Part shown: piece by piece, positions 1-64,000 of the stretch
Numbering within the stretch: the stretch's first letter is position 1
Layout of the letters: each line of letters starts with the position of its first letter
Origin: a virus
Taxonomy: Duplodnaviria; Heunggongvirae; Uroviricota; Caudoviricetes
Virus record (IMG/VR): IMGVR_UViG_3300048672_000527
Location: 36,770 to 100,769 of that record
Strand: one strand, 5' to 3'
Length of the DNA stretch: 64,000 nt
The notes under the pieces: model-generated
The model's input: the letters and a program-made list of their open reading frames with translations, nothing else
Databases searched by the model: none
What the model was told of the DNA's origin: nothing
Program-made: the position numbers and the translations under genes

Positions 1-2
1 AG

Positions 3-173
3 CGTTTCAAACTCATTGTTAAAGAAGGAATGAAGCGTGGTTATAATTTCCAACACACAGATACACCAGTGTGTGATGTTGCTTCACACTGGTGGGGTGA
101 ATGGATACCAAGTGAAGCTGAAATTACCCGCAATGTAAACCGTATTAAAGAAAGAATGCCACTAAATGTTTGA
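3..173 (+). CDS. denV: Pyrimidine-dimer DNA glycosylase / endonuclease V, C-terminal fragment (5' truncated by window edge)
   Basis: My translation from nt 3, RFKLIVKEGMKRGYNFQHTDTPVCDVASHWWGEWIPSEAEITRNVNRIKERMPLNV*, aligns by eye with the T4 DenV C-terminus (..[33 protein letters not shown]). Not in the ORF track. Confidence 0.7.
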   Translation, partial: RFKLIVKEGMKRGYNFQHTDTPVCDVASHWWGEWIPSEAEITRNVNRIKERMPLNV

Positions 174-537
174 TAGAGTCACAGTAAATCAATCCCCTGC
201 ATATCCACAGTATGTTAACGTCACGGAGAAACGGGCACCCACGGATGACTCGGTCCGACTCTTGAAAGAGTTCCGCCAAGCAGCAGAAAAGGATTTGGTA
301 AGTTCTCTGAAACTAGAGAACAATCTAATTAGTGCTACACTTCATGTTTATAAAGACCCGTTACAGTGGAAAGAACAGTATGTTGTTCTTACAAAAATCA
401 ATGGGAAGAACTTCAGAATCGAAGTCGAGCGAGACCCGTATCAGAAAGAAACATGGGAAGAAGTGGTCTTCAACCGCGTTGCAGAATACATCGCCGCAGA
501 ACTTCTAGGTAAAGCCGGTAAACTAAAAGAGTATTAA
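166..537 (+). CDS. Hypothetical protein (123 aa)
   Basis: Open frame overlapping the denV stop; phage-like codon usage; no motif recognised. Confidence 0.7.
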   Translation: MFDRVTVNQSPAYPQYVNVTEKRAPTDDSVRLLKEFRQAAEKDLVSSLKLENNLISATLHVYKDPLQWKEQYVVLTKINGKNFRIEVERDPYQKETWEEVVFNRVAEYIAAELLGKAGKLKEY

Positions 538-565
538 TTTACTTTTATCCAAGATGTGATATAAT
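538..565 (+). promoter_or_regulatory. Early sigma70-type promoter
   Basis: TTTACT-N16-TATAAT with extended -10 (TGaTATAAT), just upstream of ATG 572; near-identical architecture to 3756-3784. Confidence 0.7.
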
Positions 566-571
566 GTTAAT

Positions 572-793
572 ATGAAAAATATTGCTATATTGTTTTTGAT
601 TATTACTCTATCGGGTTGTGGTAAGCGAATCGATGAGGGTATTGTGATCATGACAAATGACCAAATCATCGAGACAACACGAAAATGTGAAGCTGCCGGA
701 CTCGATGGTGATGCCGAACGAAATCCGTTCGCTAATGGTGTTGTGAAAATTAATTGTGTCCCGAGAAAGCATGTGGAATATGATCGACGTTAA
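572..793 (+). CDS. Small predicted lipoprotein
   Basis: MK + hydrophobic stretch + lipobox LSG|C; two further Cys. Confidence 0.7.
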   Translation: MKNIAILFLIITLSGCGKRIDEGIVIMTNDQIIETTRKCEAAGLDGDAERNPFANGVVKINCVPRKHVEYDRR

Positions 794-1037
794 ACAAATT
801 ACAGATGGTCGAATCCGTAGTATCGTTACGCGTACTCTCGATGACCACTTTCGTTCCACATATACACATCTAAATCTCGAAAAATACTCGGAGTATCTTG
901 TTCGCGAGACTGTTCTTGAATGTATTAAACAGATGGCATTCCCAGTAGATATGGAGAATCCATTTCATAAAACATTCGTAGAGAAACAATGGGATCACTT
1001 GGCTAAACGATTTAATTTACAAGAACATGGCAACTAA
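756..1037 (+). CDS. Hypothetical protein (true start probably 771 or 780)
   Basis: Open frame coupled to both neighbours; no motif. Confidence 0.55.
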   Translation: MSRESMWNMIDVKQITDGRIRSIVTRTLDDHFRSTYTHLNLEKYSEYLVRETVLECIKQMAFPVDMENPFHKTFVEKQWDHLAKRFNLQEHGN

Positions 1038-1227
1038 AAAAGTTTCACTTAGCATTGATGATATTTCAACTGCGTGTTGTAAATATGCTCAATCACAGGG
1101 TCTTGTTGATTTCACAGAGGGTGACTGGGCACTACAATTTAAAATTGGAATTACAAAGGATGATGATGGTAATGCTGTAGCAGAAATTGATGCAGCAGAA
1201 TTTGTACTGGAAATTAAAAATGACTGA
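1027..1227 (+). CDS. Small acidic hypothetical protein
   Basis: ATG overlapping the upstream gene end; stop overlaps the RNA ligase start. Confidence 0.6.
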   Translation: MATKKVSLSIDDISTACCKYAQSQGLVDFTEGDWALQFKIGITKDDDGNAVAEIDAAEFVLEIKND

Positions 1228-2302
1228 TATTACACGTAAACTAGCAACTATTCGCCGCATCGACAAAATCGAGCCCATCGAAGGTGCCGACAAAATCGTC
1301 AAGGCCACGGTTGGTGGTTGGCAACTTGTCACAGCTATCACTAATGGCTTTAAAGAAGGTGATCTTGTCATTTACCTAGAAATTGACTCTTGGGTACCGA
1401 CTGCAGTTGCTCCATTCTTGACTAAGCCCGGTCATACACCAAAGGTTTATAACGGTGTTGAGGGTGAAAAACTTCGCACAATTCGTTTACGCGGCCAAGT
1501 TTCTCAGGGTCTGCTGCTACCTATTCCAGCAGACTGGTCTTGTGATATGATTGATGGTGCAGCTCAGGAACTCGGTTATACTATCATTGGTGGCACGGTC
1601 ATTTACATGGAAGATGCCGATGTTACTGAACTACTTGGTATCCAGAAGTACGAAAAGCCCCTGTCCGCTGAATTAGCTGGTACAGCCCGCGGTAATTTTC
1701 CTTCTCGAATTCCAAAGACAGATCAAGAACGTATTCAGAATCTTGCCAAGGAAATGAACACTAAATTCCGTAATGTTGAGTGGGAAGTAACCGAAAAACT
1801 AGAAGGTTCTTCTATGACCGTCTATGTTTTAGATGGTGTATTCGGAGTCTGTTCTCGGAATCTTGACTTGGTTCGCAACGAAGAAAACACTTTCTGGAAA
1901 ACTGCTATCGATGAAAAGTTGGAAGAAAAACTTCTAGGTCTTGGTATTGATATTGCTATTCAAGGTGAGTTGATTGGTCCAGGAATTCAGGACAATATCT
2001 ATATGCTCTCCGAATACCAGTTCCGTGTATTTGATGTGATTGACATTCCAACACGTTCTTACTACGCACCAGCTCAACGTCGAAATTTGATTAAAGAACT
2101 ATGTCTCCAACATGCCCCGGTAATTCACACCAATTGGCTGCTGGATGCAGAAACCATGCAGGACATTATTAAAATGGCCGATGGTGAGTCTGTTGTTTGT
2201 GATAAACATGTGGCACGTGAGGGTATTGTTTTTAAGTCTATTGCCGGCACGATGTCGTTCAAGTCAATTTCACAGAAATATCTATTAAATTCTGTTGATT
2301 AA
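1220..2302 (+). CDS. ATP-dependent RNA ligase, DRB0094 family
   Basis: N-terminal RKLATIRRIDKIEPIEGADKI..GGWQ OB-like module; motif I EVTEKLEGSS; QGELIGPGIQ; FRVFD; REGIVFK; FKSIS. Start moved from 1187 to ATG 1220. Confidence 0.85.
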   Translation: MTDITRKLATIRRIDKIEPIEGADKIVKATVGGWQLVTAITNGFKEGDLVIYLEIDSWVPTAVAPFLTKPGHTPKVYNGVEGEKLRTIRLRGQVSQGLLLPIPADWSCDMIDGAAQELGYTIIGGTVIYMEDADVTELLGIQKYEKPLSAELAGTARGNFPSRIPKTDQERIQNLAKEMNTKFRNVEWEVTEKLEGSSMTVYVLDGVFGVCSRNLDLVRNEENTFWKTAIDEKLEEKLLGLGIDIAIQGELIGPGIQDNIYMLSEYQFRVFDVIDIPTRSYYAPAQRRNLIKELCLQHAPVIHTNWLLDAETMQDIIKMADGESVVCDKHVAREGIVFKSIAGTMSFKSISQKYLLNSVD

Positions 2303-2883
2303 TCCACTTAGTAAAAACATTTACAGACATTTCCTTTTTATCACATAACCTACATATTCTATTTTTTGGTTTACCGCTTAGTGCTTTACTTATATTTTTT
2401 TTATGATTTTCTGTTTTTGATGAATTAAACCATGGGTCTCTTAATACCCAATTTAGATTTTGAATATTTTGATTTTCGCTCTAATGTCCATGACTCTTTT
2501 TGCGCGTTTATAATTGATTCACGTTTTTCTAGCCACATCTTTTTTAAAGATTCAGATATTTTTGCTTTTTGAACATCAGAAAATATATGTCCCCTGTGAC
2601 CAATTGGAGCGCCATCTAATCCGTTCTCGTTGATTAAATTTGCCCATTCTTCTGATTCAATTATATTATTTTGGTCTGAGAAATTTGTTGCAAAATTTAT
2701 TAAAGTTTTTTTGTCTGTGAATAAACAATACCAAACAGTTTCGATATTATTTCCGTGTATTTTAATATGATTTTGCCAATATTTCCCGGAACCTTGATAT
2801 TTTTCCGGGTATTTAGTTGTTTTTCCGAAATATTGTATTCCGGTAGTTCTGTGTTTCTTTATGTAAAGGTAGGTTGGTTGCAT
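2259..2883 (-). pseudogene. Seg-like GIY-YIG homing endonuclease interrupted by a 1-nt frameshift near 2433
   Basis: YLYIKKH..TGIQYFGKT..YQGSGKYW N-terminal nuclease domain stops at 2425, but the next frame continues WFNSSKTENHKKNISKALSGKPKNRICRLCDKKEMSVNVFTKW.. (NUMOD3-like + CxxC) to a stop at 2261-2259. Confidence 0.75.
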
Positions 2884-2901
2884 GTCTTTTTCTCCTATAA
2901 G

Positions 2902-2909
2902 TATTTATA
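2902..2909 (-). promoter_or_regulatory. T4-type late promoter (TATAAATA)
   Basis: Exact TATAAATA on the minus strand, then AGGAGA RBS (2896-2891) and ATG 2883. Confidence 0.75.
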
Positions 2910-2964
2910 GTTTTATAAAATCAACAATTTCTAATGTTTATCTTGAAAAGCAGAAGGATTAATC

Positions 2965-3201
2965 ATGACATTTGAAACATTTTCGATTATTCTGTATACA
3001 GTTTCGGCTATATTTTGTCTACTGGCATACGGAATTGATATGTATATTGATTGGAGAAGTGGTACTGATATTAAGTTGGGTGAATTCTACTATTGTCTAC
3101 TTTCATTTATACCACTGGTCAGTACTGTTATATTGATATCAGTAGTTTTTATGGCACTAAACAAAATTGGAAATAAAGTAGTAATCAAAGGCAAAAATTG
3201 A
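2965..3201 (+). CDS. Small two-TM membrane protein, paralogue 1
   Basis: Two hydrophobic segments, FIP motif, basic KVVIKGK tail shared with 3313 and 3540. Confidence 0.75.
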   Translation: MTFETFSIILYTVSAIFCLLAYGIDMYIDWRSGTDIKLGEFYYCLLSFIPLVSTVILISVVFMALNKIGNKVVIKGKN

Positions 3202-3311
3202 AATACTGGTCCAAATTTGAATACTTTTTGGTCATAGTCAATTTGTTGGCTTGGCCAACCAATGGTGTTCTTTTTTATCTAATTGTTCAACAAATTCAAC
3301 ACTTGAAATAA
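3198..3311 (+). CDS. 37-aa membrane peptide (TTG start)
   Basis: MKYWSKFEYFLVIVNLLAWPTNGVLFYLIVQQIQHLK*; TTGA overlap with the upstream stop; fills the gap exactly. Below the ORF-track cutoff. Confidence 0.5.
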   Translation: MKYWSKFEYFLVIVNLLAWPTNGVLFYLIVQQIQHLK

Positions 3312-3312
3312 T

Positions 3313-3543
3313 ATGTGGTTGCTTATTTTTTTCTATCTTTTACCACTCTGTATTACATGCTTTGTAACACTTAAGTTTCTTCGTGATGAACTTCGAGAAG
3401 GCTATGATATTAGATTACAAGATATCAGCGTTTTAATTTTGGCATTTGTCCCAATTCTAAATGTACTAACTCTAGTTGTAATAATTTCAATGTTGTTTGA
3501 TGATAATCCCGTTATCATCAGAAGTAAAGGTAAAACAGAATGA
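3313..3543 (+). CDS. Small two-TM membrane protein, paralogue 2
   Basis: FVPILN motif, two hydrophobic segments, basic tail. Confidence 0.75.
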   Translation: MWLLIFFYLLPLCITCFVTLKFLRDELREGYDIRLQDISVLILAFVPILNVLTLVVIISMLFDDNPVIIRSKGKTE

Positions 3544-3755
3544 TTTATTTCTATTTTCTGCCGATGCTAGCTCTTCTGTTATTATTTGGTTTTGTTCTGT
3601 TTTTCGAGTGGTGGAACGGTAATCCAGTCCGAACAACTGATATTGGAGTTATTGTTTCTTCATTTATCCCTGTCGTTAATATCTTTATTCTTATGTTTAT
3701 GCTTATCGAGATTGCGAAATCCGATAAAGTTATTTTCAAAGGCCGCGGAAAATAA
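3540..3755 (+). CDS. Small two-TM membrane protein, paralogue 3
   Basis: FIPVVN motif, KVIFKGRGK tail, ATGA coupling. Confidence 0.75.
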   Translation: MIYFYFLPMLALLLLFGFVLFFEWWNGNPVRTTDIGVIVSSFIPVVNIFILMFMLIEIAKSDKVIFKGRGK

Positions 3756-3784
3756 TTTACTCATCTAGTAAAGTGTGTTATAAT
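3756..3784 (+). promoter_or_regulatory. Early sigma70-type promoter
   Basis: TTTACT-N17-TATAAT with TGtTATAAT extended -10, 6 nt before ATG 3791. Confidence 0.75.
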
Positions 3785-3790
3785 CAAACT

Positions 3791-4060
3791 ATGAATATTA
3801 AAGAAACTGATAACCTAATCCTCGCAAATCGTGGGAACAATAAAGTTCTCGACGGTGTTATTGAAACCGCAAACAAAATCAAAACACGTATTGATTGGGA
3901 AATGGATAAGTTCCTCCGAGATCACGTAAAGGGTATTGAAGGTATTAAGAAATTAGAGGTAAACACTGCCAGCCCTCTATACCGTTACTATAATCACAAA
4001 ATCCGTCAATACGGCGACTGTGAACGTATTATCCGCGTAGCTACAGCATTCAAAGTATGA
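3791..4060 (+). CDS. Hypothetical protein
   Basis: Start reassigned to ATG 3791 because the track start (3773) lies inside the promoter. Confidence 0.65.
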   Translation: MNIKETDNLILANRGNNKVLDGVIETANKIKTRIDWEMDKFLRDHVKGIEGIKKLEVNTASPLYRYYNHKIRQYGDCERIIRVATAFKV

Positions 4061-4257
4061 TTGAAACACAAAGATACACAACAGAAGAAGCATTGCGATT
4101 AGCATTCAAAACAGACCGATATACAATTGGTAATATCGCTAATGCGGATATTAATGATGTTATTAGTGTATCCGTATCATTCGATGTTAAGGTTCCAGCC
4201 AAATACGCCAAAGCAATTCTAAAAGATTATATTAATGAACAAATTCACAACCCTTGA
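4057..4257 (+). CDS. Hypothetical protein
   Basis: ATGA coupling to the upstream gene. Confidence 0.6.
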   Translation: MIETQRYTTEEALRLAFKTDRYTIGNIANADINDVISVSVSFDVKVPAKYAKAILKDYINEQIHNP

Positions 4258-4516
4258 TGATGATGAAGTACTGTCTGCCACTACATCTGATAAAATTTTA
4301 TTCCGTAGTGCAAATGAATTTAGCATGTTCATTATCAACACAGCGAACAAGAACTTTGAAACCCTAACGGCCACTATTCTCTCGTACTGTGATGAACGAG
4401 ACATCGATCCAGAAAATATTGCCAAATTAATCAGCAAGAATCTAAAAGAGCGAATTGCTCTCGAAATGGAAGAAGCCGGTTTGATGCGCCGAGAATCATC
4501 GGGATCATTTGAATGA
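4235..4516 (+). CDS. gp33: Late-transcription coactivator
   Basis: ILSYCDERDIDPENIAKLISKNLKERIALE motif; position before gp59. Confidence 0.85.
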   Translation: MNKFTTLDDDEVLSATTSDKILFRSANEFSMFIINTANKNFETLTATILSYCDERDIDPENIAKLISKNLKERIALEMEEAGLMRRESSGSFE

Positions 4517-5075
4517 AATGCTTGATCCAATTAAATGTCTAAAACTTTATATGGCGTGCAAGCTGCACTTTACAACAAAGTACGACTTATTTAAAAACGA
4601 GGGTAGAGTACCAGGTATTAATTCTGATGCTCTTAATAAAAATGGTGCTCGTAAACACCTGATAATGAGACTCGCAGAGTCTATTGGTTCGTATAGAGAA
4701 TTAGTGAATTATTTTGTGGCATCTTATGCTTATGCTGATAACGGTGCTCTTTATAATGTGATGGAAGCCGACGAGAATTATCGGCTTTGGAATAAAAATA
4801 AGATGTCAACCACTCAGATTATTGTAGATGATTTGTACGGTTTAAACATCAAAGAGATTATTATGGGTGATGAACCAACTATATTCCGTAAGGTTGTGGG
4901 TGGTGAAATTCACATTGAGAGTGCGGTTGCACTGAATCAAATACTTCACTTTGTCGGAGAAGATTATTTCGTATTTAGTAAAATCGCGAATAAAATAGTC
5001 AAGTTGGACAGATTTGTTAAGTTTGACAAGGAAAAGGTATGTACAGAATTGGAGTTGAATCTTGAAACCGCGTAA
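4509..5075 (+). CDS. gp59: Helicase loader (start may be ATG 4518)
   Basis: LYMACKLHFTTKYDLFK..G N-terminal motif; gp33-gp59-gp32 synteny. Confidence 0.85.
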   Translation: MNEMLDPIKCLKLYMACKLHFTTKYDLFKNEGRVPGINSDALNKNGARKHLIMRLAESIGSYRELVNYFVASYAYADNGALYNVMEADENYRLWNKNKMSTTQIIVDDLYGLNIKEIIMGDEPTIFRKVVGGEIHIESAVALNQILHFVGEDYFVFSKIANKIVKLDRFVKFDKEKVCTELELNLETA

Positions 5076-5244
5076 GAATGAGTATGATCGAGCCGACCGA
5101 AAGGCAAGGGTTGCTCAGAAAAATATTTTACGAGAAAAGAGATTTGCAGTTTCAAATATGCTAAATACTTTGTCAGATGATGAGTTTGACACAAAAGACT
5201 ATTACACTAAACCAGGCCTTGTGCCACTTAAAAGGAAAAACTAA
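5062..5244 (+). CDS. Small basic hypothetical protein
   Basis: TTG start; fills the gap between gp59 and gp32. Confidence 0.55.
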   Translation: MKPRKNEYDRADRKARVAQKNILREKRFAVSNMLNTLSDDEFDTKDYYTKPGLVPLKRKN

Positions 5245-5245
5245 A

Positions 5246-6163
5246 ATGACAATTACTTTAGACTCTCTGAAGAAATCTCGCAACCTAGACTTTGGTAATA
5301 TTACCAAGGCTCTGTCTAAATCAAACGAAGCATCATTCAAGAAAGATGATGACAACTACTTCAAACTGACCCGTGACAAGGCAGGCAATGGAAGTGCAGT
5401 AATTCGTTTTCTCCCAGCTGCTCCAGGTGATGAACTTCCATGGGTTCAGGTATATACTCGCGCTTTCAAAGGACCTACAGGTCGTTGGTACATAGAGAAC
5501 TGCCGTTCTACCATTGGTGAGGATGATCCAGTAAACGATTCTAACCGTATTCTATACAACTCCGGAAACGAGAAGGATAAGGAAATTGCGAAGGAGCGCA
5601 AGCGTAAGCTGGAATACCATGCGAACATTTTGGTTATTTCTGACCCAGGCAATCGTGCAAACGAAGGTAAGGTCATGCAATTTAAGTTCGGTAAGAAAAT
5701 CTGGGAAAAGATCAAGGATAAGCTGGAACCATCCTTTGAAGATGAACAACCAGTAAACGTCTTCGACCTTTGGGAAGGTGCCAACTTCAAGCTGCGTATT
5801 CGCCAGTACGAGGGTTATGGTAACTACGACCAGAGTACATTTGAGTCCCCAAGTGCCGTTGCTGAAACCGACGAAGAAATTCTCGAAATCGTTAATAAGC
5901 AAAAGCCTTTGAGTCCGCTACTTGATCCTAAGAACTTCAAGTCGTACGCTGATCTTAAGAAGAAGTTTGAGAGTGTTATCTCCGCTTCTACTGAAGCTGC
6001 CCGTAAGGCAGAACAGGAGATGGAAGATGCCCCAGTTCGTGAGTCAGCTGCTAAACCTGTAAAGGAAGCAAAGGCTCCTGCTAAGGCAAAGGTTGAAAAG
6101 ACAGCATCTCCAGATATGGAAGACGAAGATGATTCCGCATTCTTTGCGGCTATCGCTGACTAA
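5246..6163 (+). CDS. gp32: Single-stranded DNA-binding protein
   Basis: DKAGNGSAVIRFLPA, WYIENC, FKFGKKIWEKI, FDLWEGANFKLRIR, YGNYD; acidic C-tail. Start reassigned to ATG 5246. Confidence 0.95.
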   Translation: MTITLDSLKKSRNLDFGNITKALSKSNEASFKKDDDNYFKLTRDKAGNGSAVIRFLPAAPGDELPWVQVYTRAFKGPTGRWYIENCRSTIGEDDPVNDSNRILYNSGNEKDKEIAKERKRKLEYHANILVISDPGNRANEGKVMQFKFGKKIWEKIKDKLEPSFEDEQPVNVFDLWEGANFKLRIRQYEGYGNYDQSTFESPSAVAETDEEILEIVNKQKPLSPLLDPKNFKSYADLKKKFESVISASTEAARKAEQEMEDAPVRESAAKPVKEAKAPAKAKVEKTASPDMEDEDDSAFFAAIAD

Positions 6164-7750
6164 TCAGAATGAAAATAAGGAACTAAGTCTAGCATTTAGA
6201 CTTGGTTCTATATTTCTGACGGGTGGTTTAACATTCACCTGAGTAACATTTTTACTGTTACTGATATTGTTATTAACGACGGTTGGAGACGATTGAGTTT
6301 TAGAAGACTCATTTGTTTTAGCCGTCGTTTCTGCTACTGCAATACTCTTCGCCAGTTCTGCACTTTGAGCTTCACGTGGTGTAGTAGTGGGCTTGCTTGC
6401 TCTTAGTGCTGCAGCTTGTTTATCTCGTTCTTCCATGATTTTCATAGGATCATCTTGAAATAAGTCTGCTGCCTTACCACCAAGCCAGCTACCAAGTTTA
6501 TCTGCTCCTAGAGCTTTTGCACCATAATACCCAGCAGCACCAGCACCACCAACTGCAAGAGCTGGTAAAGCAACACTACCAAGTCCACGTACTGCTGTTC
6601 CTGCGAGTCCACCTAAGGCCCCTGCACCGGCGCCAGCAATACTACTAAGTCCACTTGCTGCAGATGATGCGAGTCCACCCATAGAACTCATTAGACTCAT
6701 AATGGCATTGCCGTTACTTGCACTTGGCTTGTCACCAGATGCTTTTGAGAATGGTGCTTTTAATTTACTTGTCAATGCAGACAGTAAATTACGTTTTGGG
6801 TCTTTCTTTTCCTTCTTTGTTTCCTCAGAAGATTTTGTTAGTTTCTTAAGTTCTGCTAGTTGTTCTTCGTTAAGTTTCAATAACTCCTCTTGCATACCTT
6901 CTTTAACACCACGGATGACACCATCTTTTTGTTGAGGAGATAGTGGGCCAAGTTTTCCCTCTACACCTTTGATTGCTTCATCACCAGCGTTGGTACTATT
7001 ATACAGATGCTCAAGAAGCTCGGTGATAGATGCAGCCTTATCCCCGCTTGTGGTTTTCATTGTAAAAGGAAGACCATTATCCTTCTTTTTTGTCTTTGGT
7101 GCGGCGGTCTGTTTTGGTTTATCTGCGTTCTTGAAGAAATCAAGTTCAGATACAGTTAGGCCGCCTTCCTTGTTAACGGCGTTATCATAGAACTTAAGTT
7201 CATCAAGCTTTTCGTCGTTCAAGTCAAGAGTACCACCTGAACGAGACTTGACAGCTGATTGTTCTTTCTTTAGACCGTCAATTTTCTCGCGGAGTTTAAG
7301 AATCTGGTCCGCCATTTCTAGAGAAAGTGCAGCAGCTTCCTTCTCCATCTTTGCACGTTTCTTTTTATCCGTCTCAGCATTAATCAGATTAGTACGATCC
7401 TGCCCCTCGGCACTATACTTCATCCAGTCAGCTGCTGTCTCTAGTTTCTTGGTTTCTTTTGCCTTTGCTTCTTCTTTCTTTGCTACCTTGGCATCAGTAA
7501 TTGATGCAGCCAGACCCCCGATAAATGTGTCCCCACCCTTACCAAGAAGTTGAGCTACACCCTTAGCAGTAAACATTGATTTAACATTTCCCGCCATCTC
7601 TCCTGCCTTGGCTTTCAGAAAACCCCCAGCACCAAGTGGTTTGTCAGACTTCTTTCCTTCTTTCTCGATCCGTTTGGTTAGATCAAGAACAGCTTTAATT
7701 AGTTTGTCTGATTGCTTATATTTCTTATCTTCTGTAATGATGGTAGTCAT
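6164..7750 (-). CDS. Tape-measure / baseplate-hub (gp29-like) protein
   Basis: Long Lys/Glu/Ala helical protein with a Gly/Ala hydrophobic segment and a PTVVNNNISN..PPVRN C-tail; directly after gp26/gp51. Start reassigned to 7750. Confidence 0.6.
   Translation of the reverse strand: MTTIITEDKKYKQSDKLIKAVLDLTKRIEKEGKKSDKPLGAGGFLKAKAGEMAGNVKSMFTAKGVAQLLGKGGDTFIGGLAASITDAKVAKKEEAKAKETKKLETAADWMKYSAEGQDRTNLINAETDKKKRAKMEKEAAALSLEMADQILKLREKIDGLKKEQSAVKSRSGGTLDLNDEKLDELKFYDNAVNKEGGLTVSELDFFKNADKPKQTAAPKTKKKDNGLPFTMKTTSGDKAASITELLEHLYNSTNAGDEAIKGVEGKLGPLSPQQKDGVIRGVKEGMQEELLKLNEEQLAELKKLTKSSEETKKEKKDPKRNLLSALTSKLKAPFSKASGDKPSASNGNAIMSLMSSMGGLASSAASGLSSIAGAGAGALGGLAGTAVRGLGSVALPALAVGGAGAAGYYGAKALGADKLGSWLGGKAADLFQDDPMKIMEERDKQAAALRASKPTTTPREAQSAELAKSIAVAETTAKTNESSKTQSSPTVVNNNISNSKNVTQVNVKPPVRNIEPSLNARLSSLFSF
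6180..6213 (+). terminator. Hairpin downstream of gp32, inside the 3' end of the convergent gene
   Basis: GAACTAAGTCTA-gcatt-TAGACTTGGTTC (12-bp stem, one G-U) followed by an AT-rich stretch. Confidence 0.55.
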
Positions 7751-7751
7751 T

Positions 7752-7931
7752 TTAGCCTCGCGCAGCCTTTTCGTTCTGTTCATTGATATGCTTATTCAGC
7801 ATCTCCACGTATATTTCCCGTTCAAAAGGCAACATATAATCCAAATCTGACATAGTGAAGTTATGGTGCTTCATTAATTTAAAATTCGTGTCGTAGTGAT
7901 TGAATAAGTTCTCGTGCGCGAGGCAAATTAA
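7752..7931 (-). CDS. gp51: Baseplate hub assembly protein gp51-like segment (no own start for its conserved N-part; reached by -1 frameshift from gp26)
   Basis: My translation LICLAHENLFNHYDTNFKLMKHHNFTMSDLDYMLPFEREIYVEMLNKHINEQNEKAARG* matches the short gp51 family pattern (H.NL..Y..NF.LM.HH.....MLP.ERE.Y). Confidence 0.8.
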   Translation of the reverse strand, partial: LICLAHENLFNHYDTNFKLMKHHNFTMSDLDYMLPFEREIYVEMLNKHINEQNEKAARG

Positions 7932-8626
7932 AAAAAACCTGCGATGCTATTGATAGCGTTCTTATTCTCAAAACCACAATGTGGGCAAGTCCACTCTGTC
8001 TTTAGTTCAATAGTGGGTATAGTCTCTATGAATTCGATAATTTTTGCAAATTCATCATCTGTTCGATTGTCCAAGAATGCAATAACCTCTTGTGTGTCTC
8101 CGTCTTTGGTGTGATATACTGTATCACCAAAGTATACGGATTCAATAGAAGATGCACAGACCTTCAATCTCTGTGCCGTTGCATCCTTTATTTCTGTAAT
8201 ATCAGATAAATCCTGCATTGAAGGATAACGCATTGTTAGTGCAAGTGAATCTGATAATTTGATATTCTTACTATGGGTATCCTTACGGATAACCTCTACC
8301 TTAGAAATATCAATCTTAATGGCGGTTTGTTTTTCACATGACTTACATGTTGCATCAACCTCTACTGATTCACCAACACTTTTACTACGGATTTGAACGA
8401 ATAGATATTCAATATCAAATGTAGTCAGGTCACCCGAGTAGTTATTCATACAGCTACGGACAACGGAATCGAGTGTGCTTAGAAGTGTTGATGTTTCTTC
8501 AGATTCTTGAGCTAATAGCAACGCCCGTTCTTCCTTGACAACAAATGGTCTAAATTTCACCTTCTTACCAGATGACGGAATAGTTACTTCATAGTAAGTA
8601 GCAGTGTCAATTTGCGATAGTTTCAT
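7928..8626 (-). CDS. gp26: Baseplate hub subunit / assembly chaperone
   Basis: YEVTIPSSGKKVKFRPFVVKEERALLLA; FDIEYLFVQIRSKSVGE; two CxxC; ends GFF*. Start 8626 with GGAG RBS. Confidence 0.9.
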   Translation of the reverse strand: MKLSQIDTATYYEVTIPSSGKKVKFRPFVVKEERALLLAQESEETSTLLSTLDSVVRSCMNNYSGDLTTFDIEYLFVQIRSKSVGESVEVDATCKSCEKQTAIKIDISKVEVIRKDTHSKNIKLSDSLALTMRYPSMQDLSDITEIKDATAQRLKVCASSIESVYFGDTVYHTKDGDTQEVIAFLDNRTDDEFAKIIEFIETIPTIELKTEWTCPHCGFENKNAINSIAGFF

Positions 8627-9017
8627 TATTAGCTCCAAGTTTCTTCTTAATCAAATCACTCAATTCGGCTGTTGTACCCGTAAACACAATAGAGTTATTT
8701 GTCACTGTTGCCGGTGTTTCTGGTGTAGGTGGTGTTATCTTTTGCTCTTTTTGGTGTGTGTCCACTACACGAGTATTCAAATCAGCTGCGGTTGTTAACA
8801 AAGTCGCCAGCACTTCATATGCCCGCGGGCTATCACTATTGCGCGCCATATCGAGAGCAAGCTCTAAAGCTTGATCTGCAGTCTTGGCAAGCCGACGCAG
8901 ATTATTACGTGCTTGTTCTGCATCTTCATGTACAGTGTTACTTTCAGCAATCACTGGCGGCAACGGGGATGGCGGGATAGGAGTTATATCAAAAACTTCA
9001 GAAATTTTATCAGTCAT
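8607..9017 (-). CDS. gp16: Terminase small subunit
   Basis: ARNNL..ALELALDMARNSDSPRAYEVLATLL and VTNNSIVFTGTTAELSDLIK are the characteristic gp16 motifs. Confidence 0.85.
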   Translation of the reverse strand: MTDKISEVFDITPIPPSPLPPVIAESNTVHEDAEQARNNLRRLAKTADQALELALDMARNSDSPRAYEVLATLLTTAADLNTRVVDTHQKEQKITPPTPETPATVTNNSIVFTGTTAELSDLIKKKLGANNETIAN

Positions 9018-10258
9018 TATGTAGATTCCTCTTCATCAACATGTTGTTGTAGTGCAGCAGAAGCATTATTCAAATCACTTCCATTACCAGTGATCATATT
9101 ACCCAAAGAGGCGATAGAGTTCTTTAATTTAGCCGTAGCGCCAGGTACTGTATCCAGACTGCGCGATACCTGGTTAAACTGATTTCCCATAGACGAGAAA
9201 TTCACACCCAAAGAGGCAATATTACCTGGCATACCTTTAAGTCCAGCAACGACCCCAATTTTGCTTGCTGTGCCATTTAGATCAGTACGGACTTTAGCGA
9301 AAGGTTTTCCAAGACCAACCGAACTAAGGACTGTGTCGATTCCACCAAGCGTACCAGAAATAGAATTAACGGCTCCTGCAATCTGTCCCGCTGGCGCAGT
9401 AATAGCAGTTAGACTACGTCCTAGATTGGTAATACCAGAACCAAATGACACGAAGTTATTTGAAAGATCGCTGAAACTAGATAGCAAAGAACTTGCGCCA
9501 CTTATAGGTGACGTACCAAACAGACCCGCGATTGAACCAGACTGCGTACCCATTTCCGCACCAGCTTGAGAGCCGTAATTCGCCAGACTGTTCTCAATGT
9601 CTCTTGCTTCAAAGTTAAATGGCAGGCGGCCTGTATCTGTTGGTAAAGAAAGTGGGACAGTGCCGCCACCCGATGGACTTGTTGTTCCGATTGGTGTATT
9701 AACACCTCGTGTATTAGCAGAGTTTGCATCAGCAGCATACACACTTCCTGTATCGTAATCTTTAATCCAGTTCTTATACTGGAGTTGTACAGTCAAAGCA
9801 ATGACATCTTTACTATCATATGAGAGTGCAACGTCCTGAATTTGTTTTGGGTATGCATCAATCAATGTGACATTTAGAATGTCCTTATTATTCTTATCCT
9901 GTAGAACTATGTTCACATTACGCTTATATTCTTTGGCATATCCGACGAAGCGTGTTTTACGGTCATAGACTTTGTTCATCCAAGAATCAAAGAATACCTT
10001 GGCGGACATTTCATTATCTAAAATGAATGTCAACGTCACCGGTTCATACGAGATGCCATATGGCATAGTTAGATTTTCACCCCAGATTTTTGTATCTGCT
10101 GTGTCAATACTAACGCCGGGAATACTTACTGAGTTAGCAAACATGAATATGTCGGGTACATTCATACCCATGACGTTAACACGGTAGCGTGAACCGGTTG
10201 GTAAACCAACCGTGCGTACTCGGGTTTTAAAATTATCGTATGCGTCTTTTGTTGCCAT
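9017..10258 (-). CDS. gp54: Tail-tube-initiator (gp54/gp19-fold) protein with a ~245-aa C-terminal extension
   Basis: SVSIPG..MPYGISYEPVTLTF..FFDSWMNKV..Y....AYP...LTVQLQY in the first ~165 aa; the rest is Gly/Ser/Ala/Asn-rich. Confidence 0.7.
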   Translation of the reverse strand: MATKDAYDNFKTRVRTVGLPTGSRYRVNVMGMNVPDIFMFANSVSIPGVSIDTADTKIWGENLTMPYGISYEPVTLTFILDNEMSAKVFFDSWMNKVYDRKTRFVGYAKEYKRNVNIVLQDKNNKDILNVTLIDAYPKQIQDVALSYDSKDVIALTVQLQYKNWIKDYDTGSVYAADANSANTRGVNTPIGTTSPSGGGTVPLSLPTDTGRLPFNFEARDIENSLANYGSQAGAEMGTQSGSIAGLFGTSPISGASSLLSSFSDLSNNFVSFGSGITNLGRSLTAITAPAGQIAGAVNSISGTLGGIDTVLSSVGLGKPFAKVRTDLNGTASKIGVVAGLKGMPGNIASLGVNFSSMGNQFNQVSRSLDTVPGATAKLKNSIASLGNMITGNGSDLNNASAALQQHVDEEEST

Positions 10259-10840
10259 TTATTTTCTCAGCGAGTCAGCCCAGACTCTTTGTTTTGATGC
10301 TCCAACGAATCGTTCCACAGGTAGCATCATGGCCGTTGCCCAGTCTTCTGGTTTCACTTTCATATAACGAGATTTGACGTGATCAACCAGATAGTGTTTA
10401 ATACATGCTTGTGCGCCAGGTACATTACTCATCGCCATTACAGTCCCCCACTGGTACTTGAGTTTGGTATTGTTATCCAGCTTCTTGATACCCTGTATGT
10501 CCATTAGAGCTTTGAATAGTGCAAACCGCTCTTGATAGCCAAGATAGTGTAGGTTGAGACCTAGAAAACCACCAGGGACTTGCTTATAAGGAAACACCAT
10601 CGGAAACTGGTCATAATACGGTAGTTTCTCTTTTAGCTTTGGGTCATAGTAAAAGAAGTGTAATTGACCTGGTACTATATTTGAACGAAGATCATCTATA
10701 CCATCTCGCAATAACAACGCGTTCGGGGTTACTTTACCTTTAGCCATTAATTTCACCTGGTCATCAAACCATCGACGTGAGTCCTGGACCTGTTTAAGAT
10801 CCACGTGAAATTTGTCTAGAATAGGTCTTTTTATTGTCAT
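10259..10840 (-). CDS. gp2: DNA end protector protein
   Basis: FFYYDPKLKEKLPYYDQFP, GFLGLNLHYL, CIKHYL..HVKS motifs. Confidence 0.92.
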   Translation of the reverse strand: MTIKRPILDKFHVDLKQVQDSRRWFDDQVKLMAKGKVTPNALLLRDGIDDLRSNIVPGQLHFFYYDPKLKEKLPYYDQFPMVFPYKQVPGGFLGLNLHYLGYQERFALFKALMDIQGIKKLDNNTKLKYQWGTVMAMSNVPGAQACIKHYLVDHVKSRYMKVKPEDWATAMMLPVERFVGASKQRVWADSLRK

Positions 10841-11274
10841 CCGAAAAGGTGTTTTTCTGTGAGTACTATGAATTCCATGTTATTCTTTTTACAGAAAGAA
10901 TCCGCAGCTGCCCACTTTGCTTGATTTACAGTGTATGTTGCAATCTCTTCTATGTATTTATTCGTTTTCTTTGATCTTTTTACCGGCGGTTTTGTCTGTG
11001 CATCCGGCTTGATTTCTATCAAATACTTCTTAAATGCATCACCCTTTTGAATAATAACCGCCATATCAACGAAATATCTGTGCATCTTATTATCAACAGG
11101 GGAATAATATGGAATAATAACTTCCTCTGAAGACATATAAACTATATCTGGGTGGTTGTCCGCCCATTTAAGCATTTTTAATTCCCATGATGATCTATAA
11201 ATTATATTATTAACATCCCCCACATATTTGTGTGGATTTTTCATTATATAACGGCCCTGCAAATATTTGCGCAT
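10837..11274 (-). CDS. gp4: Head completion nuclease
   Basis: KNPHKYVGD..IIYRSSWE, IPYYSPVDNKMHRYFVD, IEIKP, NQAKW. Confidence 0.95.
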   Translation of the reverse strand: MRKYLQGRYIMKNPHKYVGDVNNIIYRSSWELKMLKWADNHPDIVYMSSEEVIIPYYSPVDNKMHRYFVDMAVIIQKGDAFKKYLIEIKPDAQTKPPVKRSKKTNKYIEEIATYTVNQAKWAAADSFCKKNNMEFIVLTEKHLFG

Positions 11275-11301
11275 ATGAATTCATTATCCCATAAATATTA
11301 G

Positions 11302-12072
11302 ATGATATATTTATACATTAAAACACATAATAAGACTGGTCTAAAATATTTTGGTAAAACTATAAGAAAAGACCCTTATTCTTATCTCGGGTCCGGTACT
11401 TACTGGAAAAAACATTTAGCGAAACACGGTAATGATATTCACACCGAAATTATAGGTGAATATGAAAATGAAATTTCATGTAGGAAAGATGCTATCCAAT
11501 TTAGTATTGATAATAATATTATTGAGTCAAAAGAATGGGCAAATTTAAAAATAGAAACACTAGATGGTGGGTGGGACCACATTAATACACTATCAAAAGA
11601 AATAAGATTGAAAAAATGGCATGAGTGGTGGGGATCGTTATCAGCCGAGGAAAAATTTCTTATTAATAAGAAAAAATCATCACCATCTGATCAAAATCAT
11701 TGGTTCAGAAAAGAACGATCGGGCAAAAATAACCCAAGATATGGGGCTACACTCAGTGAAGATCACAAATTACTTCTTAGTACAATTAACAGAAATAAAA
11801 TTGTAGTTAAAGACATCAATACAGGTAAAACCGTGGGTTTTATTGAAAAAACCCACCCCAATGTTATAGCAGGACTGTGGGTGAGTATTAATAATGGGCA
11901 CAAACATACCGAAGAATTTAAGACAAAAAGATCAGAACTAGCCAGAGAAAGATGTTATAAACCACCCTCACAAGTCGGAAAACTATGGTGGAATGATGGT
12001 AGTGTTAATATAAGAGCAGAAAATTCGCCTGGCACTAATTTCACACGTGGTAGAATAAAATGGAAACATTAA
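11302..12072 (+). CDS. Seg-like GIY-YIG homing endonuclease (NUMOD3-type C-terminus)
   Basis: YLYIKTHNKTGLKYFGKT..YLGSGTYW..HG; WANLKIETLDGG; LSEDHK; LWWNDG. Confidence 0.85.
   Translation: MIYLYIKTHNKTGLKYFGKTIRKDPYSYLGSGTYWKKHLAKHGNDIHTEIIGEYENEISCRKDAIQFSIDNNIIESKEWANLKIETLDGGWDHINTLSKEIRLKKWHEWWGSLSAEEKFLINKKKSSPSDQNHWFRKERSGKNNPRYGATLSEDHKLLLSTINRNKIVVKDINTGKTVGFIEKTHPNVIAGLWVSINNGHKHTEEFKTKRSELARERCYKPPSQVGKLWWNDGSVNIRAENSPGTNFTRGRIKWKH
11308..11315 (-). promoter_or_regulatory. Late promoter for the gp4-gp2-gp54-gp16-gp26 operon
   Basis: Exact TATAAATA on the minus strand, 34 nt upstream of the gp4 ATG, inside codons 3-5 of the divergent endonuclease. Confidence 0.6.
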
Positions 12073-12080
12073 TATAAATA
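12073..12080 (+). promoter_or_regulatory. Late promoter (TATAAATA) for gp48 onward
   Basis: Exact consensus, then AGAGGT RBS and ATG 12106. Confidence 0.8.
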
Positions 12081-12105
12081 TTACATTAACACAAAGAGGT
12101 ATTTA

Positions 12106-13164
12106 ATGAGCGATATTCAAATAGCAGCTCAACTGGCAAAGGCATCTGGACAATCTGTAGACGAGGTTTATAACGGTAAAAATCTTGACTATACTCTGTC
12201 TAGCGAGAGCCTGTCAAAATACAAAACAAAGAATCTCTGCTACCCAATTGATCTTGGTTCTACAGACTCAGAGTATGGCCAGCACCGAATTGTGTTCTTT
12301 ATCAATGCTCAAGGCGCATCGAAACTACAATCATCGAAAACTGCACCAACAGTTGAAATGCCACCTTCTCGTTTCTCTACAGCATCCGGCGAGGAAATAG
12401 CCAAAGCGCGACAACATGGCGGTGAATCTGTTAAGAATCTAGGTGATTCCATTGGTACTAATATAGGTTCTGATTCTGTACAACGAATTACGGCACCAAA
12501 GAAGCGTCTCGAGGCTGCTATTAGCCTCTATATGCCCGAGAATCTACAAAAGTCATATAGTGTTGGTTGGGGTGAGGTAGATGGGCAAGAATTTTCTGAT
12601 CAAGCTTTGCAACTTGAAATAGCCAACAATATTATTGATGGTATTAAGAACAATAAAATTTTAGATAAGGGGTGGGATAGTGCCAAAGCTCTTGCTGGTA
12701 ATGTAGCACGTAAAATCATAGGTAAGCAAGAATATCTACAAAAGGCTACAAGTATTACCCCTGGAAATACTAAAAGCGAGCAGCTATTCCGCAATGTCGA
12801 TTATGCCACGGTTCAGTTTGATTATAACTTTGCACCAAAGAGTGAGCAAGAATCTGCAAATGTTTTGAATATCATCCGTATGTTCCGTCACCACATGTTG
12901 CCAGAGTATTTGGATACAAAGTCATATCTGTTTATCTATCCGTCTGAGTTTGAGATTCGTTATTACTTTGGCGATACAGAGAATCGGAACTTAGAAACCC
13001 ATATGACCGCTGTGTTAACTAATATGAATATCAACTATAATCCGAACGGGCAGTTTACTACATTCAAGAATGGTATGCCAACGCATATTAACATTAGCTT
13101 GACGTTTAAAGAGTTGGCATACCCAACCAAGGAAACTAGTGGCGTTGATCGCCCGGGGGCTTAA
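12106..13164 (+). CDS. gp48: Baseplate tail-tube cap
   Basis: LCYPIDL, AISLYMP, EQLFRNV, FDYNFAPKS..ES, YPSEFEIRYY, AVLTNMNINY.PNG, ISLTFKEL. Confidence 0.9.
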   Translation: MSDIQIAAQLAKASGQSVDEVYNGKNLDYTLSSESLSKYKTKNLCYPIDLGSTDSEYGQHRIVFFINAQGASKLQSSKTAPTVEMPPSRFSTASGEEIAKARQHGGESVKNLGDSIGTNIGSDSVQRITAPKKRLEAAISLYMPENLQKSYSVGWGEVDGQEFSDQALQLEIANNIIDGIKNNKILDKGWDSAKALAGNVARKIIGKQEYLQKATSITPGNTKSEQLFRNVDYATVQFDYNFAPKSEQESANVLNIIRMFRHHMLPEYLDTKSYLFIYPSEFEIRYYFGDTENRNLETHMTAVLTNMNINYNPNGQFTTFKNGMPTHINISLTFKELAYPTKETSGVDRPGA

Positions 13165-13167
13165 TAT

Positions 13168-13686
13168 ATGTATTTTGGTGAATTTCCAAGTATTCTGTAT
13201 CAGTTCAATATTAAGGGTAAGAATGTCCTTAAGGTAGTTCGTGATATCACATTAAATGTTCGGCCATTAGAAGATATTCTTAATAACATCGAGTTATATA
13301 ACGACTATGATATTGAAGATGGAGATACACCAGAGGTTATCTCCGAGAAAATTTATGGTACACCTTTTTATCACTGGATTATAATGCTGGTCAACGAAAA
13401 ATATGATTATACAGAGGATTATCCTCTAAGCAATGACAAGCTATCTACGTTTGTAACTCAGAAGTATGGTAGTGGTAATGAGTACGCTATTCACTCGTTG
13501 TATGGACGCCCACACTATGAATATCTGGGTAAAGTAGTTGACTCTAATATACCAGGTGCAGCTGCAATTAGTAATTTTGATTATGAATTTAGACTGAACG
13601 AGGCTAAGCGTCGTATCCGTGTCGTAGCTCCGGTGTACATTAATAAATTCAGTAATGATTTAACAGAAGCATTCAATAATGGCTGA
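13168..13686 (+). CDS. gp53: Baseplate wedge subunit (LysM-like)
   Basis: MYFGEFP; YDIEDGDTPEVISEKIYGTPFYHWIIMLVN; NEAKRRI. Confidence 0.92.
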   Translation: MYFGEFPSILYQFNIKGKNVLKVVRDITLNVRPLEDILNNIELYNDYDIEDGDTPEVISEKIYGTPFYHWIIMLVNEKYDYTEDYPLSNDKLSTFVTQKYGSGNEYAIHSLYGRPHYEYLGKVVDSNIPGAAAISNFDYEFRLNEAKRRIRVVAPVYINKFSNDLTEAFNNG

Positions 13687-14959
13687 TTTATTTTACGCGG
13701 GGCAACACCAACTTGATGCTGTAGAGATTCTCCAATCTGGTGGTATTTCTCTAGATATTAAACCGCACGTTTCTCAGCTAACCATATACGAGGATATGTT
13801 CTCCCCGTTTATGACTGGAAATATCATCACAAACGACACCGTGGACATAATGAATATGCTTGGTCAGCAAGGTGATGATATGCTTCACATCAAAGTGTAT
13901 ACGCCAGATATTGATAAGAAGAACTATATCGACAAGTATTTTCATATCTATAAGGTGTCGGATAGAACCGACCTAGGAGATAGAAGAATATCCCATGTTA
14001 TACACTTCGGTAGTGTAGATATGCTTACCGAATCTAGTATGCGTATCAGTAAAACATATAAGGATTTACCACATAAGATTATCGAGAATATCCTGAATAG
14101 TGAAATAGAAACAGATGTTGATTTCAATTCAGATAAAACAATAAACACAGTACAATATACATCGAACTATTGGACACCGGTTAAAAATATCACATATCTA
14201 ACTGACCATGCCGTAGGTACAGATGGACTACCTAGTTTTTCTTTTTACGAGAATCGCTATGGTTATCAGTTTCGTCAGTTGACGGGTTTTGCATCTGATG
14301 GTGTAAAACCTATTAATTCTTTCAGCACCAGTAATTTCAATGCCGAAGTTAAATCTACAGGAACAGAAACCGGTGCTATTGTAAAGGATTTGAATATCGA
14401 CTATAAGACTGTGCTTGATATGCGTCAACCGTTGCACTTTGATTATTACAAAGACTTACAGTCAGGTATGCTTAATTCACGTTTGCAGTATTATGATTTG
14501 GTGACAAAGAAGCGTTATGTTATAACATTCGATATGAACGACGAGACACACCCGCTTTTGAATCCACAAAGATTCTATAAAGATCGAATTGCCGATAATA
14601 GCTATTCTGACGATGAGGGTTCTATTTTCATTAGTGGTGAGTCCGTATATGGACTATATAATGGTGCGACTGATACAACCAATTTAAAGTTCGTGCAGAA
14701 ACGTAATTCAATTTTGAGACAAATTCAATCGTATAGAGTCGAAATTGATGTATTTGGTCGTACAGATTATACTGTCGGTTCTAAGGTAACACTTGGGGCA
14801 AATAAGATTCGTAGATTTGATAAAGGCAGCTCTGAAAAAGAGATTCAGGACCCAATGGTTACAGGTAACTATATTATCTCTGCTATTTGCCACAGATTTA
14901 CTACAGATAAGCACGTGGCCACACTTGAGCTGATTAAAGATTCGATTTTAAAGGTTTAA
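13679..14959 (+). CDS. Baseplate hub protein (gp27/GpD-like)
   Basis: LTIYEDMFSPFMTG, FSFYENRYGYQF, VTGNYIISAICH..TLELIKDS; sits between gp53 and gp5. Confidence 0.7.
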   Translation: MADLFYAGQHQLDAVEILQSGGISLDIKPHVSQLTIYEDMFSPFMTGNIITNDTVDIMNMLGQQGDDMLHIKVYTPDIDKKNYIDKYFHIYKVSDRTDLGDRRISHVIHFGSVDMLTESSMRISKTYKDLPHKIIENILNSEIETDVDFNSDKTINTVQYTSNYWTPVKNITYLTDHAVGTDGLPSFSFYENRYGYQFRQLTGFASDGVKPINSFSTSNFNAEVKSTGTETGAIVKDLNIDYKTVLDMRQPLHFDYYKDLQSGMLNSRLQYYDLVTKKRYVITFDMNDETHPLLNPQRFYKDRIADNSYSDDEGSIFISGESVYGLYNGATDTTNLKFVQKRNSILRQIQSYRVEIDVFGRTDYTVGSKVTLGANKIRRFDKGSSEKEIQDPMVTGNYIISAICHRFTTDKHVATLELIKDSILKV

Positions 14960-14960
14960 C

Positions 14961-17414
14961 ATGTTTTATATTGGTATAGTTGAAAACAGAACCGATGATC
15001 CGCTGAAGTTGGGCCGATGCAGAGTTCGCGTCGTAGGCCTACACACAGATGATAAGAACAAACTACCAACCGAGGATTTACCTTGGGCTGTGGTTATGCA
15101 ACCAACAAGTTCGGCTGCAATTAGTGGTATTGGAACATCACCTACCGGACCTGTAGAAGGTAGCACGGTTATTGTTATCTTCCGTGATGATTATCAACAG
15201 CACCCTATTATCATTGGTACGATTGCCGGTATTCCAGAAACACCAAAAGGGATGGCAGCAAAGACTGCGACATCTACTTCCGAACAGACCGTAACGAATA
15301 CACTTAAATCTAGCTCAGGTTCAAATGTAGTTGATAGTAGAGGTAATCCTGTGCAAACAGGGTCATCTACCACAACCACAGTAGAAAAGAAACCAGAGAT
15401 CAAGAAACCAACAAAGAGTTTAGTACCTTCTGATGCTTGTTATGCAGAGATTCGAAGAGAAGAAGGTTTGTGCTCTACTGTTAAAGGTAAGTATAAACCG
15501 ACTACCGATTCATACACTGGTACAGTTTATGCATATCAAGACACGAATGGGATTTGGACGATTGGATGGGGTAATACATATCTCGCCGACAATACGCGTG
15601 TTGATGCAAATACTGAACTACAAAAGTCTGAATGCGATGCTTTGCTAAAACTTAAAGTTGATAAAGACTTTGGGCCTTCAGTACAACGTAATCTTAAAGT
15701 GCCTGTGACACAGAGTATGTTCGATGCTCTTGTTTCTATTGCATATAATAAAGGCGCTGGTGGATTATATAAAACTGCTGCATGGGCTGCATTGCAGACT
15801 GGTAATTACGAACAGGCAGCTGCACTTATTCCGAGTGTGGTTAGTGATCCAAAACTTGCCGGGCGATATAAGCGTGCTCAAGCACTCTTCATGAGTGATG
15901 GCTTTCCTACCAAGGATATGTCCGAGATTATTCCGCCGCCTTCAACAAAGGAACAAGCTGAACAACAGAAGGATGCTACACAAAATCCAGTTGTGAAGCT
16001 GAAATCTGATACAGACACAAATAACGTTGCCGGTAGCGGAACTGTTAGTGATTCTACCTCTGGTAAAGACGTTGGTTTTAAAGACCCAAATAATGTATAT
16101 CCAAAATATTTTGGAGAGCCAGATACACACAGATTAGCACGTCATGAGAAGATTGATCAAACGATCGTTTTCTCTAAGGAATCTGCGCGCGTCAAAAATG
16201 TCGTTTCTGGCGGCGGAAATAAGTGGTCTCAGCCACCTATCCCATATAATGCAAAATATCCATTTAACCAAATTCGCGTGTCAGAAAGCGGTCACGTAGA
16301 AGAAATAGATGATACCAAGGATAATGAGCGACTACACCGTTATCACCGTTCTGGCACATTTGAGGAAATTGATGTCAACGGTACACTTGTTCGCCGAATA
16401 GTTGGTGACGACTACGAGATTCTAGAACGTAACGGTAATGTATTGATCAAAGGTACGTGTAATGTCACCGTCATAGGTAATCAGAATATTCTAGTACAAA
16501 ATGATGCAAACATCGATGTTTATGGCAACCTAAATACCACTGTAGGTGGTGATATTAATCTTGGTGCCACTGGAGATGTTAACGTCACAGCAGGTGGGCA
16601 GATTAGTCTAAAGGCAGGCGGGGACGTTGCATTGGATGGTTCTAATATACAACTGAACAGCGGTAAGTCAAAATCTGCGCCAAAGGGTAAAGGAAGTGCC
16701 AGCGGTGTACCGGATATGCCTGTATTAACTACACCAAATCGTTTCCAGGAATTGGACGCAAACTACGAAGCACCAGATGAAGGTGATTCCGCGGAATTCA
16801 ATAAAGCTAAGGAAAATTTGGGAGCTTCTGATTCAGAAGACACAACAGATAACACTGTGGTAAAAGAAGAAGTTCCACCTGAAAAGAAGCCAGAACCCAT
16901 CAAGAAAACTGAAAAACCGAAGCCGACGGAATATACTAGATCGTATCTATTAACACAAAATTTCACTCTTGGACGTGTATTATGTAGGGAAGATATACCT
17001 ACTGGTACTAATATGGGTCTCAATCCAGATCAAATTATTGATAATTTACGAACTCTTTGTGAAAATTGCTTAGAACCAATTTTGGCTTCATATCCAAATT
17101 TAGTTTTATCTAATTCCTGGAGAAGTGAAGCAAAAAATAAGAGTGTTGGTGGCTCAACAACTAGCGATCACTTACCCGGTTGCGCTGCAGATTTTCAATT
17201 GCCTGGGTTTACACGAGAACAGTATTATAATGCTGTGGTAAACTTGTCAAGTAGCTTACCAGCATATACACAATTGATTTTGGAATACGAGGGTAGTAAA
17301 ACTTGGATTCACGTTTCATATAATGAAAAGAAGGGTGCAAAAATGGAACGATTAACTGGGTTTAAAACTGGTAGTAAATCGTCATTTAAGACAAATTATA
17401 TTTTAATAGCATAA
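14961..17414 (+). CDS. gp5: Central spike: OB domain + GH24 lysozyme + beta-helix + C-terminal M15 peptidase
   Basis: GIVENR.DDPLKLGRCRVRV.G.H, LPWA (OB); EEG..AYQDTNGIWTIGWG, FDALVSIAYNKG (lysozyme); ESGH.EEIDDT, V.G repeats; SDHLPGCAADF and WIHVSY (M15). Confidence 0.92.
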   Translation: MFYIGIVENRTDDPLKLGRCRVRVVGLHTDDKNKLPTEDLPWAVVMQPTSSAAISGIGTSPTGPVEGSTVIVIFRDDYQQHPIIIGTIAGIPETPKGMAAKTATSTSEQTVTNTLKSSSGSNVVDSRGNPVQTGSSTTTTVEKKPEIKKPTKSLVPSDACYAEIRREEGLCSTVKGKYKPTTDSYTGTVYAYQDTNGIWTIGWGNTYLADNTRVDANTELQKSECDALLKLKVDKDFGPSVQRNLKVPVTQSMFDALVSIAYNKGAGGLYKTAAWAALQTGNYEQAAALIPSVVSDPKLAGRYKRAQALFMSDGFPTKDMSEIIPPPSTKEQAEQQKDATQNPVVKLKSDTDTNNVAGSGTVSDSTSGKDVGFKDPNNVYPKYFGEPDTHRLARHEKIDQTIVFSKESARVKNVVSGGGNKWSQPPIPYNAKYPFNQIRVSESGHVEEIDDTKDNERLHRYHRSGTFEEIDVNGTLVRRIVGDDYEILERNGNVLIKGTCNVTVIGNQNILVQNDANIDVYGNLNTTVGGDINLGATGDVNVTAGGQISLKAGGDVALDGSNIQLNSGKSKSAPKGKGSASGVPDMPVLTTPNRFQELDANYEAPDEGDSAEFNKAKENLGASDSEDTTDNTVVKEEVPPEKKPEPIKKTEKPKPTEYTRSYLLTQNFTLGRVLCREDIPTGTNMGLNPDQIIDNLRTLCENCLEPILASYPNLVLSNSWRSEAKNKSVGGSTTSDHLPGCAADFQLPGFTREQYYNAVVNLSSSLPAYTQLILEYEGSKTWIHVSYNEKKGAKMERLTGFKTGSKSSFKTNYILIA

Positions 17415-17415
17415 T

Positions 17416-17805
17416 ATGGCAACAACAAGAAAATACTCAGACCTAGATGCAGCATTTGCGCCAAACCCAAGTTCTGGAGACTTAAGTCTTCGAACAGATG
17501 AGGCGGCGGTCAAATTTGCTATTAGAAATTTGGTCATGACCGTTAATTTTGAGCGCCCCTTCGATAGTACAATAGGTAGCCAAGTTAACACACTACTGTT
17601 TGAACCTATTGATACTACCACGTCGATTCTTCTGAAGAAGATGATTACACAGACTATTACGAACCACGAACCACGTGCTGTTTTACTAGATGTCAATGTC
17701 ATAGAAGAAGCCGATGTTAATACGATCACAATTAACATTATCTTTAAGATAATAAATACTGAGCGACCACTTAACGTAACCATTGCCTTAGATAGAACAA
17801 GATGA
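17416..17805 (+). CDS. gp25: Baseplate wedge subunit
   Basis: YSDLD..F, AVKFAIRNLVMT..FERPF...GS..LLFEP, NHEPR. Confidence 0.93.
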   Translation: MATTRKYSDLDAAFAPNPSSGDLSLRTDEAAVKFAIRNLVMTVNFERPFDSTIGSQVNTLLFEPIDTTTSILLKKMITQTITNHEPRAVLLDVNVIEEADVNTITINIIFKIINTERPLNVTIALDRTR

Positions 17806-19616
17806 GTACACTACAACAAATAAACACTGGTGAATTAGATTTCAGTGAAATTAAACAAAATCTCAAGACGTTTCTTCAGGGGCAATCAGTTCTTGCGGAC
17901 TACGATTTTGATGGCAGCGTTCTTTCGACTGTATTGGATGTATTGGCTTTCAATACCCACTACAACGCACTTTATAACAATATGACTATCAATGAGGCGT
18001 TTATTGATAGTGCTTCTAAGCGAGCTTCTCTGATTTCTATCGCTAAGCTTATGGGCTATGTCCCAAGCTCGGTGACATCTGCTTCAGCGATTATTGGACT
18101 GGAAATTTCTACTCCAAATACGGATAACTCGAACATTTATACACTACCAGCAGGAACTACATTTGCAGCTGCAAAAGATGGAACGACTTATACATTCAAT
18201 CTAATGCAAGATGTCACTATGGGCCGCGTGAGTTCTACCGACAAATACATTATGGGTGGTTATGCTGTTCTAGAAGGTAGCCCAAATAAAATCACATACA
18301 CATCAGGTGCAGGAGTTCATTTTGTGATTCCTGATCGTGCTTGTGACACAAAAACAATCAGCGTATCTGTATATAATCCTACCACACTTCAGACAACGGT
18401 TTTCACCCAAGCAAATAGCTTAGTTGGGGTTCGTTCTACAGATAATGTTTATTTCGTTAAACAGCGTGAAGATCTATTTTATGAAATTTACTTTGGTAAC
18501 GGTTCGTTTGGACAGTCTATTCCTTCCGGTGCAACTGTCACTATCAAATATCTGGCCAGCTCGGGTGAAGCTGCTAATGATTCTGGTTTCTTAGTTTACA
18601 CTGGCGGTGGCAACCCAGACTATACGTACACAGTAACCACCGAAGTTGTTGCTGGCGGCGGAGCATCAGAAGAAACAAAGGATAGTATTCGTTTCAATGC
18701 ACCGCTTGCTCACCAAGCACAAGACCGAATTGTCAGTGCAAATGACTATACAGCTCTTTTGATGAATTACTACCCAAGCATTGAATCGGTCAGTGTCTGG
18801 GGTGGCCAAGATAATAATCCACCTCAATATGGTAAGGTTTTTATCGCTGCAAAGCCATTTAATCGTGATGCATTTAGTACCGTTGAAAAGAATAATATGA
18901 CTTCCGGTATTATTGCTAAGAAGAATATTATTACCGTTACCCCAGTTTTTGTTGACCCAATCTACCTTGATGTTGAACTTGTAACTAATGTCTATTATGA
19001 TCCAGCAAAAACCACACTAACACCGGGTCAATTGGCGACAAATGTTCGTGATACTATTTCTCAATATAGTAGCACTCTTTCGAAGTTTGAATCCGCTTTT
19101 AGATACTCTTATGTGAGCACAAAGATTGACGAGACCGATGAGGCCATTGTGTCTAATATCACTAATATTAGAATCCGTCACCCAATTGATGTCGTTTATG
19201 GTATTACCAATAATTACATTGCTAACATGGGTAATCCAGTTGCAAAGAGTGATGAACCTACATTCTATAGCACCCGCTTTTACCAGACTGGTATTACAAA
19301 TCGTTGCTATCTAGAAAATAATGGTACTGATATTCGTTTAATCCAAGAACTTCCCACTGGTACTCCAGTTGACATGGGTAGTGTTGGTACGCTAGATTTT
19401 GAGAATGGTATCATTACAGCAAACGGTTTAAATATCATTTCTCTATATGATGCTAAATTTGAATTTGTATTCTACCCAAGTTCGTTTGATGTAGTACCTC
19501 TGAACCGTTATATTGTTCGTTTGCCAGCAGATAAAGTGACTGTAAATATGATTGTAGATACACTTTCACAAACTCGTGCTGCTAAAACAAGCCACATATT
19601 CACTGCGTCTAGATGA
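17802..19616 (+). CDS. gp6: Baseplate wedge subunit
   Basis: ELDFSEIKQNLKTFL, DYDFDGS.LS.VLDVLAFNTHYNA, FGNG..G, ETKDSIRFNAP..QDRIVSANDY. Confidence 0.95.
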   Translation: MSTLQQINTGELDFSEIKQNLKTFLQGQSVLADYDFDGSVLSTVLDVLAFNTHYNALYNNMTINEAFIDSASKRASLISIAKLMGYVPSSVTSASAIIGLEISTPNTDNSNIYTLPAGTTFAAAKDGTTYTFNLMQDVTMGRVSSTDKYIMGGYAVLEGSPNKITYTSGAGVHFVIPDRACDTKTISVSVYNPTTLQTTVFTQANSLVGVRSTDNVYFVKQREDLFYEIYFGNGSFGQSIPSGATVTIKYLASSGEAANDSGFLVYTGGGNPDYTYTVTTEVVAGGGASEETKDSIRFNAPLAHQAQDRIVSANDYTALLMNYYPSIESVSVWGGQDNNPPQYGKVFIAAKPFNRDAFSTVEKNNMTSGIIAKKNIITVTPVFVDPIYLDVELVTNVYYDPAKTTLTPGQLATNVRDTISQYSSTLSKFESAFRYSYVSTKIDETDEAIVSNITNIRIRHPIDVVYGITNNYIANMGNPVAKSDEPTFYSTRFYQTGITNRCYLENNGTDIRLIQELPTGTPVDMGSVGTLDFENGIITANGLNIISLYDAKFEFVFYPSSFDVVPLNRYIVRLPADKVTVNMIVDTLSQTRAAKTSHIFTASR

Positions 19617-21163
19617 GCACAAAACTTCCATTTCTAGCTGTTGATAAACTACCAGAGCACATTCGCGAGAGTTACCCTCAGCTAGTCACATTTGTCCAAA
19701 AATACTACGAGTTTCTCGACACACTTGAGACTATTCGTGGTAATTTGGATTTGGATTCTGCTGCACTTAAATTTGTTAAACTACAGAATTTAAGCTATGC
19801 ACGGGGATTTAATACTCCACAGAGTTTGGATGTAGTTGAGTTTGTCCGTAATAATAAGGCATTCTTTGCTGCCAAGGGTAATGAGCAAGCGTTTATATTC
19901 TTTTTCAAGGCATTCTTTGGCGAAGACATCACCGTTGTAAAACCTAGATATATTATTGCGTCTGGTGGTAAGTTCTCTCAGAAGAGTTTCATTACATTTA
20001 CTACAATCTTTGGTTCATTTATCGGTCAATATGTAGATTTTGTCATTGAAAATACGAACGGGAAATTCCTATTTCAAAGCGAAAGTATTCAGAATCTAGG
20101 TGGTAATCAGTTTAGAGTGACGTTTACTGCGCCGCGCAATTTTAAAATTAGTGTTGGTGATAAAATCGCCCATCGGAATGCCGATACCGATATTATCGAA
20201 TATCTTGGTAGTATTGATTTATCACCAAAGGCGCTTAAAATCACTGTTCCAGGTAAATTCTGGCAAATCGGACAAATTGTCACTGTTCCCGGCTCTTCTG
20301 TTAATACTATCGCAAAGGTAACTCGCGTTGATAATAACAAGGGTATTGCATATCTAGATATTATCCAGTTTGGTTACGGTCACTCTGTAAATCAGACTTT
20401 GGTAACGTCTCCATTTAACGGAAGACCAGCAGAACCGGTCTATACAATTACAAAGACAATCACTAGCGCAACTCCACGTGCGTATCTATATTCTTTAAAC
20501 ATTAACGATAGCACTAACGGTATTGACGAGTCTATCCGCGGGGTTATAAATTCACAAACAGTTGTGGCGGTAGATAATATCTATGAAGCGACACCGATTA
20601 TTGCTGATACAGACTTTAGTCTGCAGGATTGGCTAGATTCCCGTGCTACGATTCAATATACATTTGATACTGTATCCAAGACACATGCTGAGTATATTGA
20701 TGAAGAAAGTCTGATTAGTAATCAGTCAAATAGAATTCATGATAATTACTACTATCAAGCATTTTCATATTTAATCCAAACAAAACAGAATATTGATACG
20801 TACCGTGGTGCTCTGGATATTATTCACCCTGCTGGTCTTAAATTCTTTGCCGAATTGACCAAAATATTTGACGGTGATGTGAATCTAGCTTATGAAGCTA
20901 CACGTACTATGTCGATTGATAAACTGTTCTTTAACGATTTTATTCCAGCTCCTACAGATATAATTGCTCTTGATGTATCAAAACCTCTATCTGATACACT
21001 AAATATGAGTGAAGCATTGAGTAAAGATATTGCTAAAACAGGTCTCGCTGATACGGCAACATTATCTGATGGTACACTTTCCGTGGTTTCTGGTGGATAT
21101 GCTGTATCTGGATATGACACGGGAAGTTACTCAACATTTGTAGTCTCAATAACAATTTCTTGA
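19613..21163 (+). CDS. gp7: Baseplate wedge subunit (gp7-like)
   Basis: LPEHIRESYPQLVTFVQKYYEF, KGNEQAF.FF..FFG, DNYYYQAFSY, IHPAGLKFF. Confidence 0.75.
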   Translation: MSTKLPFLAVDKLPEHIRESYPQLVTFVQKYYEFLDTLETIRGNLDLDSAALKFVKLQNLSYARGFNTPQSLDVVEFVRNNKAFFAAKGNEQAFIFFFKAFFGEDITVVKPRYIIASGGKFSQKSFITFTTIFGSFIGQYVDFVIENTNGKFLFQSESIQNLGGNQFRVTFTAPRNFKISVGDKIAHRNADTDIIEYLGSIDLSPKALKITVPGKFWQIGQIVTVPGSSVNTIAKVTRVDNNKGIAYLDIIQFGYGHSVNQTLVTSPFNGRPAEPVYTITKTITSATPRAYLYSLNINDSTNGIDESIRGVINSQTVVAVDNIYEATPIIADTDFSLQDWLDSRATIQYTFDTVSKTHAEYIDEESLISNQSNRIHDNYYYQAFSYLIQTKQNIDTYRGALDIIHPAGLKFFAELTKIFDGDVNLAYEATRTMSIDKLFFNDFIPAPTDIIALDVSKPLSDTLNMSEALSKDIAKTGLADTATLSDGTLSVVSGGYAVSGYDTGSYSTFVVSITIS

Positions 21164-21170
21164 GGATAAT

Positions 21171-21614
21171 ATGGTAAACGATAACATTAAACTAACTGGT
21201 GAACTACAAATTGTAGTTCGTGATCAAAACGGACAAATCAAAGAACAACGCGTTGTTCCGAATCTAGTTGTTACAGCTGGTAAGGTACAACTTGCATCTC
21301 GTATGCTTGGTACATCCGTTGCTTCTCCAAGCCATATGGCTGTAGGTACGGGTAATACTGCTCCGGTGGCGGGTGATACTGCATTGCAGACTCAGTTGGG
21401 ATCACGTGTAGCATTGACAAGTGCCACACAGTCTACAAACGTGCTGACATTTGTAGCTACATTTGGAGCAGGTGTTGCTACAGGTGCTTTGACCGAGGCG
21501 GGTATCTTTAATGCTTCTACAGCAGGCACTATGACTTGCCGTACTACATTCTCTACGGTCAATAAGGATACACTTGACTCACTGACAATTACGTGGAACT
21601 TGACTCTAAACTGA
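21171..21614 (+). CDS. Virion structural protein (baseplate/fibre associated)
   Basis: NLVVTAG, MAVGTG..AP..GDTAL, EAGIFNA, DSLTITW pattern typical of phage tail-associated proteins; in the baseplate operon. Confidence 0.65.
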   Translation: MVNDNIKLTGELQIVVRDQNGQIKEQRVVPNLVVTAGKVQLASRMLGTSVASPSHMAVGTGNTAPVAGDTALQTQLGSRVALTSATQSTNVLTFVATFGAGVATGALTEAGIFNASTAGTMTCRTTFSTVNKDTLDSLTITWNLTLN

Positions 21615-21625
21615 TCGGTTAATCA

Positions 21626-23689
21626 ATGGCACAATCGCTACGAAACGAATTTCACACTACAGTCGCTGGACTGGTTCTGTCTGACATTCAACTTTTAAAA
21701 GCCAATTATTACTACTACCTAGGTCGACTAGAAACCTGGGGTGGTAGTGATTTGCCACCTAATTCATCTTCTCTTTCCCAAGAGCAAGATGACTCTATTC
21801 GTAGTGATGTTATCTATCTGAAGAAAATTAATCCAAGTGATGTTTCTCTTGTGACAAAACGTCTTGACTGGTCTGCCGGGGCGATTTATGACCGCTGGGA
21901 TTCTACGATAGATATGTCAGCAAAAAACTTCTATATCATCAATAGCAATAATCAAGTCTATAAGTGTTTGGATAATAACAACGGTGGTACTACGACTACC
22001 GAACCCAATCTTATCAGCTATGATGTTTTTAAGACTGCCGACAATTATCTGTGGAAATACATGTTCACAGTGCCAGCTTTCAAGCGTTATAAGTTTTTGA
22101 ACACAGCACACATTCCAGTTCAAAACGCACTATCTGATAGTTTCTTTAACAAGGGTGCAGTAGAACAGGCCGTTGTGACTAACCAAGGAAGCGGTTATAC
22201 TGATACGGCTTTAACTGTTATTAATGTCACCGGCGGTACTACGACTGGTTCTGGTGCCACAGGTTTTAAAGTGTCTTCAGTTAGCGGTATCGGTGCTATT
22301 ACAGGTGTTTCATTTACAAGTGGTGGTACTGGCTACACAAAGGGTCTGAACTACTCTATTACAAGTGCAGCGGGTTCTGGTGCAATCCTAACACCGATTA
22401 TTGCTGCTGGTGTAATTACAGGTTTCACTATCACCAATGCGGGTGTTGGCTATTCTGTCAATGATCCAATTACTATTACAGTTGGTGGCGCTATTATTTT
22501 CCCAAGTGTATCGCGTGCGACTGGTCAAATTACTGGTGTAAACATTATTAAACCCGGTGCTGGTTATACGGTCGCGCCAACTCTGACAGTGGTAGGTGCC
22601 GGTGGTACGGGTCTTTATGGTAATTCTACTGCACTTATGACCGCGGTTGTATATAATGGTTCAGTTCAACGTGTGTTGATCAGTGATCCAGGACAAAACT
22701 ATCCAGCCGATAGTGCTACAACTATCACTGTAACTGGAGATGGTACAAATGCAGCATTTAGCCCAGTTATCTATAACGGTTCTGTCATTGATATTATAGT
22801 AGAGAATCCAGGTAGTGGTTACACATTTATTGACCTGGCGGTTGTCGGTGCAGGTACTGGTGCAACTGTGAATGGTGTTGTAACAACATCAGACTTTACA
22901 TCCGATCAAGCTATCGTAGAACAAACTACAAATCCAGGTGCAATTTATGCAATTAAGATGCTTACACATGGCGCCGGATATAACGTAGCCACTACGACAG
23001 TTACAATCAACGGGGACGGAACTGGCGCTACGGCTACTCCGACTATTGTTAATGGTGTGATCACTAAAATCGAGATGGACTTGAATGCATATGGAAATGA
23101 CTATACATATGCGACTGTTACTATTACAGACACAGCTCGTATTGATAATCCTTTAGTTGAGAATGCCTCAGCAGTACCTATCTATGTTCCAAATGGTGGC
23201 CATGGAAGTGATGCGGTCAATGAACTTGCTGGTACAACACTTGCAGTTTCTACCCTATTAAAGAGTGAGAGTGATCTTATCTCGTTGACTCAAGATTACC
23301 GTCAGTTCGGCATTTTGCGAAATCCAACCAACTCTGCTACTGGCAAGTTCTTTAAACTGGATAACGAAATCCAAGCATTTGAGTGTATGTTCAATAACAT
23401 TACCAATTTGGTTAAAGACGAAGTGGTTCTTTTCGGTAGCAATCAATATCGTGTTGCAGCCATCAATTCTGTGAATAGTGTTTTCCTACAACCAATTAGT
23501 AAGAAGTCGCCAGACCCACTGGGAGGTATTACCAGCGTTATTGGTGGAAGAACCTATACGGTAACCAAAGTATTAAGTCGTCCAACACTTGATAAATATA
23601 GTGGAAGTCTGATGTTTGTATCCGACGAACAACCATTCCAGTTCACAAGCGAGCAAGGTCTTGCAGTTAAAACTTACATAAAGTTCTAA
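21626..23689 (+). CDS. gp8: Baseplate wedge subunit with inserted Gly/Thr beta-repeat modules
   Basis: YDRWD, FYIINSNNQVYKCLDNN, DNYLWKYMFTV, GGHGSDAVNEL, DYRQFGILRNP, YSGSLMFV. Confidence 0.88.
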   Translation: MAQSLRNEFHTTVAGLVLSDIQLLKANYYYYLGRLETWGGSDLPPNSSSLSQEQDDSIRSDVIYLKKINPSDVSLVTKRLDWSAGAIYDRWDSTIDMSAKNFYIINSNNQVYKCLDNNNGGTTTTEPNLISYDVFKTADNYLWKYMFTVPAFKRYKFLNTAHIPVQNALSDSFFNKGAVEQAVVTNQGSGYTDTALTVINVTGGTTTGSGATGFKVSSVSGIGAITGVSFTSGGTGYTKGLNYSITSAAGSGAILTPIIAAGVITGFTITNAGVGYSVNDPITITVGGAIIFPSVSRATGQITGVNIIKPGAGYTVAPTLTVVGAGGTGLYGNSTALMTAVVYNGSVQRVLISDPGQNYPADSATTITVTGDGTNAAFSPVIYNGSVIDIIVENPGSGYTFIDLAVVGAGTGATVNGVVTTSDFTSDQAIVEQTTNPGAIYAIKMLTHGAGYNVATTTVTINGDGTGATATPTIVNGVITKIEMDLNAYGNDYTYATVTITDTARIDNPLVENASAVPIYVPNGGHGSDAVNELAGTTLAVSTLLKSESDLISLTQDYRQFGILRNPTNSATGKFFKLDNEIQAFECMFNNITNLVKDEVVLFGSNQYRVAAINSVNSVFLQPISKKSPDPLGGITSVIGGRTYTVTKVLSRPTLDKYSGSLMFVSDEQPFQFTSEQGLAVKTYIKF

Positions 23690-23690
23690 G

Positions 23691-26600
23691 ATGACTATTA
23701 ATTTAAATGTCCCACCATACTATGATGATTTTGATGAATCAAAGGATTTTCATCAGATTCTTTTTAAGCCTGGTTATGCTATTCAGGCTCGTGAACTGAC
23801 ACAGATTCAGTCGATTATCAAGAATCAGATTGCTAAATTTGGTAATCACATCTTCAAGCATGGTTCAGTAGTTATTCCTGGTAATAGCTATGCTGACCTA
23901 CAAACACCGTTTGTTAAACTACAAACCACATATAGCACAACACCAATCGTTGTGGCTAACTGGCTAGGTAAGACTGTTATTGGTGTTAATGGTCTTAAGG
24001 CTGTGGTCAAACAAGTAGATAATACTGGTGGACAACCAACACTATATTTGGCATATCTAAATGGTGGCGGAAGTAGTTTGACGGCTGGGAATGAGTTCGC
24101 TGCCTCCGAAGAAATTTATATTGAAGACGCACCAACAGTCCGTGCATATGCTTTGGCTTCAAGCCCAACCGGTGTTGGTTCTGTTGCTTATATCAACAAG
24201 GGTGTTTACTACATCAACGGCACATTTGTGTCTGTAGCCGCACAATCTATTGTTATTTCCCCATATGACTCGCTGCCAAGCTGCCATGTTTTACTTCGCA
24301 TTGATGAAACTATCGTAGATAGCACCACAGATGATACATTGCTTGATCCAGCTCAAGGTTCTTATAACTATGCCGCACCTGGTGCGGATCGCGTCAAGAT
24401 TTCTCTGGTTTTGACCAGCTTACCACTGGTTGGTGCTGTCACAGACAACTACGTTGAAATTATGCGTTACGATAACGGTACTCTACAAGAGCATAGCCGT
24501 TACCCAAAATATTCTGAACTTGAAAAGTCTCTAGCCCGCCGTACATTCGATGAGAGCGGCGACTACGTTGTTTCTGGTCTAGATATTAAGCTAAAAGAGC
24601 ACCTGCGTACACAATGGAATTCTGGTGTATATGCAAATGGTAATTTGGATAAATTTGTTACCCAGGTTGATGCTGGTAAGGCATATGTTCAAGGTTTTGA
24701 AGTAGAACACCTAGATAAAGTTCTTATTGACCTAGATAAGGCCCGTACATCTGCGCACGTTAAGAATGTAGCTTCTACAATTCAATCTATGTATGGTCGT
24801 TACATGTATGTGACTTCTTTACAAGGTTTACCAGATTTTAAAGCACGCACACAATTTACTATCTGGAATGACAACGACTATGCAAATGGTAGTGCGACAC
24901 AGATCGGTACTGCGCGCGTTCTAGGTATTGACTATCTGGCCGGTGATCCAGCCACTGCTACTGCAATCTACAAACTTTACTACTCTGATCTAGTTCTGAC
25001 TGGTGGTTATACACTAGCAGATGCTGGTGGTATTCGCCCTTTGACTGGTTTTGTTACAGCTACTGTTCTAAACAAATACACAGTCCCAAATGCTAGTAAG
25101 GACTTCACAGTAGGTGAGTTAGTTAATAACGCGGATTCTAGCCGTTCTGCAACAGTACATCGTTACACACGAGCAGATGGTGAAGTTTATGTCTATAAAC
25201 ATGATCACACAAAACAGATTCCAAACGTAGGTGAAATTATCACCGGTGCCACAAGCACAGCAGTTGCAACTGTTAAACAACGTGATAATTCTATTGTTAA
25301 TGGTATTGCTCCAATCTTTACTGTTCCAGTTCCATCTATTAAGTCTACAAAGACTGCATCCAACACATACGATATGAAGTATGTTGTTTGGAAGACTGTA
25401 ACCGTAACTACGAACGGTTCTGGTAATGGTACTGCTACGATTACTGATGGTACATTCCGTACACCTGAGGCTGGTATCACAGTTGCTGCATATGTAGGTG
25501 CGTCTTATGGTTCTGGTGGTATTGTTACTCTTGATAAGATCAGCTTGTCAAATTCTACCACTATCCAAGTGACCGGTGGCCCTGCTTCTGCTACAGTTAC
25601 TATTCTTACACAAGTAGATAAGACTAACGTTCAAGCACGTACTAAGACATTAGTGACCAATAATATTCTTTCTGGTGTTACACCAGCTACGACTATTTCT
25701 CTAGGTAAGGCTGATATTTACCGTATTGTTTCTATTTTTGCTGGTGCGACTGATGTTACCTCTAGCTATATTCTAGATAACGGGCAGACCGACTACGCCT
25801 ACGGGGTTGGTACACTGACTCTAAATGGTACACTACCAACAAGTAATCTGACTATCACTTTTGACTACTTTTCACATAGCGGTACCGGTGATTACTTCAG
25901 TGTTGATTCGTATACAACATTGGGTTCCAATTATATCGCTCTGGTTCCAACGTACCGTTCTAAGACGACAGCAGATATTTACGACTTAAGTAATGTTCTT
26001 GACTTCCGACCACGTATTGGTGATGATGCATCTTATACATCTGGTACCGCGTTGATGAATGATACACCTGTTGTTGAAACAATTATCACATCTAGTGTGC
26101 AGTATTACGTGCCACGTATTGATTTGGTTTACATGGATCAAGCTGGTGCTGTGAGTGTTAAAACAGGTACACCAGCAGTTGTACCTCTAAAGCCATCTCT
26201 ACCAAGCGGCGTTATCGAGTTGTGCACACTGTCTATTCCTGCATACACTAATAATCTATCTGACATTGTTATTTCTAAGTCACGTATTGATCGTATGACA
26301 ATGAAAGATATTAATGGTCTACAAAAACGAATCGAGACACTTGAGTACTTCTCCACACTGAGTGCAATCGAGACAAACGTACTGAACTACAATGTGACCG
26401 ATGCAGTAACTGGTCTTAACCGTTACAAGACGGGTTATTTGGTAGATACATTTGATAACCCATTTGCTGTCTGTGATTACTACGATCAAATGAATCGTGT
26501 GTCATTTGCCACCGGGAATCTATCTGCACCTATGGAACAAAGCGATAGCTCGTTAAATCTGGCTACAGGTACTTCTAGTTACTATCAGTTTACTGGTACT

Positions 26601-28151
26601 CAACTAACGTTGCCATATACAGAAGTTGCGCTGATTAATCAGCCATACTCTACTCGTTTGACTAATGTTAATCCATTCTTGGTATTCTCTTGGCAAGGTC
26701 AAATGACTCTGACACCATCTAAGGATTCTTGGATCGTTACAGAACACCTACCAACTGTATACGACACAAAAACTGAAACTGTTAAGGTTCAGGTCCCACA
26801 AGTTGTTATTGTTGATACTGATCCACCAACACCTATTGTTCCTGCACCATTGGTACCAACCGCAAATATTACTTACTCTATTATTTCCGTAGGTGATATC
26901 ACAGTTAATGAGCAAGATGCAAGCGCAACGTTTAACGTAACTCGTACTGGTAATACAACCAAGGCAACACAGGTATCTTACTTTACTTCTGCTGGTACAG
27001 CTACTGCAGGTGCAGACTACACTACGACAAATGGTGTACTGAACTTTGCTGCTAATGAAACTAACAAGCAAATTACAGTTCCGATTCTCCAAGATACAGC
27101 TGTAGAAGGTTCGGAGACTTTCACTGTTACTTTGGCTCAAATCCAAGGTGGTGATGTTCTAGAAAAGGCCGTTGCAACAGCTACTATTCTCGATGATGAT
27201 AGTACATTGGCAACCGTTCTGAATACACCGTTCTTCACTACGACCAATGAAGGTACCACCAAGGTTATTACAGTGACACGTAGTGGTAACGTGTCTGGTA
27301 CAAGTTCTGTTAACTATACAACGGCAAATGCTACAGCTACAGCTGGTACTGACTACACGGCCACATCTGGTACACTAACATGGACTGCTGGTGTGACTAC
27401 ACAGACAATTTCTGTTCCAATTACAGCAGACTCTGCAACCGAAGGTAATGAGTACTTTGTTATTAACTTCAGTAACTTTGTTAACTGTACTGGTCAAGTT
27501 GGTATGAGCGGTATTCAAGTTCAGATCAATGATACTTCTTTGGCAGCCGTTTCAAATGTTTCTATTCCATCTGCAATAGTTGTATCCGAAGATGCCGGCA
27601 CAGCTTCTATCACTGTTAGTAAGACAGCAGGTGCAGCATGTTCTGTTAACTATAGTATTTCTGCTGGTTCTGCGAGTGCTGGTTCTGACTACACTAGCTC
27701 ATCGGGAAATATTAACTTCTTGACAACTGGCGTAGAAAGTTCTACAATTTCTGTTCCAATCATTAACGATGCAATTTCTGAAAATGATGAGTCATTTACT
27801 GTTACAATTGTGGCATTCTCTGGATCACCAACCATTGGTAATAGCACATGTACAGTGACAATTTCTATTAACGATTGGTTCGTTGGACCTCCAACATCTC
27901 TGGCATATCAACCAGTTGTGAACGTAGCAGCTATCACATACTCTGATACTTCTTGGAGAATTAACACTGCGAACTCTATTGCAGGTATTACAACTCCGGT
28001 TACTCAACCTTTGACAACACCGGTTACTCAAGTTGCTACACCAGTTATTCCTGTAGTTGTACCACCAGCAGTTACCGCTAATGTGGCGGCTTCACCATCA
28101 AAGTCTATTAACTGGAAACTGGCTCTGTTAGACGATCAAATCAACTTGTAA
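23691..28151 (+). CDS. Large virion structural protein (DUF4815/VrlC-like N-half) with three Calx-beta domains
   Basis: PYYDDFDESKDFHQILFKPGYAIQARELTQIQSI, LARRTFDESGDY, YYVPRID, RIETLEY, GYLVDTF; three T.NE..TATAG.DY..SG.L.F..I.VPI.D..E..E.F repeats. Confidence 0.8.
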   Translation: MTINLNVPPYYDDFDESKDFHQILFKPGYAIQARELTQIQSIIKNQIAKFGNHIFKHGSVVIPGNSYADLQTPFVKLQTTYSTTPIVVANWLGKTVIGVNGLKAVVKQVDNTGGQPTLYLAYLNGGGSSLTAGNEFAASEEIYIEDAPTVRAYALASSPTGVGSVAYINKGVYYINGTFVSVAAQSIVISPYDSLPSCHVLLRIDETIVDSTTDDTLLDPAQGSYNYAAPGADRVKISLVLTSLPLVGAVTDNYVEIMRYDNGTLQEHSRYPKYSELEKSLARRTFDESGDYVVSGLDIKLKEHLRTQWNSGVYANGNLDKFVTQVDAGKAYVQGFEVEHLDKVLIDLDKARTSAHVKNVASTIQSMYGRYMYVTSLQGLPDFKARTQFTIWNDNDYANGSATQIGTARVLGIDYLAGDPATATAIYKLYYSDLVLTGGYTLADAGGIRPLTGFVTATVLNKYTVPNASKDFTVGELVNNADSSRSATVHRYTRADGEVYVYKHDHTKQIPNVGEIITGATSTAVATVKQRDNSIVNGIAPIFTVPVPSIKSTKTASNTYDMKYVVWKTVTVTTNGSGNGTATITDGTFRTPEAGITVAAYVGASYGSGGIVTLDKISLSNSTTIQVTGGPASATVTILTQVDKTNVQARTKTLVTNNILSGVTPATTISLGKADIYRIVSIFAGATDVTSSYILDNGQTDYAYGVGTLTLNGTLPTSNLTITFDYFSHSGTGDYFSVDSYTTLGSNYIALVPTYRSKTTADIYDLSNVLDFRPRIGDDASYTSGTALMNDTPVVETIITSSVQYYVPRIDLVYMDQAGAVSVKTGTPAVVPLKPSLPSGVIELCTLSIPAYTNNLSDIVISKSRIDRMTMKDINGLQKRIETLEYFSTLSAIETNVLNYNVTDAVTGLNRYKTGYLVDTFDNPFAVCDYYDQMNRVSFATGNLSAPMEQSDSSLNLATGTSSYYQFTGTQLTLPYTEVALINQPYSTRLTNVNPFLVFSWQGQMTLTPSKDSWIVTEHLPTVYDTKTETVKVQVPQVVIVDTDPPTPIVPAPLVPTANITYSIISVGDITVNEQDASATFNVTRTGNTTKATQVSYFTSAGTATAGADYTTTNGVLNFAANETNKQITVPILQDTAVEGSETFTVTLAQIQGGDVLEKAVATATILDDDSTLATVLNTPFFTTTNEGTTKVITVTRSGNVSGTSSVNYTTANATATAGTDYTATSGTLTWTAGVTTQTISVPITADSATEGNEYFVINFSNFVNCTGQVGMSGIQVQINDTSLAAVSNVSIPSAIVVSEDAGTASITVSKTAGAACSVNYSISAGSASAGSDYTSSSGNINFLTTGVESSTISVPIINDAISENDESFTVTIVAFSGSPTIGNSTCTVTISINDWFVGPPTSLAYQPVVNVAAITYSDTSWRINTANSIAGITTPVTQPLTTPVTQVATPVIPVVVPPAVTANVAASPSKSINWKLALLDDQINL

Positions 28152-28180
28152 ATAGTAGATACAATATAGCAAAGTGATTC

Positions 28181-30643
28181 ATGGCAACTACTACGACAAT
28201 CAATAAAAATACAGTAATGGTTTCTCAGGAAGCCGCTACCTTTATCCGCCCGATGAATGTAGCGGTTGCTTGTACACTTCTGAAACCAAATACAAAAATG
28301 TATGCTTTCTTTGACGGAAAGGACGTTAATCGTTACTTCCAACAAAGCGGCAAGAATCTTGGTGATCAGATGGTGTCTGATGCTAATGGTGCATTGAATG
28401 CCACATTCAATATCCCAGGTATGATGTTTAACACCGGAGAGCGCAAGCTCGTTATTTCCGAAGTTAGTACACTACCACCTGGAACAGTGTTATCTGATAA
28501 TACAGGTCACGCGGAAGCTACTTTTACAACAATCGGGTCACTTGAAAAGTGGCAGACCACTGAGAACACGATCACAACAATCGAAGAAATTGTTCGTGTT
28601 CCAGTTCCAACACCACGTAGAACTGCTGCACAACGTAGTGATCCATTAGCACAATCATTCTTCACATATGGTTTGGATGGTGGTTGCTATATTTCATCTA
28701 TTGATTTGTATTTCCAATCAAAAGATAGTACAGCTCCTGTATGGATTGAAATTCGTAAAATGAGCAACGGTGTGCCAACTAACGAATTGGTTAATGAATA
28801 CTCGATGGTCAGCTTGAATGCTAGCGCAGTTAATATTTCACAAGATTCATCTGTTGCAACTAACTTCAAATTTGATAAGTTAATTTATCTGGAGCCAGAC
28901 AAGGATTACTGCTTCGTTGTGCAGGCACGTTCCACACAATATAATATGTGGACTTGCAAGATGAGTGAAAAGTCTCTAGAAACTGGTAAAACTGTTTTTG
29001 AGCAACCTTATAATGGTTCTATGTTCAAGAGTGAAAACAATTTCACATGGACAGCAGAGCAAACAGAGGATATTAAATTCACTCTGTATAAGGCAAAGTT
29101 CAATACTGCTTTAACTGCAAATCTAAACTTCCCCATCAAGGCAAATAATGCTCTGGTTGATGGCGGCCGATTTACTTCTATCGGCGGTACCAATAAGTGC
29201 TACGTTACTCTGCCTTATAAACACGGGCTTGATCTTAACTCAAAGATTGATCTAGTTGTTGATACCGGTGGAACATATAACGGTGTATCAGGCACTTTGC
29301 TGAATGGTTCATTTAGCATATTTGAAGTGACTAACGAGTTTATTGTTGGTTTCGTTGTTCCAAGTGCGACATTCAATGCTACAGGTACGATTGATACTGG
29401 TGGTCGTGTCCGCTCGGTTTATATCACCGCAGGTGGTACAGGATATAGCACAACAACACCACCTACGGTCAGTTTTGGGGGACCAGGTTCTGGTGCAGTT
29501 GCTAGTGTTAAACTTGATTCTACCGGTGCAGTGTCTGAGATCATCATAACAACACAGGGAACTGGTTATACAACTGCACCTCAAGTCACTATCACAGGCG
29601 CGCCAGGTTCTGGTGCCACGGCCATTGCCGTTATTGATAGTGCTTTCAAAGTGCGTACAAATCGTGTATATCAAGGATTGAACCCAGCTGTTTCTATTCA
29701 GAAACCACAATCCACTGATGTAGTTGCTACTATGACCACTACACTGGGTCAATTTCCGGGTGGTAATAACACATCATATACAGCTGGTAATTCATATAAT
29801 GTGTCGTTAACAAAATTCAATCGTTTGGATAACAACTTCTTGCTTGCTTCTCCGACAAATGAAACATTGAATCTTGGTGGAGCAAACTCTGCTAATCTGA
29901 ATGTTCTGTTAACAACTACAAGTGAGAACGTCAGCCCTATTATTGATACAGCCGATTCTCGCATGTTCTTTATTGGTAACTATATCAATAACCAACAGAC
30001 AAATGAAACACTAACATCGTTAAACAGCACAGCATATCTACAGTCGTTGACTATTCAGAATGGTGGAGCTGGTTATACTTCGGTTCCAGTCGTTGCTATT
30101 ATTGGCGGTGGTGGTTCTGGTGCTACAGCTACTGCATACATTGCAAATGGACAGGTTACCAATTTGGTTATTAACTCAATTGGTTCTGGTTACACAAGCA
30201 CACCTACTGTTGTATTTTATGGTGGTGGTTTTACTACATCGGCTACTGCTCTGGCGACTATCAGTGATTTCAACACTGAACGTTCTGTTACCGGTGGCTC
30301 TGCTATGGCTCGTTATGTGTCAAAACAACAACAGATTGCAAGCATTTCAACCGCATCGCGTGTTATTGTAGAAGCATACTCAAATGGTAGTTCTTCATTT
30401 GAAGTTTACATCCGTACATCATTATCTTCGACTGGTGCAAACCACGTTTTAGCACAGTGGCAATTGCTTTCTTGTGATGTATCACGTAATAAATCTGGTC
30501 AACCTGGTGACATTCGTGAATATACATTCTACAAGGATGGTATGTCTGAATTTGATGTTTTTTCTATTAAAATCGTCATGAGATCACTAACACCATGGGA
30601 CCCACCACAAATAGCCAACTACCGCGCGGTGATCGTTGTTTGA
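28181..30643 (+). CDS. Virion structural protein (VrlC-like C-half)
   Basis: LKPNTKMYAFFDG, DPLAQSF, SSIDLYFQSK, GSMFKSEN..WT..Q.EDIKF.LY.A.F; contains GxGY repeats. Confidence 0.78.
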   Translation: MATTTTINKNTVMVSQEAATFIRPMNVAVACTLLKPNTKMYAFFDGKDVNRYFQQSGKNLGDQMVSDANGALNATFNIPGMMFNTGERKLVISEVSTLPPGTVLSDNTGHAEATFTTIGSLEKWQTTENTITTIEEIVRVPVPTPRRTAAQRSDPLAQSFFTYGLDGGCYISSIDLYFQSKDSTAPVWIEIRKMSNGVPTNELVNEYSMVSLNASAVNISQDSSVATNFKFDKLIYLEPDKDYCFVVQARSTQYNMWTCKMSEKSLETGKTVFEQPYNGSMFKSENNFTWTAEQTEDIKFTLYKAKFNTALTANLNFPIKANNALVDGGRFTSIGGTNKCYVTLPYKHGLDLNSKIDLVVDTGGTYNGVSGTLLNGSFSIFEVTNEFIVGFVVPSATFNATGTIDTGGRVRSVYITAGGTGYSTTTPPTVSFGGPGSGAVASVKLDSTGAVSEIIITTQGTGYTTAPQVTITGAPGSGATAIAVIDSAFKVRTNRVYQGLNPAVSIQKPQSTDVVATMTTTLGQFPGGNNTSYTAGNSYNVSLTKFNRLDNNFLLASPTNETLNLGGANSANLNVLLTTTSENVSPIIDTADSRMFFIGNYINNQQTNETLTSLNSTAYLQSLTIQNGGAGYTSVPVVAIIGGGGSGATATAYIANGQVTNLVINSIGSGYTSTPTVVFYGGGFTTSATALATISDFNTERSVTGGSAMARYVSKQQQIASISTASRVIVEAYSNGSSSFEVYIRTSLSSTGANHVLAQWQLLSCDVSRNKSGQPGDIREYTFYKDGMSEFDVFSIKIVMRSLTPWDPPQIANYRAVIVV

Positions 30644-30837
30644 AGATTTTAGATGCCAATGGTGCGGTAATACCCACTATTGAGCGAGCAAAAAATGGTG
30701 CCATTGTTGTCAAGGACGATGGCTCGCTTAATAAATACTTGAGTGAAAAAAAGCAAGCAACGGAAGTCGTGGAACTGAGAGACAAAGTTAAACGACTTGA
30801 ATCTCTCGTAGAACAATTACTGAAAAAACATGGCTAA
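30640..30837 (+). CDS. Small coiled-coil virion-associated protein
   Basis: TTG 30640 overlapping the upstream stop; R..NGAIV..D..Y motif and C-terminal heptads. Confidence 0.6.
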   Translation: MKILDANGAVIPTIERAKNGAIVVKDDGSLNKYLSEKKQATEVVELRDKVKRLESLVEQLLKKHG

Positions 30838-31450
30838 TCTTACATACCGAAACTCAGCAACACCATCTATACCAGGGAGTACGACCGTTAAAGGACTACC
30901 TCTGAGTAATGATGAAATTGACGCCAATTTTAAAGCTATTAATGACGAAGTTGCCACCAAGGCTAATATATCTGCTTTAGCTGGTTATACACCATTAGCC
31001 GGTACAGGAGCAACAGGTATATGGGGTATCAGTATCAGTGGTAATGCTGCTACTGCAAGTTCTGTTACTGGTTCACAAGCTACTCTGTTAACTCGTCTCG
31101 AAGCCAATCTCGATAATAAGCGAGTTGTTACGGCCAGTACGACAACTACAACAATTGATTTCAATAACCCAGTTGACAAGGCCACGTTTATTAAATTGAC
31201 TATGGCTAGCAACACAACTCTGACGTTTACCAATATTCCTACAGGCGGTTCTGGTGAAGTCTTTAGCTGGACCATGGAAGTAGTCAATGATACAACTGCG
31301 GGGCGTGCATTGGCATTTGGTAATACAATTAAGTGGGCTGGTGGTATTTTGCCACCAAGAACCACCGCCGCAAATGCCGTGGATATTTGGTCATTCTTTT
31401 ACGAGAATTCTGTACTTTATGGTTCTCTAGCTATTGCTGATGCAAAATGA
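30830..31450 (+). CDS. Tail-fibre-associated protein
   Basis: N-terminal KGLPLSNDEIDANF anchor; C-terminal KWAGG..P..T....D..SFF domain shared with 36894..37565. Confidence 0.7.
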   Translation: MANLTYRNSATPSIPGSTTVKGLPLSNDEIDANFKAINDEVATKANISALAGYTPLAGTGATGIWGISISGNAATASSVTGSQATLLTRLEANLDNKRVVTASTTTTTIDFNNPVDKATFIKLTMASNTTLTFTNIPTGGSGEVFSWTMEVVNDTTAGRALAFGNTIKWAGGILPPRTTAANAVDIWSFFYENSVLYGSLAIADAK

Positions 31451-32430
31451 GTTTAGGTAAACTTCTTTTTCGTGAAAAAACTAATGCAGCTGTTAAAACT
31501 AACACTACGTTTAATGCACCCGGAAATTTCCCGATTCCATATGGTAAAACAGTAGTTAATGTTGGCGGACGTGGTGCTAGCGGTAACACAACGACGTATC
31601 CGTATGCCAGCACTAACCCTACCACATATCCATATGTGAGTACAAACCCGTCCGCGCCTGGCAATGCATATTACAACTATGTGGCTGGTAATGATGTATA
31701 TACGACATCACCAGGTAATGCAAAATACAACACAACACCTGGAACAGCTAATTATAATTATGTAGCAGCAAGTTACCCATACGCGAGTACTAACCCTACT
31801 ACATATCCATATGCTGGTACTAATGCTACGATGTATGCAGGTGGTTCGTCCGTTGATACCGAATACTTAAATCCAGGGGCCCCACCAAATATCTATGGTG
31901 CCGCAGGACCAAATTGGGGTCCTGCTGCTTCTGTTCCATCCCCAACAACTAATACTGCCGGGGCTTCTAACGGGCCTGTGTATAGAACTATCTATACATA
32001 CTATAATGTTAATTCAACTACACCAGGTGGTCCAACATATAATACCGTAGCTGGAACAGCTAATTATAATTATGTAGCAGCAAGTTATCCGTATGCTAGC
32101 ACTAACCCTACTACATATCCGTATGCTGGTAGCAATCCTACTACATACCCGTACAGTTATACTAATCCCGCTTCATACCCATATGCAGGAACTAACCCAG
32201 CAACACCGGGAAATGCTAATTATAGTACATCCCCGGGAAATGCTAATTATAACTATATCCCTGGTAATTCAGGATCAACTGTAAATATCGGTGGGGTTAC
32301 ATTCCCAGGTGGAGCAAGTGATTCTTTAGCACCAGTTGTTCCAGATACTGCCACTATTTTACAGTATTCTGTATCAGGTTTTACAGTTACAGTGCCACCA
32401 GGGGGTTATGTCACAATTCAGAATGTTTAA
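31447..32430 (+). CDS. Tyr/Pro/Thr/Asn repeat protein (putative fibre-tip or modified substrate)
   Basis: Eight (T/S)YPY(A/V/S)xxN(P/A) decamers and six (P/A)G(N/T)AxY motifs between beta-rich termini. Confidence 0.8.
   Translation: MSLGKLLFREKTNAAVKTNTTFNAPGNFPIPYGKTVVNVGGRGASGNTTTYPYASTNPTTYPYVSTNPSAPGNAYYNYVAGNDVYTTSPGNAKYNTTPGTANYNYVAASYPYASTNPTTYPYAGTNATMYAGGSSVDTEYLNPGAPPNIYGAAGPNWGPAASVPSPTTNTAGASNGPVYRTIYTYYNVNSTTPGGPTYNTVAGTANYNYVAASYPYASTNPTTYPYAGSNPTTYPYSYTNPASYPYAGTNPATPGNANYSTSPGNANYNYIPGNSGSTVNIGGVTFPGGASDSLAPVVPDTATILQYSVSGFTVTVPPGGYVTIQNV
31741..32133 (+). repeat. Intragenic direct repeat
   Basis: GGAACAGCTAATTATAATTATGTAGCAGCAAGTTA (35 nt) exact at 31741 and 32053, continuing as a synonymously diverged repeat. 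Confidence 0.85.
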
Positions 32431-32439
32431 GGAGTTATT

Positions 32440-33039
32440 ATGTTATTTGGAAAATTTGTTCCACGTATGGAACCTTTTTGTATATGGGGTGAAGGATTTG
32501 ATTTGGAACAATGTGATAGAATCAAACAACACGGTGAAATGTCAGAATTCATGAAGGCCAGAGTTGGTGGTCGCGGCCCCGATGATATTGGCCAACAAGA
32601 TGAAGCAATCAGAAAAACAGATATTACATGGATAGACCACAGAGAAGATACAGCATGGATTTTTAATAGGATAAATGAAATTGGTGCAATTGTAAACTAT
32701 GACAAATTTCACCTCGATTTAAAATTCTTTGACGGATTCCAATATTCTAAGTATGGAGTAGCTGGTCATTATGATTGGCACATCGACACTTTTGAAAACC
32801 CAAGAGAAGGTAATTTTAGAAAACTATCATTTTCTTTAATGCTTTCAGATCCAAATGAATATGAAGGTGGCGAATTGCTACTTTGCCCAAACGGTGATAA
32901 TAATAAGCCAATTACACTAAAACCAAAAAAGGGTGAATTGGTTGCATTTTATTCTCATGTACCACACAAAGTTGCACCTGTCACCAGTGGTGAAAGAATT
33001 ACTTTAGTAACATGGGCTCTAGGACCTAAGATAAAATGA
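32440..33039 (+). CDS. 2OG-Fe(II) oxygenase, prolyl-4-hydroxylase/PKHD type
   Basis: YDWHIDT (HxD), RKLSFSLML, YEGGEL, PHKVAPVTSGERITLVTW (distal His, 2OG-binding Arg); AAGGAG RBS. Confidence 0.92.
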   Translation: MLFGKFVPRMEPFCIWGEGFDLEQCDRIKQHGEMSEFMKARVGGRGPDDIGQQDEAIRKTDITWIDHREDTAWIFNRINEIGAIVNYDKFHLDLKFFDGFQYSKYGVAGHYDWHIDTFENPREGNFRKLSFSLMLSDPNEYEGGELLLCPNGDNNKPITLKPKKGELVAFYSHVPHKVAPVTSGERITLVTWALGPKIK

Positions 33040-33761
33040 TTAGTATTTTTAAGAATGATATAATTGAATTTTTCTGTACACCTGATAAATTTGATGTGAT
33101 TCCCAAACCAATTCCTGCATTCAAGATGATTCCAGAATGGTTTAAAAAGATACAACCAACGAGTGCTGATAATCTAAGGGATCATGCAGGTGCAAAATCA
33201 ATGACTGCTAAAAAGTGTATGCCATTACTTGATGCAATGTCAACTGGATATATTATTCCATTATTTGCAGATATTAATGTGCGCACCAATAAGGATGGAT
33301 CCTTGATAGAAATTGGACCACCAAACTTGTTTGGTGATGTTATATCGTTTCACGACAAGGAGCAACTTGGGGGAAAAACATCACCAACATATCCAGGTAA
33401 TGCAATCAAATTTATTAACCACTGGGTTATTAAAACTGCTCCAGGTTATAGCACACTATTTGTTCCACCATTAAATCATATTGAACCACGATTCACGTGT
33501 CTTAGTGGTCTAGTTGATACTGATACGTATGTAAAGGAAGTTAATTTTCCGGCTATTTGGCACGCCAAAGATTATGACGGTCTTGTGACTGCTGGTACAC
33601 CATTAGTCACAGTTATACCTGTTAAAAGATCTGATTTAACAAGTGAAGCACCTGTCCGAGTGATGTCTGAAAAAGAACGTCTGAATATTATTAAGATTCA
33701 AAATCAACAAGCAACAAGACGTCATGTTTATACTAATAAATTGAGAGAACCTAGAAAATGA
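33036..33761 (+). CDS. Conserved phage protein, paralogue A (DUF6065-like, uncertain)
   Basis: IPEWFKK, KKCMP.LDAM.TGYIIP, KFINHWVIKTAPGYS.LF.PP, GLVDTD, AGTPL..VIP. Confidence 0.7.
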   Translation: MISIFKNDIIEFFCTPDKFDVIPKPIPAFKMIPEWFKKIQPTSADNLRDHAGAKSMTAKKCMPLLDAMSTGYIIPLFADINVRTNKDGSLIEIGPPNLFGDVISFHDKEQLGGKTSPTYPGNAIKFINHWVIKTAPGYSTLFVPPLNHIEPRFTCLSGLVDTDTYVKEVNFPAIWHAKDYDGLVTAGTPLVTVIPVKRSDLTSEAPVRVMSEKERLNIIKIQNQQATRRHVYTNKLREPRK

Positions 33762-34516
33762 GTTGGTTTAAAAAAGATACACCTAAGTTTAGATTTAAAT
33801 CATTTATTGGTGATTTTTCTGTAGCTACACCAGTGACAACTGCTAGTAGTATTCGGACACCGTGGATGAAAAAGCAAGATAAAGATCACAAGTTCCAGAA
33901 ATGTCCTGGAATGTTAGATTACGCGAATGCTGGATATATAATCACAGCACATGCTGATATTCACATTAAGGCTAATAAAGTAGCATGTAATGTTATCGTA
34001 GAATCCGCACATTTACCGCCACATGAAGGTGAAATGTTAATCCCAAGACCATTTGATTTTAAAATAGTCGAGGGACTTGCACCAATACAAGATGGTGTTG
34101 TAAAGTGGGCCGGGAAAATTCCACTACCATGGTCAGTTCAGGCTGACAAAGGTTGGAGCGGTTATACAATGCCAGCTCTAGTTCATTCTAATTTTTTAGA
34201 TAAAATCTTTGTTTATCCCGGCGTAGTTGATTATGATAATTTTCACACATTGAATTTTGTATTTTCGCCTATCAAAGAGTGTGAATTTACTATTCCAGCG
34301 GGAACTCCATTATTACAGATTATTCCATTCAAACGTGAAAAGGTTTTTGCTGCAGAGTGTGGTAAAGCTACGGAAAAGGAAAAAGATAAACACTTATTCA
34401 ATACTGCTTCACGGTTGAGTCATTATTACAGAAAATTTTTAAGTAGTAAGAAACAATACACAATGGAGTGCCCATATAAACACCGTGAAGTAGGCGGTGC
34501 AGATAATCTTGGCTAA
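33758..34516 (+). CDS. Conserved phage protein, paralogue B (DUF6065-like, uncertain)
   Basis: KCPGMLDY..AGYII, KIPLPW, PGVVDYD, AGTPLLQIIPFKRE; same motif order as 33036. Confidence 0.7.
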   Translation: MSWFKKDTPKFRFKSFIGDFSVATPVTTASSIRTPWMKKQDKDHKFQKCPGMLDYANAGYIITAHADIHIKANKVACNVIVESAHLPPHEGEMLIPRPFDFKIVEGLAPIQDGVVKWAGKIPLPWSVQADKGWSGYTMPALVHSNFLDKIFVYPGVVDYDNFHTLNFVFSPIKECEFTIPAGTPLLQIIPFKREKVFAAECGKATEKEKDKHLFNTASRLSHYYRKFLSSKKQYTMECPYKHREVGGADNLG

Positions 34517-35456
34517 TATATACGTTAGTGTTTGTAGCTACCGTGATCCGTTATTATTCCAGACTGTTGCTAGTTTATTAAGTACAGTCTCTGGGAAACA
34601 CAATGTAGTAATTGGTATATTCGAGCAAACAGCACTTCAAGATTCTTTAGTTAAAACTCACCCCGAGTTACTAGAGAAATTTGACTGCACAGAAAATATT
34701 GAATATCAGAGTAGTATCAAGTTGGGGGTTCTTTACAAGAGAATTGATCCAGAATATTCTGATGGTGTTGGTTGGGCCCGAAATATTAACCAGCATCAAA
34801 TGGACCCGTCAATGTATGATTTCGTATATCAAGTTGACTCACACATGATATTTGATAAAAATTGGGATGATTTTCTAGTTCAAAACTATACTGCAGCAAC
34901 GGTTCTTGCCGGTCACAAAAATGTAATAATCACAAACACTTGTAAAGTATTTTGGTTTGAAACTGAACAGCTAATAGTTCAACCCACTGAACCAACTGGT
35001 GGGATGTGTAAATTTCAACACGAGTTCCCTAAAAATTGCATAGTGACCGCTACTGGTGTACATCGACCAGTGTGGCCATTAGAAGAAGCAAATCATTTAT
35101 TTGCAGGTAATTCATTTTTCCCTGTTTCTTGGGTCAATGAAGTCGGTAATGACCCGATTATGTTCTTTGATGGCGAAGAACATCTTTTGACACTCAGATC
35201 GTTTCTTGCCGGCTATAGAATGTACTTCAGTACTGAACTGTGGTCTTATCACTATAGAGATACACATAAATATATCACCAAACAGTGGCATGAACCGATT
35301 ACTTCTACATTAAGATATTGTAGGAATGTTCAGAGAAGTCAGAAAAGACTCAAAGAATATATTGATTCACGCTCTGATGATGAATTAAAACAATTTGCAG
35401 ATTATACGGGAATTGATTATAAGAACCGCATAATTTTAGATAAGGCACGAATATGA
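34497..35456 (+). CDS. GT-A glycosyltransferase, GT60 / Skp1-hydroxyproline GlcNAc-transferase-like
   Basis: IYVSVCSYRDP, GVGWAR, QVDSHMIFDKNWD (DxH), LFAGNSFF, DP.MFFDGEE..LTLRSF..GY match the pattern I recall for GT60 (Pfam GlcNAc) enzymes. Confidence 0.82.
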   Translation: MQIILANIYVSVCSYRDPLLFQTVASLLSTVSGKHNVVIGIFEQTALQDSLVKTHPELLEKFDCTENIEYQSSIKLGVLYKRIDPEYSDGVGWARNINQHQMDPSMYDFVYQVDSHMIFDKNWDDFLVQNYTAATVLAGHKNVIITNTCKVFWFETEQLIVQPTEPTGGMCKFQHEFPKNCIVTATGVHRPVWPLEEANHLFAGNSFFPVSWVNEVGNDPIMFFDGEEHLLTLRSFLAGYRMYFSTELWSYHYRDTHKYITKQWHEPITSTLRYCRNVQRSQKRLKEYIDSRSDDELKQFADYTGIDYKNRIILDKARI

Positions 35457-35872
35457 ATTCTAAATGGTACATCCGTTGTAATTTGAAAACAAAGACAGCA
35501 GAGAATTTCCAACAAATTCCAGAGACGTTTTTGAACATATCTGGTATGTCGGATTTGTCTGACGAAGACTTGGCTGACTTATCTTGGGCGGGTAACCCTG
35601 ATTACGGATTTCTTACGGAAGAGGCAGCAGTTGCTGCAAAGATTAAGGGTATTGATTATGTAAAGGGTGTTGGTAATGAACTTAGAATTCAACAGATTAG
35701 ACAAACTAGAGATGCTTTACTATACCAATCTGATGCGTTGGTATTGATCGACCGCTGGGAGACTTATACACCAGAAACCAAGGCAAAAATCTCCGAATAC
35801 CGTAAGGCGCTACGTGATTTAACAGACAATATCAACCCGGATAATTTCACATGGCCGACTCTAGCACCATAA
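35453..35872 (+). CDS. Tail-fibre assembly chaperone-like protein
   Basis: C-terminal IR..RD.LL..SD...YRKALRDL....WP motif. Confidence 0.8.
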   Translation: MNSKWYIRCNLKTKTAENFQQIPETFLNISGMSDLSDEDLADLSWAGNPDYGFLTEEAAVAAKIKGIDYVKGVGNELRIQQIRQTRDALLYQSDALVLIDRWETYTPETKAKISEYRKALRDLTDNINPDNFTWPTLAP

Positions 35873-36075
35873 TCGACGATGTCGGCGGAAGAAAATTCAT
35901 TATATCTTTACTGATAGTATTAGCTGCCACCGTTCTTTGCTGGTTTGGTAAAGTAAATGAAGGCGTGTATTCCACTATTATTATTGCAATTGCTACTCTT
36001 TATATCGGTGGTAACGTTTACCAGCATATAAATACTTCAGTAGGTACGAATACCAGTACGCAGGTAAGTAAATGA
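35851..36075 (+). CDS. Holin-like two-TM protein
   Basis: GRKF motif, two hydrophobic helices, YIGGNV. Confidence 0.55.
   Translation: MADSSTIIDDVGGRKFIISLLIVLAATVLCWFGKVNEGVYSTIIIAIATLYIGGNVYQHINTSVGTNTSTQVSK
36027..36034 (+). promoter_or_regulatory. Candidate late promoter (TATAAATA)
   Basis: Exact consensus 38 nt upstream of ATG 36072. Confidence 0.5.
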
Positions 36076-36494
36076 ATATTTTGGAGCGTTTCATCAGCAA
36101 GCTCGATGTTAGAGGGGTTATGCATTTAAGCATACTGATTACGTCGAGTTGGTTAGTGATGCTCGGATGCCTTGAGTGGATTAATATCTACATGATGGGT
36201 TTTACCCTGAATGATCACATGAATGCGCTGGTAGTTCACCCAATTAAATTCGATTACATTCAAAATTGGTTAACTATCATATGGGCAGCACATTTACCAC
36301 TTATAACAATAAAGAAACGTCCCCGCATACTGTCTCGACTGACTGCGGGAATCCTTTCAACACATTGGGTATTGTTTGCTACAACAATAACCTATTCTAC
36401 ATGGTACGATATGAGCGTTAAGGTTGTACTATGGATATTCGCGGCACTAGTCATTTTAACCAACTTCAGAGTGGAGATGGGCGATGACTTTTGA
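36072..36494 (+). CDS. Multi-pass membrane protein
   Basis: Three to four hydrophobic segments. Confidence 0.7.
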   Translation: MNILERFISKLDVRGVMHLSILITSSWLVMLGCLEWINIYMMGFTLNDHMNALVVHPIKFDYIQNWLTIIWAAHLPLITIKKRPRILSRLTAGILSTHWVLFATTITYSTWYDMSVKVVLWIFAALVILTNFRVEMGDDF

Positions 36495-36894
36495 AAATGA
36501 TAACATTGTTCTATTTGGTAGTTTAGCGGCATCTGTTCCATTACTGGTAGCAATAATATCCAAGGTTTATAAGAATGTCCGTACCGATAGTGCTTCACTA
36601 GTTGGTATACAAAGTGATGCGCAACGGATCAAGGATATGCAAGAATCTTTGCGTCTTAAGGATCAAAAGATTGATGAAAAAGATGCACTGATATCAAAGC
36701 TTGTAGAGGATAAGGTTGATCTATCTGGTAAGGTAGGTAAACTTGAAACTGAACTAGCACACGCTATGGAACAAATTGCATATTTGACTAACTTAGTTGA
36801 ATATCTGGTCAAACAAAACGGGGGAAAGATTCCTCTAGACTTGGTAATTCAAGGAGCTAAATTCCACGATATGCTTGACAGAGAAGGTGACTAA
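36484..36894 (+). CDS. N-terminal TM anchor + coiled-coil protein
   Basis: Hydrophobic residues 8-26 followed by heptad-rich helix. Confidence 0.7.
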   Translation: MTFENDNIVLFGSLAASVPLLVAIISKVYKNVRTDSASLVGIQSDAQRIKDMQESLRLKDQKIDEKDALISKLVEDKVDLSGKVGKLETELAHAMEQIAYLTNLVEYLVKQNGGKIPLDLVIQGAKFHDMLDREGD

Positions 36895-37565
36895 TGGCCA
36901 AAATAGTTGCCGATCGTGTCTTAGAGACAAGCACCACAACTGGCACCGGAGCCTATACACTAGCTGGAGCTATTAGCGGATTCCGTGCATTCTCAGCTGT
37001 ATGTGCCAATGCCGATACAGTTGAATACTATGCCGAGGATGTTAATGCATCTGGTATGCCTGCTGGCGGGTGGGAGGTTGGTTTAGGTACCTGGGGTACA
37101 GGTGGAGTTCTAACACGAACTACAATATACCAAAGTAGTAATGCGGGGGCTGCTGTATCTTGGACTGCAGGAACACGCCGGATTGGTTTAGTAGTTCCAG
37201 CAAAATCATTACCATATCTTGATAACACCGGAAATTTGGTATTAAGTCAAGGTGCTTTAAGAGAGAAGACCGGTACAATCACCGCTAATAACATTGATTT
37301 AAGTACCGGTAATTACTTTGCACAAACAATATCTGGTTCTACCACTTTCACGGTTTCAAATACTGCTGCATCAGGAACAATCTCAAGTTTCATTTTTGAT
37401 CTCACCAACGGTGGTTCAGCTGCTATTACTTGGTGGTCTGGCGTTAAATGGGCGGGTGGTGCTGCACCAACACTAACCGCTGCCGGGCGAGATGTTCTTG
37501 GATTCTTTACACGTGACGGCGGTACTACTTGGACGGGCCTAGTATTGGGTAAGGATGTTAAGTAA
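36894..37565 (+). CDS. Tail-fibre-associated protein
   Basis: ADRVLETSTTTGTGAYTLAGA..GF N-terminus, WEVGLGT, C-terminal KWAGGAAPTLT..GRD.LGFFT domain. Confidence 0.75.
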   Translation: MAKIVADRVLETSTTTGTGAYTLAGAISGFRAFSAVCANADTVEYYAEDVNASGMPAGGWEVGLGTWGTGGVLTRTTIYQSSNAGAAVSWTAGTRRIGLVVPAKSLPYLDNTGNLVLSQGALREKTGTITANNIDLSTGNYFAQTISGSTTFTVSNTAASGTISSFIFDLTNGGSAAITWWSGVKWAGGAAPTLTAAGRDVLGFFTRDGGTTWTGLVLGKDVK

Positions 37566-40144
37566 TGTCAGTCAACGATATTATAATGTCCGCTGCTGGC
37601 GGGTCGAGTGCAACACCATACGTTGATGATGTATTTGGTACGTATATATGGACTGCACCAAATATTAATAAAGTTCCGTCTCCGAGTGATTTAACAGATA
37701 AGATCGTTAGCTATACAATCTTACCCGATGTTAATACAACCACACCAATCGCGCATCCTCGCCCCGGTTATGCTGGCCCAATAGACATTATTCTTGCGGG
37801 CAGAAGTTCTGCAGTTAACGCTTATTGGTCACCAGATGCTCAAGGTGGAACCGACGGCTCAGGACAGGTTGCTCGTTGGACGTATACATGTTTAGGCGAC
37901 GAAACTAGCTTTAGTATCACACAAACAAACAAAGATTCTAATGCTGGGATGATGGCATTGAATATTATTGGTGGTGTGAATAATGGTAAAACTTTGTGTG
38001 TTGGTTCTGCACGAGAAGGAAATAGTTATGGTGCTTCGGCAGCTGCAAATGATTTTGTTTCTTCTTCTACACTAACTACTGCCCCGCTGCAATTCAGCGG
38101 GGCTTGTAGACCATATAATGCAACAATTTCTTATTCTGATGCTACATCATATGACCCGGCGGCCCCGGCTTCTTATGGTAATGCCGCAGTCGATTTTGTA
38201 GTAGACTCGAATTTAACAATTAGATTAAACGGTTCTACAAGCCCTGGTGGTATATGGTTTAATAAAAATAATACTGATAGTTCTTTTGGTATTGCGGTCA
38301 AGACTGCACCACCTGGTAATAACTCAGCAATAAAACTGGGTGCAGCAGTATTAATTTTCCCTGCTAAGACAACAGGTAATAAATCTTTAGTTTGGGCAAA
38401 GTGCCGTAATAACTCAGTCAATAACCAACTCTTTACATCAGTAAAAAATGGGGTTTTAGTATCTGATGGTACAGCAGCGATTGCAAACTCACCTTATTTT
38501 ATTGATGCTAACGGATTAACACTTTTTAACGGAAATGCCCAAACCAATAATATGGTGGCATGGAGTTGGAAGGCAGCTCCAAACTTTCTTGATATTGTTA
38601 CATATACCGGTAACGCGATAGCAGGTAGAGCGATATCTCACACACTGGGTTCTGTTCCCGGAATGATTATTGTTAAAAGAACTGATGTTGCCGGCGGTTA
38701 TTGGAGTGTATACCACCGTGGAACGGCATCTGGTACAGAAATGTTCCTACAAACAACTAATGCACTTAGTTCATCTGCATATTTTGGTAACGGTTCGATC
38801 GGTATTGCTCCCACTTCTACTACTTTTACTATAGCAGGTAACACAGATATAAATGCATCCGGCGGATCGTATATTGCATATCTTTTCGCACATGACACTT
38901 CTGGTAATGGTATTATTCAATGTGGCACGTTTTCTGGTGCTTCCGGAACAGTAGTTAATCTTGGGTGGGAACCACAGTGGGTTCTCTGGAAAAATTCCAC
39001 AAACATTAATAGCTGGGGTATTGCAGATATTACACGCGGTATGGCAAAAACACCACAGGCAACTGCATATCTATTGGCAAATGCAGCAAGTCAAGAAGCA
39101 GCTGCATCTGGTAATATCATCGATATTAACGCTACAGGTTTTATTGCCAATCTTGGTGCTCCTGGTGACACATATATTTATATGGCAGTGCGCAGATCAA
39201 ATAAGCCACCAACAAGTGGTACACAGGTTTACAATGCAATAGCTAGAACAGGTAATGGTATAGCTACATCCATTACCGGTGTTGGATTTGCACCAGATCT
39301 AAGTTTATCCAAATCTAGAAATAATGCATCAGGTGAAACATGGTATGATAAATTAAGAGGTAAAAATTACATAATGTGGTCCTATGTAACATCAGCAGAA
39401 AATACATCTACATCTGATGGTTTAACTTCTTTTGATATGGATGGTGTTTCTGTTGGAGCTGATGCTAGTGGAGCATGGATTAATACAAATACATGGACTT
39501 TTATAAATCATTATTTCAAACGCTCACAAAATGTTTTTGATATATTGTGCTGGACCCAGACTGTTCCCGGGGCACCATTTCAATGTCAGACTATTAATCA
39601 TAGTTTAGGTGTTACTCCAGAGTTAGTTATACATAAATCACGCTCAGGGGCTGGTGACAATTGGTATGTCACAGGTAGTATATTAGGTACAGGAAATAGA
39701 TTACTTCTGAACGGGACATATGCAATTGCAGCGAATGGTGCATCCGGTAATGCTGCATATACATCAACCACAGTGACACTACCATGTGAGCAAGGGTCCG
39801 GTGCAACATACGTGGCATATCTATTTGCATCTAAAGCAGGTATATCAAAGATCGGTAGCTATACTGGGAATGGTACAACACAAACTATCAATTGTGGGTT
39901 TACCACTGGAGCACGATTTATTATGATTAAGCTTACGGATAGTACAGGTGATTGGTATGTCTGGGACACAGTAAGAGGTATTATTGCAGCAAATGATCCT
40001 CATATTTCCTTAAATACTTCAGTTGCAGAAATAACTACAGATGATTCTATTGACCCCGATACTTCTGGTTTTATAGTTAATCAATTGTCGGCTACGAATA
40101 TTAACGTATCAGCTGGTACATACATTTACTTGGCGTTTGCATAA
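37565..40144 (+). CDS. Tail fibre / receptor-binding protein with repeated beta modules
   Basis: Repeated FLDIVTYTGN..I.H.LG..PG.II.K, YIAYLFAH, GIIQCG.F.G, GW.PQW...K, KIGSYTGNG..I.CGF modules. Confidence 0.75.
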   Translation: MSVNDIIMSAAGGSSATPYVDDVFGTYIWTAPNINKVPSPSDLTDKIVSYTILPDVNTTTPIAHPRPGYAGPIDIILAGRSSAVNAYWSPDAQGGTDGSGQVARWTYTCLGDETSFSITQTNKDSNAGMMALNIIGGVNNGKTLCVGSAREGNSYGASAAANDFVSSSTLTTAPLQFSGACRPYNATISYSDATSYDPAAPASYGNAAVDFVVDSNLTIRLNGSTSPGGIWFNKNNTDSSFGIAVKTAPPGNNSAIKLGAAVLIFPAKTTGNKSLVWAKCRNNSVNNQLFTSVKNGVLVSDGTAAIANSPYFIDANGLTLFNGNAQTNNMVAWSWKAAPNFLDIVTYTGNAIAGRAISHTLGSVPGMIIVKRTDVAGGYWSVYHRGTASGTEMFLQTTNALSSSAYFGNGSIGIAPTSTTFTIAGNTDINASGGSYIAYLFAHDTSGNGIIQCGTFSGASGTVVNLGWEPQWVLWKNSTNINSWGIADITRGMAKTPQATAYLLANAASQEAAASGNIIDINATGFIANLGAPGDTYIYMAVRRSNKPPTSGTQVYNAIARTGNGIATSITGVGFAPDLSLSKSRNNASGETWYDKLRGKNYIMWSYVTSAENTSTSDGLTSFDMDGVSVGADASGAWINTNTWTFINHYFKRSQNVFDILCWTQTVPGAPFQCQTINHSLGVTPELVIHKSRSGAGDNWYVTGSILGTGNRLLLNGTYAIAANGASGNAAYTSTTVTLPCEQGSGATYVAYLFASKAGISKIGSYTGNGTTQTINCGFTTGARFIMIKLTDSTGDWYVWDTVRGIIAANDPHISLNTSVAEITTDDSIDPDTSGFIVNQLSATNINVSAGTYIYLAFA

Positions 40145-40682
40145 CATGTACATTAATACAGAAACTTACGAATATCCAATCACAGAACAACAGATACGCG
40201 AGCTGATGCCTAATGTATCATTCCCGGAAGGTTTACCACCATATCCGTACGCATGGGTTTATCCTGCGCCAAAACCAACAATCAATCCATTAACAGAGCG
40301 TATTGTGGAAGGCACCCCGATTAAAACCGGTAAAGGTTGGTTTGAGGAAACTTGGAATATCGAGCAACTAGACAACGATAGTATTACTGCAAACTATGTA
40401 CAAGCAGCACAGAGATTGCAGAGAGAAATAGAATTGGCCATGGACACGCACTTTGATGCCAAGGCAGCAGAACGTCGTTATACAAATCGTTGGACATGCG
40501 CAACGAGAGCTGGTTATCCGGGGCCATTTCAAGCCGAGTGTTTGGCGTTTGCTACGTGGATGGACACATGTAATGAATTAGCATATACAACACTTAAAGA
40601 CATTCAAAACGGAGTTCGACCTATGTTTGAATCCGTAGAAGAAGCATTAGCAATATTACCGAGTTTCACATGGCCAGAATAA
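40137..40682 (+). CDS. Tail-fibre-associated/assembly protein (DUF4376-like)
   Basis: PNVSFP N-domain; D..A.ERRY..CA..GP.FQAE..A...WMD..WP C-domain. Confidence 0.65.
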   Translation: MHNMYINTETYEYPITEQQIRELMPNVSFPEGLPPYPYAWVYPAPKPTINPLTERIVEGTPIKTGKGWFEETWNIEQLDNDSITANYVQAAQRLQREIELAMDTHFDAKAAERRYTNRWTCATRAGYPGPFQAECLAFATWMDTCNELAYTTLKDIQNGVRPMFESVEEALAILPSFTWPE

Positions 40683-40933
40683 ATATTAAGGGACGTCTAT
40701 TCACATTACTATATGGTTTAGACTGTTTTCTATTTGTCATCTGTACGCTTGGCGCCGCCCATATTGGCGAGAGTTTTAGTAGCGCAGCATGGCGTGCAGA
40801 ACTAAATGGTATGTTTTACGGTAAGGTCAGACCGTTAATTGATTCTCTATTTTTTGTGTGTTTTGGTATTATCGACCACTGTCAACACGCATATGAAACT
40901 GCAAAATATGACCTACCAGCAGATATGCGTTAA
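40670..40933 (+). CDS. Small hypothetical protein
   Basis: E.FSS.AWR..ID..F....HC..A motif seen in small phage fibre-region genes. Confidence 0.6.
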   Translation: MARINIKGRLFTLLYGLDCFLFVICTLGAAHIGESFSSAAWRAELNGMFYGKVRPLIDSLFFVCFGIIDHCQHAYETAKYDLPADMR

Positions 40934-40948
40934 TTAGGAGATTAGACT

Positions 40949-41992
40949 GTGCTATTAAGCGCATCGCCATTATCCGCTGCGCCGTTAAGTTCACAGTCGA
41001 CACAAACAACCGACGTTTATATTGGGCTTTCTGGCACAATAATAACTTCTGATGTTGGTGTTATTGGAATCAAGGACCCAGTTTTAAGAATATCTGGTAT
41101 TTCTTTATCTGGTGGAGTCGGTCTTGTAATCCCTAATCCACTGACCAGTTCATCAATAATTGGTTCGGTCGGTATAATTGGTACTATATCTGCAGTTACA
41201 CTCGGCATCACCGGGAATGCTGCTGCATCGGTTGTTGGTAGTATAGCCAAAGAATTGTGGCTTGGTCTAACTGCCCCAACAATTACAGGATCGCGCGGAA
41301 CAATAGGCACAACTGCTGCAGTTACATTCGGTATTACTGGTTTTGATTTAGCTCTTTCTCGTGGTGTTATTGGCACCGCGGGCGGCAATTATTCAATACC
41401 GTTGACTGGAAATTCATCTGTTGCTAGGGCTAATCTTGCAGCATTTTTGCAGATTCAATATAGCGAGAATGTCACAGTGGACAATACGGTTTACTACGAA
41501 CCACTGCTACCAAAGAAGGGCAATAGAATAGATTTTGGCGATTATTACTTTAACATTGATCCGTTGGTTGGAACATCAATTGACACGGTAAAGGAAACAG
41601 ATAAAGATAAATACTATGTGGTTTATCTGAATAACACACTGACAAGTATCGCAAATATAACGACAAATACAAGTCTACCTTTGAAAATAAGTTTTTCGGG
41701 TAATAAGTTTACAATAACGTATAATCCTTACCAATATTATCAGTTCTATCTGAAATATAAACAGCTTGGTGTAGATAAGACTATCATAAATTCGTATGAC
41801 GTGCCAGCCGCCGGAGATTTGTATAAATACAATAAAACCGATGATCGGATGTTCATTGTTTTAACCCTGACCGGTGTTGAATATGACGAATATGGTGTCG
41901 CTGGACCTTTATACAAGAAAATGTCTATTAATATAGAACCAGATTACACAGCGGGCCGTGATGCGGTCATAAACATTACAAAGAGAAAATAG
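40949..41992 (+). CDS. Virion structural protein with ~20-aa Gly/Ile/Thr repeats
   Basis: GTG start with AGGAG RBS; N-half repeats (V.LGITG....S.G.IG), distinct Tyr-rich C-half. Confidence 0.65.
   Translation: MLLSASPLSAAPLSSQSTQTTDVYIGLSGTIITSDVGVIGIKDPVLRISGISLSGGVGLVIPNPLTSSSIIGSVGIIGTISAVTLGITGNAAASVVGSIAKELWLGLTAPTITGSRGTIGTTAAVTFGITGFDLALSRGVIGTAGGNYSIPLTGNSSVARANLAAFLQIQYSENVTVDNTVYYEPLLPKKGNRIDFGDYYFNIDPLVGTSIDTVKETDKDKYYVVYLNNTLTSIANITTNTSLPLKISFSGNKFTITYNPYQYYQFYLKYKQLGVDKTIINSYDVPAAGDLYKYNKTDDRMFIVLTLTGVEYDEYGVAGPLYKKMSINIEPDYTAGRDAVINITKRK
41822..41829 (+). promoter_or_regulatory. Candidate late promoter for the neck genes
   Basis: Exact TATAAATA about 165 nt upstream of gp13. 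Confidence 0.4.
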
Positions 41993-41993
41993 A

Positions 41994-42737
41994 ATGGCCA
42001 CACTTTCTTCAAGAGCTGATTTATTGGATTACTGCCTACGTAAACTAGGTAGTCCGCTGAACGAGATCAATGTAACTCCCGAACAACTGGATGATATAGT
42101 TGATACTTCTCTTTCATTCTTCAGAGATTATTACTGGGATGGAATTGAACGTATGTATTTGAAGCACAAGATTACTATTGATGATGTGGCTAACAAATAC
42201 ATCACATTACCTGATAATGTATTTGGCGTCACACGTGTATTCCCGACCACTGGTATTTCTAGTGGTGATAGTAATATCTTTGATTTGCAATATCAATTAC
42301 GCATGAATGATCTACGTGATTTAACATCGACATCGATGATTTATTACAAACAAGTCATGATGCATATTGATCTGATTGACCAGCTACTGAATACGGAAAA
42401 GCAATTCCGTTGGAACTGTTTAACAAGCAAGTTGTACATTGACGAAAACTGGCTCTATAAAGAAGTAGTTGACCAATATATCCTGATAGATTGTTATACT
42501 GCTCTTAATCCAGATGATGCACCACGTTACTGGAATGACCGTTGGCTGAAACTTTATGTGACAGCTGCAATTAAGAAACAATGGGGACAGAACATTAAGA
42601 AGTATAGTGGTATTACATTACCTGGCGGTATCAGTCTTAATGGACAAGACATTTATGACGAAGGGAAGTCTGAACTCGAGGAAATCGAGAAAGAAATTAC
42701 GAATGATCAAGCCCCTCTTAGTATGATGGTGGGTTAA
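41994..42737 (+). CDS. gp13: Neck protein
   Basis: YCLRKLGSP..EINV..EQLDD, FDLQYQLRMND, KKQWGQN..KY.G..LPGG...NG. Confidence 0.95.
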   Translation: MATLSSRADLLDYCLRKLGSPLNEINVTPEQLDDIVDTSLSFFRDYYWDGIERMYLKHKITIDDVANKYITLPDNVFGVTRVFPTTGISSGDSNIFDLQYQLRMNDLRDLTSTSMIYYKQVMMHIDLIDQLLNTEKQFRWNCLTSKLYIDENWLYKEVVDQYILIDCYTALNPDDAPRYWNDRWLKLYVTAAIKKQWGQNIKKYSGITLPGGISLNGQDIYDEGKSELEEIEKEITNDQAPLSMMVG

Positions 42738-43384
42738 TGACACTACGTTTACACCCAGCAACATACACAAACGAGAACCTGGTAATTGAGTCTTTAATTA
42801 CCGAGGCAATTCGGATTTATTCTGTGGATATGTTTTATATCCCGAGAAAACTTGTCGCCAAAAATGATATTCTTGGTGAAGATCGTTTAAGTCAATTCAA
42901 GACTGCATACCCATGCCCAATGTATATGGAAAATGCTGATCATGGGTTTGAGGGTCAGGGTGCATTTGCGTCAAAGTTTGGTCTTCAAATGGAACGCAGT
43001 GCAACACTAACAGTTGCACGTAGAGAGTGGAATAAGTTAGTCGGCAAATACGGCGAGACTATTCTTCCAAACCGCCCAGTTGAAGGTGATTTGATTTACT
43101 TCCCGATGACGGGTGGTTTATTCGAAATTAACTTTGTTCAACATGCATCACCATTCTATCAAGTTGGTCAACTATATGTATATCAATTGACAGTGGACTT
43201 GTTCCGTTATGCGAGCGAGAAAATTGATACAGGCGTTCCAGATATTGATATTTTTGAGACTCTTAAGAGTACAGATGCAACTATTAATCCTGTAGTTGAT
43301 GTTGTTCATGGTGATAATAGTAAGTTTGCTGCAAAGGCGACTACAGACATATTTGATGCCAATAATCCGTTTGGAGATATCTAA
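42737..43384 (+). CDS. gp14: Neck protein
   Basis: YIPRK, GFEGQG.F.SKFGL, RP.EGDLIYFP, FEI.FV.H..PFYQ.G..Y.Y. Confidence 0.95.
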   Translation: MTLRLHPATYTNENLVIESLITEAIRIYSVDMFYIPRKLVAKNDILGEDRLSQFKTAYPCPMYMENADHGFEGQGAFASKFGLQMERSATLTVARREWNKLVGKYGETILPNRPVEGDLIYFPMTGGLFEINFVQHASPFYQVGQLYVYQLTVDLFRYASEKIDTGVPDIDIFETLKSTDATINPVVDVVHGDNSKFAAKATTDIFDANNPFGDI

Positions 43385-44109
43385 TGTTTAATACTCCATA
43401 CTACCATGGGACTATTAAGAAACTGATCGGTTCTTTTGGGGCATTGTTTAGTCACGTTCAGATTCCTCGCTATGATAATTCTGGGGTGTTGGCACAGACA
43501 GTACAAGTTCCTATCGAATATGGCCCAAAGGAAAAACACTTTGTCCGCCAAGAGCAAGACCCAGAACTAGATAAATCTGTTTTTGTAACACTACCGCGAC
43601 TTGGATTTGAAATTTCTGGTTATTCATATGACCCGACTAGAATGGTTAATAGAATGAACAGAATTCAGTGTTTTGATGCTCAAGGTAAGCTGACACAGAC
43701 ATTTGCGCCAGTTCCATATAATCTCGACATTAATCTCTATGCCTTAACAAAGGGTACTGAGGACGGTCTGACTATAGTTGAACAAATTCTACCTATCTTT
43801 AGTCCCGAATACAATGTGAATCTTAAGATTCTACCAGAATTGAATGTCACACAAAACGTACCTATTATTCTAAATGGAGTTTCGGTTCAAGATGACTATG
43901 AAGGTGATTTTGGGACTCGCCGTTTTGTGACGCATACATTTAATTTCACTGCTAAACTAAATCTATACGGACCAGTTACATCTGGTGGAATTATCACACA
44001 AACCGGAATTGATGTGGATACAAATAATCCATCTACTACACCATTAACCAAGCGAGTCGATATCGGTGACCCATCAACGGGTAATATCACCGGAAACTGG
44101 ATACCATGA
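43384..44109 (+). CDS. gp15: Tail sheath stabiliser / tail terminator
   Basis: YYHGTIKK..FG.LF, VPIEYGPKEK, LPRLGFEI, PVPYN, QIVEQILP.F.P. Confidence 0.95.
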   Translation: MFNTPYYHGTIKKLIGSFGALFSHVQIPRYDNSGVLAQTVQVPIEYGPKEKHFVRQEQDPELDKSVFVTLPRLGFEISGYSYDPTRMVNRMNRIQCFDAQGKLTQTFAPVPYNLDINLYALTKGTEDGLTIVEQILPIFSPEYNVNLKILPELNVTQNVPIILNGVSVQDDYEGDFGTRRFVTHTFNFTAKLNLYGPVTSGGIITQTGIDVDTNNPSTTPLTKRVDIGDPSTGNITGNWIP

Positions 44110-45719
44110 GTCTATTTTATAACGGAAATAATAACCTTAAGGCAGTAGGGGTTAAAATCCCTATGACAATGACAGAGATTGAGGAGTATGAAAAATGTGT
44201 TCTCGATCCAAAATACTTTATCAAGAACTTTTGCAAAATCGTTACACTTGATGATGGACTACAGCCGTTTAGATTGTATCCGTATCAAGAGCGATTCATT
44301 GATACACTGCATAACCAACGTTGGGTTATTTCTATGCAACCGCGCCAGATGGGTAAATCTCAGGTCGTTGCAGCATATATCCTGTGGTATTGTTTGTTCA
44401 ATAATAACACCGAGAGTGCCATCCTAGCAAATAAAGCTGCTGCGGCAAGAGAAATCATGAGCCGTTTCCAGTTAATGTTTGAGTACCTTCCAAAATTCTT
44501 ACAGCAAGGCGTGAAGACTTGGAACAAAGGAGATATTGAACTAGAGAACGGCTCGAAAGTATTTACTGCGGCAACTACTGGTGCTGGTCTTCGTGGTAAG
44601 TCTCTGAACTTTGTCTACATGGACGAAGTTGCAATTGTTCCAAATAATGTGTTCGAGGACTTCTTCGTATCTACATACCCAACACTTTCATCTGGTAAAA
44701 AGACTAAGATTGTTATGACTTCAACTCCGTTGGGTTATAACCACTTCTGGAAATTCTGGAGTGAAGCCGAGAATGGCGTTAATGGCTTCACCACTGTAAA
44801 GGTTGATTACTGGGAGCACCCAAAACGCGATAAGGCATGGGCTGATGAACAACTTCGTATTCTTGGTGAGCTTAAGTACACCCAAGAGGTACTGTGCTCA
44901 TTCCTTGGTTCTAGTAATACTCTGATCCGTGCGGATGTTGTATCTCGTCTACCAATAGCAAATCCAATTTACTCTAAGGATAATCTCGATATTTATGAAG
45001 GTCCTATAAAGAAAGACCCAAATAAAAAGAATCAACCACACACATATGTTATGTGTATTGATACCGCTAAGGGAACTGGCGGGGATTATAGTGCAATTAG
45101 CGTTATTGATGTTACTTCTACCCCATATAAAATGGTGGCCAAGTTTAGAGATAATAAGATTGCGCCGCTAATGTTCCCAAGTGTTATATATAAACTAGCG
45201 CGTGATTATAATGATGCATGGTGTTTGTTTGAAACGAACGCCAGCGAGCAGGTTCCTCACATCATGTATAATGAATTGGAATACGAGAATATTCTTTTTG
45301 TTACCCGCGGAAAATCCGGACAAGAAATCGGTGGTGGTTATTCTGGGCGCACATATCAGATGGGTCTGAATATGGACAAAAAGGTCAAGAGAATTGGGTG
45401 CGCCAATATTAAATCACTAGTCGAAGAGGGGCACATTTATGTTCCCGATAGAGACACGATTTCCGAAATGTCAACTTTCGTACAAGTCAAGGATAGTTTT
45501 GCTGCCGACGAGGGATACCATGATGATATGATGATGTCACTTGTTATTTTTGGTTGGCTATCTGGACAGTCATTCTTTAAGGATCTTTGTAATATTGACA
45601 CAAGAACAGTCATTTATCAGTCGAGAATTGATGCAATTGATGCGGAAACCCTACCAATCGGTTTCTTTGACAATGGGCTGGTGAATGAGTCTCGTGAACG
45701 AGAAATGTTAAATTTCTAA
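44106..45719 (+). CDS. gp17: Terminase large subunit
   Basis: Walker A PRQMGKS, Walker B YMDEVA, STPLGYNHF, IDTAKGTGGDYS, GYHDDMMM; uninterrupted. Confidence 0.97.
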   Translation: MSLFYNGNNNLKAVGVKIPMTMTEIEEYEKCVLDPKYFIKNFCKIVTLDDGLQPFRLYPYQERFIDTLHNQRWVISMQPRQMGKSQVVAAYILWYCLFNNNTESAILANKAAAAREIMSRFQLMFEYLPKFLQQGVKTWNKGDIELENGSKVFTAATTGAGLRGKSLNFVYMDEVAIVPNNVFEDFFVSTYPTLSSGKKTKIVMTSTPLGYNHFWKFWSEAENGVNGFTTVKVDYWEHPKRDKAWADEQLRILGELKYTQEVLCSFLGSSNTLIRADVVSRLPIANPIYSKDNLDIYEGPIKKDPNKKNQPHTYVMCIDTAKGTGGDYSAISVIDVTSTPYKMVAKFRDNKIAPLMFPSVIYKLARDYNDAWCLFETNASEQVPHIMYNELEYENILFVTRGKSGQEIGGGYSGRTYQMGLNMDKKVKRIGCANIKSLVEEGHIYVPDRDTISEMSTFVQVKDSFAADEGYHDDMMMSLVIFGWLSGQSFFKDLCNIDTRTVIYQSRIDAIDAETLPIGFFDNGLVNESREREMLNF

Positions 45720-45771
45720 AAGAATAAATAATCAAGTGACACCAAATAACTTTCATAATAAGGAATAACCA

Positions 45772-47940
45772 ATGGCTATCGCATTATCTCCAAGCGTTAC
45801 AGTTCGTGAAGTCGACCTAACAAACGTAATCCCAGCAGTATCGACCTCAGTAGGCGCAGCAGTTATTGATGCAGCCTGGGGCCCAGTTGGCGAAGTAACT
45901 ACAATTGACTCCGAAAATACGCTAGTTCAGCGTTTCGGTAAACCAAACTCATCTAATGCTATGGGTTGGATCAATGCTGCAAACTTCCTGGCATACTCTA
46001 ACAATCTTCTAGTTGTTCGCACAGACACAACAAATCAACGTAATGCTGTATCTTCTGTTACTGGCACAATTACAAATATTCCTGTCACATCTGGTGGTGT
46101 TGGTTATTCCGGTACAGTTACAGTTAATATCCCTGCTCCAGTTACTGCTGGTGGTGTTCAAGCGACTGCTACAGCGACTGTTTCTGGCGGTGTTATTACT
46201 GGTATCGTAATAACAAATCCTGGTACAGGATATGATTCCGTTCCAACCGTAACTGTTTCTGGTACAAATACAACCCCTGCTGTTATTGGTACTGTTACAA
46301 CTGCTGCCGGTGGTATCAAGATTAACAATAGCTCGGTATATGCAACATCGTACGCAAACGGTGAAGGTATTGTTGGCGCATGGGCTGCAAAGTACCCAGG
46401 TACTCTTGGTAATTCTATTACAGTTTCCATGGCAGACAGCGAGTCGTTTGCATCATGGGCGTACAAGGATCAATTTGATTCTGCACCAAATACTTCTACT
46501 TTTGCATCTAGTTTTGGTGCAACAGACGATGAACTTCACGTCATCGTCATTGACAAGGATGGTCGTTGGACAGGTACGGCTGGTACAGTTCTTGAAAAGT
46601 ATCCATTCTGCTCTAAGGCTTCTAATGCCAAGAAAGAAGATGGTACATCTGCTTACTACAAGAACGTCGTAAACAATAACTCAAAGTACATCTACTGGAT
46701 GGATCACACAACAAACGTTTCCATTATCAGTGGCCGTCTAGTCTTTGGTGTTGAACTGACTTCAGCAGGCGCATTCAACGTTTTGACAGCAACAGCAACT
46801 GGTACAGTAACATGTACAACTAGTGCTGCTACTCTGGCTGGTGTTGGTACAGCTTTCGACTCAACCATGGTTGGTAAGAAGGTTTACAATGCTTCTGGTG
46901 CTTTCGTCGGTACTATTTTGTCTGTCACATCTGCTACTTCGGCTACTCTGACCGCAAATGCTCTTGTTGCTATTACAGCAGCTGCATTCCGTATGTCTGG
47001 TGCTGATACAAGCAGCTTCGTTGGTGGTGTTGATCACTATACATCGACAAATGCACAAAAGATGACAGCATTTGATTTGTTCAACAACGATGAACAGTTC
47101 GATGTTAATCTAATTGCTGTTGGACCTGCCGATGCTACACTGGCAAACTATGTTATCCAGAATATTGCAGAAGTTCGTAAGGATTGTATCGCATTTGTGT
47201 CACCACAAGATACAAGCACTGGCGCACCACTGATTGGTTCTACAAGTTCTATTACAGATAGTATCATCGCTTACCGTAATCTGATCACTTCTAGTTCTTA
47301 TGGTGTTATCGACTCTGGTTACAAGTATCAGTACGACAAATACAATGATCAGTACCGTTGGGTTCCTCTGAACGGTGACGTTGCTGGTTTGTGCGCGCGC
47401 ACCGACCTGACGGATGATCCATGGTACAGCCCTGCTGGTTTCAACCGTGGTCAGATTAAGAATGTTGTTAAGTTGGCATTCTCTCCTAAGCGTACCGATC
47501 GTGATAACCTGTACAAGAATGGTGTTAACCCAGTTGTATCGTTCCCAGGTCAAGGTACAGTTCTGTACGGTGACAAGACAGCTCTGAGCAAGCCAAGTGC
47601 ATTTGATCGTATCAATGTTCGTCGTCTGTTCATTGTTCTGGAAAAGGCTATTGCAACTGCAAGTAAGTACCAGTTGTTCGAATTCAACGACGGTTTCACA
47701 CGTGCTCAATTCGTTGGTATGGTTTCTCCATTCCTACGTGATGTCCGTGGTCGCCGTGGTCTGACAGACTTCTTGGTTGTTTGTGACGAAACCAACAATA
47801 CTGGTGAAGTTATTGATACTAACCGCTTCGTTGCTGATATCTATATCAAGCCAAACCGTGTTATCAACTTCATGCAGTTGAATTTCGTAGCAACTCGCTC
47901 TGGTGTTTCGTTTACCGAAATCGCTGGCGCTGCGGGTTAA
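45772..47940 (+). CDS. gp18: Tail sheath protein with two inserted domains
   Basis: SPSVTVREVDLT, WGPV, AKYPG.LGN, RKDC..F.SP, WYSPAGFNRG, FDRINVRRLF. Confidence 0.97.
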   Translation: MAIALSPSVTVREVDLTNVIPAVSTSVGAAVIDAAWGPVGEVTTIDSENTLVQRFGKPNSSNAMGWINAANFLAYSNNLLVVRTDTTNQRNAVSSVTGTITNIPVTSGGVGYSGTVTVNIPAPVTAGGVQATATATVSGGVITGIVITNPGTGYDSVPTVTVSGTNTTPAVIGTVTTAAGGIKINNSSVYATSYANGEGIVGAWAAKYPGTLGNSITVSMADSESFASWAYKDQFDSAPNTSTFASSFGATDDELHVIVIDKDGRWTGTAGTVLEKYPFCSKASNAKKEDGTSAYYKNVVNNNSKYIYWMDHTTNVSIISGRLVFGVELTSAGAFNVLTATATGTVTCTTSAATLAGVGTAFDSTMVGKKVYNASGAFVGTILSVTSATSATLTANALVAITAAAFRMSGADTSSFVGGVDHYTSTNAQKMTAFDLFNNDEQFDVNLIAVGPADATLANYVIQNIAEVRKDCIAFVSPQDTSTGAPLIGSTSSITDSIIAYRNLITSSSYGVIDSGYKYQYDKYNDQYRWVPLNGDVAGLCARTDLTDDPWYSPAGFNRGQIKNVVKLAFSPKRTDRDNLYKNGVNPVVSFPGQGTVLYGDKTALSKPSAFDRINVRRLFIVLEKAIATASKYQLFEFNDGFTRAQFVGMVSPFLRDVRGRRGLTDFLVVCDETNNTGEVIDTNRFVADIYIKPNRVINFMQLNFVATRSGVSFTEIAGAAG

Positions 47941-47944
47941 TAAA

Positions 47945-47964
47945 TTGGGGGCTTCGGTCCCCCG
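47945..47964 (+). terminator. C(UUCG)G hairpin after gp18
   Basis: TTGGGGGC-TTCG-GTCCCCGA; T4-typical tetraloop but no U-tract on the + strand, so it may be a stabilising or leaky element. Confidence 0.55.
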
Positions 47965-48011
47965 ACTAAAATGACAAGTAGTTCGATCAAAAGACACTTT
48001 GAATTTCATCA

Positions 48012-48019
48012 TATAAATA
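48012..48019 (+). promoter_or_regulatory. Late promoter for gp19
   Basis: Exact TATAAATA in the gp18-gp19 intergenic region. Confidence 0.75.
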
Positions 48020-48105
48020 AACAGGATATTTAAATATCTGAGCGCTCACCGGAAGGTCTCACTGCGCTATACAAATAAACATTTTAAAGAAAGTAGGAAC
48101 CCAAA

Positions 48106-48651
48106 ATTGCTAGAATTTCAGACTTTAAAGCACAAATGATTCAAGGCGGATTCCGCCCAAATCAATTCCAGTGCGCAATTGTATTCCCTGCAATTATCCC
48201 TGGTGGCTCTGCTGCTGGACAAAAGTTGCAATTCCTTGCCAAGTCGGCACAACTCCCAGCATCATCTGTTTCTAGTATTGGTGTTTCTTATCGTGGGCGC
48301 CCTGTCAAGTTTGCTGGTGAACGTGAATTCCAACCATGGACAATTGAAGTTTATACAGATACCGATTTCGTTGTTCGTAATGCTTTTGAAGCATGGATTG
48401 ACACAATTCAGAAGTCTACAAGCACCAACGGTGCGGTTCGCCCAGCTGATTATCAATCTGATCTAATGGCACAAGCACTGGATCGTAATGATAATGTTGT
48501 TAAGACTTACAACTTTGTAGATGCATTCCCAACAGAAATTGGTGCTATCGCCATGGATTGGGAAAATAACAATCAAATTGCTACATTCTCTGTGACATTT
48601 GATTACAACTACTTCACCTCCGAGGGTGCAGAAGGCGTCAACATCGCTTAA
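48106..48651 (+). CDS. gp19: Tail tube protein (probable ATT start at 48106; first ATG 48136)
   Basis: ISDFK..GG.RPNQF, SAQLP.S, YRGR.VK.AG.REF.PWT, AFE.W, DAFP..IG.I..DW. Confidence 0.95.
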   Translation: MARISDFKAQMIQGGFRPNQFQCAIVFPAIIPGGSAAGQKLQFLAKSAQLPASSVSSIGVSYRGRPVKFAGEREFQPWTIEVYTDTDFVVRNAFEAWIDTIQKSTSTNGAVRPADYQSDLMAQALDRNDNVVKTYNFVDAFPTEIGAIAMDWENNNQIATFSVTFDYNYFTSEGAEGVNIA

Positions 48652-48658
48652 GGCTTAA

Positions 48659-50383
48659 ATGGCAACAGCTAATTCATTATTACAACAGTTATTTGGTTTT
48701 CAATTTAAACGAAATAAATCTGACACTGAACAGATACCATCGGTAATTGCCCCGCAAAACACCGATGGTGCCATTGTTATTGATGCAGGCACAGGTAGCC
48801 TAGGTCAACACTATGGTTTATCGTTTGATATTGAAGGTCAAGTAAAGACAGAAAACGAATTAATTTCTCGTTATCGTACAGTTGCACGATTCCAAGAAGT
48901 TGACTCAGCTATTGATGACATTATTAATGAATCACTAGTTACTGATCAGGAAGATTATCCTGTCAAACTACAACTTGATCTACTACAAGCACCGCAGAAC
49001 ATTAAAAAGAAGTTTCAAGATGAACTTCAAAATATTCTCAACATTCTTGATTTCAACGAGAAGGGACACGACATTTTTCGTCAGTGGTATGTCGATGGTC
49101 GCCTTTATGCCCACGTTCTATTTGAAAAAGAAAATACAAAAGACGGTATTGCAGAAATTCGTCTTATTGATCCACGTAAAATTAAACGTGTCAAACAAAT
49201 CAATAAGGGTCGTAATGCACAAGGTTTAGAAGTTGTAACTTCAATCGAAGAATACTACATCTATAACGAGAAGGGTATTACCGAACAAAATATCCAAGGT
49301 ATCAAAATGTCCTTGGATTCTGTTATTCTATGTACATCTGGTAATGTAGATGGAAATAATGGTATGGTTATCGGTCATCTTGATAAAGCGGTTAAACCAG
49401 CAAATCAACTAAAGATGATCGAAGATGCTATTGTCATATACCGTCTGACTCGTGCTCCAGAACGTCGCGTTTTCTATATTGACGTTGGTAATATGCCAAA
49501 AATGAAAGCGGAGCAATATGTAACAGAAATGATGAACAAGTTCCGTAATAAACTTGTTTATGATGCTCATACTGGTGAAGTTGCAGATACAAAACGTCAT
49601 CTGTCAATGATGGAAGATTTCTGGATGCCTCGCCGTGAAGGTGGCAAGGGTACAGAAATCACAACACTCCAAGGTGCACAGAATATGTCACAATTGGATG
49701 ATTTGGAATACTTCCGTAAAAAGTTACAACAATCTCTTAATGTTCCAGCTAGCCGTACTAAAGAAGATACTGGCTTTACTCTGGGTCAATCACAGACAAT
49801 TACACGTGATGAAGTAAAATTTAGTAAGTTTGTCGGTAAGCTACGTATGAAATTTAGTAGCTTGTTCACAGATTTGTTAAAGGTACAATTAGTTGCTAAA
49901 GGTATTATTAGTCTTTCTGACTGGGAAAATATCAAGCAAAAGATTCGTTATGATTACATTCAAGATAATCATTTTGCAGAACTCAAAAAGATTGAAATCA
50001 TCAACAGCAAGATGAGCGCACTTGTTCAGGTTGATCAGTATTCTGGAAAATACTTCTCTAAGCAATGGATTCAACGCAATATTCTTGGTATGGATGATGA
50101 AGAAATCAAAGATATCCAAAAGGAAATTGAAGAAGAAGGTCCGGCAGCAAATCCAGTTGTCCCTGGAATGCCAACTGTGGACGGTGATGGTAATCCAGTT
50201 GATTCGTTTGCAATGCAACAAGATCAAATGGCTCAAGATCAAATGGCTCAAGATCAGCAAATGCAACAGAGCGATGATCTGCACCAACAGAAACTTGATC
50301 AAAATGATGAAATGCACGCGGAACGCTTGAATCAGAAAAAGTCAGATTTTAAGAATAGAGGCAAAAAAGATGTCAAAAAATAA
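48659..50383 (+). CDS. gp20: Portal protein
   Basis: WYVDGR, IDPRKIK, K.ANQL.MIEDA.VIYRL.RAPERRVFYIDVGN.PK.KAEQY, MMEDFW.PRREGGKGTEITTL. Confidence 0.98.
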   Translation: MATANSLLQQLFGFQFKRNKSDTEQIPSVIAPQNTDGAIVIDAGTGSLGQHYGLSFDIEGQVKTENELISRYRTVARFQEVDSAIDDIINESLVTDQEDYPVKLQLDLLQAPQNIKKKFQDELQNILNILDFNEKGHDIFRQWYVDGRLYAHVLFEKENTKDGIAEIRLIDPRKIKRVKQINKGRNAQGLEVVTSIEEYYIYNEKGITEQNIQGIKMSLDSVILCTSGNVDGNNGMVIGHLDKAVKPANQLKMIEDAIVIYRLTRAPERRVFYIDVGNMPKMKAEQYVTEMMNKFRNKLVYDAHTGEVADTKRHLSMMEDFWMPRREGGKGTEITTLQGAQNMSQLDDLEYFRKKLQQSLNVPASRTKEDTGFTLGQSQTITRDEVKFSKFVGKLRMKFSSLFTDLLKVQLVAKGIISLSDWENIKQKIRYDYIQDNHFAELKKIEIINSKMSALVQVDQYSGKYFSKQWIQRNILGMDDEEIKDIQKEIEEEGPAANPVVPGMPTVDGDGNPVDSFAMQQDQMAQDQMAQDQQMQQSDDLHQQKLDQNDEMHAERLNQKKSDFKNRGKKDVKK

Positions 50384-50780
50384 AGAACTTGATGAAGCTT
50401 TAGGTCATGGGACCGAGCGTGCATCTGAACATTCATGGGCTTCTACTGGAAATGCAAGACCCGCGCAAAAAGCTAAATACTTGGTAAAACATCGCGAAAC
50501 CGGTAAAGTACACTCTGTTCACACAGATGCACCTAGCGCAGTTCGTGAACGTAATAAAATTGGTGGAGCAGAAACTCACTCTATCGTTAAGGAAAGTGTG
50601 GAGGATATTATGGAACAAGTAAAAAGTTTAATTGACGCAATCGAATCTGGTAAAACAGTCAGTATTGAGTCTACATTCAATGAAATCATGTCATCAAAAT
50701 TGGCAGATGCAATTGAGTCTCGCCGTGGTGAAATTGCTAGCAATCTATTCACACAGACTGAAGCTACCACAGAGGAATAA
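50370..50780 (+). CDS. Prohead core protein (gp67-like C-half) with an extra N-terminal module
   Basis: C-half LIDAI..G..F.EIMSSKLADAIE.RR.EIA.NLF; directly after the portal. Confidence 0.6.
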   Translation: MSKNKELDEALGHGTERASEHSWASTGNARPAQKAKYLVKHRETGKVHSVHTDAPSAVRERNKIGGAETHSIVKESVEDIMEQVKSLIDAIESGKTVSIESTFNEIMSSKLADAIESRRGEIASNLFTQTEATTEE

Positions 50781-50783
50781 TAA

Positions 50784-51191
50784 ATGGCAATCACTATTCT
50801 AAAAAATACCCATAACTTGGCTGTTGTCAAGTTTGCGGGTACCACACTAAACGATACACTTACACTTAATACAGCTCTTCGTTTAGCAACTCAAATTGGT
50901 GGTACACCAGACTGTCCAATCATTGCAGCAACATGGGCATGTACACCAGGTGCTTCTGATCTGATTACGATTACACGTGGAGGTACTACTGTACTTCAAC
51001 TATATCGCAATGGTGTTATGGATTTTGGTCCACTGGGGTTTTATGACAATACGGGTTCGGCATCTGATATTGTAGTAACATCGGTTGGTACAGCACAGTT
51101 ATATCTAACAATCCGTAAGACTGGCTATATTTCTTCAGTTGAGCCTGAGAAGTTTGGTTCTTATGATAACCCAGCAGTGGTGGGCAGCTAA
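50784..51191 (+). CDS. Head-region hypothetical protein
   Basis: Between the gp67-like gene and gp21; beta-rich. Confidence 0.65.
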   Translation: MAITILKNTHNLAVVKFAGTTLNDTLTLNTALRLATQIGGTPDCPIIAATWACTPGASDLITITRGGTTVLQLYRNGVMDFGPLGFYDNTGSASDIVVTSVGTAQLYLTIRKTGYISSVEPEKFGSYDNPAVVGS

Positions 51192-51192
51192 C

Positions 51193-51849
51193 ATGAAATT
51201 TCTACGTGAATCAATAGACTTTAATGATGTACAGATTATCACCGAGGGTACTGGTGATAATAAAACTTTGTTTATTGAAGGTATCTTTGCTCAAGCAGAG
51301 AAAAAGAACCGTAATGGCCGCATTTATCCAAAACAAATTATGGAGAGTGCAGTTAACAAATATGTGAACGAATTCGTTAATAGTCGCCGAGCTTTGGGTG
51401 AACTTAGCCACCCAGAAAGCCGCCCAACTGTTAAGCCAGAACTTGCTTCACACTTAATTACCACACTTCGTTTCGAGGGAAATGATGTTTATGGTAAAGC
51501 GAAAGTACTCAATACACCTCAGGGTAATGTTCTTAAAGGACTTCTTGAGGGTGGTGTGCAAATGGGTGTCTCAACACGCGGTCTAGGTTCTATTGAAGAA
51601 CGTGCGGGAACCGTATATGTTAAAGACGACTTTGCAATGATGGCTATTGATGCAGTATCAGACCCAAGTGGTATTGATTGCTGGGTTAACGCTATCAACG
51701 AAAGCCGTGATTGGGTTTATATTGATGGACGTTACGAAGAACGTGAAATTGAAGCAGCAAAGGCAGCTATTAAAACAGCTACCACCAAGCAACTTGAAGA
51801 AACAGCACTGCGTCAGTTTCAAAAGTTCATGAAAACCATCAAAAGTTAA
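51193..51849 (+). CDS. gp21: Prohead protease
   Basis: IEGIFAQAE.KNRNGRIY, ALGEL.HP, SH.I, GVSTRGLGS, D.VSDPS. Start reassigned to ATG 51193. Confidence 0.95.
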   Translation: MKFLRESIDFNDVQIITEGTGDNKTLFIEGIFAQAEKKNRNGRIYPKQIMESAVNKYVNEFVNSRRALGELSHPESRPTVKPELASHLITTLRFEGNDVYGKAKVLNTPQGNVLKGLLEGGVQMGVSTRGLGSIEERAGTVYVKDDFAMMAIDAVSDPSGIDCWVNAINESRDWVYIDGRYEEREIEAAKAAIKTATTKQLEETALRQFQKFMKTIKS

Positions 51850-51850
51850 A

Positions 51851-52414
51851 ATGATAACAACTCTTTATATAAAAGAACATAAAGAATCTGGTTTAAAATA
51901 TTTCGGTAAAACAACCAAATCGGATGTAGATTCATATGACGGTTCTGGAAAATACTGGAAACGTCATTTGAAAGAACATGGTAAAAATGTCAAGACAATT
52001 TGGTCTGAACATTTTGAAAATAAAGAACTTCTTCAAGAATTTGCGGAATTTTTCAGTGACTTCTTTGATATTGTAAAATCTGATAATTGGGCAAATTTGA
52101 AACCAGAAAATGGTCTTGATGGATGGGTTATTGGTCAAAAACATGATCCAGAAACAAAACTAAGTGGAATGAGAGGAAAGAAACATTCCACAGAAACTAA
52201 ATTGAAAATGAGCTTAGCTAGAATTGGTAAGAAATTAAGCGAAGAACACAAGGCAAAATTAAGAATCCCCAAGAGTGATATAGCGAAACAAAATATATCA
52301 AAAGGTAGAATGGGATTTAAGCATTCCACAGAAACTAAATTGAAAATAGGAAATTCTGTGAAATATGGGAAAACTGTAGATGGTGCATCATTTGGTGCAA
52401 TTCTTGAACAATAA
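51851..52414 (+). CDS. Seg-like GIY-YIG homing endonuclease with NUMOD3 repeats
   Basis: LYIKEHKESGLKYFGKT..YDGSGKYW..HG; WANLKPENGLDG; KHSTETKLK twice. Confidence 0.85.
   Translation: MITTLYIKEHKESGLKYFGKTTKSDVDSYDGSGKYWKRHLKEHGKNVKTIWSEHFENKELLQEFAEFFSDFFDIVKSDNWANLKPENGLDGWVIGQKHDPETKLSGMRGKKHSTETKLKMSLARIGKKLSEEHKAKLRIPKSDIAKQNISKGRMGFKHSTETKLKIGNSVKYGKTVDGASFGAILEQ
52184..52347 (+). repeat. 26-nt direct repeat encoding NUMOD3 motifs
   Basis: CATTCCACAGAAACTAAATTGAAAAT at 52184-52209 and 52322-52347. Confidence 0.85.
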
Positions 52415-52444
52415 ATATACTAAATAATAATAAGGAGTTTCCAA

Positions 52445-53482
52445 ATGGCACTAGAAGATAAGATCAAAGCTTTGAAAGAAGCAGCTGCAAAACTAAATGA
52501 AGCAAAGTCTAAAGAGGCTGACGAAGATCAGGATAATGACATCACCAATGATAACGAGAAGGATGCATTGGTCGATGGTTCTGAAGATGAGACCAAAGGT
52601 AAAAAGGGTGATGCTGTGAAAGAAGCAACAGATCCAAATCAATCTCAAGCAGCTACTGGTCAAGACCAAGATAAGGTTGGTACTAGCAATGCAAAGATCA
52701 AGCGTAAGATGACAGGTCAAGACCCTAAGCCAACTGGTCCAAGCCCAGTTAAGGAAGCTATTGATCTAGGTGCCCTGTTTGATGGCACTGATTTGACAGA
52801 AGAATTTAAGACCAAGGCTATTACGATTTTCGAAGCAGCAGTGGCGGCACGTGTTTCCCAAATTCAGGAATCACTGGAAGAAGAATTGGCTCTTCGTGCT
52901 CTAACCGAGTCCGAAGAACTAAAAGAGGGGTTAGTTGAAAAAGTTGATGGATACCTTGACTTTATTGTCGAGCAGTGGATGAATAAGAATGAAATCGCCC
53001 TTGACCGTGGTATCAAAGCGGAAATCTTTGAGAGCTTTATTAGCAAGATGCATGATGTGTTCGTAGAGCACAACATTAATCTTCCTGATGAAGAATTTGA
53101 TCTGGTAGAATCTCTACAAGATAAGAATGAAGCTCTGGAAGAATCCCTAGATGAACAGGTCGCTCAGAACGTCGAATTGACAAAGACTATTAAGCAATAT
53201 GCTAAGGATGCAGCAATCAATGAAGCTACCGAAGGTATGACTGATATTGATGCTGAAAAGTTCTCGCTATTGGCTGAAGAAATTGCTTTCGATGATGAAG
53301 TCTCGTTTAAGACAAAGTTGAACGTAATCCGTGAAAACTATGTTGGTAATAAGACAGCTAAGAAGGAAGAAAAGGTCCTGGAAGAAAATGTTACACTAGA
53401 TGCTAACACACCAGCACCATTGAATGAAACAGTTAAGACTCTCGATCCAAATATGGCTCGTTACGTCAGCGCAATTAAGTAA
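52445..53482 (+). CDS. gp22: Prohead core scaffolding protein
   Basis: LTEEFKTKA.TIFEAAV, LVEKVDGYLD..VEQW..NE.A...GI..E..ESF, F..KL..IRENY, M.RYV.AI. Confidence 0.93.
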   Translation: MALEDKIKALKEAAAKLNEAKSKEADEDQDNDITNDNEKDALVDGSEDETKGKKGDAVKEATDPNQSQAATGQDQDKVGTSNAKIKRKMTGQDPKPTGPSPVKEAIDLGALFDGTDLTEEFKTKAITIFEAAVAARVSQIQESLEEELALRALTESEELKEGLVEKVDGYLDFIVEQWMNKNEIALDRGIKAEIFESFISKMHDVFVEHNINLPDEEFDLVESLQDKNEALEESLDEQVAQNVELTKTIKQYAKDAAINEATEGMTDIDAEKFSLLAEEIAFDDEVSFKTKLNVIRENYVGNKTAKKEEKVLEENVTLDANTPAPLNETVKTLDPNMARYVSAIK

Positions 53483-53509
53483 AACGTCATCAACTATAAG
53501 GAAAATAAA

Positions 53510-54778
53510 ATGACAACTCGTGCAGATTTAGTTAAAAAGTGGGCTCCAGTTCTGGAAGCTGAAAATGCTCCAAGGATTACCGATAACTACCGTAAGGAAG
53601 TTACAGCTGTTCTTTTGGAAAACCAAGAACGTAACAACATGGAAGAACGTGCAGCTCTGTTTGAAGCTGCTCCAACCAACTCGGCTGGTGCAATGCCTGA
53701 CACAGGTGGTGTAGCCAAGTTCGATCCAGTGTTGATCAGCTTGGTCCGTCGTGCAATGCCAGCAATGATTGCATACGACATGTGCGGTGTTCAACCAATG
53801 ACTCAGCCAACAGGTCTGATCTTCGCTATGAAGAGCAAGTATGGTACACAAGGTGGTACTGAAGCTCTGTTTAACGAAGCTAACTCAGCATTCTCTGGTA
53901 CTGGTACTCAAACCGACGGTACTATGGGTCCAGCTGGTGCAGGTGCTACAGCAGGTACTGCATACGCAACAGCAACAGCTGAAGCTCAAACCGGTTCTGG
54001 TACATCGCCAACAAACTTCGGTGAAATGGCGTTCACAATTGAAAAGACTTCTGTCACCGCTCAAAGCCGTGCTTTGAAGGCAGAGTACAGTGTTGAACTG
54101 GCTCAAGACTTGAAGGCTGTTCACGGTCTGGATGCAGAAGCTGAACTGAGCAATATCCTGTCTCAGGAAATCTTGAATGAAATTAACCGTGAAGTTATTC
54201 GTTCCATCTACATCGCTGCAAAGCCAGGTGCTCAAGTTGGTACTGCTACAGCTGGTGTATTTGACCTGGACGTTGACTCTAATGGTCGTTGGTCTGTTGA
54301 AAAGTTCAAGGGTCTGTTGTTCCAAATCGAGCGTGAAGCTAATGCGATTTATCAACAAACTCGTCGTGGTCGTGGTAACTTCATCGTTTGCTCTGCAGAC
54401 GTAGCAAGTGCTTTGGCTATGGCTGGTGTTCTGGACTATGCTCCAGCACTGTCAACAGGTCTGAAGGTTGACGAAGCATCTAGCACTTTCGCAGGTGTTC
54501 TGAATGGTAAGTACAAGGTTTATGTTGATCCGTTCGCAGCAAACCAAACTGCTTCTCAGTTCCTGATGGTTGGTTATAAAGGTTCTTCTTCGTTTGACGC
54601 TGGCGCATTCTACTGCCCATACGTTCCACTGAGCCTGTATCGTGCTGTTGATCCAGCAACCTTCCAACCAAAGATTGCTTTCCGTACTAGATATGGTTTC
54701 GTTGCAAACCCATTCACATCTTTGACTTCTGGTCAAAATATCTATTACCGCAAGGTGACTGTAAACAACTTGATGTAA
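53510..54778 (+). CDS. gp23: Major capsid protein
   Basis: DPVLISLVRRAMP, CGVQPM..PTGLIFAM, FGEMAF.IEK..V.A.SRALKAEYS.ELAQDLKAVHGLDAE, FQPKI.F.TRYG. Confidence 0.98.
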   Translation: MTTRADLVKKWAPVLEAENAPRITDNYRKEVTAVLLENQERNNMEERAALFEAAPTNSAGAMPDTGGVAKFDPVLISLVRRAMPAMIAYDMCGVQPMTQPTGLIFAMKSKYGTQGGTEALFNEANSAFSGTGTQTDGTMGPAGAGATAGTAYATATAEAQTGSGTSPTNFGEMAFTIEKTSVTAQSRALKAEYSVELAQDLKAVHGLDAEAELSNILSQEILNEINREVIRSIYIAAKPGAQVGTATAGVFDLDVDSNGRWSVEKFKGLLFQIEREANAIYQQTRRGRGNFIVCSADVASALAMAGVLDYAPALSTGLKVDEASSTFAGVLNGKYKVYVDPFAANQTASQFLMVGYKGSSSFDAGAFYCPYVPLSLYRAVDPATFQPKIAFRTRYGFVANPFTSLTSGQNIYYRKVTVNNLM

Positions 54779-54811
54779 AAGTTAGTATATACTAACTTAG
54801 TAGTCTAAGTT

Positions 54812-54845
54812 TAGCCCCTAGTAGAAATATTAGGGGCTATTTTAT
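54812..54845 (+). terminator. Intrinsic terminator after gp23
   Basis: TAGCCCCTAGTA-GAAA-TATTAGGGGCTA followed by TTTT. Confidence 0.85.
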
Positions 54846-54891
54846 TATCTTAATTTTGATATATACTAATGAATGCAAATAAAGGTTGGAT

Positions 54892-56355
54892 ATGTCATTT
54901 GAAATTATAGAGAAACTAAAACAAATTCGAGAAAACCCAAGAAAGATGCAAGAGAAATACTTGAAGTCTTCTGGTGTATTTGATTACATTGTGGATAATA
55001 CACATGACTATGTGTCTTGGAAAATTAAAGATCGTATTGATTTTATTATTGGCGGATGTGAGAAAAGACTTTGTCATTGTGGTAATCAATTAAAAACTTG
55101 GCAAAGTCATTGTTCACAAAAATGTGCAGGAAGTGATCCAGAATTTGTTAAAAGAATTTCAAAACTGCAAAAAGATAATGCAGTTGATAGATATAACAAA
55201 ACAAAGAAGACAATGCTAGAGAAATATGGGGTAACACATAATAATCAATTACAAAGATGCATAGATAGTAGAAAACAAAAACGAGAACTGTATCACAAAG
55301 AGCTCAGAGTAGAAACATTCAAGAAATATGGACTCGATATATCTAAATTTCAAACGACAAAAGAACTACAAGAAATGGTTGATAATTGTTGTTCACTAAC
55401 AGAATTAAGTAGTAACTTTTTCGGTGGGATGCCCAAAACAACGATTGTTCGCCATATGTCAGAGTATGGTGTCAAGTTAATTAATGACGTATCAACTTCT
55501 GCTGGAGAAAAAGATTTGGCCAATTTTGTGAAATCTCTTGGTTTTGAAATTTCACAAAATAATAGAGATATTATTAAACCATATGAACTTGATATAGTAG
55601 TTGAATCAAAGAAAATCGCGATTGAATATAATGGAATTTATTGGCATTCTGAAGAATGTGGTACTGATCCAAATAGTATGAAGATGAAATTAGAACTGGC
55701 CAATAAAGCTGGTTATCAAGTCATCAATGTTTTAGAGAGCGAATGGATACTACAACGTGAAAAAGTCGAGTCTATTATCTCATCGAAACTCGGCATAGTA
55801 AAGAATAGAATCTATGCACGCAACTGTAGTGTTAAATTTATAGATTCTAAGACCGGTAAGCAGTTCTTTGAGAAAACACATATCCAGAATAATGCTGTAG
55901 CAAAGTATTATATTGGATTATATAATGGTGAAAATTTAGTAGCGGCGTGTTCTTTTGGTAAATCTAGGTTTGATAAAATGTGTGATTATGAGTTAATTAG
56001 ATTCTCTAGTGAATTTAACACACAGATAGTCGGTGGATTCTCGAAAATTTTGAAGTTTTTCAAAACAAATGTTCCGGGATCAATTTCAACATACTGCGAT
56101 TTACGATATTCGAATGGTTCTATGTATAGCCAATTTGGCGAATTAATAAAGAAAACTTCGCCAAATTACTCTTGGTATACAGTTTTAGGTGATGGTGAAG
56201 CACTTTCACGTTATAAAACACAGAAAAAGAAATTGAAGACTTTATTCCCAGATAAATATAGAAATGATCTTTCTGAAAATGAGATCATGGAGAGTGCTGG
56301 CTACTTTAAGGTTTTCGATTGTGGCAATTTACTCTACAACTTAAATAGGATTTGA
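54892..56355 (+). CDS. Hef-like homing endonuclease (DUF559/PD-(D/E)xK-type nuclease + C-terminal domain)
   Basis: S.GEK.L..F, PYELDI...IAIEYNGIYWHS, IYARNC, YEL.RF, VGGFSK, YCDLRYSNG, V.DCG; N-terminal CHCG..CSQKC. Track start is TTG 54886. Confidence 0.75.
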   Translation: MSFEIIEKLKQIRENPRKMQEKYLKSSGVFDYIVDNTHDYVSWKIKDRIDFIIGGCEKRLCHCGNQLKTWQSHCSQKCAGSDPEFVKRISKLQKDNAVDRYNKTKKTMLEKYGVTHNNQLQRCIDSRKQKRELYHKELRVETFKKYGLDISKFQTTKELQEMVDNCCSLTELSSNFFGGMPKTTIVRHMSEYGVKLINDVSTSAGEKDLANFVKSLGFEISQNNRDIIKPYELDIVVESKKIAIEYNGIYWHSEECGTDPNSMKMKLELANKAGYQVINVLESEWILQREKVESIISSKLGIVKNRIYARNCSVKFIDSKTGKQFFEKTHIQNNAVAKYYIGLYNGENLVAACSFGKSRFDKMCDYELIRFSSEFNTQIVGGFSKILKFFKTNVPGSISTYCDLRYSNGSMYSQFGELIKKTSPNYSWYTVLGDGEALSRYKTQKKKLKTLFPDKYRNDLSENEIMESAGYFKVFDCGNLLYNLNRI

Positions 56356-56356
56356 C

Positions 56357-56575
56357 ATGGATAGAGCAAAAAGAATTCAGCAAAAAGAAAATTATGCCAA
56401 AAAACAAATGAAAATTGCAAAACGAATTGGCTCTACATTAAAATCAGAAAAGCATGTGGAACATGCTGCCATGGATTGTGGAACACCTAACTGTTTCTTG
56501 TGTGGTAATAGAAGACTTCATGATGGGTTAACATATCAAGAAAGAAAATTATTTCAGGATTTAGAAAATGCGTAA
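56357..56575 (+). CDS. Small basic Cys-motif protein
   Basis: DCGTPNCFLCGN.R motif. Confidence 0.7.
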   Translation: MDRAKRIQQKENYAKKQMKIAKRIGSTLKSEKHVEHAAMDCGTPNCFLCGNRRLHDGLTYQERKLFQDLENA

Positions 56576-56897
56576 ATTAATATTTCTTATAGTTGCTTTA
56601 CTAATAGCATGTGGCCCATCTGAGATTAAAATGTATAATATGACATCTCGTGATCGCTGGACTGTAGCTACTATTGAGACGCACTGGATCAATAAATCAA
56701 ATATTGACTCTACATGTAAGAAACTCGGCACAAATGACGAAGGTGCCACGCAATATAAGGGCTGCGCCAGGTCAAAACCGGGTGATATGTCTATATGTGA
56801 GATATATACGGTAAGACCCGAAGATTTTGACGATACTGATAAACTTCAGAGCCTTGGCCACGAACTTTGGCATTGTTTGGGTGCTACACATAAATAA
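56568..56897 (+). CDS. Predicted lipoprotein with HExxH metallopeptidase motif
   Basis: Signal + lipobox LIA|C; C-terminal GHELWHC.G. Confidence 0.65.
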   Translation: MRKLIFLIVALLIACGPSEIKMYNMTSRDRWTVATIETHWINKSNIDSTCKKLGTNDEGATQYKGCARSKPGDMSICEIYTVRPEDFDDTDKLQSLGHELWHCLGATHK

Positions 56898-56900
56898 TTA

Positions 56901-57431
56901 ATGAAAACATTTAAAGACTATTTGATTGAATCCGCCGGTGGTAACTATGTCTGTATTGACGCACCGGATTTATCCGATTTTTGGCCTCGCTTTGGATTAC
57001 AAGAGCCAATCAGCGGAGAAGCACCCCCAAACAAAGACTATCACTGTACACTGATTTATAGCAAGGGTACAGATATTAATCCAAAACGTGTAAAGAGTTA
57101 TATTGATACATATTTCCCAAAAACAGTATCAGCTGAAGTTCACGGGTTTGAGTGTTTTGATTCACTTCCAAAAGACGGAGAACGAGATATAGCGAAATCT
57201 TGTATTGTTATGGAACTTGATAGTACGGTACTACGTGAAATGCACAAAGAACTGAAGGATTTAGGACTGTCTCATTCGTACCCGGAATTCCGCGCACACG
57301 TGACGATTAGATACAATATGAGCGTAGAAGAAGCACATTTTTACAAAGATAAGCTGAATTCCATGCATATTTCAATGAAAATTCCGCTATCAAATTTTAA
57401 GTCAGAATCTATTAATACCAACTACGTCTAA
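56901..57431 (+). CDS. acb1: 2H phosphoesterase, T4 57B/Acb1-like anti-CBASS nuclease, with capsid-targeting N-terminus
   Basis: Two HxT motifs (YHCTLIYS, AHVTIRY); V.ELDS..L..H..L..G..H.Y..F spacing as in T4 57B; N-terminus MKTFKDYLIE. Confidence 0.75.
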   Translation: MKTFKDYLIESAGGNYVCIDAPDLSDFWPRFGLQEPISGEAPPNKDYHCTLIYSKGTDINPKRVKSYIDTYFPKTVSAEVHGFECFDSLPKDGERDIAKSCIVMELDSTVLREMHKELKDLGLSHSYPEFRAHVTIRYNMSVEEAHFYKDKLNSMHISMKIPLSNFKSESINTNYV

Positions 57432-57712
57432 TGCCAGCAATAGCTTTTAAAGGTTGTAAATGCACCGGTCATGGACCATATCCGCCACGGGCGAATGATG
57501 CGGGTTCGGGTAATGTGTTCGTTGAGGGCATTCCAGTACACCGTGTTGGTGATCACTGGCCCGATCACACGTATCCCAAGCATGGTGATAGTTCACTGGC
57601 GGCCGGGTCTGGCACAGTGTTTGCTAATGGTATCGCCGTGGGTAGAATTGGTGACATGGTTGCTTGTGGTTCTGCAATTGCAGAGGGTTGTAGTACGGTT
57701 TTTGCAGGATAA
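57431..57712 (+). CDS. PAAR spike-tip protein (gp5.4-like)
   Basis: CTGHG.YPP, GS.NVFVEGIPV.RVGD, GS.TVF.NG..V.RIGD...CG. Confidence 0.92.
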   Translation: MPAIAFKGCKCTGHGPYPPRANDAGSGNVFVEGIPVHRVGDHWPDHTYPKHGDSSLAAGSGTVFANGIAVGRIGDMVACGSAIAEGCSTVFAG

Positions 57713-57715
57713 TAT

Positions 57716-58249
57716 ATGCCAATTTTAAGTTGCCCAGTGCCTTCAACAATTTCAACGTTGAATCCAAATTCATTTCAGTTCTCTATACAGAAGTATCCAG
57801 AGCTGAATTACTTCTTGCAAGAAGTATCTCTACCAACAGTTACACTGGGAACAGCAATTCAGACATCTAGTGTTCATGATGTCAAGCTGCCAGGTGAAAC
57901 AATGGAATTTGGAACACTTAATATCGAATTCTTAATTGACGAGAAGATGAGTAATTATCTAGCACTGTTCGGTTGGATTCAAGGACTTGGTTACCCCGAG
58001 GGGCATCAACAGTATACACAGTATATGAACGAGAATAGAAACTCTAATGGTTTCAGTGACAATTCAAAAATGGTTTCAGATTGTTTCCTGATGATTATGG
58101 ATAGCAATAACAAACCGCTACAGCGCTTTACATTTGTTGATGCTTTCCCGACTTCACTTGGTGCGCTGACGTTCCGCTCAAACAATACGGATGTACAGTA
58201 TTTGGTTGCTTCATTGACAATGGAATACTCGTATTTTAAACTCAGCTAA
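57716..58249 (+). CDS. gp3: Tail completion / tube terminator
   Basis: L.PNSFQF.I.K.P...YF.Q.V.LP, PGE.MEF..L...F.IDE.M.NY, F.F.DAFP.SL..L.F. Confidence 0.92.
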   Translation: MPILSCPVPSTISTLNPNSFQFSIQKYPELNYFLQEVSLPTVTLGTAIQTSSVHDVKLPGETMEFGTLNIEFLIDEKMSNYLALFGWIQGLGYPEGHQQYTQYMNENRNSNGFSDNSKMVSDCFLMIMDSNNKPLQRFTFVDAFPTSLGALTFRSNNTDVQYLVASLTMEYSYFKLS

Positions 58250-58274
58250 ATACAAATTTACACTCTGATATATT

Positions 58275-58709
58275 ATGGCAAAACTTGATGAATTAAAAGT
58301 AATGTGGGCAGAAGATTGCAAGGTTCCAGATGATCTGGGATATGCTGCTGTGACTTCTCCACTACTTCACTCCAAATATCTAAATGAACTGTCTAATGCT
58401 AGGCTCAAACTAACTAAGATTGAGCACGACCTAGCAGAACTAAAAGCAGTTAAGTCAAAGTATTTCCGTGGTGAAATGACAAAGTCAGAACTTGATGAAC
58501 GCGGGTGGGTCCAGTGGCAATACCGTTCATTGAAAGCTGATATTCCTGATTTACTAGAAGCAGATAAAGATATTCAAACTATTCTTGCAAGACTATCATA
58601 TATGAAGACTACTATCTATTTTTTAGAAAGTGTCATGGGTGAAATTAAGAATCGCTATTGGGCAATTCGTAGTGCTATTGATTGGCAGAAATTTAGAGCA
58701 GGTGGATAA
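58275..58709 (+). CDS. uvsY: Recombination mediator
   Basis: W.EDC, P.LHSKYL, KYFRG, LE.....I.NR.W.I..AIDW.KF.AG. Confidence 0.9.
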   Translation: MAKLDELKVMWAEDCKVPDDLGYAAVTSPLLHSKYLNELSNARLKLTKIEHDLAELKAVKSKYFRGEMTKSELDERGWVQWQYRSLKADIPDLLEADKDIQTILARLSYMKTTIYFLESVMGEIKNRYWAIRSAIDWQKFRAGG

Positions 58710-60208
58710 TGATTGAACTATTACCTTTTAACGAGACTCATATAAAGATTCGTTGTGATGATTGGGGTGTTGAACAAGAAATTTCTGAGTTCTTTACCTT
58801 TTTTGTTCCTGGCTACCGTTATATGCCTTCCTACAAAAATAAAATGTGGGACGGTAAGATTCGCCTATTTGATTCACGTAGAAAAACAATCTATAAAGGT
58901 CTTGTTAACGAGGTAATTAAATTTGCTCGCACACGTGATTATGAAGTTGTAGCCGATATATCTCTAAACAATAATAACAATATTGGATATGATGAAGTAA
59001 AAGACTTCGTAGATTCTCTCGATCTTCACGCGCGCGGCGAGAAACTAGATATCCGCGAATATCAATACGATGCAGTTTGGAAGGCAATAGGTAATAAACG
59101 ACAGCTTCTATTAAGCCCAACAGCTTCTGGTAAGTCCATGATTATCATGAGTGTCATTCGTTGGCACATTCAGAATAACAGAAACATTCTAATCGTTGTT
59201 CCTACTACAATGTTAGTAGAACAGCTATTAGCCGACTTTAAAGACTACAGTAGTGCTAATGGTTGGGATGCTGATGAGAACTGTACAACAATGTATAGTG
59301 GTAAAGAACGTATTTTTGATAAACACGTAGTTATCAGTACATGGCAATCTATTGCAGCCATGTATAAAAGTGACCCAAAGAATTTCAAAGATTTGGTTAA
59401 CAGAACAGATGTTGGTATCTGGGACGAGGCACACACTTACAAAGCTGATGTGGTTTTGAAAGTCATGGAGCAGTTTACCATGACAGAATACAGAACTGGA
59501 ACTACAGGTACTATTGACGATACCAAAATCAATGCACTTGTACTACAAGGATTGATGGGCCCAATTCACAAAGTTATTTCAACCAAGGAATTGATGGATG
59601 CTGGTCAAGTTGTACAACTTAAGATCAAGTGTCTTGCTCTTGGTTACCCCGAACATATCCGCAAAACATATAAAGGTATGTCATATAAAGAGGAAATTCA
59701 GTTCTTGATTTCCTACGAGCCACGGAATAAACTACTAGCAAAGCTTGCTACCAGCACAGAAGGTAATACTTTACTGCTGTTTAATTTTGTGGCCAAGCAT
59801 GGTGCAGTTCTTGATAAAATGATCCGTGAGCGAACAGATCGCCCAGTGTACTTTATTCATGGTGGTGTTGACGTATCTGAACGTGAAGAAATTCGGAATA
59901 TCCTGTCAAAAGAAAACAACGCCATCATTGTGGCCAATTCTGCACTAATGAGTACCGGTGTAAATATCCCTAGTATTGAACACATTATATTTGCTTTCCC
60001 AAGCAAAAGTACAATCCGTATCCGTCAAAGTATTGGTCGGGGATTGAGACTAAATAAAGGTAAGAACAAATGTGTTCTGTATGACGTATCAGATGATCTT
60101 TCATATAAATCATATACTAACACCACGTGGAATCACATGGAAGATAGAATTGGGATTTATGAAAAAGAACAGTTTGATTGGAAATTAATAAAACTAGAAT
60201 TAAAATGA
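58709..60208 (+). CDS. uvsW: RNA-DNA / DNA helicase
   Basis: WDGKIRLF, REYQ, SPTASGKS, STWQS, DEAH, G.TGT, STGVNIP, QSIGRGLR. Confidence 0.96.
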   Translation: MIELLPFNETHIKIRCDDWGVEQEISEFFTFFVPGYRYMPSYKNKMWDGKIRLFDSRRKTIYKGLVNEVIKFARTRDYEVVADISLNNNNNIGYDEVKDFVDSLDLHARGEKLDIREYQYDAVWKAIGNKRQLLLSPTASGKSMIIMSVIRWHIQNNRNILIVVPTTMLVEQLLADFKDYSSANGWDADENCTTMYSGKERIFDKHVVISTWQSIAAMYKSDPKNFKDLVNRTDVGIWDEAHTYKADVVLKVMEQFTMTEYRTGTTGTIDDTKINALVLQGLMGPIHKVISTKELMDAGQVVQLKIKCLALGYPEHIRKTYKGMSYKEEIQFLISYEPRNKLLAKLATSTEGNTLLLFNFVAKHGAVLDKMIRERTDRPVYFIHGGVDVSEREEIRNILSKENNAIIVANSALMSTGVNIPSIEHIIFAFPSKSTIRIRQSIGRGLRLNKGKNKCVLYDVSDDLSYKSYTNTTWNHMEDRIGIYEKEQFDWKLIKLELK

Positions 60209-60573
60209 CAGAGAACATTGAAAATATTCCTCAAGCAAATGAGCTTCTATATACTATGAAACTCACATCGGGAGAGGAATTAATTTTCACCCTAGTAGAT
60301 GAAAAACAGTATGGGATTTATATTGAGAGCCCTATTGTGATAAGAACAATTCCTATTCTAGGGGATAATGGTTTGACTAATGAGTTAAATAGTCAATTGT
60401 TTATGCCATTCTCTGGTTCACGTACATTTTACATTCCTAATGAATCAATAATGATCCTTTCAAAAATGCATCCTGATTCCCATAAATTGTATACAAAGTT
60501 AGTAAACAAGTTAGAGAACTATAGTACAATGGACAGTCCTATTGCTCATCCAGAACATCATACAGTTCAGTAA
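60205..60573 (+). CDS. Conserved hypothetical protein between uvsW and gp55
   Basis: MKL.SGEELI motif; ATGA overlap at 60205 preferred over the track start 60178. Confidence 0.7.
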   Translation: MTENIENIPQANELLYTMKLTSGEELIFTLVDEKQYGIYIESPIVIRTIPILGDNGLTNELNSQLFMPFSGSRTFYIPNESIMILSKMHPDSHKLYTKLVNKLENYSTMDSPIAHPEHHTVQ

Positions 60574-60698
60574 TTCAGATTCCAATACTCATCAGGAATC
60601 ACAGGATAATTATATCCATCAATTCTCGGACACAGAAATAATCTTTGTATTATTTTAGTCCTAAGACTTTTGTGATACTATAGCACAAAGGAGTTTGA

Positions 60699-61217
60699 AT
60701 GAGCACATCCCATTACATTGACAATAAGGCATTCTATGCGGCATTAAAAGATTATCGAGCCGCTTGTGATGCGAATCCAGACGATATTCCCCGTGTTCCC
60801 GAGTACATTGGTGAGTGCATCGTTAAAATCGCGACTGGTTTAGCGAAAAGACCTAATTTTGCTGGTTATAGCTGGCGAGATGAAATGATTGGAGATGCAA
60901 TCGAAACATGCTTGAAATACGTTAAGAGTTTTGATCCAGAACGATCCACATCACCATTTGGGTACTTTACTACAACATGTTGGTATAGTTTTATCGGTAG
61001 AATTGCAACAGAAAAGAAGCAGAGTAAGATCAAACGGGCCTTAGTCAGCTCTGCTGGATTTGACACATTCTCACTTCAAGAACAAGATGGAGACGGTGAA
61101 TATACATTACAGTTGAATGATTTCATCAATAGTCTTGGCGATGAAGAACCAATCAAAAAAGATCTGAAGCCTGGTAAGGTTGCAGCCCCTAGTCCATTTG
61201 AAGATTACATGGAATAA
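60699..61217 (+). CDS. gp55: Late-transcription sigma factor
   Basis: HYIDNK.FY.AL, VPEYIGEC.VKIA..L..RPNF..Y...DEMI.DAIE.C..Y...FDP, PF.YFT; AAGGAG RBS. Confidence 0.96.
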   Translation: MSTSHYIDNKAFYAALKDYRAACDANPDDIPRVPEYIGECIVKIATGLAKRPNFAGYSWRDEMIGDAIETCLKYVKSFDPERSTSPFGYFTTTCWYSFIGRIATEKKQSKIKRALVSSAGFDTFSLQEQDGDGEYTLQLNDFINSLGDEEPIKKDLKPGKVAAPSPFEDYME

Positions 61218-61220
61218 TTT

Positions 61221-62279
61221 ATGGCTCTTATAGCTATTTTGGGTGACACACACCTTGGCGCACGTAATGCGTCTAATCATTACAGTCAGTTTTTTAATAA
61301 GTTTTTTCGAGAAATATTCTACCCATATTGTAAAGAACATGGTGTGAAGAATGTCATTCAACTAGGTGATTTATTTGACAACAGAACATCGTTAAGTATT
61401 AAAGCTTATCATGCGTGTAAATCAGAGTGGTTTGATCCTCTGGTTGAGAATGATATGCATATGTGGACGTTGCTTGGAAATCATGATATTTTCTATAAAA
61501 GCACTCTCAGTGTTAATACACCAGAGCTGTTGCTTGCCAATGAATATAAGAATAATATCACTATCATCAATAAACCATCTGTAGTTGAACTTGACGATAC
61601 ACAGTTTGCACTGATTCCGTGGATATGTGATGATAACAAAGAGGACATTTTCAACTTTTTCTCTAATCCTCATATTGCTTCTGTTGATATTGTGTGCGGC
61701 CACTTTGAGATTGATGGTTTTGAAATGATGCGGGGTGTCCCAGGTCATGGTGGACTTCCTCGCACACTATTTGAAAACTTTGAGCTAACTCTCAGCGGTC
61801 ACTATCATACGCGCAGTTATGACGAGTTCTATAGAATCCGTTATGTTGGTACTCCGTATGAAATTACATTTGCAGATATGCATGATCCACGTGGATTCCA
61901 TATTTTTGATACAGAAACTCGAGAACTAACTTTTGTTCAAAATCCATACACAATGTTTGAACGGATTATCTATAACGAGGGTTGGTCTGGTGATGTTTCA
62001 AGTCTAGCTGGTAAAGCGGTTAAACTTGTGGTTGAAAAGAAAACTGATTTGTATGCCTTCGACCGATTCGTTGATAGTATCAAACTCCACCAGCCATATG
62101 ATCTGAATATCATTGAGAATTTTGCAGACCTACACGGTGTTGATGTAGATGGAAATATCAAGATAGAAGACTCACGTGAAATAATTAACCAGTATATTGA
62201 TTCGTTAACCACTAGTGTTGATAAACAAAGACTTAAAGACTATATGTCCGGACTATACACGGAAGCCCTTGCAGAATGA
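61221..62279 (+). CDS. gp47: Recombination endonuclease subunit (Mre11/SbcD-like)
   Basis: GDTHLG, LGDLFDNR, LGNHD, GHFE, SGHYH, D.RGFH. Confidence 0.96.
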   Translation: MALIAILGDTHLGARNASNHYSQFFNKFFREIFYPYCKEHGVKNVIQLGDLFDNRTSLSIKAYHACKSEWFDPLVENDMHMWTLLGNHDIFYKSTLSVNTPELLLANEYKNNITIINKPSVVELDDTQFALIPWICDDNKEDIFNFFSNPHIASVDIVCGHFEIDGFEMMRGVPGHGGLPRTLFENFELTLSGHYHTRSYDEFYRIRYVGTPYEITFADMHDPRGFHIFDTETRELTFVQNPYTMFERIIYNEGWSGDVSSLAGKAVKLVVEKKTDLYAFDRFVDSIKLHQPYDLNIIENFADLHGVDVDGNIKIEDSREIINQYIDSLTTSVDKQRLKDYMSGLYTEALAE

Positions 62280-63979
62280 TTGTAATTAAAAGAGTAACAT
62301 GTAAGAATTTTCTGAGTTATGGTAACTCAGTGACTGTGTTTGATTTGAACAAGCACAAGACAACTCTAGTACGCGGGAAAAACGGTCACGGTAAATCTAC
62401 TGTGATGGACTTGATTCTCTATGCACTGTACGGAAAACCTTATCGTAATATCAATAAGAATCAACTGATCAACTCTATCAATAAAGGTGGAATGGTCGTA
62501 GAGATATTCTTTAACATAGGTAACACTGAATATCAAATTACACGTGGTATGAAGCCAAATGTGTTTGATATTTTCCGTGATGGTGTGTTAATTGAACAAA
62601 ATGCTGCAACACGTGACTATCAAGAAATTCTTGAATCACAAATTCTAAAAATCAGCGAGCGCACATTTAAACAAATCGCAGTTCTTGGTTCTGCTTCTTA
62701 CATCCCGTTTATGCAGCTTGGAGCGGGTCAGCGCCGAGAGCTTGTTGAGTCTATTCTAGACATTGAAGTCTTTAGTAGAATGAATGTAGTTCTAAAGGAA
62801 CGCATTGCATCTACGAAGAACGAGTACACTGAAATCACCCATAAAGTTGAGTTAAAAAAGACTGAAGCTGCTGCACAACAGAAGTTAATTCGTGTTATGC
62901 AGGAGAATACAAAAGCACGCGTTGCGGATTATGAGACACAAAAAGACGTGGCAGTTAAGGAACTTTCTAAATGTGAAGTTGCTATTATTGACTCACAACA
63001 TGAATTAGATGTGTTACCGGTGGTCGAATTTGATATTAACGAGTTTGATACTATTGATTCTGATATAACGGGAAAACGTAGAAAGATTGATTCTCTAACC
63101 AAGAAAATCAAGTCTGTTCATACTCTCGATGAATGCCCGACATGTCTGCAGAAGGTCGAAGAATCACATGTACACAATGTTACTGCTGGAATTAAAAAGG
63201 AAATAGAACAACTTGAAGCCGAATTAGCCCCACAAGTTGAAATGCTTACTGCTTTAGAAAGTGATCGTAAACTCTATAATGAATATCTAGAAGATCGAAA
63301 AACTATTCAAGATAAAATCATTGAGTTGATGCGTGAACAGTCTCGCATACAAACTACAATTTCAAATATTGATAGCACTATTAATTCTATCCTGAACAAT
63401 ACGAATGATATTGAAGCGGAGACAGAAAAATTGCGCACAATTGGTAAGCAAGGTAATATGCTTCTCGAACGAAAGAATTCTTTGTCTGAAGAAAAACATC
63501 TTCAGGAAGTAGCTGCTCAGCTACTTAAGGATACTGGTATTAAAACTGCTGTGGTAAAAGAATACTTGCCGATCATGAATCAGTTGATCAATAAGTATCT
63601 TGCTATGTTTGATTTCTTTGTTGATTTTACTCTTGATGAAAGTTTTAATGAAGTGATTCGTAGCCGGGGTAGAGATGTTTTCTCTTATAGCAGTTTCAGC
63701 GAGGGTGAAAAGCGTCGTATCGACTTCGCTATTTTGATGGCATTTAGACAACTTGCTGCACTAAAGAATAGTGCAAAAACCAACGTCCTTATTCTGGATG
63801 AAATTGTTGATGGTGCGTTTGACTTGGACGCTCGTGTAGCATTCAATGATTTACTATCAACAATTCCAGATAGTAATGTGATCGTTATTAGCCACGCGGA
63901 TGCTAGTACCGAAGCATATGATCGTGTTATTCATGTAGAGAAACACGGTGATTTTTCTGTTTATAATATTGCGGAGTAA
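62276..63979 (+). CDS. gp46: Recombination endonuclease subunit (Rad50/SbcC-like ATPase)
   Basis: KNFLSYGN, GKNGHGKST, CPTC zinc hook, FSEGEK, LILDE. Confidence 0.96.
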   Translation: MIVIKRVTCKNFLSYGNSVTVFDLNKHKTTLVRGKNGHGKSTVMDLILYALYGKPYRNINKNQLINSINKGGMVVEIFFNIGNTEYQITRGMKPNVFDIFRDGVLIEQNAATRDYQEILESQILKISERTFKQIAVLGSASYIPFMQLGAGQRRELVESILDIEVFSRMNVVLKERIASTKNEYTEITHKVELKKTEAAAQQKLIRVMQENTKARVADYETQKDVAVKELSKCEVAIIDSQHELDVLPVVEFDINEFDTIDSDITGKRRKIDSLTKKIKSVHTLDECPTCLQKVEESHVHNVTAGIKKEIEQLEAELAPQVEMLTALESDRKLYNEYLEDRKTIQDKIIELMREQSRIQTTISNIDSTINSILNNTNDIEAETEKLRTIGKQGNMLLERKNSLSEEKHLQEVAAQLLKDTGIKTAVVKEYLPIMNQLINKYLAMFDFFVDFTLDESFNEVIRSRGRDVFSYSSFSEGEKRRIDFAILMAFRQLAALKNSAKTNVLILDEIVDGAFDLDARVAFNDLLSTIPDSNVIVISHADASTEAYDRVIHVEKHGDFSVYNIAE

Positions 63980-64000
63980 TTATGGATTTAGATGAAGTTG

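Follow-up and report, generated by a model that had tools for sequence, protein, structure and literature searches.

Gene organization of the locus

In the window (the whole stretch of 64,000 nucleotides of phage DNA analyzed here), seven co-oriented and mostly overlapping genes encode a fibre protein, a low-complexity repeat protein (rep), an oxygenase, two DUF6065 paralogues (dufA and dufB), a glycosyltransferase (GT), and a fibre chaperone (Table 1). The phage is uncultured and T4-like, and many relatives from aquatic habitats encode a comparable set. Neighboring genes share 4-bp overlaps of the ATGA type, except at one junction with a 9-nt gap and another where the overlap is 20 nt, and the stop of the fibre protein overlaps the start of rep. 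All ORFs of an earlier, sequence-only reading were present on the plus strand at the coordinates it gave, and its description of tightly coupled genes between a fibre-type protein and a fibre chaperone was borne out by the ORF junctions and by the PF16778 and phrog_9017 matches. The single-strand structural block around the module extends from baseplate wedge genes to the terminase and sheath, and the tight packing of the module between fibre protein and chaperone within this block counts in favor of a role connected with the tail fibre. A fibre-type homologue was found upstream of the rep gene in most related loci (in L003 and L004 the counterpart carried PF26209, Phage_phiTE_241_C). In the closest relatives, whose cassettes have no GT, the last gene was a homologue of the chaperone.

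Table 1. Genes of the cassette and its flanks, with their positions in the window
Product	Position	Strand	Basis of assignment
Fibre-type protein (206 aa)	30830..31450	+	phrog_9017 'tail fiber protein', E 7e-6
Repeat protein, rep (327 aa)	31447..32430	+	ORF call, composition, synteny
Fe(II)/2-oxoglutarate oxygenase, P4H/PKHD type (199 aa)	32440..33039	+	PF13640, E 1.3e-20; phrog_61, E 4e-35
DUF6065 protein, dufA (241 aa)	33036..33761	+	PF19541, E 6e-7; phrog_7084, E 8e-60
Divergent DUF6065 paralogue, dufB (252 aa)	33758..34516	+	phrog_7084, E 6e-23
Gnt1-family GT-A glycosyltransferase, GT (319 aa, GTG start)	34497..35456	+	PF11397, E 2e-23
Tail-fibre assembly chaperone (139 aa)	35453..35872	+	PF16778 Phage_tail_APC, E 1.8e-8; PHROG tail-fibre assembly families

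The repeat protein

Rep is composed of 15% Thr and 12% each of Tyr, Asn, and Pro, and had no match in Pfam or PHROG. Conserved termini of about 45 aa (N-terminal) and 40 aa (C-terminal) flank the repeats and a central nonrepeat segment. The repeats are of a decapeptide (YPYASTNPTT) type and a PGNANYN type, and the DNA itself contains seven units of 30 nt and a 139-nt segmental duplication, along with a 56-nt repeat that occurs four times, with 27 nt between two of the copies. Among homologues the termini are kept while the repeats differ, as would suit a modified substrate. Across the rep proteins the repeats contain 4 to 19% Pro and 11 to 37% Ser/Thr, are rich in Asn and Tyr/Phe, and are nearly uncharged; an [ST]-aromatic-Asn motif is common. 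Proline is not universal among the units, Ser/Thr and the aromatic-Asn core being more constant, and in one lineage with 4.4% Pro only 28% of the units contain it, which counts against the reading favored below. Rep was longer (median of 547 aa versus 313 aa) and more repetitive in cassettes with the GT than in those without it, a difference that speaks for the favored reading but is confounded by phylogeny.

Conservation of the cassette

The arrangement was compared across 155 related cassettes, which formed 44 dufA clusters at 90% identity. The oxygenase was immediately 5' of dufA in 44/44 clusters, a homologous rep was immediately 5' of the oxygenase in all 42 clusters that could be assessed, dufB followed dufA in 41 of the 44, and the GT was adjacent in 26. 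In loci collected around the GT, dufB was directly 5' of it in 73 of 80 IMG/VR loci and in 4 ENA loci, with the fibre gene, rep, oxygenase, dufA, and dufB upstream as far as the contig extended. The arrangement thus recurs in more than 150 metagenomic phage loci, far beyond chance, and the co-occurrence of repeat gene and enzymes across T4-like metagenomic contigs, which the sequence-only reading had proposed to check, was observed. Since the GT was adjacent in only 26/44 clusters and is distant or absent in some relatives, the invariant core consists of rep, oxygenase, and DUF6065.

The reading that we favor, by a little over even chances, is that these genes form a protein-modification module associated with the tail fibre and that its substrate is most likely the rep protein encoded upstream; gene neighborhood suggests rep as the putative substrate. 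Alternatively, rep could be a mere structural neighbor, with the enzymes acting on some other target, such as the neighboring fibre protein, a different protein of the virion, or an envelope or receptor protein of the host. Oxygenase-DUF6065 pairs do occur without a nearby rep: some relatives (L077) have one within an enzyme island, and in Syn9 one is found close to halogenases and other oxygenases. This counts against the favored reading. Aquatic T4-like phages also bear arrays of related 2OG oxygenases without an obvious substrate gene, and in the nearest relative, G001, a distance of 36 kb separates the cassette from the GT gene, whose neighbors are PhoH and a GH19 domain protein. We nevertheless consider another target unlikely, given that the fixed position of rep, often translationally coupled to the oxygenase, is maintained in several neighborhoods and that rep is of low complexity and rich in hydroxyl groups, as substrates with heavy modification typically are. 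These neighborhoods include baseplate genes, gp13/gp14 neck genes, cyanophage-like contigs, and a 60-kb phage, and this variety indicates that the linkage of rep reflects more than shared ancestry of one region.

The glycosyltransferase

The GT was assigned from its match to PF11397 ('GlcNAc'; cutoff, 21 bits), the Pfam family built around the Skp1 GlcNAc transferase Gnt1, which we equate with CAZy GT60. Its SYRD, GVGWAR, DSH, and GEE... motifs were invariant in 31 homologues, including D114 and H116 of the DSH motif, and H252 was likewise invariant. The AF2 model (pLDDT 87.8) had Dictyostelium Gnt1 as its top Swiss-Prot fold match (E 6e-18, TM 0.68, 21% identity), followed by GT27 polypeptide GalNAc-transferases, and GT27 enzymes filled the PDB list. 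The GT60-type assignment of the sequence-only reading was therefore upheld by the family match, the conserved motifs, and the best fold match, and on its model the GT is a predicted Gnt1-family, polypeptide-type GT-A enzyme. It is a bare catalytic domain with no apparent signal peptide or membrane segment.

The central place that had been given to the GT in the cassette did not hold. It was not adjacent in 18/44 clusters, it is separated from the cassette in G001, and no PF11397 gene was present in two complete genomes that bear the core, G005 (263 kb, with terminal repeats) and G009 (60 kb). The GT60 enzyme is an accessory, dispensable, and separable member rather than part of the core, which counts against the favored reading.

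The oxygenase

The oxygenase retains H114, D116, H176, and R186 across the 28 homologues compared, so that the intact HxD..H..R set noted earlier was confirmed together with the PF13640 match. Against solved structures its profile matched PKHD-type hydroxylases (E 1e-14) and then the PBCV-1 P4H (5c5t; 2e-10), the matches also including an algal P4H (2jig), whereas DdPhyA was matched at an E value of only 4e-4. By these profiles the enzyme belongs to the prolyl-hydroxylase superfamily and is nearer to PKHD-type enzymes and viral/algal P4Hs than to PhyA. The proposed prolyl hydroxylase thus stands as a P4H-superfamily member but not as a PhyA orthologue, and its having PKHD-type enzymes as nearest solved relatives counts against the favored reading.

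Both enzyme families modify proteins, the GT matching Gnt1 and GalNAc-transferases and the oxygenase matching prolyl 4-hydroxylases, and the predicted catalytic residues are kept in both; each of these points counts in favor of a protein-modification module.

The DUF6065 pair

DufA and dufB both match phrog_7084 and are therefore paralogues, as had been claimed, with 25% identity to each other (alignment A3). Tandem DUF6065-DUF6065 fusion proteins occur elsewhere. The AF2 model of dufA (pLDDT 93.7) resembled dUTPases (VIA Z scores of 8 to 10, about 10 over about 120 residues; Foldseek E 2e-4), with extra N- and C-terminal elements. No significant sequence match between DUF6065 and dUTPases and no Pfam dUTPase match was found, and inspection by eye of the DUF6065 alignment consensus showed nothing corresponding to motifs I, II, and V of dUTPases. 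A G-h-h-D-x-D hairpin resembling dUTPase motif III was the sole segment aligned by hhalign (E 0.16). Judged from its model, dufA has a predicted dUTPase-like fold without the dUTPase motifs; it shares the beta-barrel of trimeric dUTPases and dUTPase-related proteins but differs from these in having a paralogous partner, dufB, as well as in its Pfam result.

That this is predicted to be the fold of a nucleotide hydrolase counts against the favored reading, and the oxygenase and DUF6065 proteins, perhaps with the GT, might instead have nucleotides, DNA bases, or some small metabolite as substrate, the fibre region being an insertion hot spot. The motif III-like hairpin would fit this, as would the fold, which is also dCTP-deaminase-like, and the finding of no canonical dUTPase or dCTP deaminase in the phage of this window. 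In haloarchaeal viruses solitary DUF6065 genes adjoin those for thymidylate synthase and DNA polymerase, and in S-RIM4 such a gene lies near ribonucleotide reductase, which also weighs against the favored reading. However, such a role is quite improbable: the dUTPase comparison gave neither a significant sequence match nor, by eye, motifs I, II, and V; TET/JBP and AlkB families were absent from the Pfam and PDB matches of the oxygenase, a P4H-type enzyme; all fold neighbors of the GT act on polypeptides; and the invariant rep-oxygenase adjacency would go unexplained.

The structural matches of dufA also included the nonenzymatic dUTPase-fold proteins HCMV pp71 and a gammaherpesvirus ORF10. By analogy with these, the two DUF6065 proteins, perhaps together with the oxygenase, could serve mainly to scaffold a repeat fibre that is oligomeric or to assist its assembly, leaving the GT, where present, as the only true modifying enzyme, acting on Ser/Thr. 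The fibre chaperone that closes the cassette and the frequent [ST]-aromatic-Asn motif would be in keeping with this, and in oxy-GT variant loci the distal iron-binding His is missing from the oxygenase beside the GT, a loss that also counts against the favored reading. We regard this as very improbable, since main-cassette oxygenases keep the full HxD..H..R set and dufA has 35 invariant alignment columns, including D66, H106, D161, D163, C61, and C155, and further invariant polar residues (K59, K197, and R198). So many invariant polar residues and two Cys suggest a binding or active site.

Proposed modification pathway

In the favored protein-modification reading, the core found in all clusters is rep with an Fe(II)/2OG oxygenase of the P4H/PKHD type and a single DUF6065 protein or a pair of them, with a predicted dUTPase fold. 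The oxygenase would hydroxylate side chains in the rep repeats, proline being the likeliest target where present and Asn or another residue being possible, with the DUF6065 proteins as presumed obligate partners that may bind uridine nucleotides or form an oligomeric scaffold. About 60% of sampled lineages, and the present phage, add to this core the presumably cytoplasmic Gnt1-family enzyme, which by family analogy would transfer HexNAc (GlcNAc from UDP-GlcNAc) onto hydroxyl groups of rep. The gene anatomy, the assignments of family and fold, the catalytic motifs, and the synteny are observed here, whereas the substrate, the residues modified, the order of the reactions, and any location in the virion are inferred. 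By analogy, hydroxyproline (Skp1-like) and Ser/Thr (mucin-like, as for other GT60 enzymes) seem about equally likely as the sugar acceptor; because Ser/Thr is more constant than Pro in the repeats, hydroxyproline is not favored. The proposal of hydroxyproline-O-glycosylation of rep therefore fits the enzyme families and synteny, but its specific choice of hydroxyproline is not supported, as Pro is not in every unit.

Comparison with known systems

The Skp1 pathway of Dictyostelium and Toxoplasma uses the prolyl 4-hydroxylase PhyA and then Gnt1 (CAZy GT60). The phage cassette similarly appears to pair a cytoplasmic P4H-superfamily oxygenase with a PF11397-family GT-A enzyme. However, there is no Skp1 here, the oxygenase is not a PhyA orthologue, the candidate substrate, encoded in cis, is a long protein with repeats, and the cassette family has an optional GT and two obligatory dUTPase-fold proteins; the obligate oxygenase-dufA order is left unexplained by the Skp1 analogy. 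GT60 also includes enzymes of Trypanosoma cruzi and of the Dictyostelium Golgi. Mucin-type O-GlcNAc/GalNAc transferases (these GT60 enzymes and the GT27 ppGalNAc-transferases) have the GT-A fold and DxH metal motif of the phage GT, and they modify Ser/Thr in repeat proteins that, like the candidate substrate, are of low complexity and rich in hydroxyl groups. They belong, however, to the secretory pathway, and lectin domains, which the phage enzyme lacks, are common among them.

Among viruses, mimivirus L230 is a lysyl hydroxylase/glucosyltransferase for collagen-like fibres. Mimivirus and PBCV-1 resemble the present case in encoding 2OG hydroxylases, accompanied in mimivirus by a glycosyltransferase, that act on a repeat protein. 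They differ as giant viruses of eukaryotes whose repeats are of the collagen or PAPK kind and whose chemistry involves hydroxylysine-glucose, whereas the cassette here is from a bacteriophage and has aromatic-Asn repeats and a GT60 enzyme. Glycosylated mycobacteriophage virions are also decorated by phage-encoded glycosyltransferases beside structural genes; to our knowledge, those systems lack a hydroxylase and a repeat protein dedicated as substrate, and their GTs come from other families.

Plant and algal extensins and other HRGPs are made with P4H and Hyp-O-glycosyltransferases and carry YXY motifs. They share with the phage system a P4H-type hydroxylase and, in its candidate substrate, a Pro/Ser/Thr/Tyr-rich, nearly uncharged repeat protein with YPY/YNY motifs, but their glycosyltransferases are of other families and they have no Asn-rich aromatic-Asn core, so that the likeness may concern mode of action and not homology. 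The phage cassette would yield a fibre or whisker component that carries hydroxylations and sugars, has almost no charge, and is reminiscent of extensins. Beyond what has been described for phages in the literature searched, the cassette points to a hydroxylated, sugar-coated fibre protein made by a phage.

The cassette and its genomic setting

The source IMG/VR virus record is 164.8 kb long and estimated to be complete, and the phage is a T4-like myovirus lacking psbA. Between ~11.3 kb and 48 kb of the window nearly all long ORFs lie on the plus strand, and their products include a baseplate wedge protein, large fibre-like proteins, terminase and sheath. Within this structural block all of the genes named by the sequence-only reading were found exactly as it had described them. 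Adjacent genes of the cassette overlap by 4 bp at four junctions and by 20 nt at another, and at the remaining junction they are 9 nt apart. Scans for T4 late-promoter motifs, sigma-70 promoters and terminators gave nothing above chance.

Genes of the cassette in the window
Gene	Product	Coordinates	Strand	Family match
fib	fibre-type protein, 206 aa	30830-31450	+	phrog_9017 tail fibre
rep	repeat protein, 327 aa	31447-32430	+	
oxy	2OG-Fe(II) oxygenase, 199 aa	32440-33039	+	PF13640
dufA	DUF6065 protein	33036-33761	+	PF19541, phrog_7084
dufB	paralogue of dufA	33758-34516	+	phrog_7084
GT	glycosyltransferase, 319 aa	34497-35456	+	PF11397
	tail-fibre assembly chaperone	35453-35872	+	PF16778

At 23691-28151, immediately before the fibre region, a 1486-aa structural protein with a DUF4815 and three Calx-beta domains (E = 6e-55) is encoded. 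A second small fibre-type protein, encoded at 36894-37565, has a C-terminal domain in common with the product of fib (phrog_9017, E = 2e-11), so the fibre-type module is duplicated downstream of the cassette. It is followed directly by a gene for an 859-aa DUF7483 protein (37565-40144).

The invariant core and the accessory glycosyltransferase

The conservation of the cassette was assessed in a dufA-centred sample of 155 cassettes, which formed 44 clusters at 90% identity. The oxygenase gene was directly upstream of dufA in all 44 clusters, and rep was directly upstream of oxy in 42 of the 42 that were assessable; two apparent exceptions to this adjacency proved to be artefacts of overlapping ORF ends. 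dufB was present in 41 of the 44 clusters and a GT was adjacent in 26. Two core-bearing records rated complete, one of 263 kb with terminal repeats and one of 60 kb, had no PF11397 gene anywhere in a search that does recover the window's own GT. The expectation that the repeat gene, oxygenase and GT would co-occur across relatives was thus borne out for the first two; for the GT it held in the 26 clusters and failed in the two complete records.

When loci were instead centred on the GT, dufB was directly before it in 73 of 80 IMG/VR loci and in 4 ENA loci, and the upstream order ran fib, rep (one or two copies), oxy, dufA, dufB to the limit of the contig. Four of the 80 had the arrangement fib-rep-rep-oxy*-GT-rep-oxy-dufA-dufB, where oxy* is an oxygenase copy lacking the distal iron-binding His, and in three the GT stood alone, adjoining PhoH and a GH19 domain protein. 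Judged by the N-terminus of Rep (71% identity), the window's nearest relative is a phage with a lone GT (G001), which also carries fib-rep-oxy-dufA-dufB-chaperone, 36 kb from its GT. In one phage the cassette adjoins baseplate genes, and in others, including a cyanophage-like contig with heme oxygenase and bilin reductase, it precedes the neck genes gp13/gp14. The invariant unit is therefore rep with a P4H-type oxygenase and DUF6065, and the GT60 enzyme is an accessory module, here located between dufB and the chaperone gene.

The two enzymes belong to protein-modifying clades

The GT matched the Pfam family PF11397 ('GlcNAc') over residues 8-294 (E = 2e-23; 83.9 bits against a cut-off of 21), and PF11397 was present in all 120 of the GT homologues listed. 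This family, which includes the Skp1 GlcNAc transferase, we take to be equivalent to CAZy GT60. Gnt1-type enzymes are retaining transferases that use UDP-GlcNAc and form an alpha linkage to a peptide hydroxyl, which for Gnt1 is that of hydroxyproline. AlphaFold, supplied with 31 homologues, gave a model with a pLDDT of 87.8, whose best fold match in Swiss-Prot was the Dictyostelium [Skp1-protein]-hydroxyproline N-acetylglucosaminyltransferase, Gnt1 (E = 6e-18, TM 0.68, 21% identity), with the polypeptide GalNAc-transferases coming after it; against the PDB, the best 50 matches were all GT27 polypeptide GalNAc-transferases. In the alignment of 31 sequences SYRD, GVGWAR, the DSH motif, H..AGN, GEE and YH were invariant. 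The enzyme has a GT-A fold, in which a DxH motif is accompanied by a His further along the chain. D114-S-H116 and H252 are invariant in the same sequences, and D114, H116 and H252 are the predicted metal ligands. The Pfam match, the Gnt1 fold match and the invariant motifs together uphold the earlier assignment of the GT to the Gnt1/GT60 family.

Hundreds of metagenomic proteins were 38-48% identical to the GT, and an alignment-based scan found relatives encoded on 147 IMG/VR stretches, where a scan with the window GT as a single protein gave no match. When the GT alignment was run against 185,579 prokaryote species genomes, the sole match was a MAG contig of 4.4 kb. Neither the window GT protein nor the 4-kb cassette block as DNA had a match in 50,697 cultured phage records, and a search of these records with a related GT yielded only distant GTs (24% identity) from jumbo phages of Xanthomonas and Stenotrophomonas, in an unrelated gene context (carbamoyltransferase). 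The GT clade looks phage restricted.

Oxy has a P4H-type 2OG-Fe(II) core (PF13640, E = 1.3e-20) in which H114, D116, H176 and R186, the HxD...H motif and the basic 2OG-binding residue, are conserved. When a 28-sequence profile was compared with the PDB, PKHD-type hydroxylases ranked first (3dkq, PiuC, ~1e-14), followed by the PBCV-1 prolyl 4-hydroxylase (2e-10), the Chlamydomonas and Bacillus P4Hs and Pseudomonas PPHD (1e-5 to 1e-6), and Dictyostelium PhyA (6t8m, 4e-4). This ranking places Oxy in the prolyl-hydroxylase superfamily but not as an orthologue of PhyA; the PhyA/EGLN-type prolyl hydroxylases of Skp1 or HIF are not its closest relatives. Among the papers searched, none dealt with the function of PiuC. 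A modification of DNA bases by TET/JBP-like chemistry was also considered, and it ranks low since both enzymes fall in protein-modifying clades.

Oxy shares 31-41% identity with the widespread '2OG-Fe(II) oxygenases' encoded by cyanophages and by pelagiphage HTVC008M. In the latter (56.8-59.7 kb), four consecutive annotated 2OG-Fe(II) oxygenases and one annotated 'ferrochelatase' sit between baseplate and neck genes, and the first gene of the run is 35% identical to oxy. In two related loci, L056 and L072, the oxy* directly upstream of the GT (6432-7007 in both) has MPARV or MPSRI in place of MPHRV. This product may be a pseudo-enzyme or adaptor, because the distal iron-binding His is lost while HxD and the Arg are kept.

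The repeat protein as candidate substrate

The rep gene contains seven 30-nt units encoding decapeptides of the YPYASTNPTT type, a 56-nt repeat in four copies, with 27 nt separating two of these, and an internal duplication of 139 nt. Its homologues have conserved termini, with the N-terminal consensus ..KTW...RGTTTFNAPGN..IPYGR...TVSGRGGSGN and the C-terminal consensus ..YPDN.NYPV.VPPGGQIVVKIE, and internal repeats that differ wholly between lineages (e.g., TNPTTYPYAS, PGNATGTFNIV, NGPQNFNPAT, YNAQNVAS and YNTNYNVAYPVANQP). A single element is shared by every repeat type, an aromatic-Asn pair that often has Ser or Thr before it. Of the units in the YNAQNVAS lineage, only 28% contain Pro and 88% contain Ser/Thr. 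Longer members have an extra central nonrepeat segment, often with two Cys. Across 72 proteins the composition was 4-19% Pro, 11-37% Ser plus Thr, 8-25% Asn, 8-20% Tyr plus Phe, 0-4% Lys plus Arg and 0.4-6% Asp plus Glu, which resembles that of a heavily modified, hydroxyl-rich, uncharged substrate.

Rep had no match in Pfam or in the 50,697 cultured phage records. Its language-model neighbours were clusters of PF21722 (Gly_rich_2) at 0.83, a lead only, and hhalign of its N-terminus with a true PF21722 protein of a relative gave the expected register at a nonsignificant E value of 0.064. In G001, two tandem PF21722 glycine-rich proteins are encoded shortly downstream of the fibre chaperone (L092:10488-12242), and their N-terminal likeness to Rep was not significant. 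The first rep ORF of L056 (2796-5012) and L072 (2608-4884) ends in a Hint/intein-type domain (PF01079, 4e-7; PF14890, 7e-7) beginning CFVAGTLV, and the next ORF opens at once with further repeats, followed by the usual Rep C-terminal domain. The arrangement may represent a fibre repeat protein with an intein or an autoprocessing module inside it, or one whose gene is split.

Because both enzymes fall in protein-modifying clades, rep is the sole constant neighbour and its product has this composition, we consider it somewhat more probable than the alternatives combined that the cassette enzymes hydroxylate and, in this phage, O-HexNAc-glycosylate the fibre-associated Rep. Oxy would hydroxylate Rep, and the GT, where present, would add O-HexNAc. 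That the enzymes act instead on some other protein is unlikely.

The sequence-only reading had the sugar placed on hydroxyproline. We regard hydroxyproline and Ser/Thr as about equally likely acceptors. Hydroxyproline is favoured by the analogy with Skp1 and by the linkage of oxygenase and GT, and Ser/Thr is favoured by the GT-less cores, the separable GT, the Pro-poor lineage and the [ST]-aromatic-Asn motif. At the least, these last four observations show that hydroxylation is of use in its own right.

DUF6065 and the nucleotide alternative

The DUF6065 family comprises 2,259 representative clusters at 50% identity. Because it includes tandem fusion proteins, we suggest that DufA and DufB work together. 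The DufA model (pLDDT 93.7) is a jelly-roll beta-barrel of the kind found in trimeric dUTPases: VIA-align gave Z scores of 8-10 to ten dUTPase or dUTPase-related chains, with the next unrelated fold at 3.5, and Foldseek matched dUTPases at E = 2e-4. At the sequence level the link was not significant. HMM searches found no dUTPase (PF00692) match for DUF6065, hhalign aligned only a motif III-like octapeptide, the hairpin with GLVDTD (E = 0.16), and no counterpart of dUTPase motif I, II or V could be seen by eye in the alignment consensus. Among 26 phage homologues 35 columns of DufA are invariant, and since they include polar residues (Asp, His, Lys and Arg) and two Cys, a putative binding or active site is suggested. 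A complex prediction for DufA with Oxy scored 0.00, which weighs neither for nor against binding.

Relatives of dufA are encoded on 365 IMG/VR stretches, and the settings of the family in other viruses vary. In haloarchaeal tailed viruses DUF6065 adjoins thymidylate synthase and DNA polymerase, in cyanophage S-RIM4 it is near ribonucleotide reductase, and in Syn9 it lies alongside halogenases and oxygenases. The halovirus and S-RIM4 settings suggest a part in nucleotide metabolism, not in fibres. A nucleotide or metabolite chemistry for the cassette, to which the DUF6065 fold and these neighbours lend support, is in our estimate less likely still than a different protein target. Lower again we place a role of the pair mainly as chaperone or scaffold. 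With modification of Rep as the preferred reading, DufA/DufB could be a uridine-nucleotide-binding partner, a scaffold or the source of a new catalysis on the repeats, and this dUTPase-fold pair is the main unexplained element of that reading.

Bacterial and archaeal contexts were uninformative (haloarchaeal fusion proteins, a Bacteroidota genome with the gene beside nuo genes, and short contigs), and none of the papers searched dealt with DUF6065. Hafunaviridae-type haloviruses conserve homologues with 32-40% identity, gene 40 of Halovirus HSTV-2 among them, and ~50 haloarchaeal tailed virus records carry such a gene. A second oxygenase-DUF6065 pair was seen on the opposite strand in an island of the L075-L089 group of related loci (L077:8000-14400). 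Its neighbours, identified by eye from translations, are sulfotransferase-like, fatty-acid desaturase-like (His boxes), two oxygenase-like and one Cys-rich of the CxxCxxCC type; rep was not found nearby.

Implications for phage protein glycosylation

Hydroxylase-linked O-glycosylation of proteins is already known in Skp1, extensins and mimivirus collagen, and the phage cassette is a proposed counterpart, known from its genes. Among the papers searched, no phage system pairing a hydroxylase with a GT60 enzyme was described and none dealt with phage hydroxyproline glycosylation; those retrieved for phage 'GT60' were off topic apart from one bare CAZy listing. A wider proposal, which we offer tentatively and as possible rather than probable, is that aquatic tailed phages have a hitherto unrecognised three-part maturation system in which a dUTPase-fold DUF6065 heteromer and a P4H-type oxygenase form a novel machine that modifies a cis-encoded aromatic-Asn repeat protein, and a phage-restricted GT60 clade then adds sugars. 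The outcome would be a hydroxylated glycoprotein fibre, similar to extensin or mussel adhesive, with a role in tuning adsorption or in shielding the virion.

If modification of Rep is correct, this would be the first phage case in which a dedicated virion-associated protein, encoded in cis, undergoes hydroxylase-linked O-glycosylation. It would be no curiosity, with dufA relatives on 365 IMG/VR stretches and GT relatives on 147, and both GT and rep are absent from the cultured phages (50,697 records), the distant jumbo-phage GTs aside. One branch of the puzzling 2OG-Fe(II) oxygenases that abound in marine T4-like phages would acquire a function, and the DUF6065 family a first point of entry. 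The Gnt1 family, familiar from the Skp1 pathway, includes a large clade carried by phages, which bears on the origin of the eukaryotic pathway, and fibre glycosylation is relevant to host range, immune recognition and phage engineering.

Follow-up and report, generated by a model that had tools for sequence, protein, structure and literature searches.

Does this phage make an enzyme against cyclic-nucleotide signalling only after infection, or does it bring one into the cell together with its DNA? CBASS, Thoeris, Pycsar and type III CRISPR signal via small molecules, and the known anti-CBASS nucleases are described as made after infection. The window considered here (the whole 64,000-nucleotide stretch of DNA that was analysed) comes from an uncultured freshwater T4-like phage with a 165-kb genome. 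It contains a gene (56901..57431, + strand; 176 aa plus stop) that an earlier note on this DNA took for an Acb1-like 2H enzyme with a “capsid-targeting sequence” (CTS) at its start. The first ten residues given there, MKTFKDYLIE, are indeed those of the ORF: the protein begins MKTFKDYLIESAGGNY, and its N-terminus is unambiguous because the upstream in-frame stop is only one codon away from the ATG.

The position between gp23 and gp3, also proposed earlier, holds on the + strand, which carries all of the features listed here. Upstream lie the genes of a gp21-type prohead protease (Peptidase_S77; 51193..51849, with 51139-51849 also given; Pfam PF03420, E 2e-41; likely start MKFLRES), a gp22-type scaffolding core protein (52445..53482; Pfam PF25623 T4_CASP, E 8e-66; PHROG head scaffolding) and the gp23 major capsid protein (53510..54778; Pfam Gp23, E 4e-136). 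The predicted propeptide cleavage site of gp23, ALFE|A, aligns with T4 gp23 around FLTE|A. We presume that gp21 is the processing enzyme of the leader and that gp22 is the docking partner of the CTS. A strong terminator-like hairpin 3' of gp23 (54812..54839; 12-bp stem, then a T-run) splits the gp22-gp23 transcript from the downstream block containing the Acb1-like gene. Between gp23 and this gene there are a 489-aa homing endonuclease, a 72-aa ORF and a 109-aa lipoprotein-like ORF (56568..56897), the last directly upstream of the gene; directly 3' are a PAAR-repeat (gp5.4-like) tail-spike tip gene (57431..57712; Pfam PF05488, E 6e-13) and a gp3-like tail tube terminator gene (57716..58249; BLASTP to T4 gp3, E 2e-07; PHROG tail tube), whose ortholog in the relative L126 is PF23849. 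An Acb1 ortholog 55% identical to ours occupies the same position in L126 (gp20-gp21-gp22-gp23-HE-Acb1-gp3, HE being the homing endonuclease).

Is the decapeptide (56901..56930, + strand) a T4-type CTS? The leaders of T4 IPII and IPIII read MKTYQEFIAE and that of T4 IPI reads MKTFKEF... (from NC_000866); the leader in question fits the T4 pattern MKT[FY][KQ][ED][FY][IL]xE. Its end, L8-I9-E10|S11, has the form of a gp21 site, namely (I/L)-x-E with a small residue after it, and cleavage is predicted after E10 (LIE|S). The protease gp21 cleaves after Glu in I/L-x-E (PMC12991175), and the CTS alone suffices to encapsidate foreign proteins (PMC12991175; PMC3012670); for the CTS of T4 internal proteins both papers cite Mullaney & Black 1996. 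The predicted mature N-terminus at Ser11 reads SAGGNYVCIDAPDLSDFWPR; other members of the Acb1 family begin at strand 1 itself (e.g., MGNYF.., MSGNYV..). We believe that the proposed capsid-targeting role is supported by the match to T4 internal proteins, the conservation within the clade, the unrelated cargos described below and the presence of gp21 and gp22 in the phage. We regard it as very probable that the leader is a true T4-type CTS and gp21 propeptide, packaging and cleavage being inferred. Since the protein starts with the T4 head-loading tag, the virion probably carries the enzyme and injects it along with the DNA, and this, too, is an inference. For a complex of gp21 (51193-51846) and residues 1-45 of the Acb1-like protein, structure prediction yielded no answer (score 0.00, without controls) and is evidence neither way.

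Can the protein be an ordinary cytoplasmic Acb1, with a leader that is a vestigial or structural helix, or a recombination relic at internal-protein loci, and has no role in packaging? We consider this unlikely, yet it deserves a serious account. The leader of T4 Acb1 is degenerate (MMEFKDF..) and lacks a cleavage site. Many Acb1 homologs have short, variable helices ahead of strand 1, so that the family may possess an N-terminal element of its own. The T4 internal proteins IPI*, IPII* and IPIII* are basic (pI 9.0-9.7), whereas our mature protein has an acidic pI of 5.8. Only one canonical tag is present in the source genome: a strict regular-expression search over it found no canonical CTS ORF besides the Acb1-like one, and a BLOSUM scan added two other ORFs with looser versions. 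However, in 23 Acb1 homologs (down to ~40% identity) E10 of the leader is invariant, F4 and L8 are conserved in >90% and Y7 is conserved as well; over a clade diverged to this extent, we take such conservation as an argument for selection. The leader pattern is identical to that of the T4 tag sufficient for packaging. The leader also lies outside the predicted fold: in the AF2 model residues 1-11 have pLDDT <50 and are unplaced, and the fold begins at residue 14.

The distribution of the tag in IMG/VR weighs against a cytoplasmic Acb1 with an idle leader as well. The pattern M-K-T-[FY]-[QK]-[DE]-[FY]-x-x-E was found at at least 120 loci, nearly all at true ORF starts, with about one match expected by chance (a rough figure, for which base frequencies were taken as equal and the size of the collection was guessed); judged by this count of sequence matches, the leader is far above chance. 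At least 122 decapeptide ORFs in IMG/VR fall into at least 47 unrelated cargo clusters, i.e., the tag is common to many unrelated families in S77-encoding phages. Among the matches listed, the cargos include an IPIII homolog, ART-PolyVal, Zeta/AAA_33, HicA, DnaJ and cytidylyltransferase-like proteins; tandem arrays of three or four decapeptide ORFs occur; the leader codons show synonymous variation, and about 99 of 114 cases have L, I or M at position 8. The S77 protease is encoded in 8 of the 10 large contigs with decapeptide ORFs, and in 3 of the 3 complete ones, again among the matches listed. At Acb1 loci of IMG/VR a CTS-like leader is present in full in L132, L133 and L175 and in part in L135 and L142, and all these records are S77-positive; it was found in none of 14 near-complete S77-negative IMG/VR records (one-sided Fisher ~0.06, few records). 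In four ART-PolyVal::Acb1 fusions the peptide persists as a linker between the domains (..FLIE|A, ..FLIE|S, ..FLSE|A), where the role of an N-terminal cap is impossible. The leader is a modular tag, separable from the fold of its cargo.

Within the Acb1 family, a CTS-like leader stands at the start of 68 of 171 representatives (~40%), and the family tree requires at least 9 gains or losses of it. Is head packaging widespread, and possibly ancestral, in the Acb1 family of T4-like phages and not a quirk of the source phage? We advance this only tentatively, as something possible rather than probable. T4 acb1 (57B) lies directly 5' of ipI, and on this reading 57B looks like a degenerate derivative. 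We know of no report that T4 Acb1 is packaged, and a literature search found no paper describing CTS-like leaders on Acb1. As a separate matter, a supposed fusion of Acb1 with a prohead protease in BcepSauron was rejected as an annotation artefact: a 170-aa Acb1-like gene is labelled ‘prohead protease’ / ‘RNA ligase’ in two records.

A second alternative accepts the cleavage but not the delivery: the leader would be a gp21 substrate motif and not a packaging signal, and the protease would mature or regulate Acb1 in the cytoplasm or at the prohead, so that the activity of Acb1 would be tied to the protease that trips CBASS. It is attractive in that late in infection gp21 reportedly cleaves I/LxE-type loops and thereby activates CBASS CD-NTases (preprint PMC12991175). 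The predicted cut is also placed suggestively, 3 residues before strand 1 and 5 before the ligand-stacking Tyr16 (see below), and a cleavable linker is preserved in the fusion proteins. Nonetheless, we find this alternative improbable: the decapeptide serves T4 for targeting as well as for cleavage, the activity of gp21 is mainly confined to proheads, and there is no sign of an inactive uncleaved form, as the leader is disordered in the model.

What, then, would be delivered? The protein matches the Pfam model PF23474 Acb1 with 48.3 bits (cut-off 27), and phmmer relates it to the PDB Acb1 chains 7t26, 9q2g and 9q2y. Ranks 1-5 of a Foldseek search with its AF2 model (pLDDT 84.6) are taken by Acb1 structures (9q2y, 9q2g, 7t26, 7t27; E 3e-09 to 2e-07). 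The motifs HCT and HVT reported earlier are H48-C-T50 (57042..57050, + strand), the His and Thr of which are invariant in our alignments A1 and A4, and H133-V-T135 (57297..57305, + strand), the His of which is invariant in both; they align with H44/T46 and H113/T115 of T4 Acb1, respectively. In T4 Acb1 these pairs are catalytic, Y12, W74, F107 and W147 are the stacking aromatics and E141 contacts adenine N6 (PMC9117128). The corresponding residues of our protein are Y16, F86, Y127, Y175 and E169, by alignment only and without a ligand complex; aromatic character is retained at the stacking positions, and residue identity is changed at three of them. That the protein is instead a LigT/2',3'-cyclic phosphodiesterase-type RNA end-healing enzyme, as could be read from the name ‘RNA ligase’ of the matched PHROG 755 and from a weak hit to 2_5_RNA_ligase2 (16.4 bits, below the cut-off of 27), can hardly be maintained, since the score of the Acb1 model is three times as high and exceeds its own cut-off, the next Foldseek matches (Usb1, LigT, CPDase; E 3e-04 or worse) trail the Acb1 structures by about four orders of magnitude (~10^4), and the protein preserves the four stacking aromatics of Acb1 together with the Glu that reads adenine N6. 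A structure nearer to LigT had been named in the earlier note as a refutation of its claim, and the comparison went the other way; the claimed Acb1-like 2H enzyme is thus upheld by the Pfam score, the Foldseek ranking and the conserved ligand-contact residues. The assignment to Acb1-family 2H phosphodiesterases, nearer to Acb1 than to LigT-type RNA enzymes, is supported; hydrolysis of cyclic nucleotides is inferred from it. Direct support exists for the family, the fold, the conservation of catalytic and ligand-contact residues, the modular leader and its joint occurrence with S77 proteases.

When is the gene expressed? The “late-promoter-like” CATAAATA is present at 56889..56896 (+ strand), as the earlier note stated, and ends 4 nt 5' of the ATG of the Acb1-like gene; its reading as a promoter fares less well. 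It arises from the final codons of the ORF upstream (CAT AAA TAA) and overlaps the stop of that ORF. The motif TATAAATA was rejected as a genome-wide late promoter (12 occurrences on the + strand versus 11.3 expected from composition). Owing to its distance from the ATG, the overlap with the stop and the lack of enrichment of TATAAATA, we do not regard CATAAATA as a conventional promoter. The variants CTAAATA and ATAAATA 5' of gene starts look more relevant than TATAAATA: ATAAATA is enriched 3.4-fold over permuted 7-mers in the 45 nt that precede gene starts of the source genome, ATAAATA-N4-ATG occurs at five of its gene starts, and the gp22 gene has CTAAATA plus AAGGAG directly 5'. The L126 ortholog is preceded by CTAAATA-N5-AAGGAG-N6-ATG, the same layout as in L126 gp22. 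A 98%-identical relative, L117, does not have the 109-aa upstream ORF and retains the ATAAATAATTA-ATG junction. As the stop of the upstream ORF is 3 nt before the ATG of the Acb1-like gene, translational coupling is possible. Thus, CATAAATA may be a promoter of a leaderless mRNA, or else a coupling or A-U-rich initiation signal; its function remains unresolved between these. No convincing sigma-70-type promoter was found before the gene, and no clear conventional promoter was found 5' of it in the source phage. Two metatranscriptome runs sharing sequence with the region gave contigs only over gp23 (53500-54760), from related strains, and are silent on Acb1 expression and transcript ends. Late expression is no more than plausible; it is inferred from the place of the gene among the structural genes of its strand, from the ATAAATA sites at gene starts and from the element in L126, while the terminator after gp23 and the lack of a clear conventional promoter speak against it.

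It is tempting to combine these observations in one mechanism, which we hold to be fairly likely: the protein is a pro-enzyme consisting of a 10-residue T4-type CTS and an Acb1-family 2H cyclic-oligonucleotide phosphodiesterase, packaged in the head and injected. Inference covers the time of its expression, its docking, cleavage, packaging and ejection, and the range of its substrates. The gene would be co-expressed with the head genes, and through its leader the protein would dock onto the gp22 scaffolding core while the prohead is being assembled. The gp21 (S77) protease would cut after Glu10 (Y-L-I-E|S) to release a 166-residue, ~19-kDa enzyme, whose new N-terminus would be 3 residues ahead of strand 1 and 5 ahead of the base-stacking Tyr16. 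The mature enzyme would remain in the head alongside the DNA and be ejected into the next host, where it may hydrolyse adenine-containing cyclic di- and trinucleotides (of CBASS, possibly cA3 of type III CRISPR) before phage gene expression. Copies left unpackaged could play the same role late in infection, when prohead proteases reportedly trigger CBASS. Among the points that count against this mechanism are the acidic mature protein, the single canonical tag in the genome, the terminator after gp23 and the absence of virion proteomics.

How does this compare with known systems? The protein shares the 2H fold with two HxT motifs with T4 Acb1 (57B), Erwinia phage FBB1 Acb1 (7T26/7T27) and the Burkholderia phage BCSR5 phosphodiesterase (9Q2G/9Q2Y), as well as PF23474, the stacking aromatics, the adenine-reading Glu and a short C-terminal lid aromatic; like T4 acb1, its gene adjoins gp3 in a T4-like genome. 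It differs from the known Acb1s in being just 21-25% identical to them and in an insert of ~12 residues (the SLPKDGERD loop). T4 57B begins MMEFKDF and has no LxE cleavage site, whereas the source-phage protein has a complete CTS with LIE|S; the T4 gene follows genes 1 and 57A, whereas ours is in the gp23-gp3 structural block.

With T4 IPI, IPII and IPIII the protein shares an N-terminal CTS leader followed by a small residue, in a phage possessing gp21 and gp22. IPI* is itself an injected anti-defence protein, which inhibits GmrSD. The T4 internal proteins are small and basic and come from a hyperplastic multi-gene locus; our cargo is acidic, belongs to an enzyme family known to act against CBASS, and bears the only canonical tag of its genome. 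The T4 virion also contains an enzyme, Alt, which enters the host together with the DNA. ART-PolyVal (PF18760) is seen both CTS-tagged (L067) and fused upstream of Acb1 via an FLxE|A/S linker; in contrast to Alt and ART-PolyVal, the source-phage protein is a single-domain Acb1. No match to ART-PolyVal was obtained in the source genome; the control genomes also gave none, so its absence cannot be claimed. A precedent for a virion-borne, injected anti-CBASS protein is the ejectosome protein Gp15 of vibriophage ICP3, which inhibits the CBASS effector CapV (bioRxiv 10.1101/2025.07.23.666291). Gp15 is an essential structural ejection protein that blocks its effector stoichiometrically, whereas the Acb1 of the source phage would be an accessory, signal-degrading head cargo.

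The CTS-tagged Acb1 joins two well-studied T4 systems, the packaging of internal proteins and Acb1, and our data suggest that the combination is common among uncultured T4-like phages. A degrading enzyme present at DNA entry could neutralise small-molecule signals more safely, and the prohead protease, a reported CBASS trigger, would also mature the counter-measure. The leader per se provides a sequence handle for finding other virion-delivered anti-defence enzymes; among the matches listed, the same tag stands on ADP-ribosyltransferase, Zeta-like kinase, HicA-like and cytidylyltransferase-like proteins. Should packaging prove widespread in the family, Acb1 would become the first family of enzymatic ‘internal proteins’ whose substrate is known, and many phages would enter the cell pre-armed against cyclic-oligonucleotide signalling.

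The open reading frame at 56901-57431 (+) encodes 176 residues, starts with MKTFKDYLIESAGGNYV and carries HCT at 48-50 and HVT at 133-135, which bears out the 2H phosphoesterase with an MKTFKDYLIE start described in the earlier note. Since a single in-frame codon separates the ATG from the upstream stop, the N-terminus does not depend on the choice of start codon. The claimed Acb1-like identity also holds: the score against Pfam Acb1 (PF23474) is 48.3 bits (curated threshold 27), the generic 2'-5' RNA ligase superfamily of Pfam gives only 16 bits, under threshold, and a sequence search matches the solved Acb1 chains 7t26, 9q2g and 9q2y. When the AlphaFold2 model (24 homologs, mean pLDDT 84.6) is compared with the PDB by Foldseek, the top five matches come from two Acb1-type phosphodiesterases of phages, BCSR5 (9q2y/9q2g) and FBB1 Acb1 (7t26/7t27), with E 3e-09 to 2e-07; Usb1, LigT, plant CPDase and poxvirus cGAMP PDE rank next, with E 3e-04 or worse. 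A structure nearer to LigT-type enzymes would have refuted the proposal; as Acb1-type structures rank first, this is not the case.

Residue equivalents were taken from the alignment with T4 Acb1 (57B), and residue roles from Hobbs et al. (PMC9117128). The catalytic H44/T46 and H113/T115 correspond to H48/T50 and H133/T135 here, the base-stacking Y12, W74, F107 and W147 to Y16, F86, Y127 and Y175, and E141, which reads the adenine N6, to E169. We consider it very likely that the protein is an Acb1-family cyclic-oligonucleotide phosphodiesterase; the range of its substrates is an inference from family membership. GenBank labels a 170-aa Acb1-like gene of Burkholderia phage BcepSauron (MK552141, L131:2345-2857) "prohead protease" and RefSeq labels it "RNA ligase", probably a misannotation.

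The window belongs to a single 164,769-bp record (40% GC) of an uncultured T4-like phage, and the DNA sequencing runs that contain this stretch are for the most part freshwater metagenomes. The plus strand carries, in order, terminase, gp18, gp19, gp20, two small prohead-core-like frames, the gp21 protease (PF03420, E 2e-41), a GIY-YIG/NUMOD3 endonuclease (51851-52414), the gp22 scaffold (PF25623), gp23 (PF07068) and, directly after it, a strong terminator-like hairpin (54812-54839; 12-bp stem and T-run). Then follow a Vsr/MTES-like homing endonuclease of 489 aa (54886-56355), a 72-aa frame, a 109-aa lipoprotein-like frame (56568-56897), the Acb1-like gene, a PAAR protein, a gp3-like protein, UvsY, UvsW, gp55 and gp47; the gene thus lies between gp23 and gp3, as had been claimed. 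The head-gene block is split by the two homing-endonuclease-type genes, and the post-gp23 site holds a different endonuclease in the relative L126. RNA contigs from two studies both stop near the gp23 3' end. The 109-aa frame has a lipoprotein-type signal (..LLIAC|G) and a HELWH (HExxH) motif, without a Pfam or PHROG match; it is missing from the 98%-identical relative L117 and so represents a recent indel immediately ahead of the Acb1 gene.

We argue, from six independent lines, that the leader is a functional tag, neither a coincidence nor a part of the enzyme. Read from NC_000866, T4 IPII and IPIII start with MKTYQEFIAE|A and IPI with MKTFKEFTSTTTPVSTITE|A; MKTFKDYLIE|S is identical to these leaders or conservatively substituted at 10/10 positions. 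Among 23 homologs, with identity down to ~40%, E10 never varies and conservation exceeds 90% at F4 and L8. Residues 1-11 have pLDDT <50 and the modelled fold begins with strand 1 (residues 14-20), where many family members start straight away (MGNYF.., MSGNYV.., MSNGIYV..). The same peptide is modular, as seen below, and recurs as a linker in fusions, so that the T4-type capsid-targeting leader (CTS) proposed earlier is well supported.

IMG/VR was surveyed with a degenerate DNA pattern for M-K-T-[FY]-[QK]-[DE]-[FY]-x-x-E, which at least 120 loci match. Among the 128 matches listed, the motif is nearly always a few codons at most from an upstream stop, and 122 frames, with the leader stripped, fall into 47 unrelated clusters, which include an IPIII homolog (L114) and arrays of 3-4 tandem tagged frames (L024, L111). 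Some tagged cargos have recognisable domains: ART-PolyVal, Zeta-toxin/AAA_33 (by Pfam, in L035), HicA and DnaJ. Synonymous codon positions vary freely among these matches, and of 114 distinct sequences ~99 have L, I or M at position 8 although the search also permitted V and F; selection therefore acts on the peptide rather than on the RNA.

Tandem arrays of 2-4 unrelated frames, each starting MKTFKE[YF].., lie at L024:2357-3910, L111:572-3568, L020:1133-2433 and L067:6037-7306, in uncultured T4-like contigs of 16-247 kb, and resemble the hyperplastic internal-protein loci of T4. The gp21-type (S77) protease is encoded by L020, L024 and L111. A 221-aa Acb1 homolog, P0018, has an extra N-terminal module MIKLKQFLEDPCWQGYRQLGTKKKKGKTVPNCVP ahead of a second CTS-like peptide, and a CWPGYKKKG...-like motif also follows the CTS in frames of L020, L042 and L111.

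An S77 protease is present in 8/10 large contigs with tagged frames, the two negatives being 19% and 33% complete. All five IMG/VR Acb1 loci with a full (L132, L133, L175) or partial (L135, L142) CTS-like leader are S77-positive, and no such Acb1 leader occurs in the 14 near-complete S77-negative records. A near-canonical leader in L146 stands on a 24%-complete fragment with no S77 match. The numbers are small (one-sided Fisher ~0.06). In four homologs (P0044, P0047, P0054, P0073; locus L127:8001-9533) Acb1 is fused downstream of an ART-PolyVal ADP-ribosyltransferase, with junctions ..KTLNEFLIE|AKVGNY.., ..MKTLSQFLIE|SKVGDY.., ..LDAFLSE|AKTGDY.. and ..YEMFLSE|AMHGNY... Were the peptide merely a cap for the N-terminus, or a signal for translation, it would not be retained at this junction; a protease site between two cargo domains would be; the fusions with their FLxE|A/S linker could be polyproteins splittable by a gp21-type protease.

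An exhaustive HMMER search gave 171 family representatives, of which 68 start with a CTS-like leader. With the leader columns excluded from the tree, 30 changes are needed to explain the tagged state (43 with shuffled labels), at least 9 of them being forced by well-supported branches; the tag is thus clustered, yet repeatedly gained or lost. T4 acb1 lies directly upstream of ipI (L121:3592-4411, NC_000866 73591-74410), and the N-terminus of its product, MMEFKDFSTGLY, resembles a truncated CTS without the I/L-x-E site.

As to expression, the late-promoter-like box of the earlier note, CATAAATA at 56889-56896, is present, but a conventional late-promoter role is unconvincing: the box is the tail (CAT-AAA-TAA) of the upstream frame and ends 4 nt short of the ATG, and TATAAATA is not enriched in the genome (12 found, 11.3 expected). 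Nor is the box without any meaning. ATAAATA precedes a predicted start by no more than 45 nt in 15/29 plus-strand occurrences, against 15% for permuted 7-mers, and ATAAATA-N4-ATG, with no Shine-Dalgarno, is found at five gene starts (window 56889-56903; genome 7648, 48060 (window 11291), 120799 and 133697). L117 lacks the lipoprotein frame, yet retains ATAAATAATTA-ATG; upstream of the listed IMG/VR tagged frames, NATAAATA peaks at 5 nt and ~20 nt from the ATG. The arrangement could mark late transcripts that are leaderless, an initiation element rich in A/U, or coupling by termination and reinitiation, and we cannot decide among them. A better argument for late expression is L126, whose 55%-identical ortholog occupies the same slot (gp20-gp21-gp22-gp23-endonuclease-Acb1-gp3-UvsY) and is preceded by CTAAATA-N5-AAGGAG-N6-ATG, an architecture common to gp22 of L126 and of this phage; a cargo that docks on the core needs just such co-regulation with the scaffold. 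Late expression is likely, though unproven.

Both gp21 and gp22 are encoded by the phage. Its gp23 propeptide region aligns with that of T4 around the known cut site FLTE|A, and offers ALFE|A. According to the literature, gp21 cuts behind the Glu of I/L-x-E (PMC12991175), and a CTS suffices for the encapsidation of foreign proteins (PMC3012670). In a BLOSUM scan of all genome start positions the Acb1 leader ranks far above the rest; the scan also picks up a small cluster outside the window, near genome 3.2-5.5 kb. It holds a 194-aa cytidylyltransferase-like frame (3182-3766, or L129:1183-1767; phrog_3041, E 6e-63) starting (M)VSLKDYIKE|S and, adjoining it, a 569-aa Lys/Glu-rich frame (3769-5478, L129:1770-3479) starting MQFKEFINRN... 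Both are candidates for extra head cargos with looser leaders, of which this phage may have a few.

Taken separately, both Acb1 and the CTS are well known. In the literature searched, "Acb1" and "capsid targeting" co-occur only in PMC12991175, which cites CTS work solely for the gp21 cleavage rule; a preprint (bioRxiv 10.1101/2025.07.23.666291) reported ICP3 Gp15, another type of anti-CBASS protein that is injected.

Three points speak against packaging: with a pI of 5.8 the mature Acb1-like protein is acidic, against pI 9.0-9.7 for T4 IPI*, IPII* and IPIII*; the Acb1 of T4 itself bears no more than a degenerate leader, MMEFKDF; and the short, variable N-terminal helices of many homologs mean that part of the leader might be family-intrinsic. 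Family, fold, residues, tag modularity, S77 co-occurrence and synteny are observed; every dynamic step is inferred, and we hold a packaged and processed Acb1 to be the somewhat favoured reading. The pro-enzyme would be produced together with the head proteins, brought by its leader into the prohead core, trimmed by gp21 at LIE|S, held in the DNA-filled head and then ejected into the next cell, where, from the outset, it could clear cyclic oligonucleotide signals that contain adenine. Copies left outside the head would act late, when gp21-type proteases are reported to trigger CBASS CD-NTases (PMC12991175).
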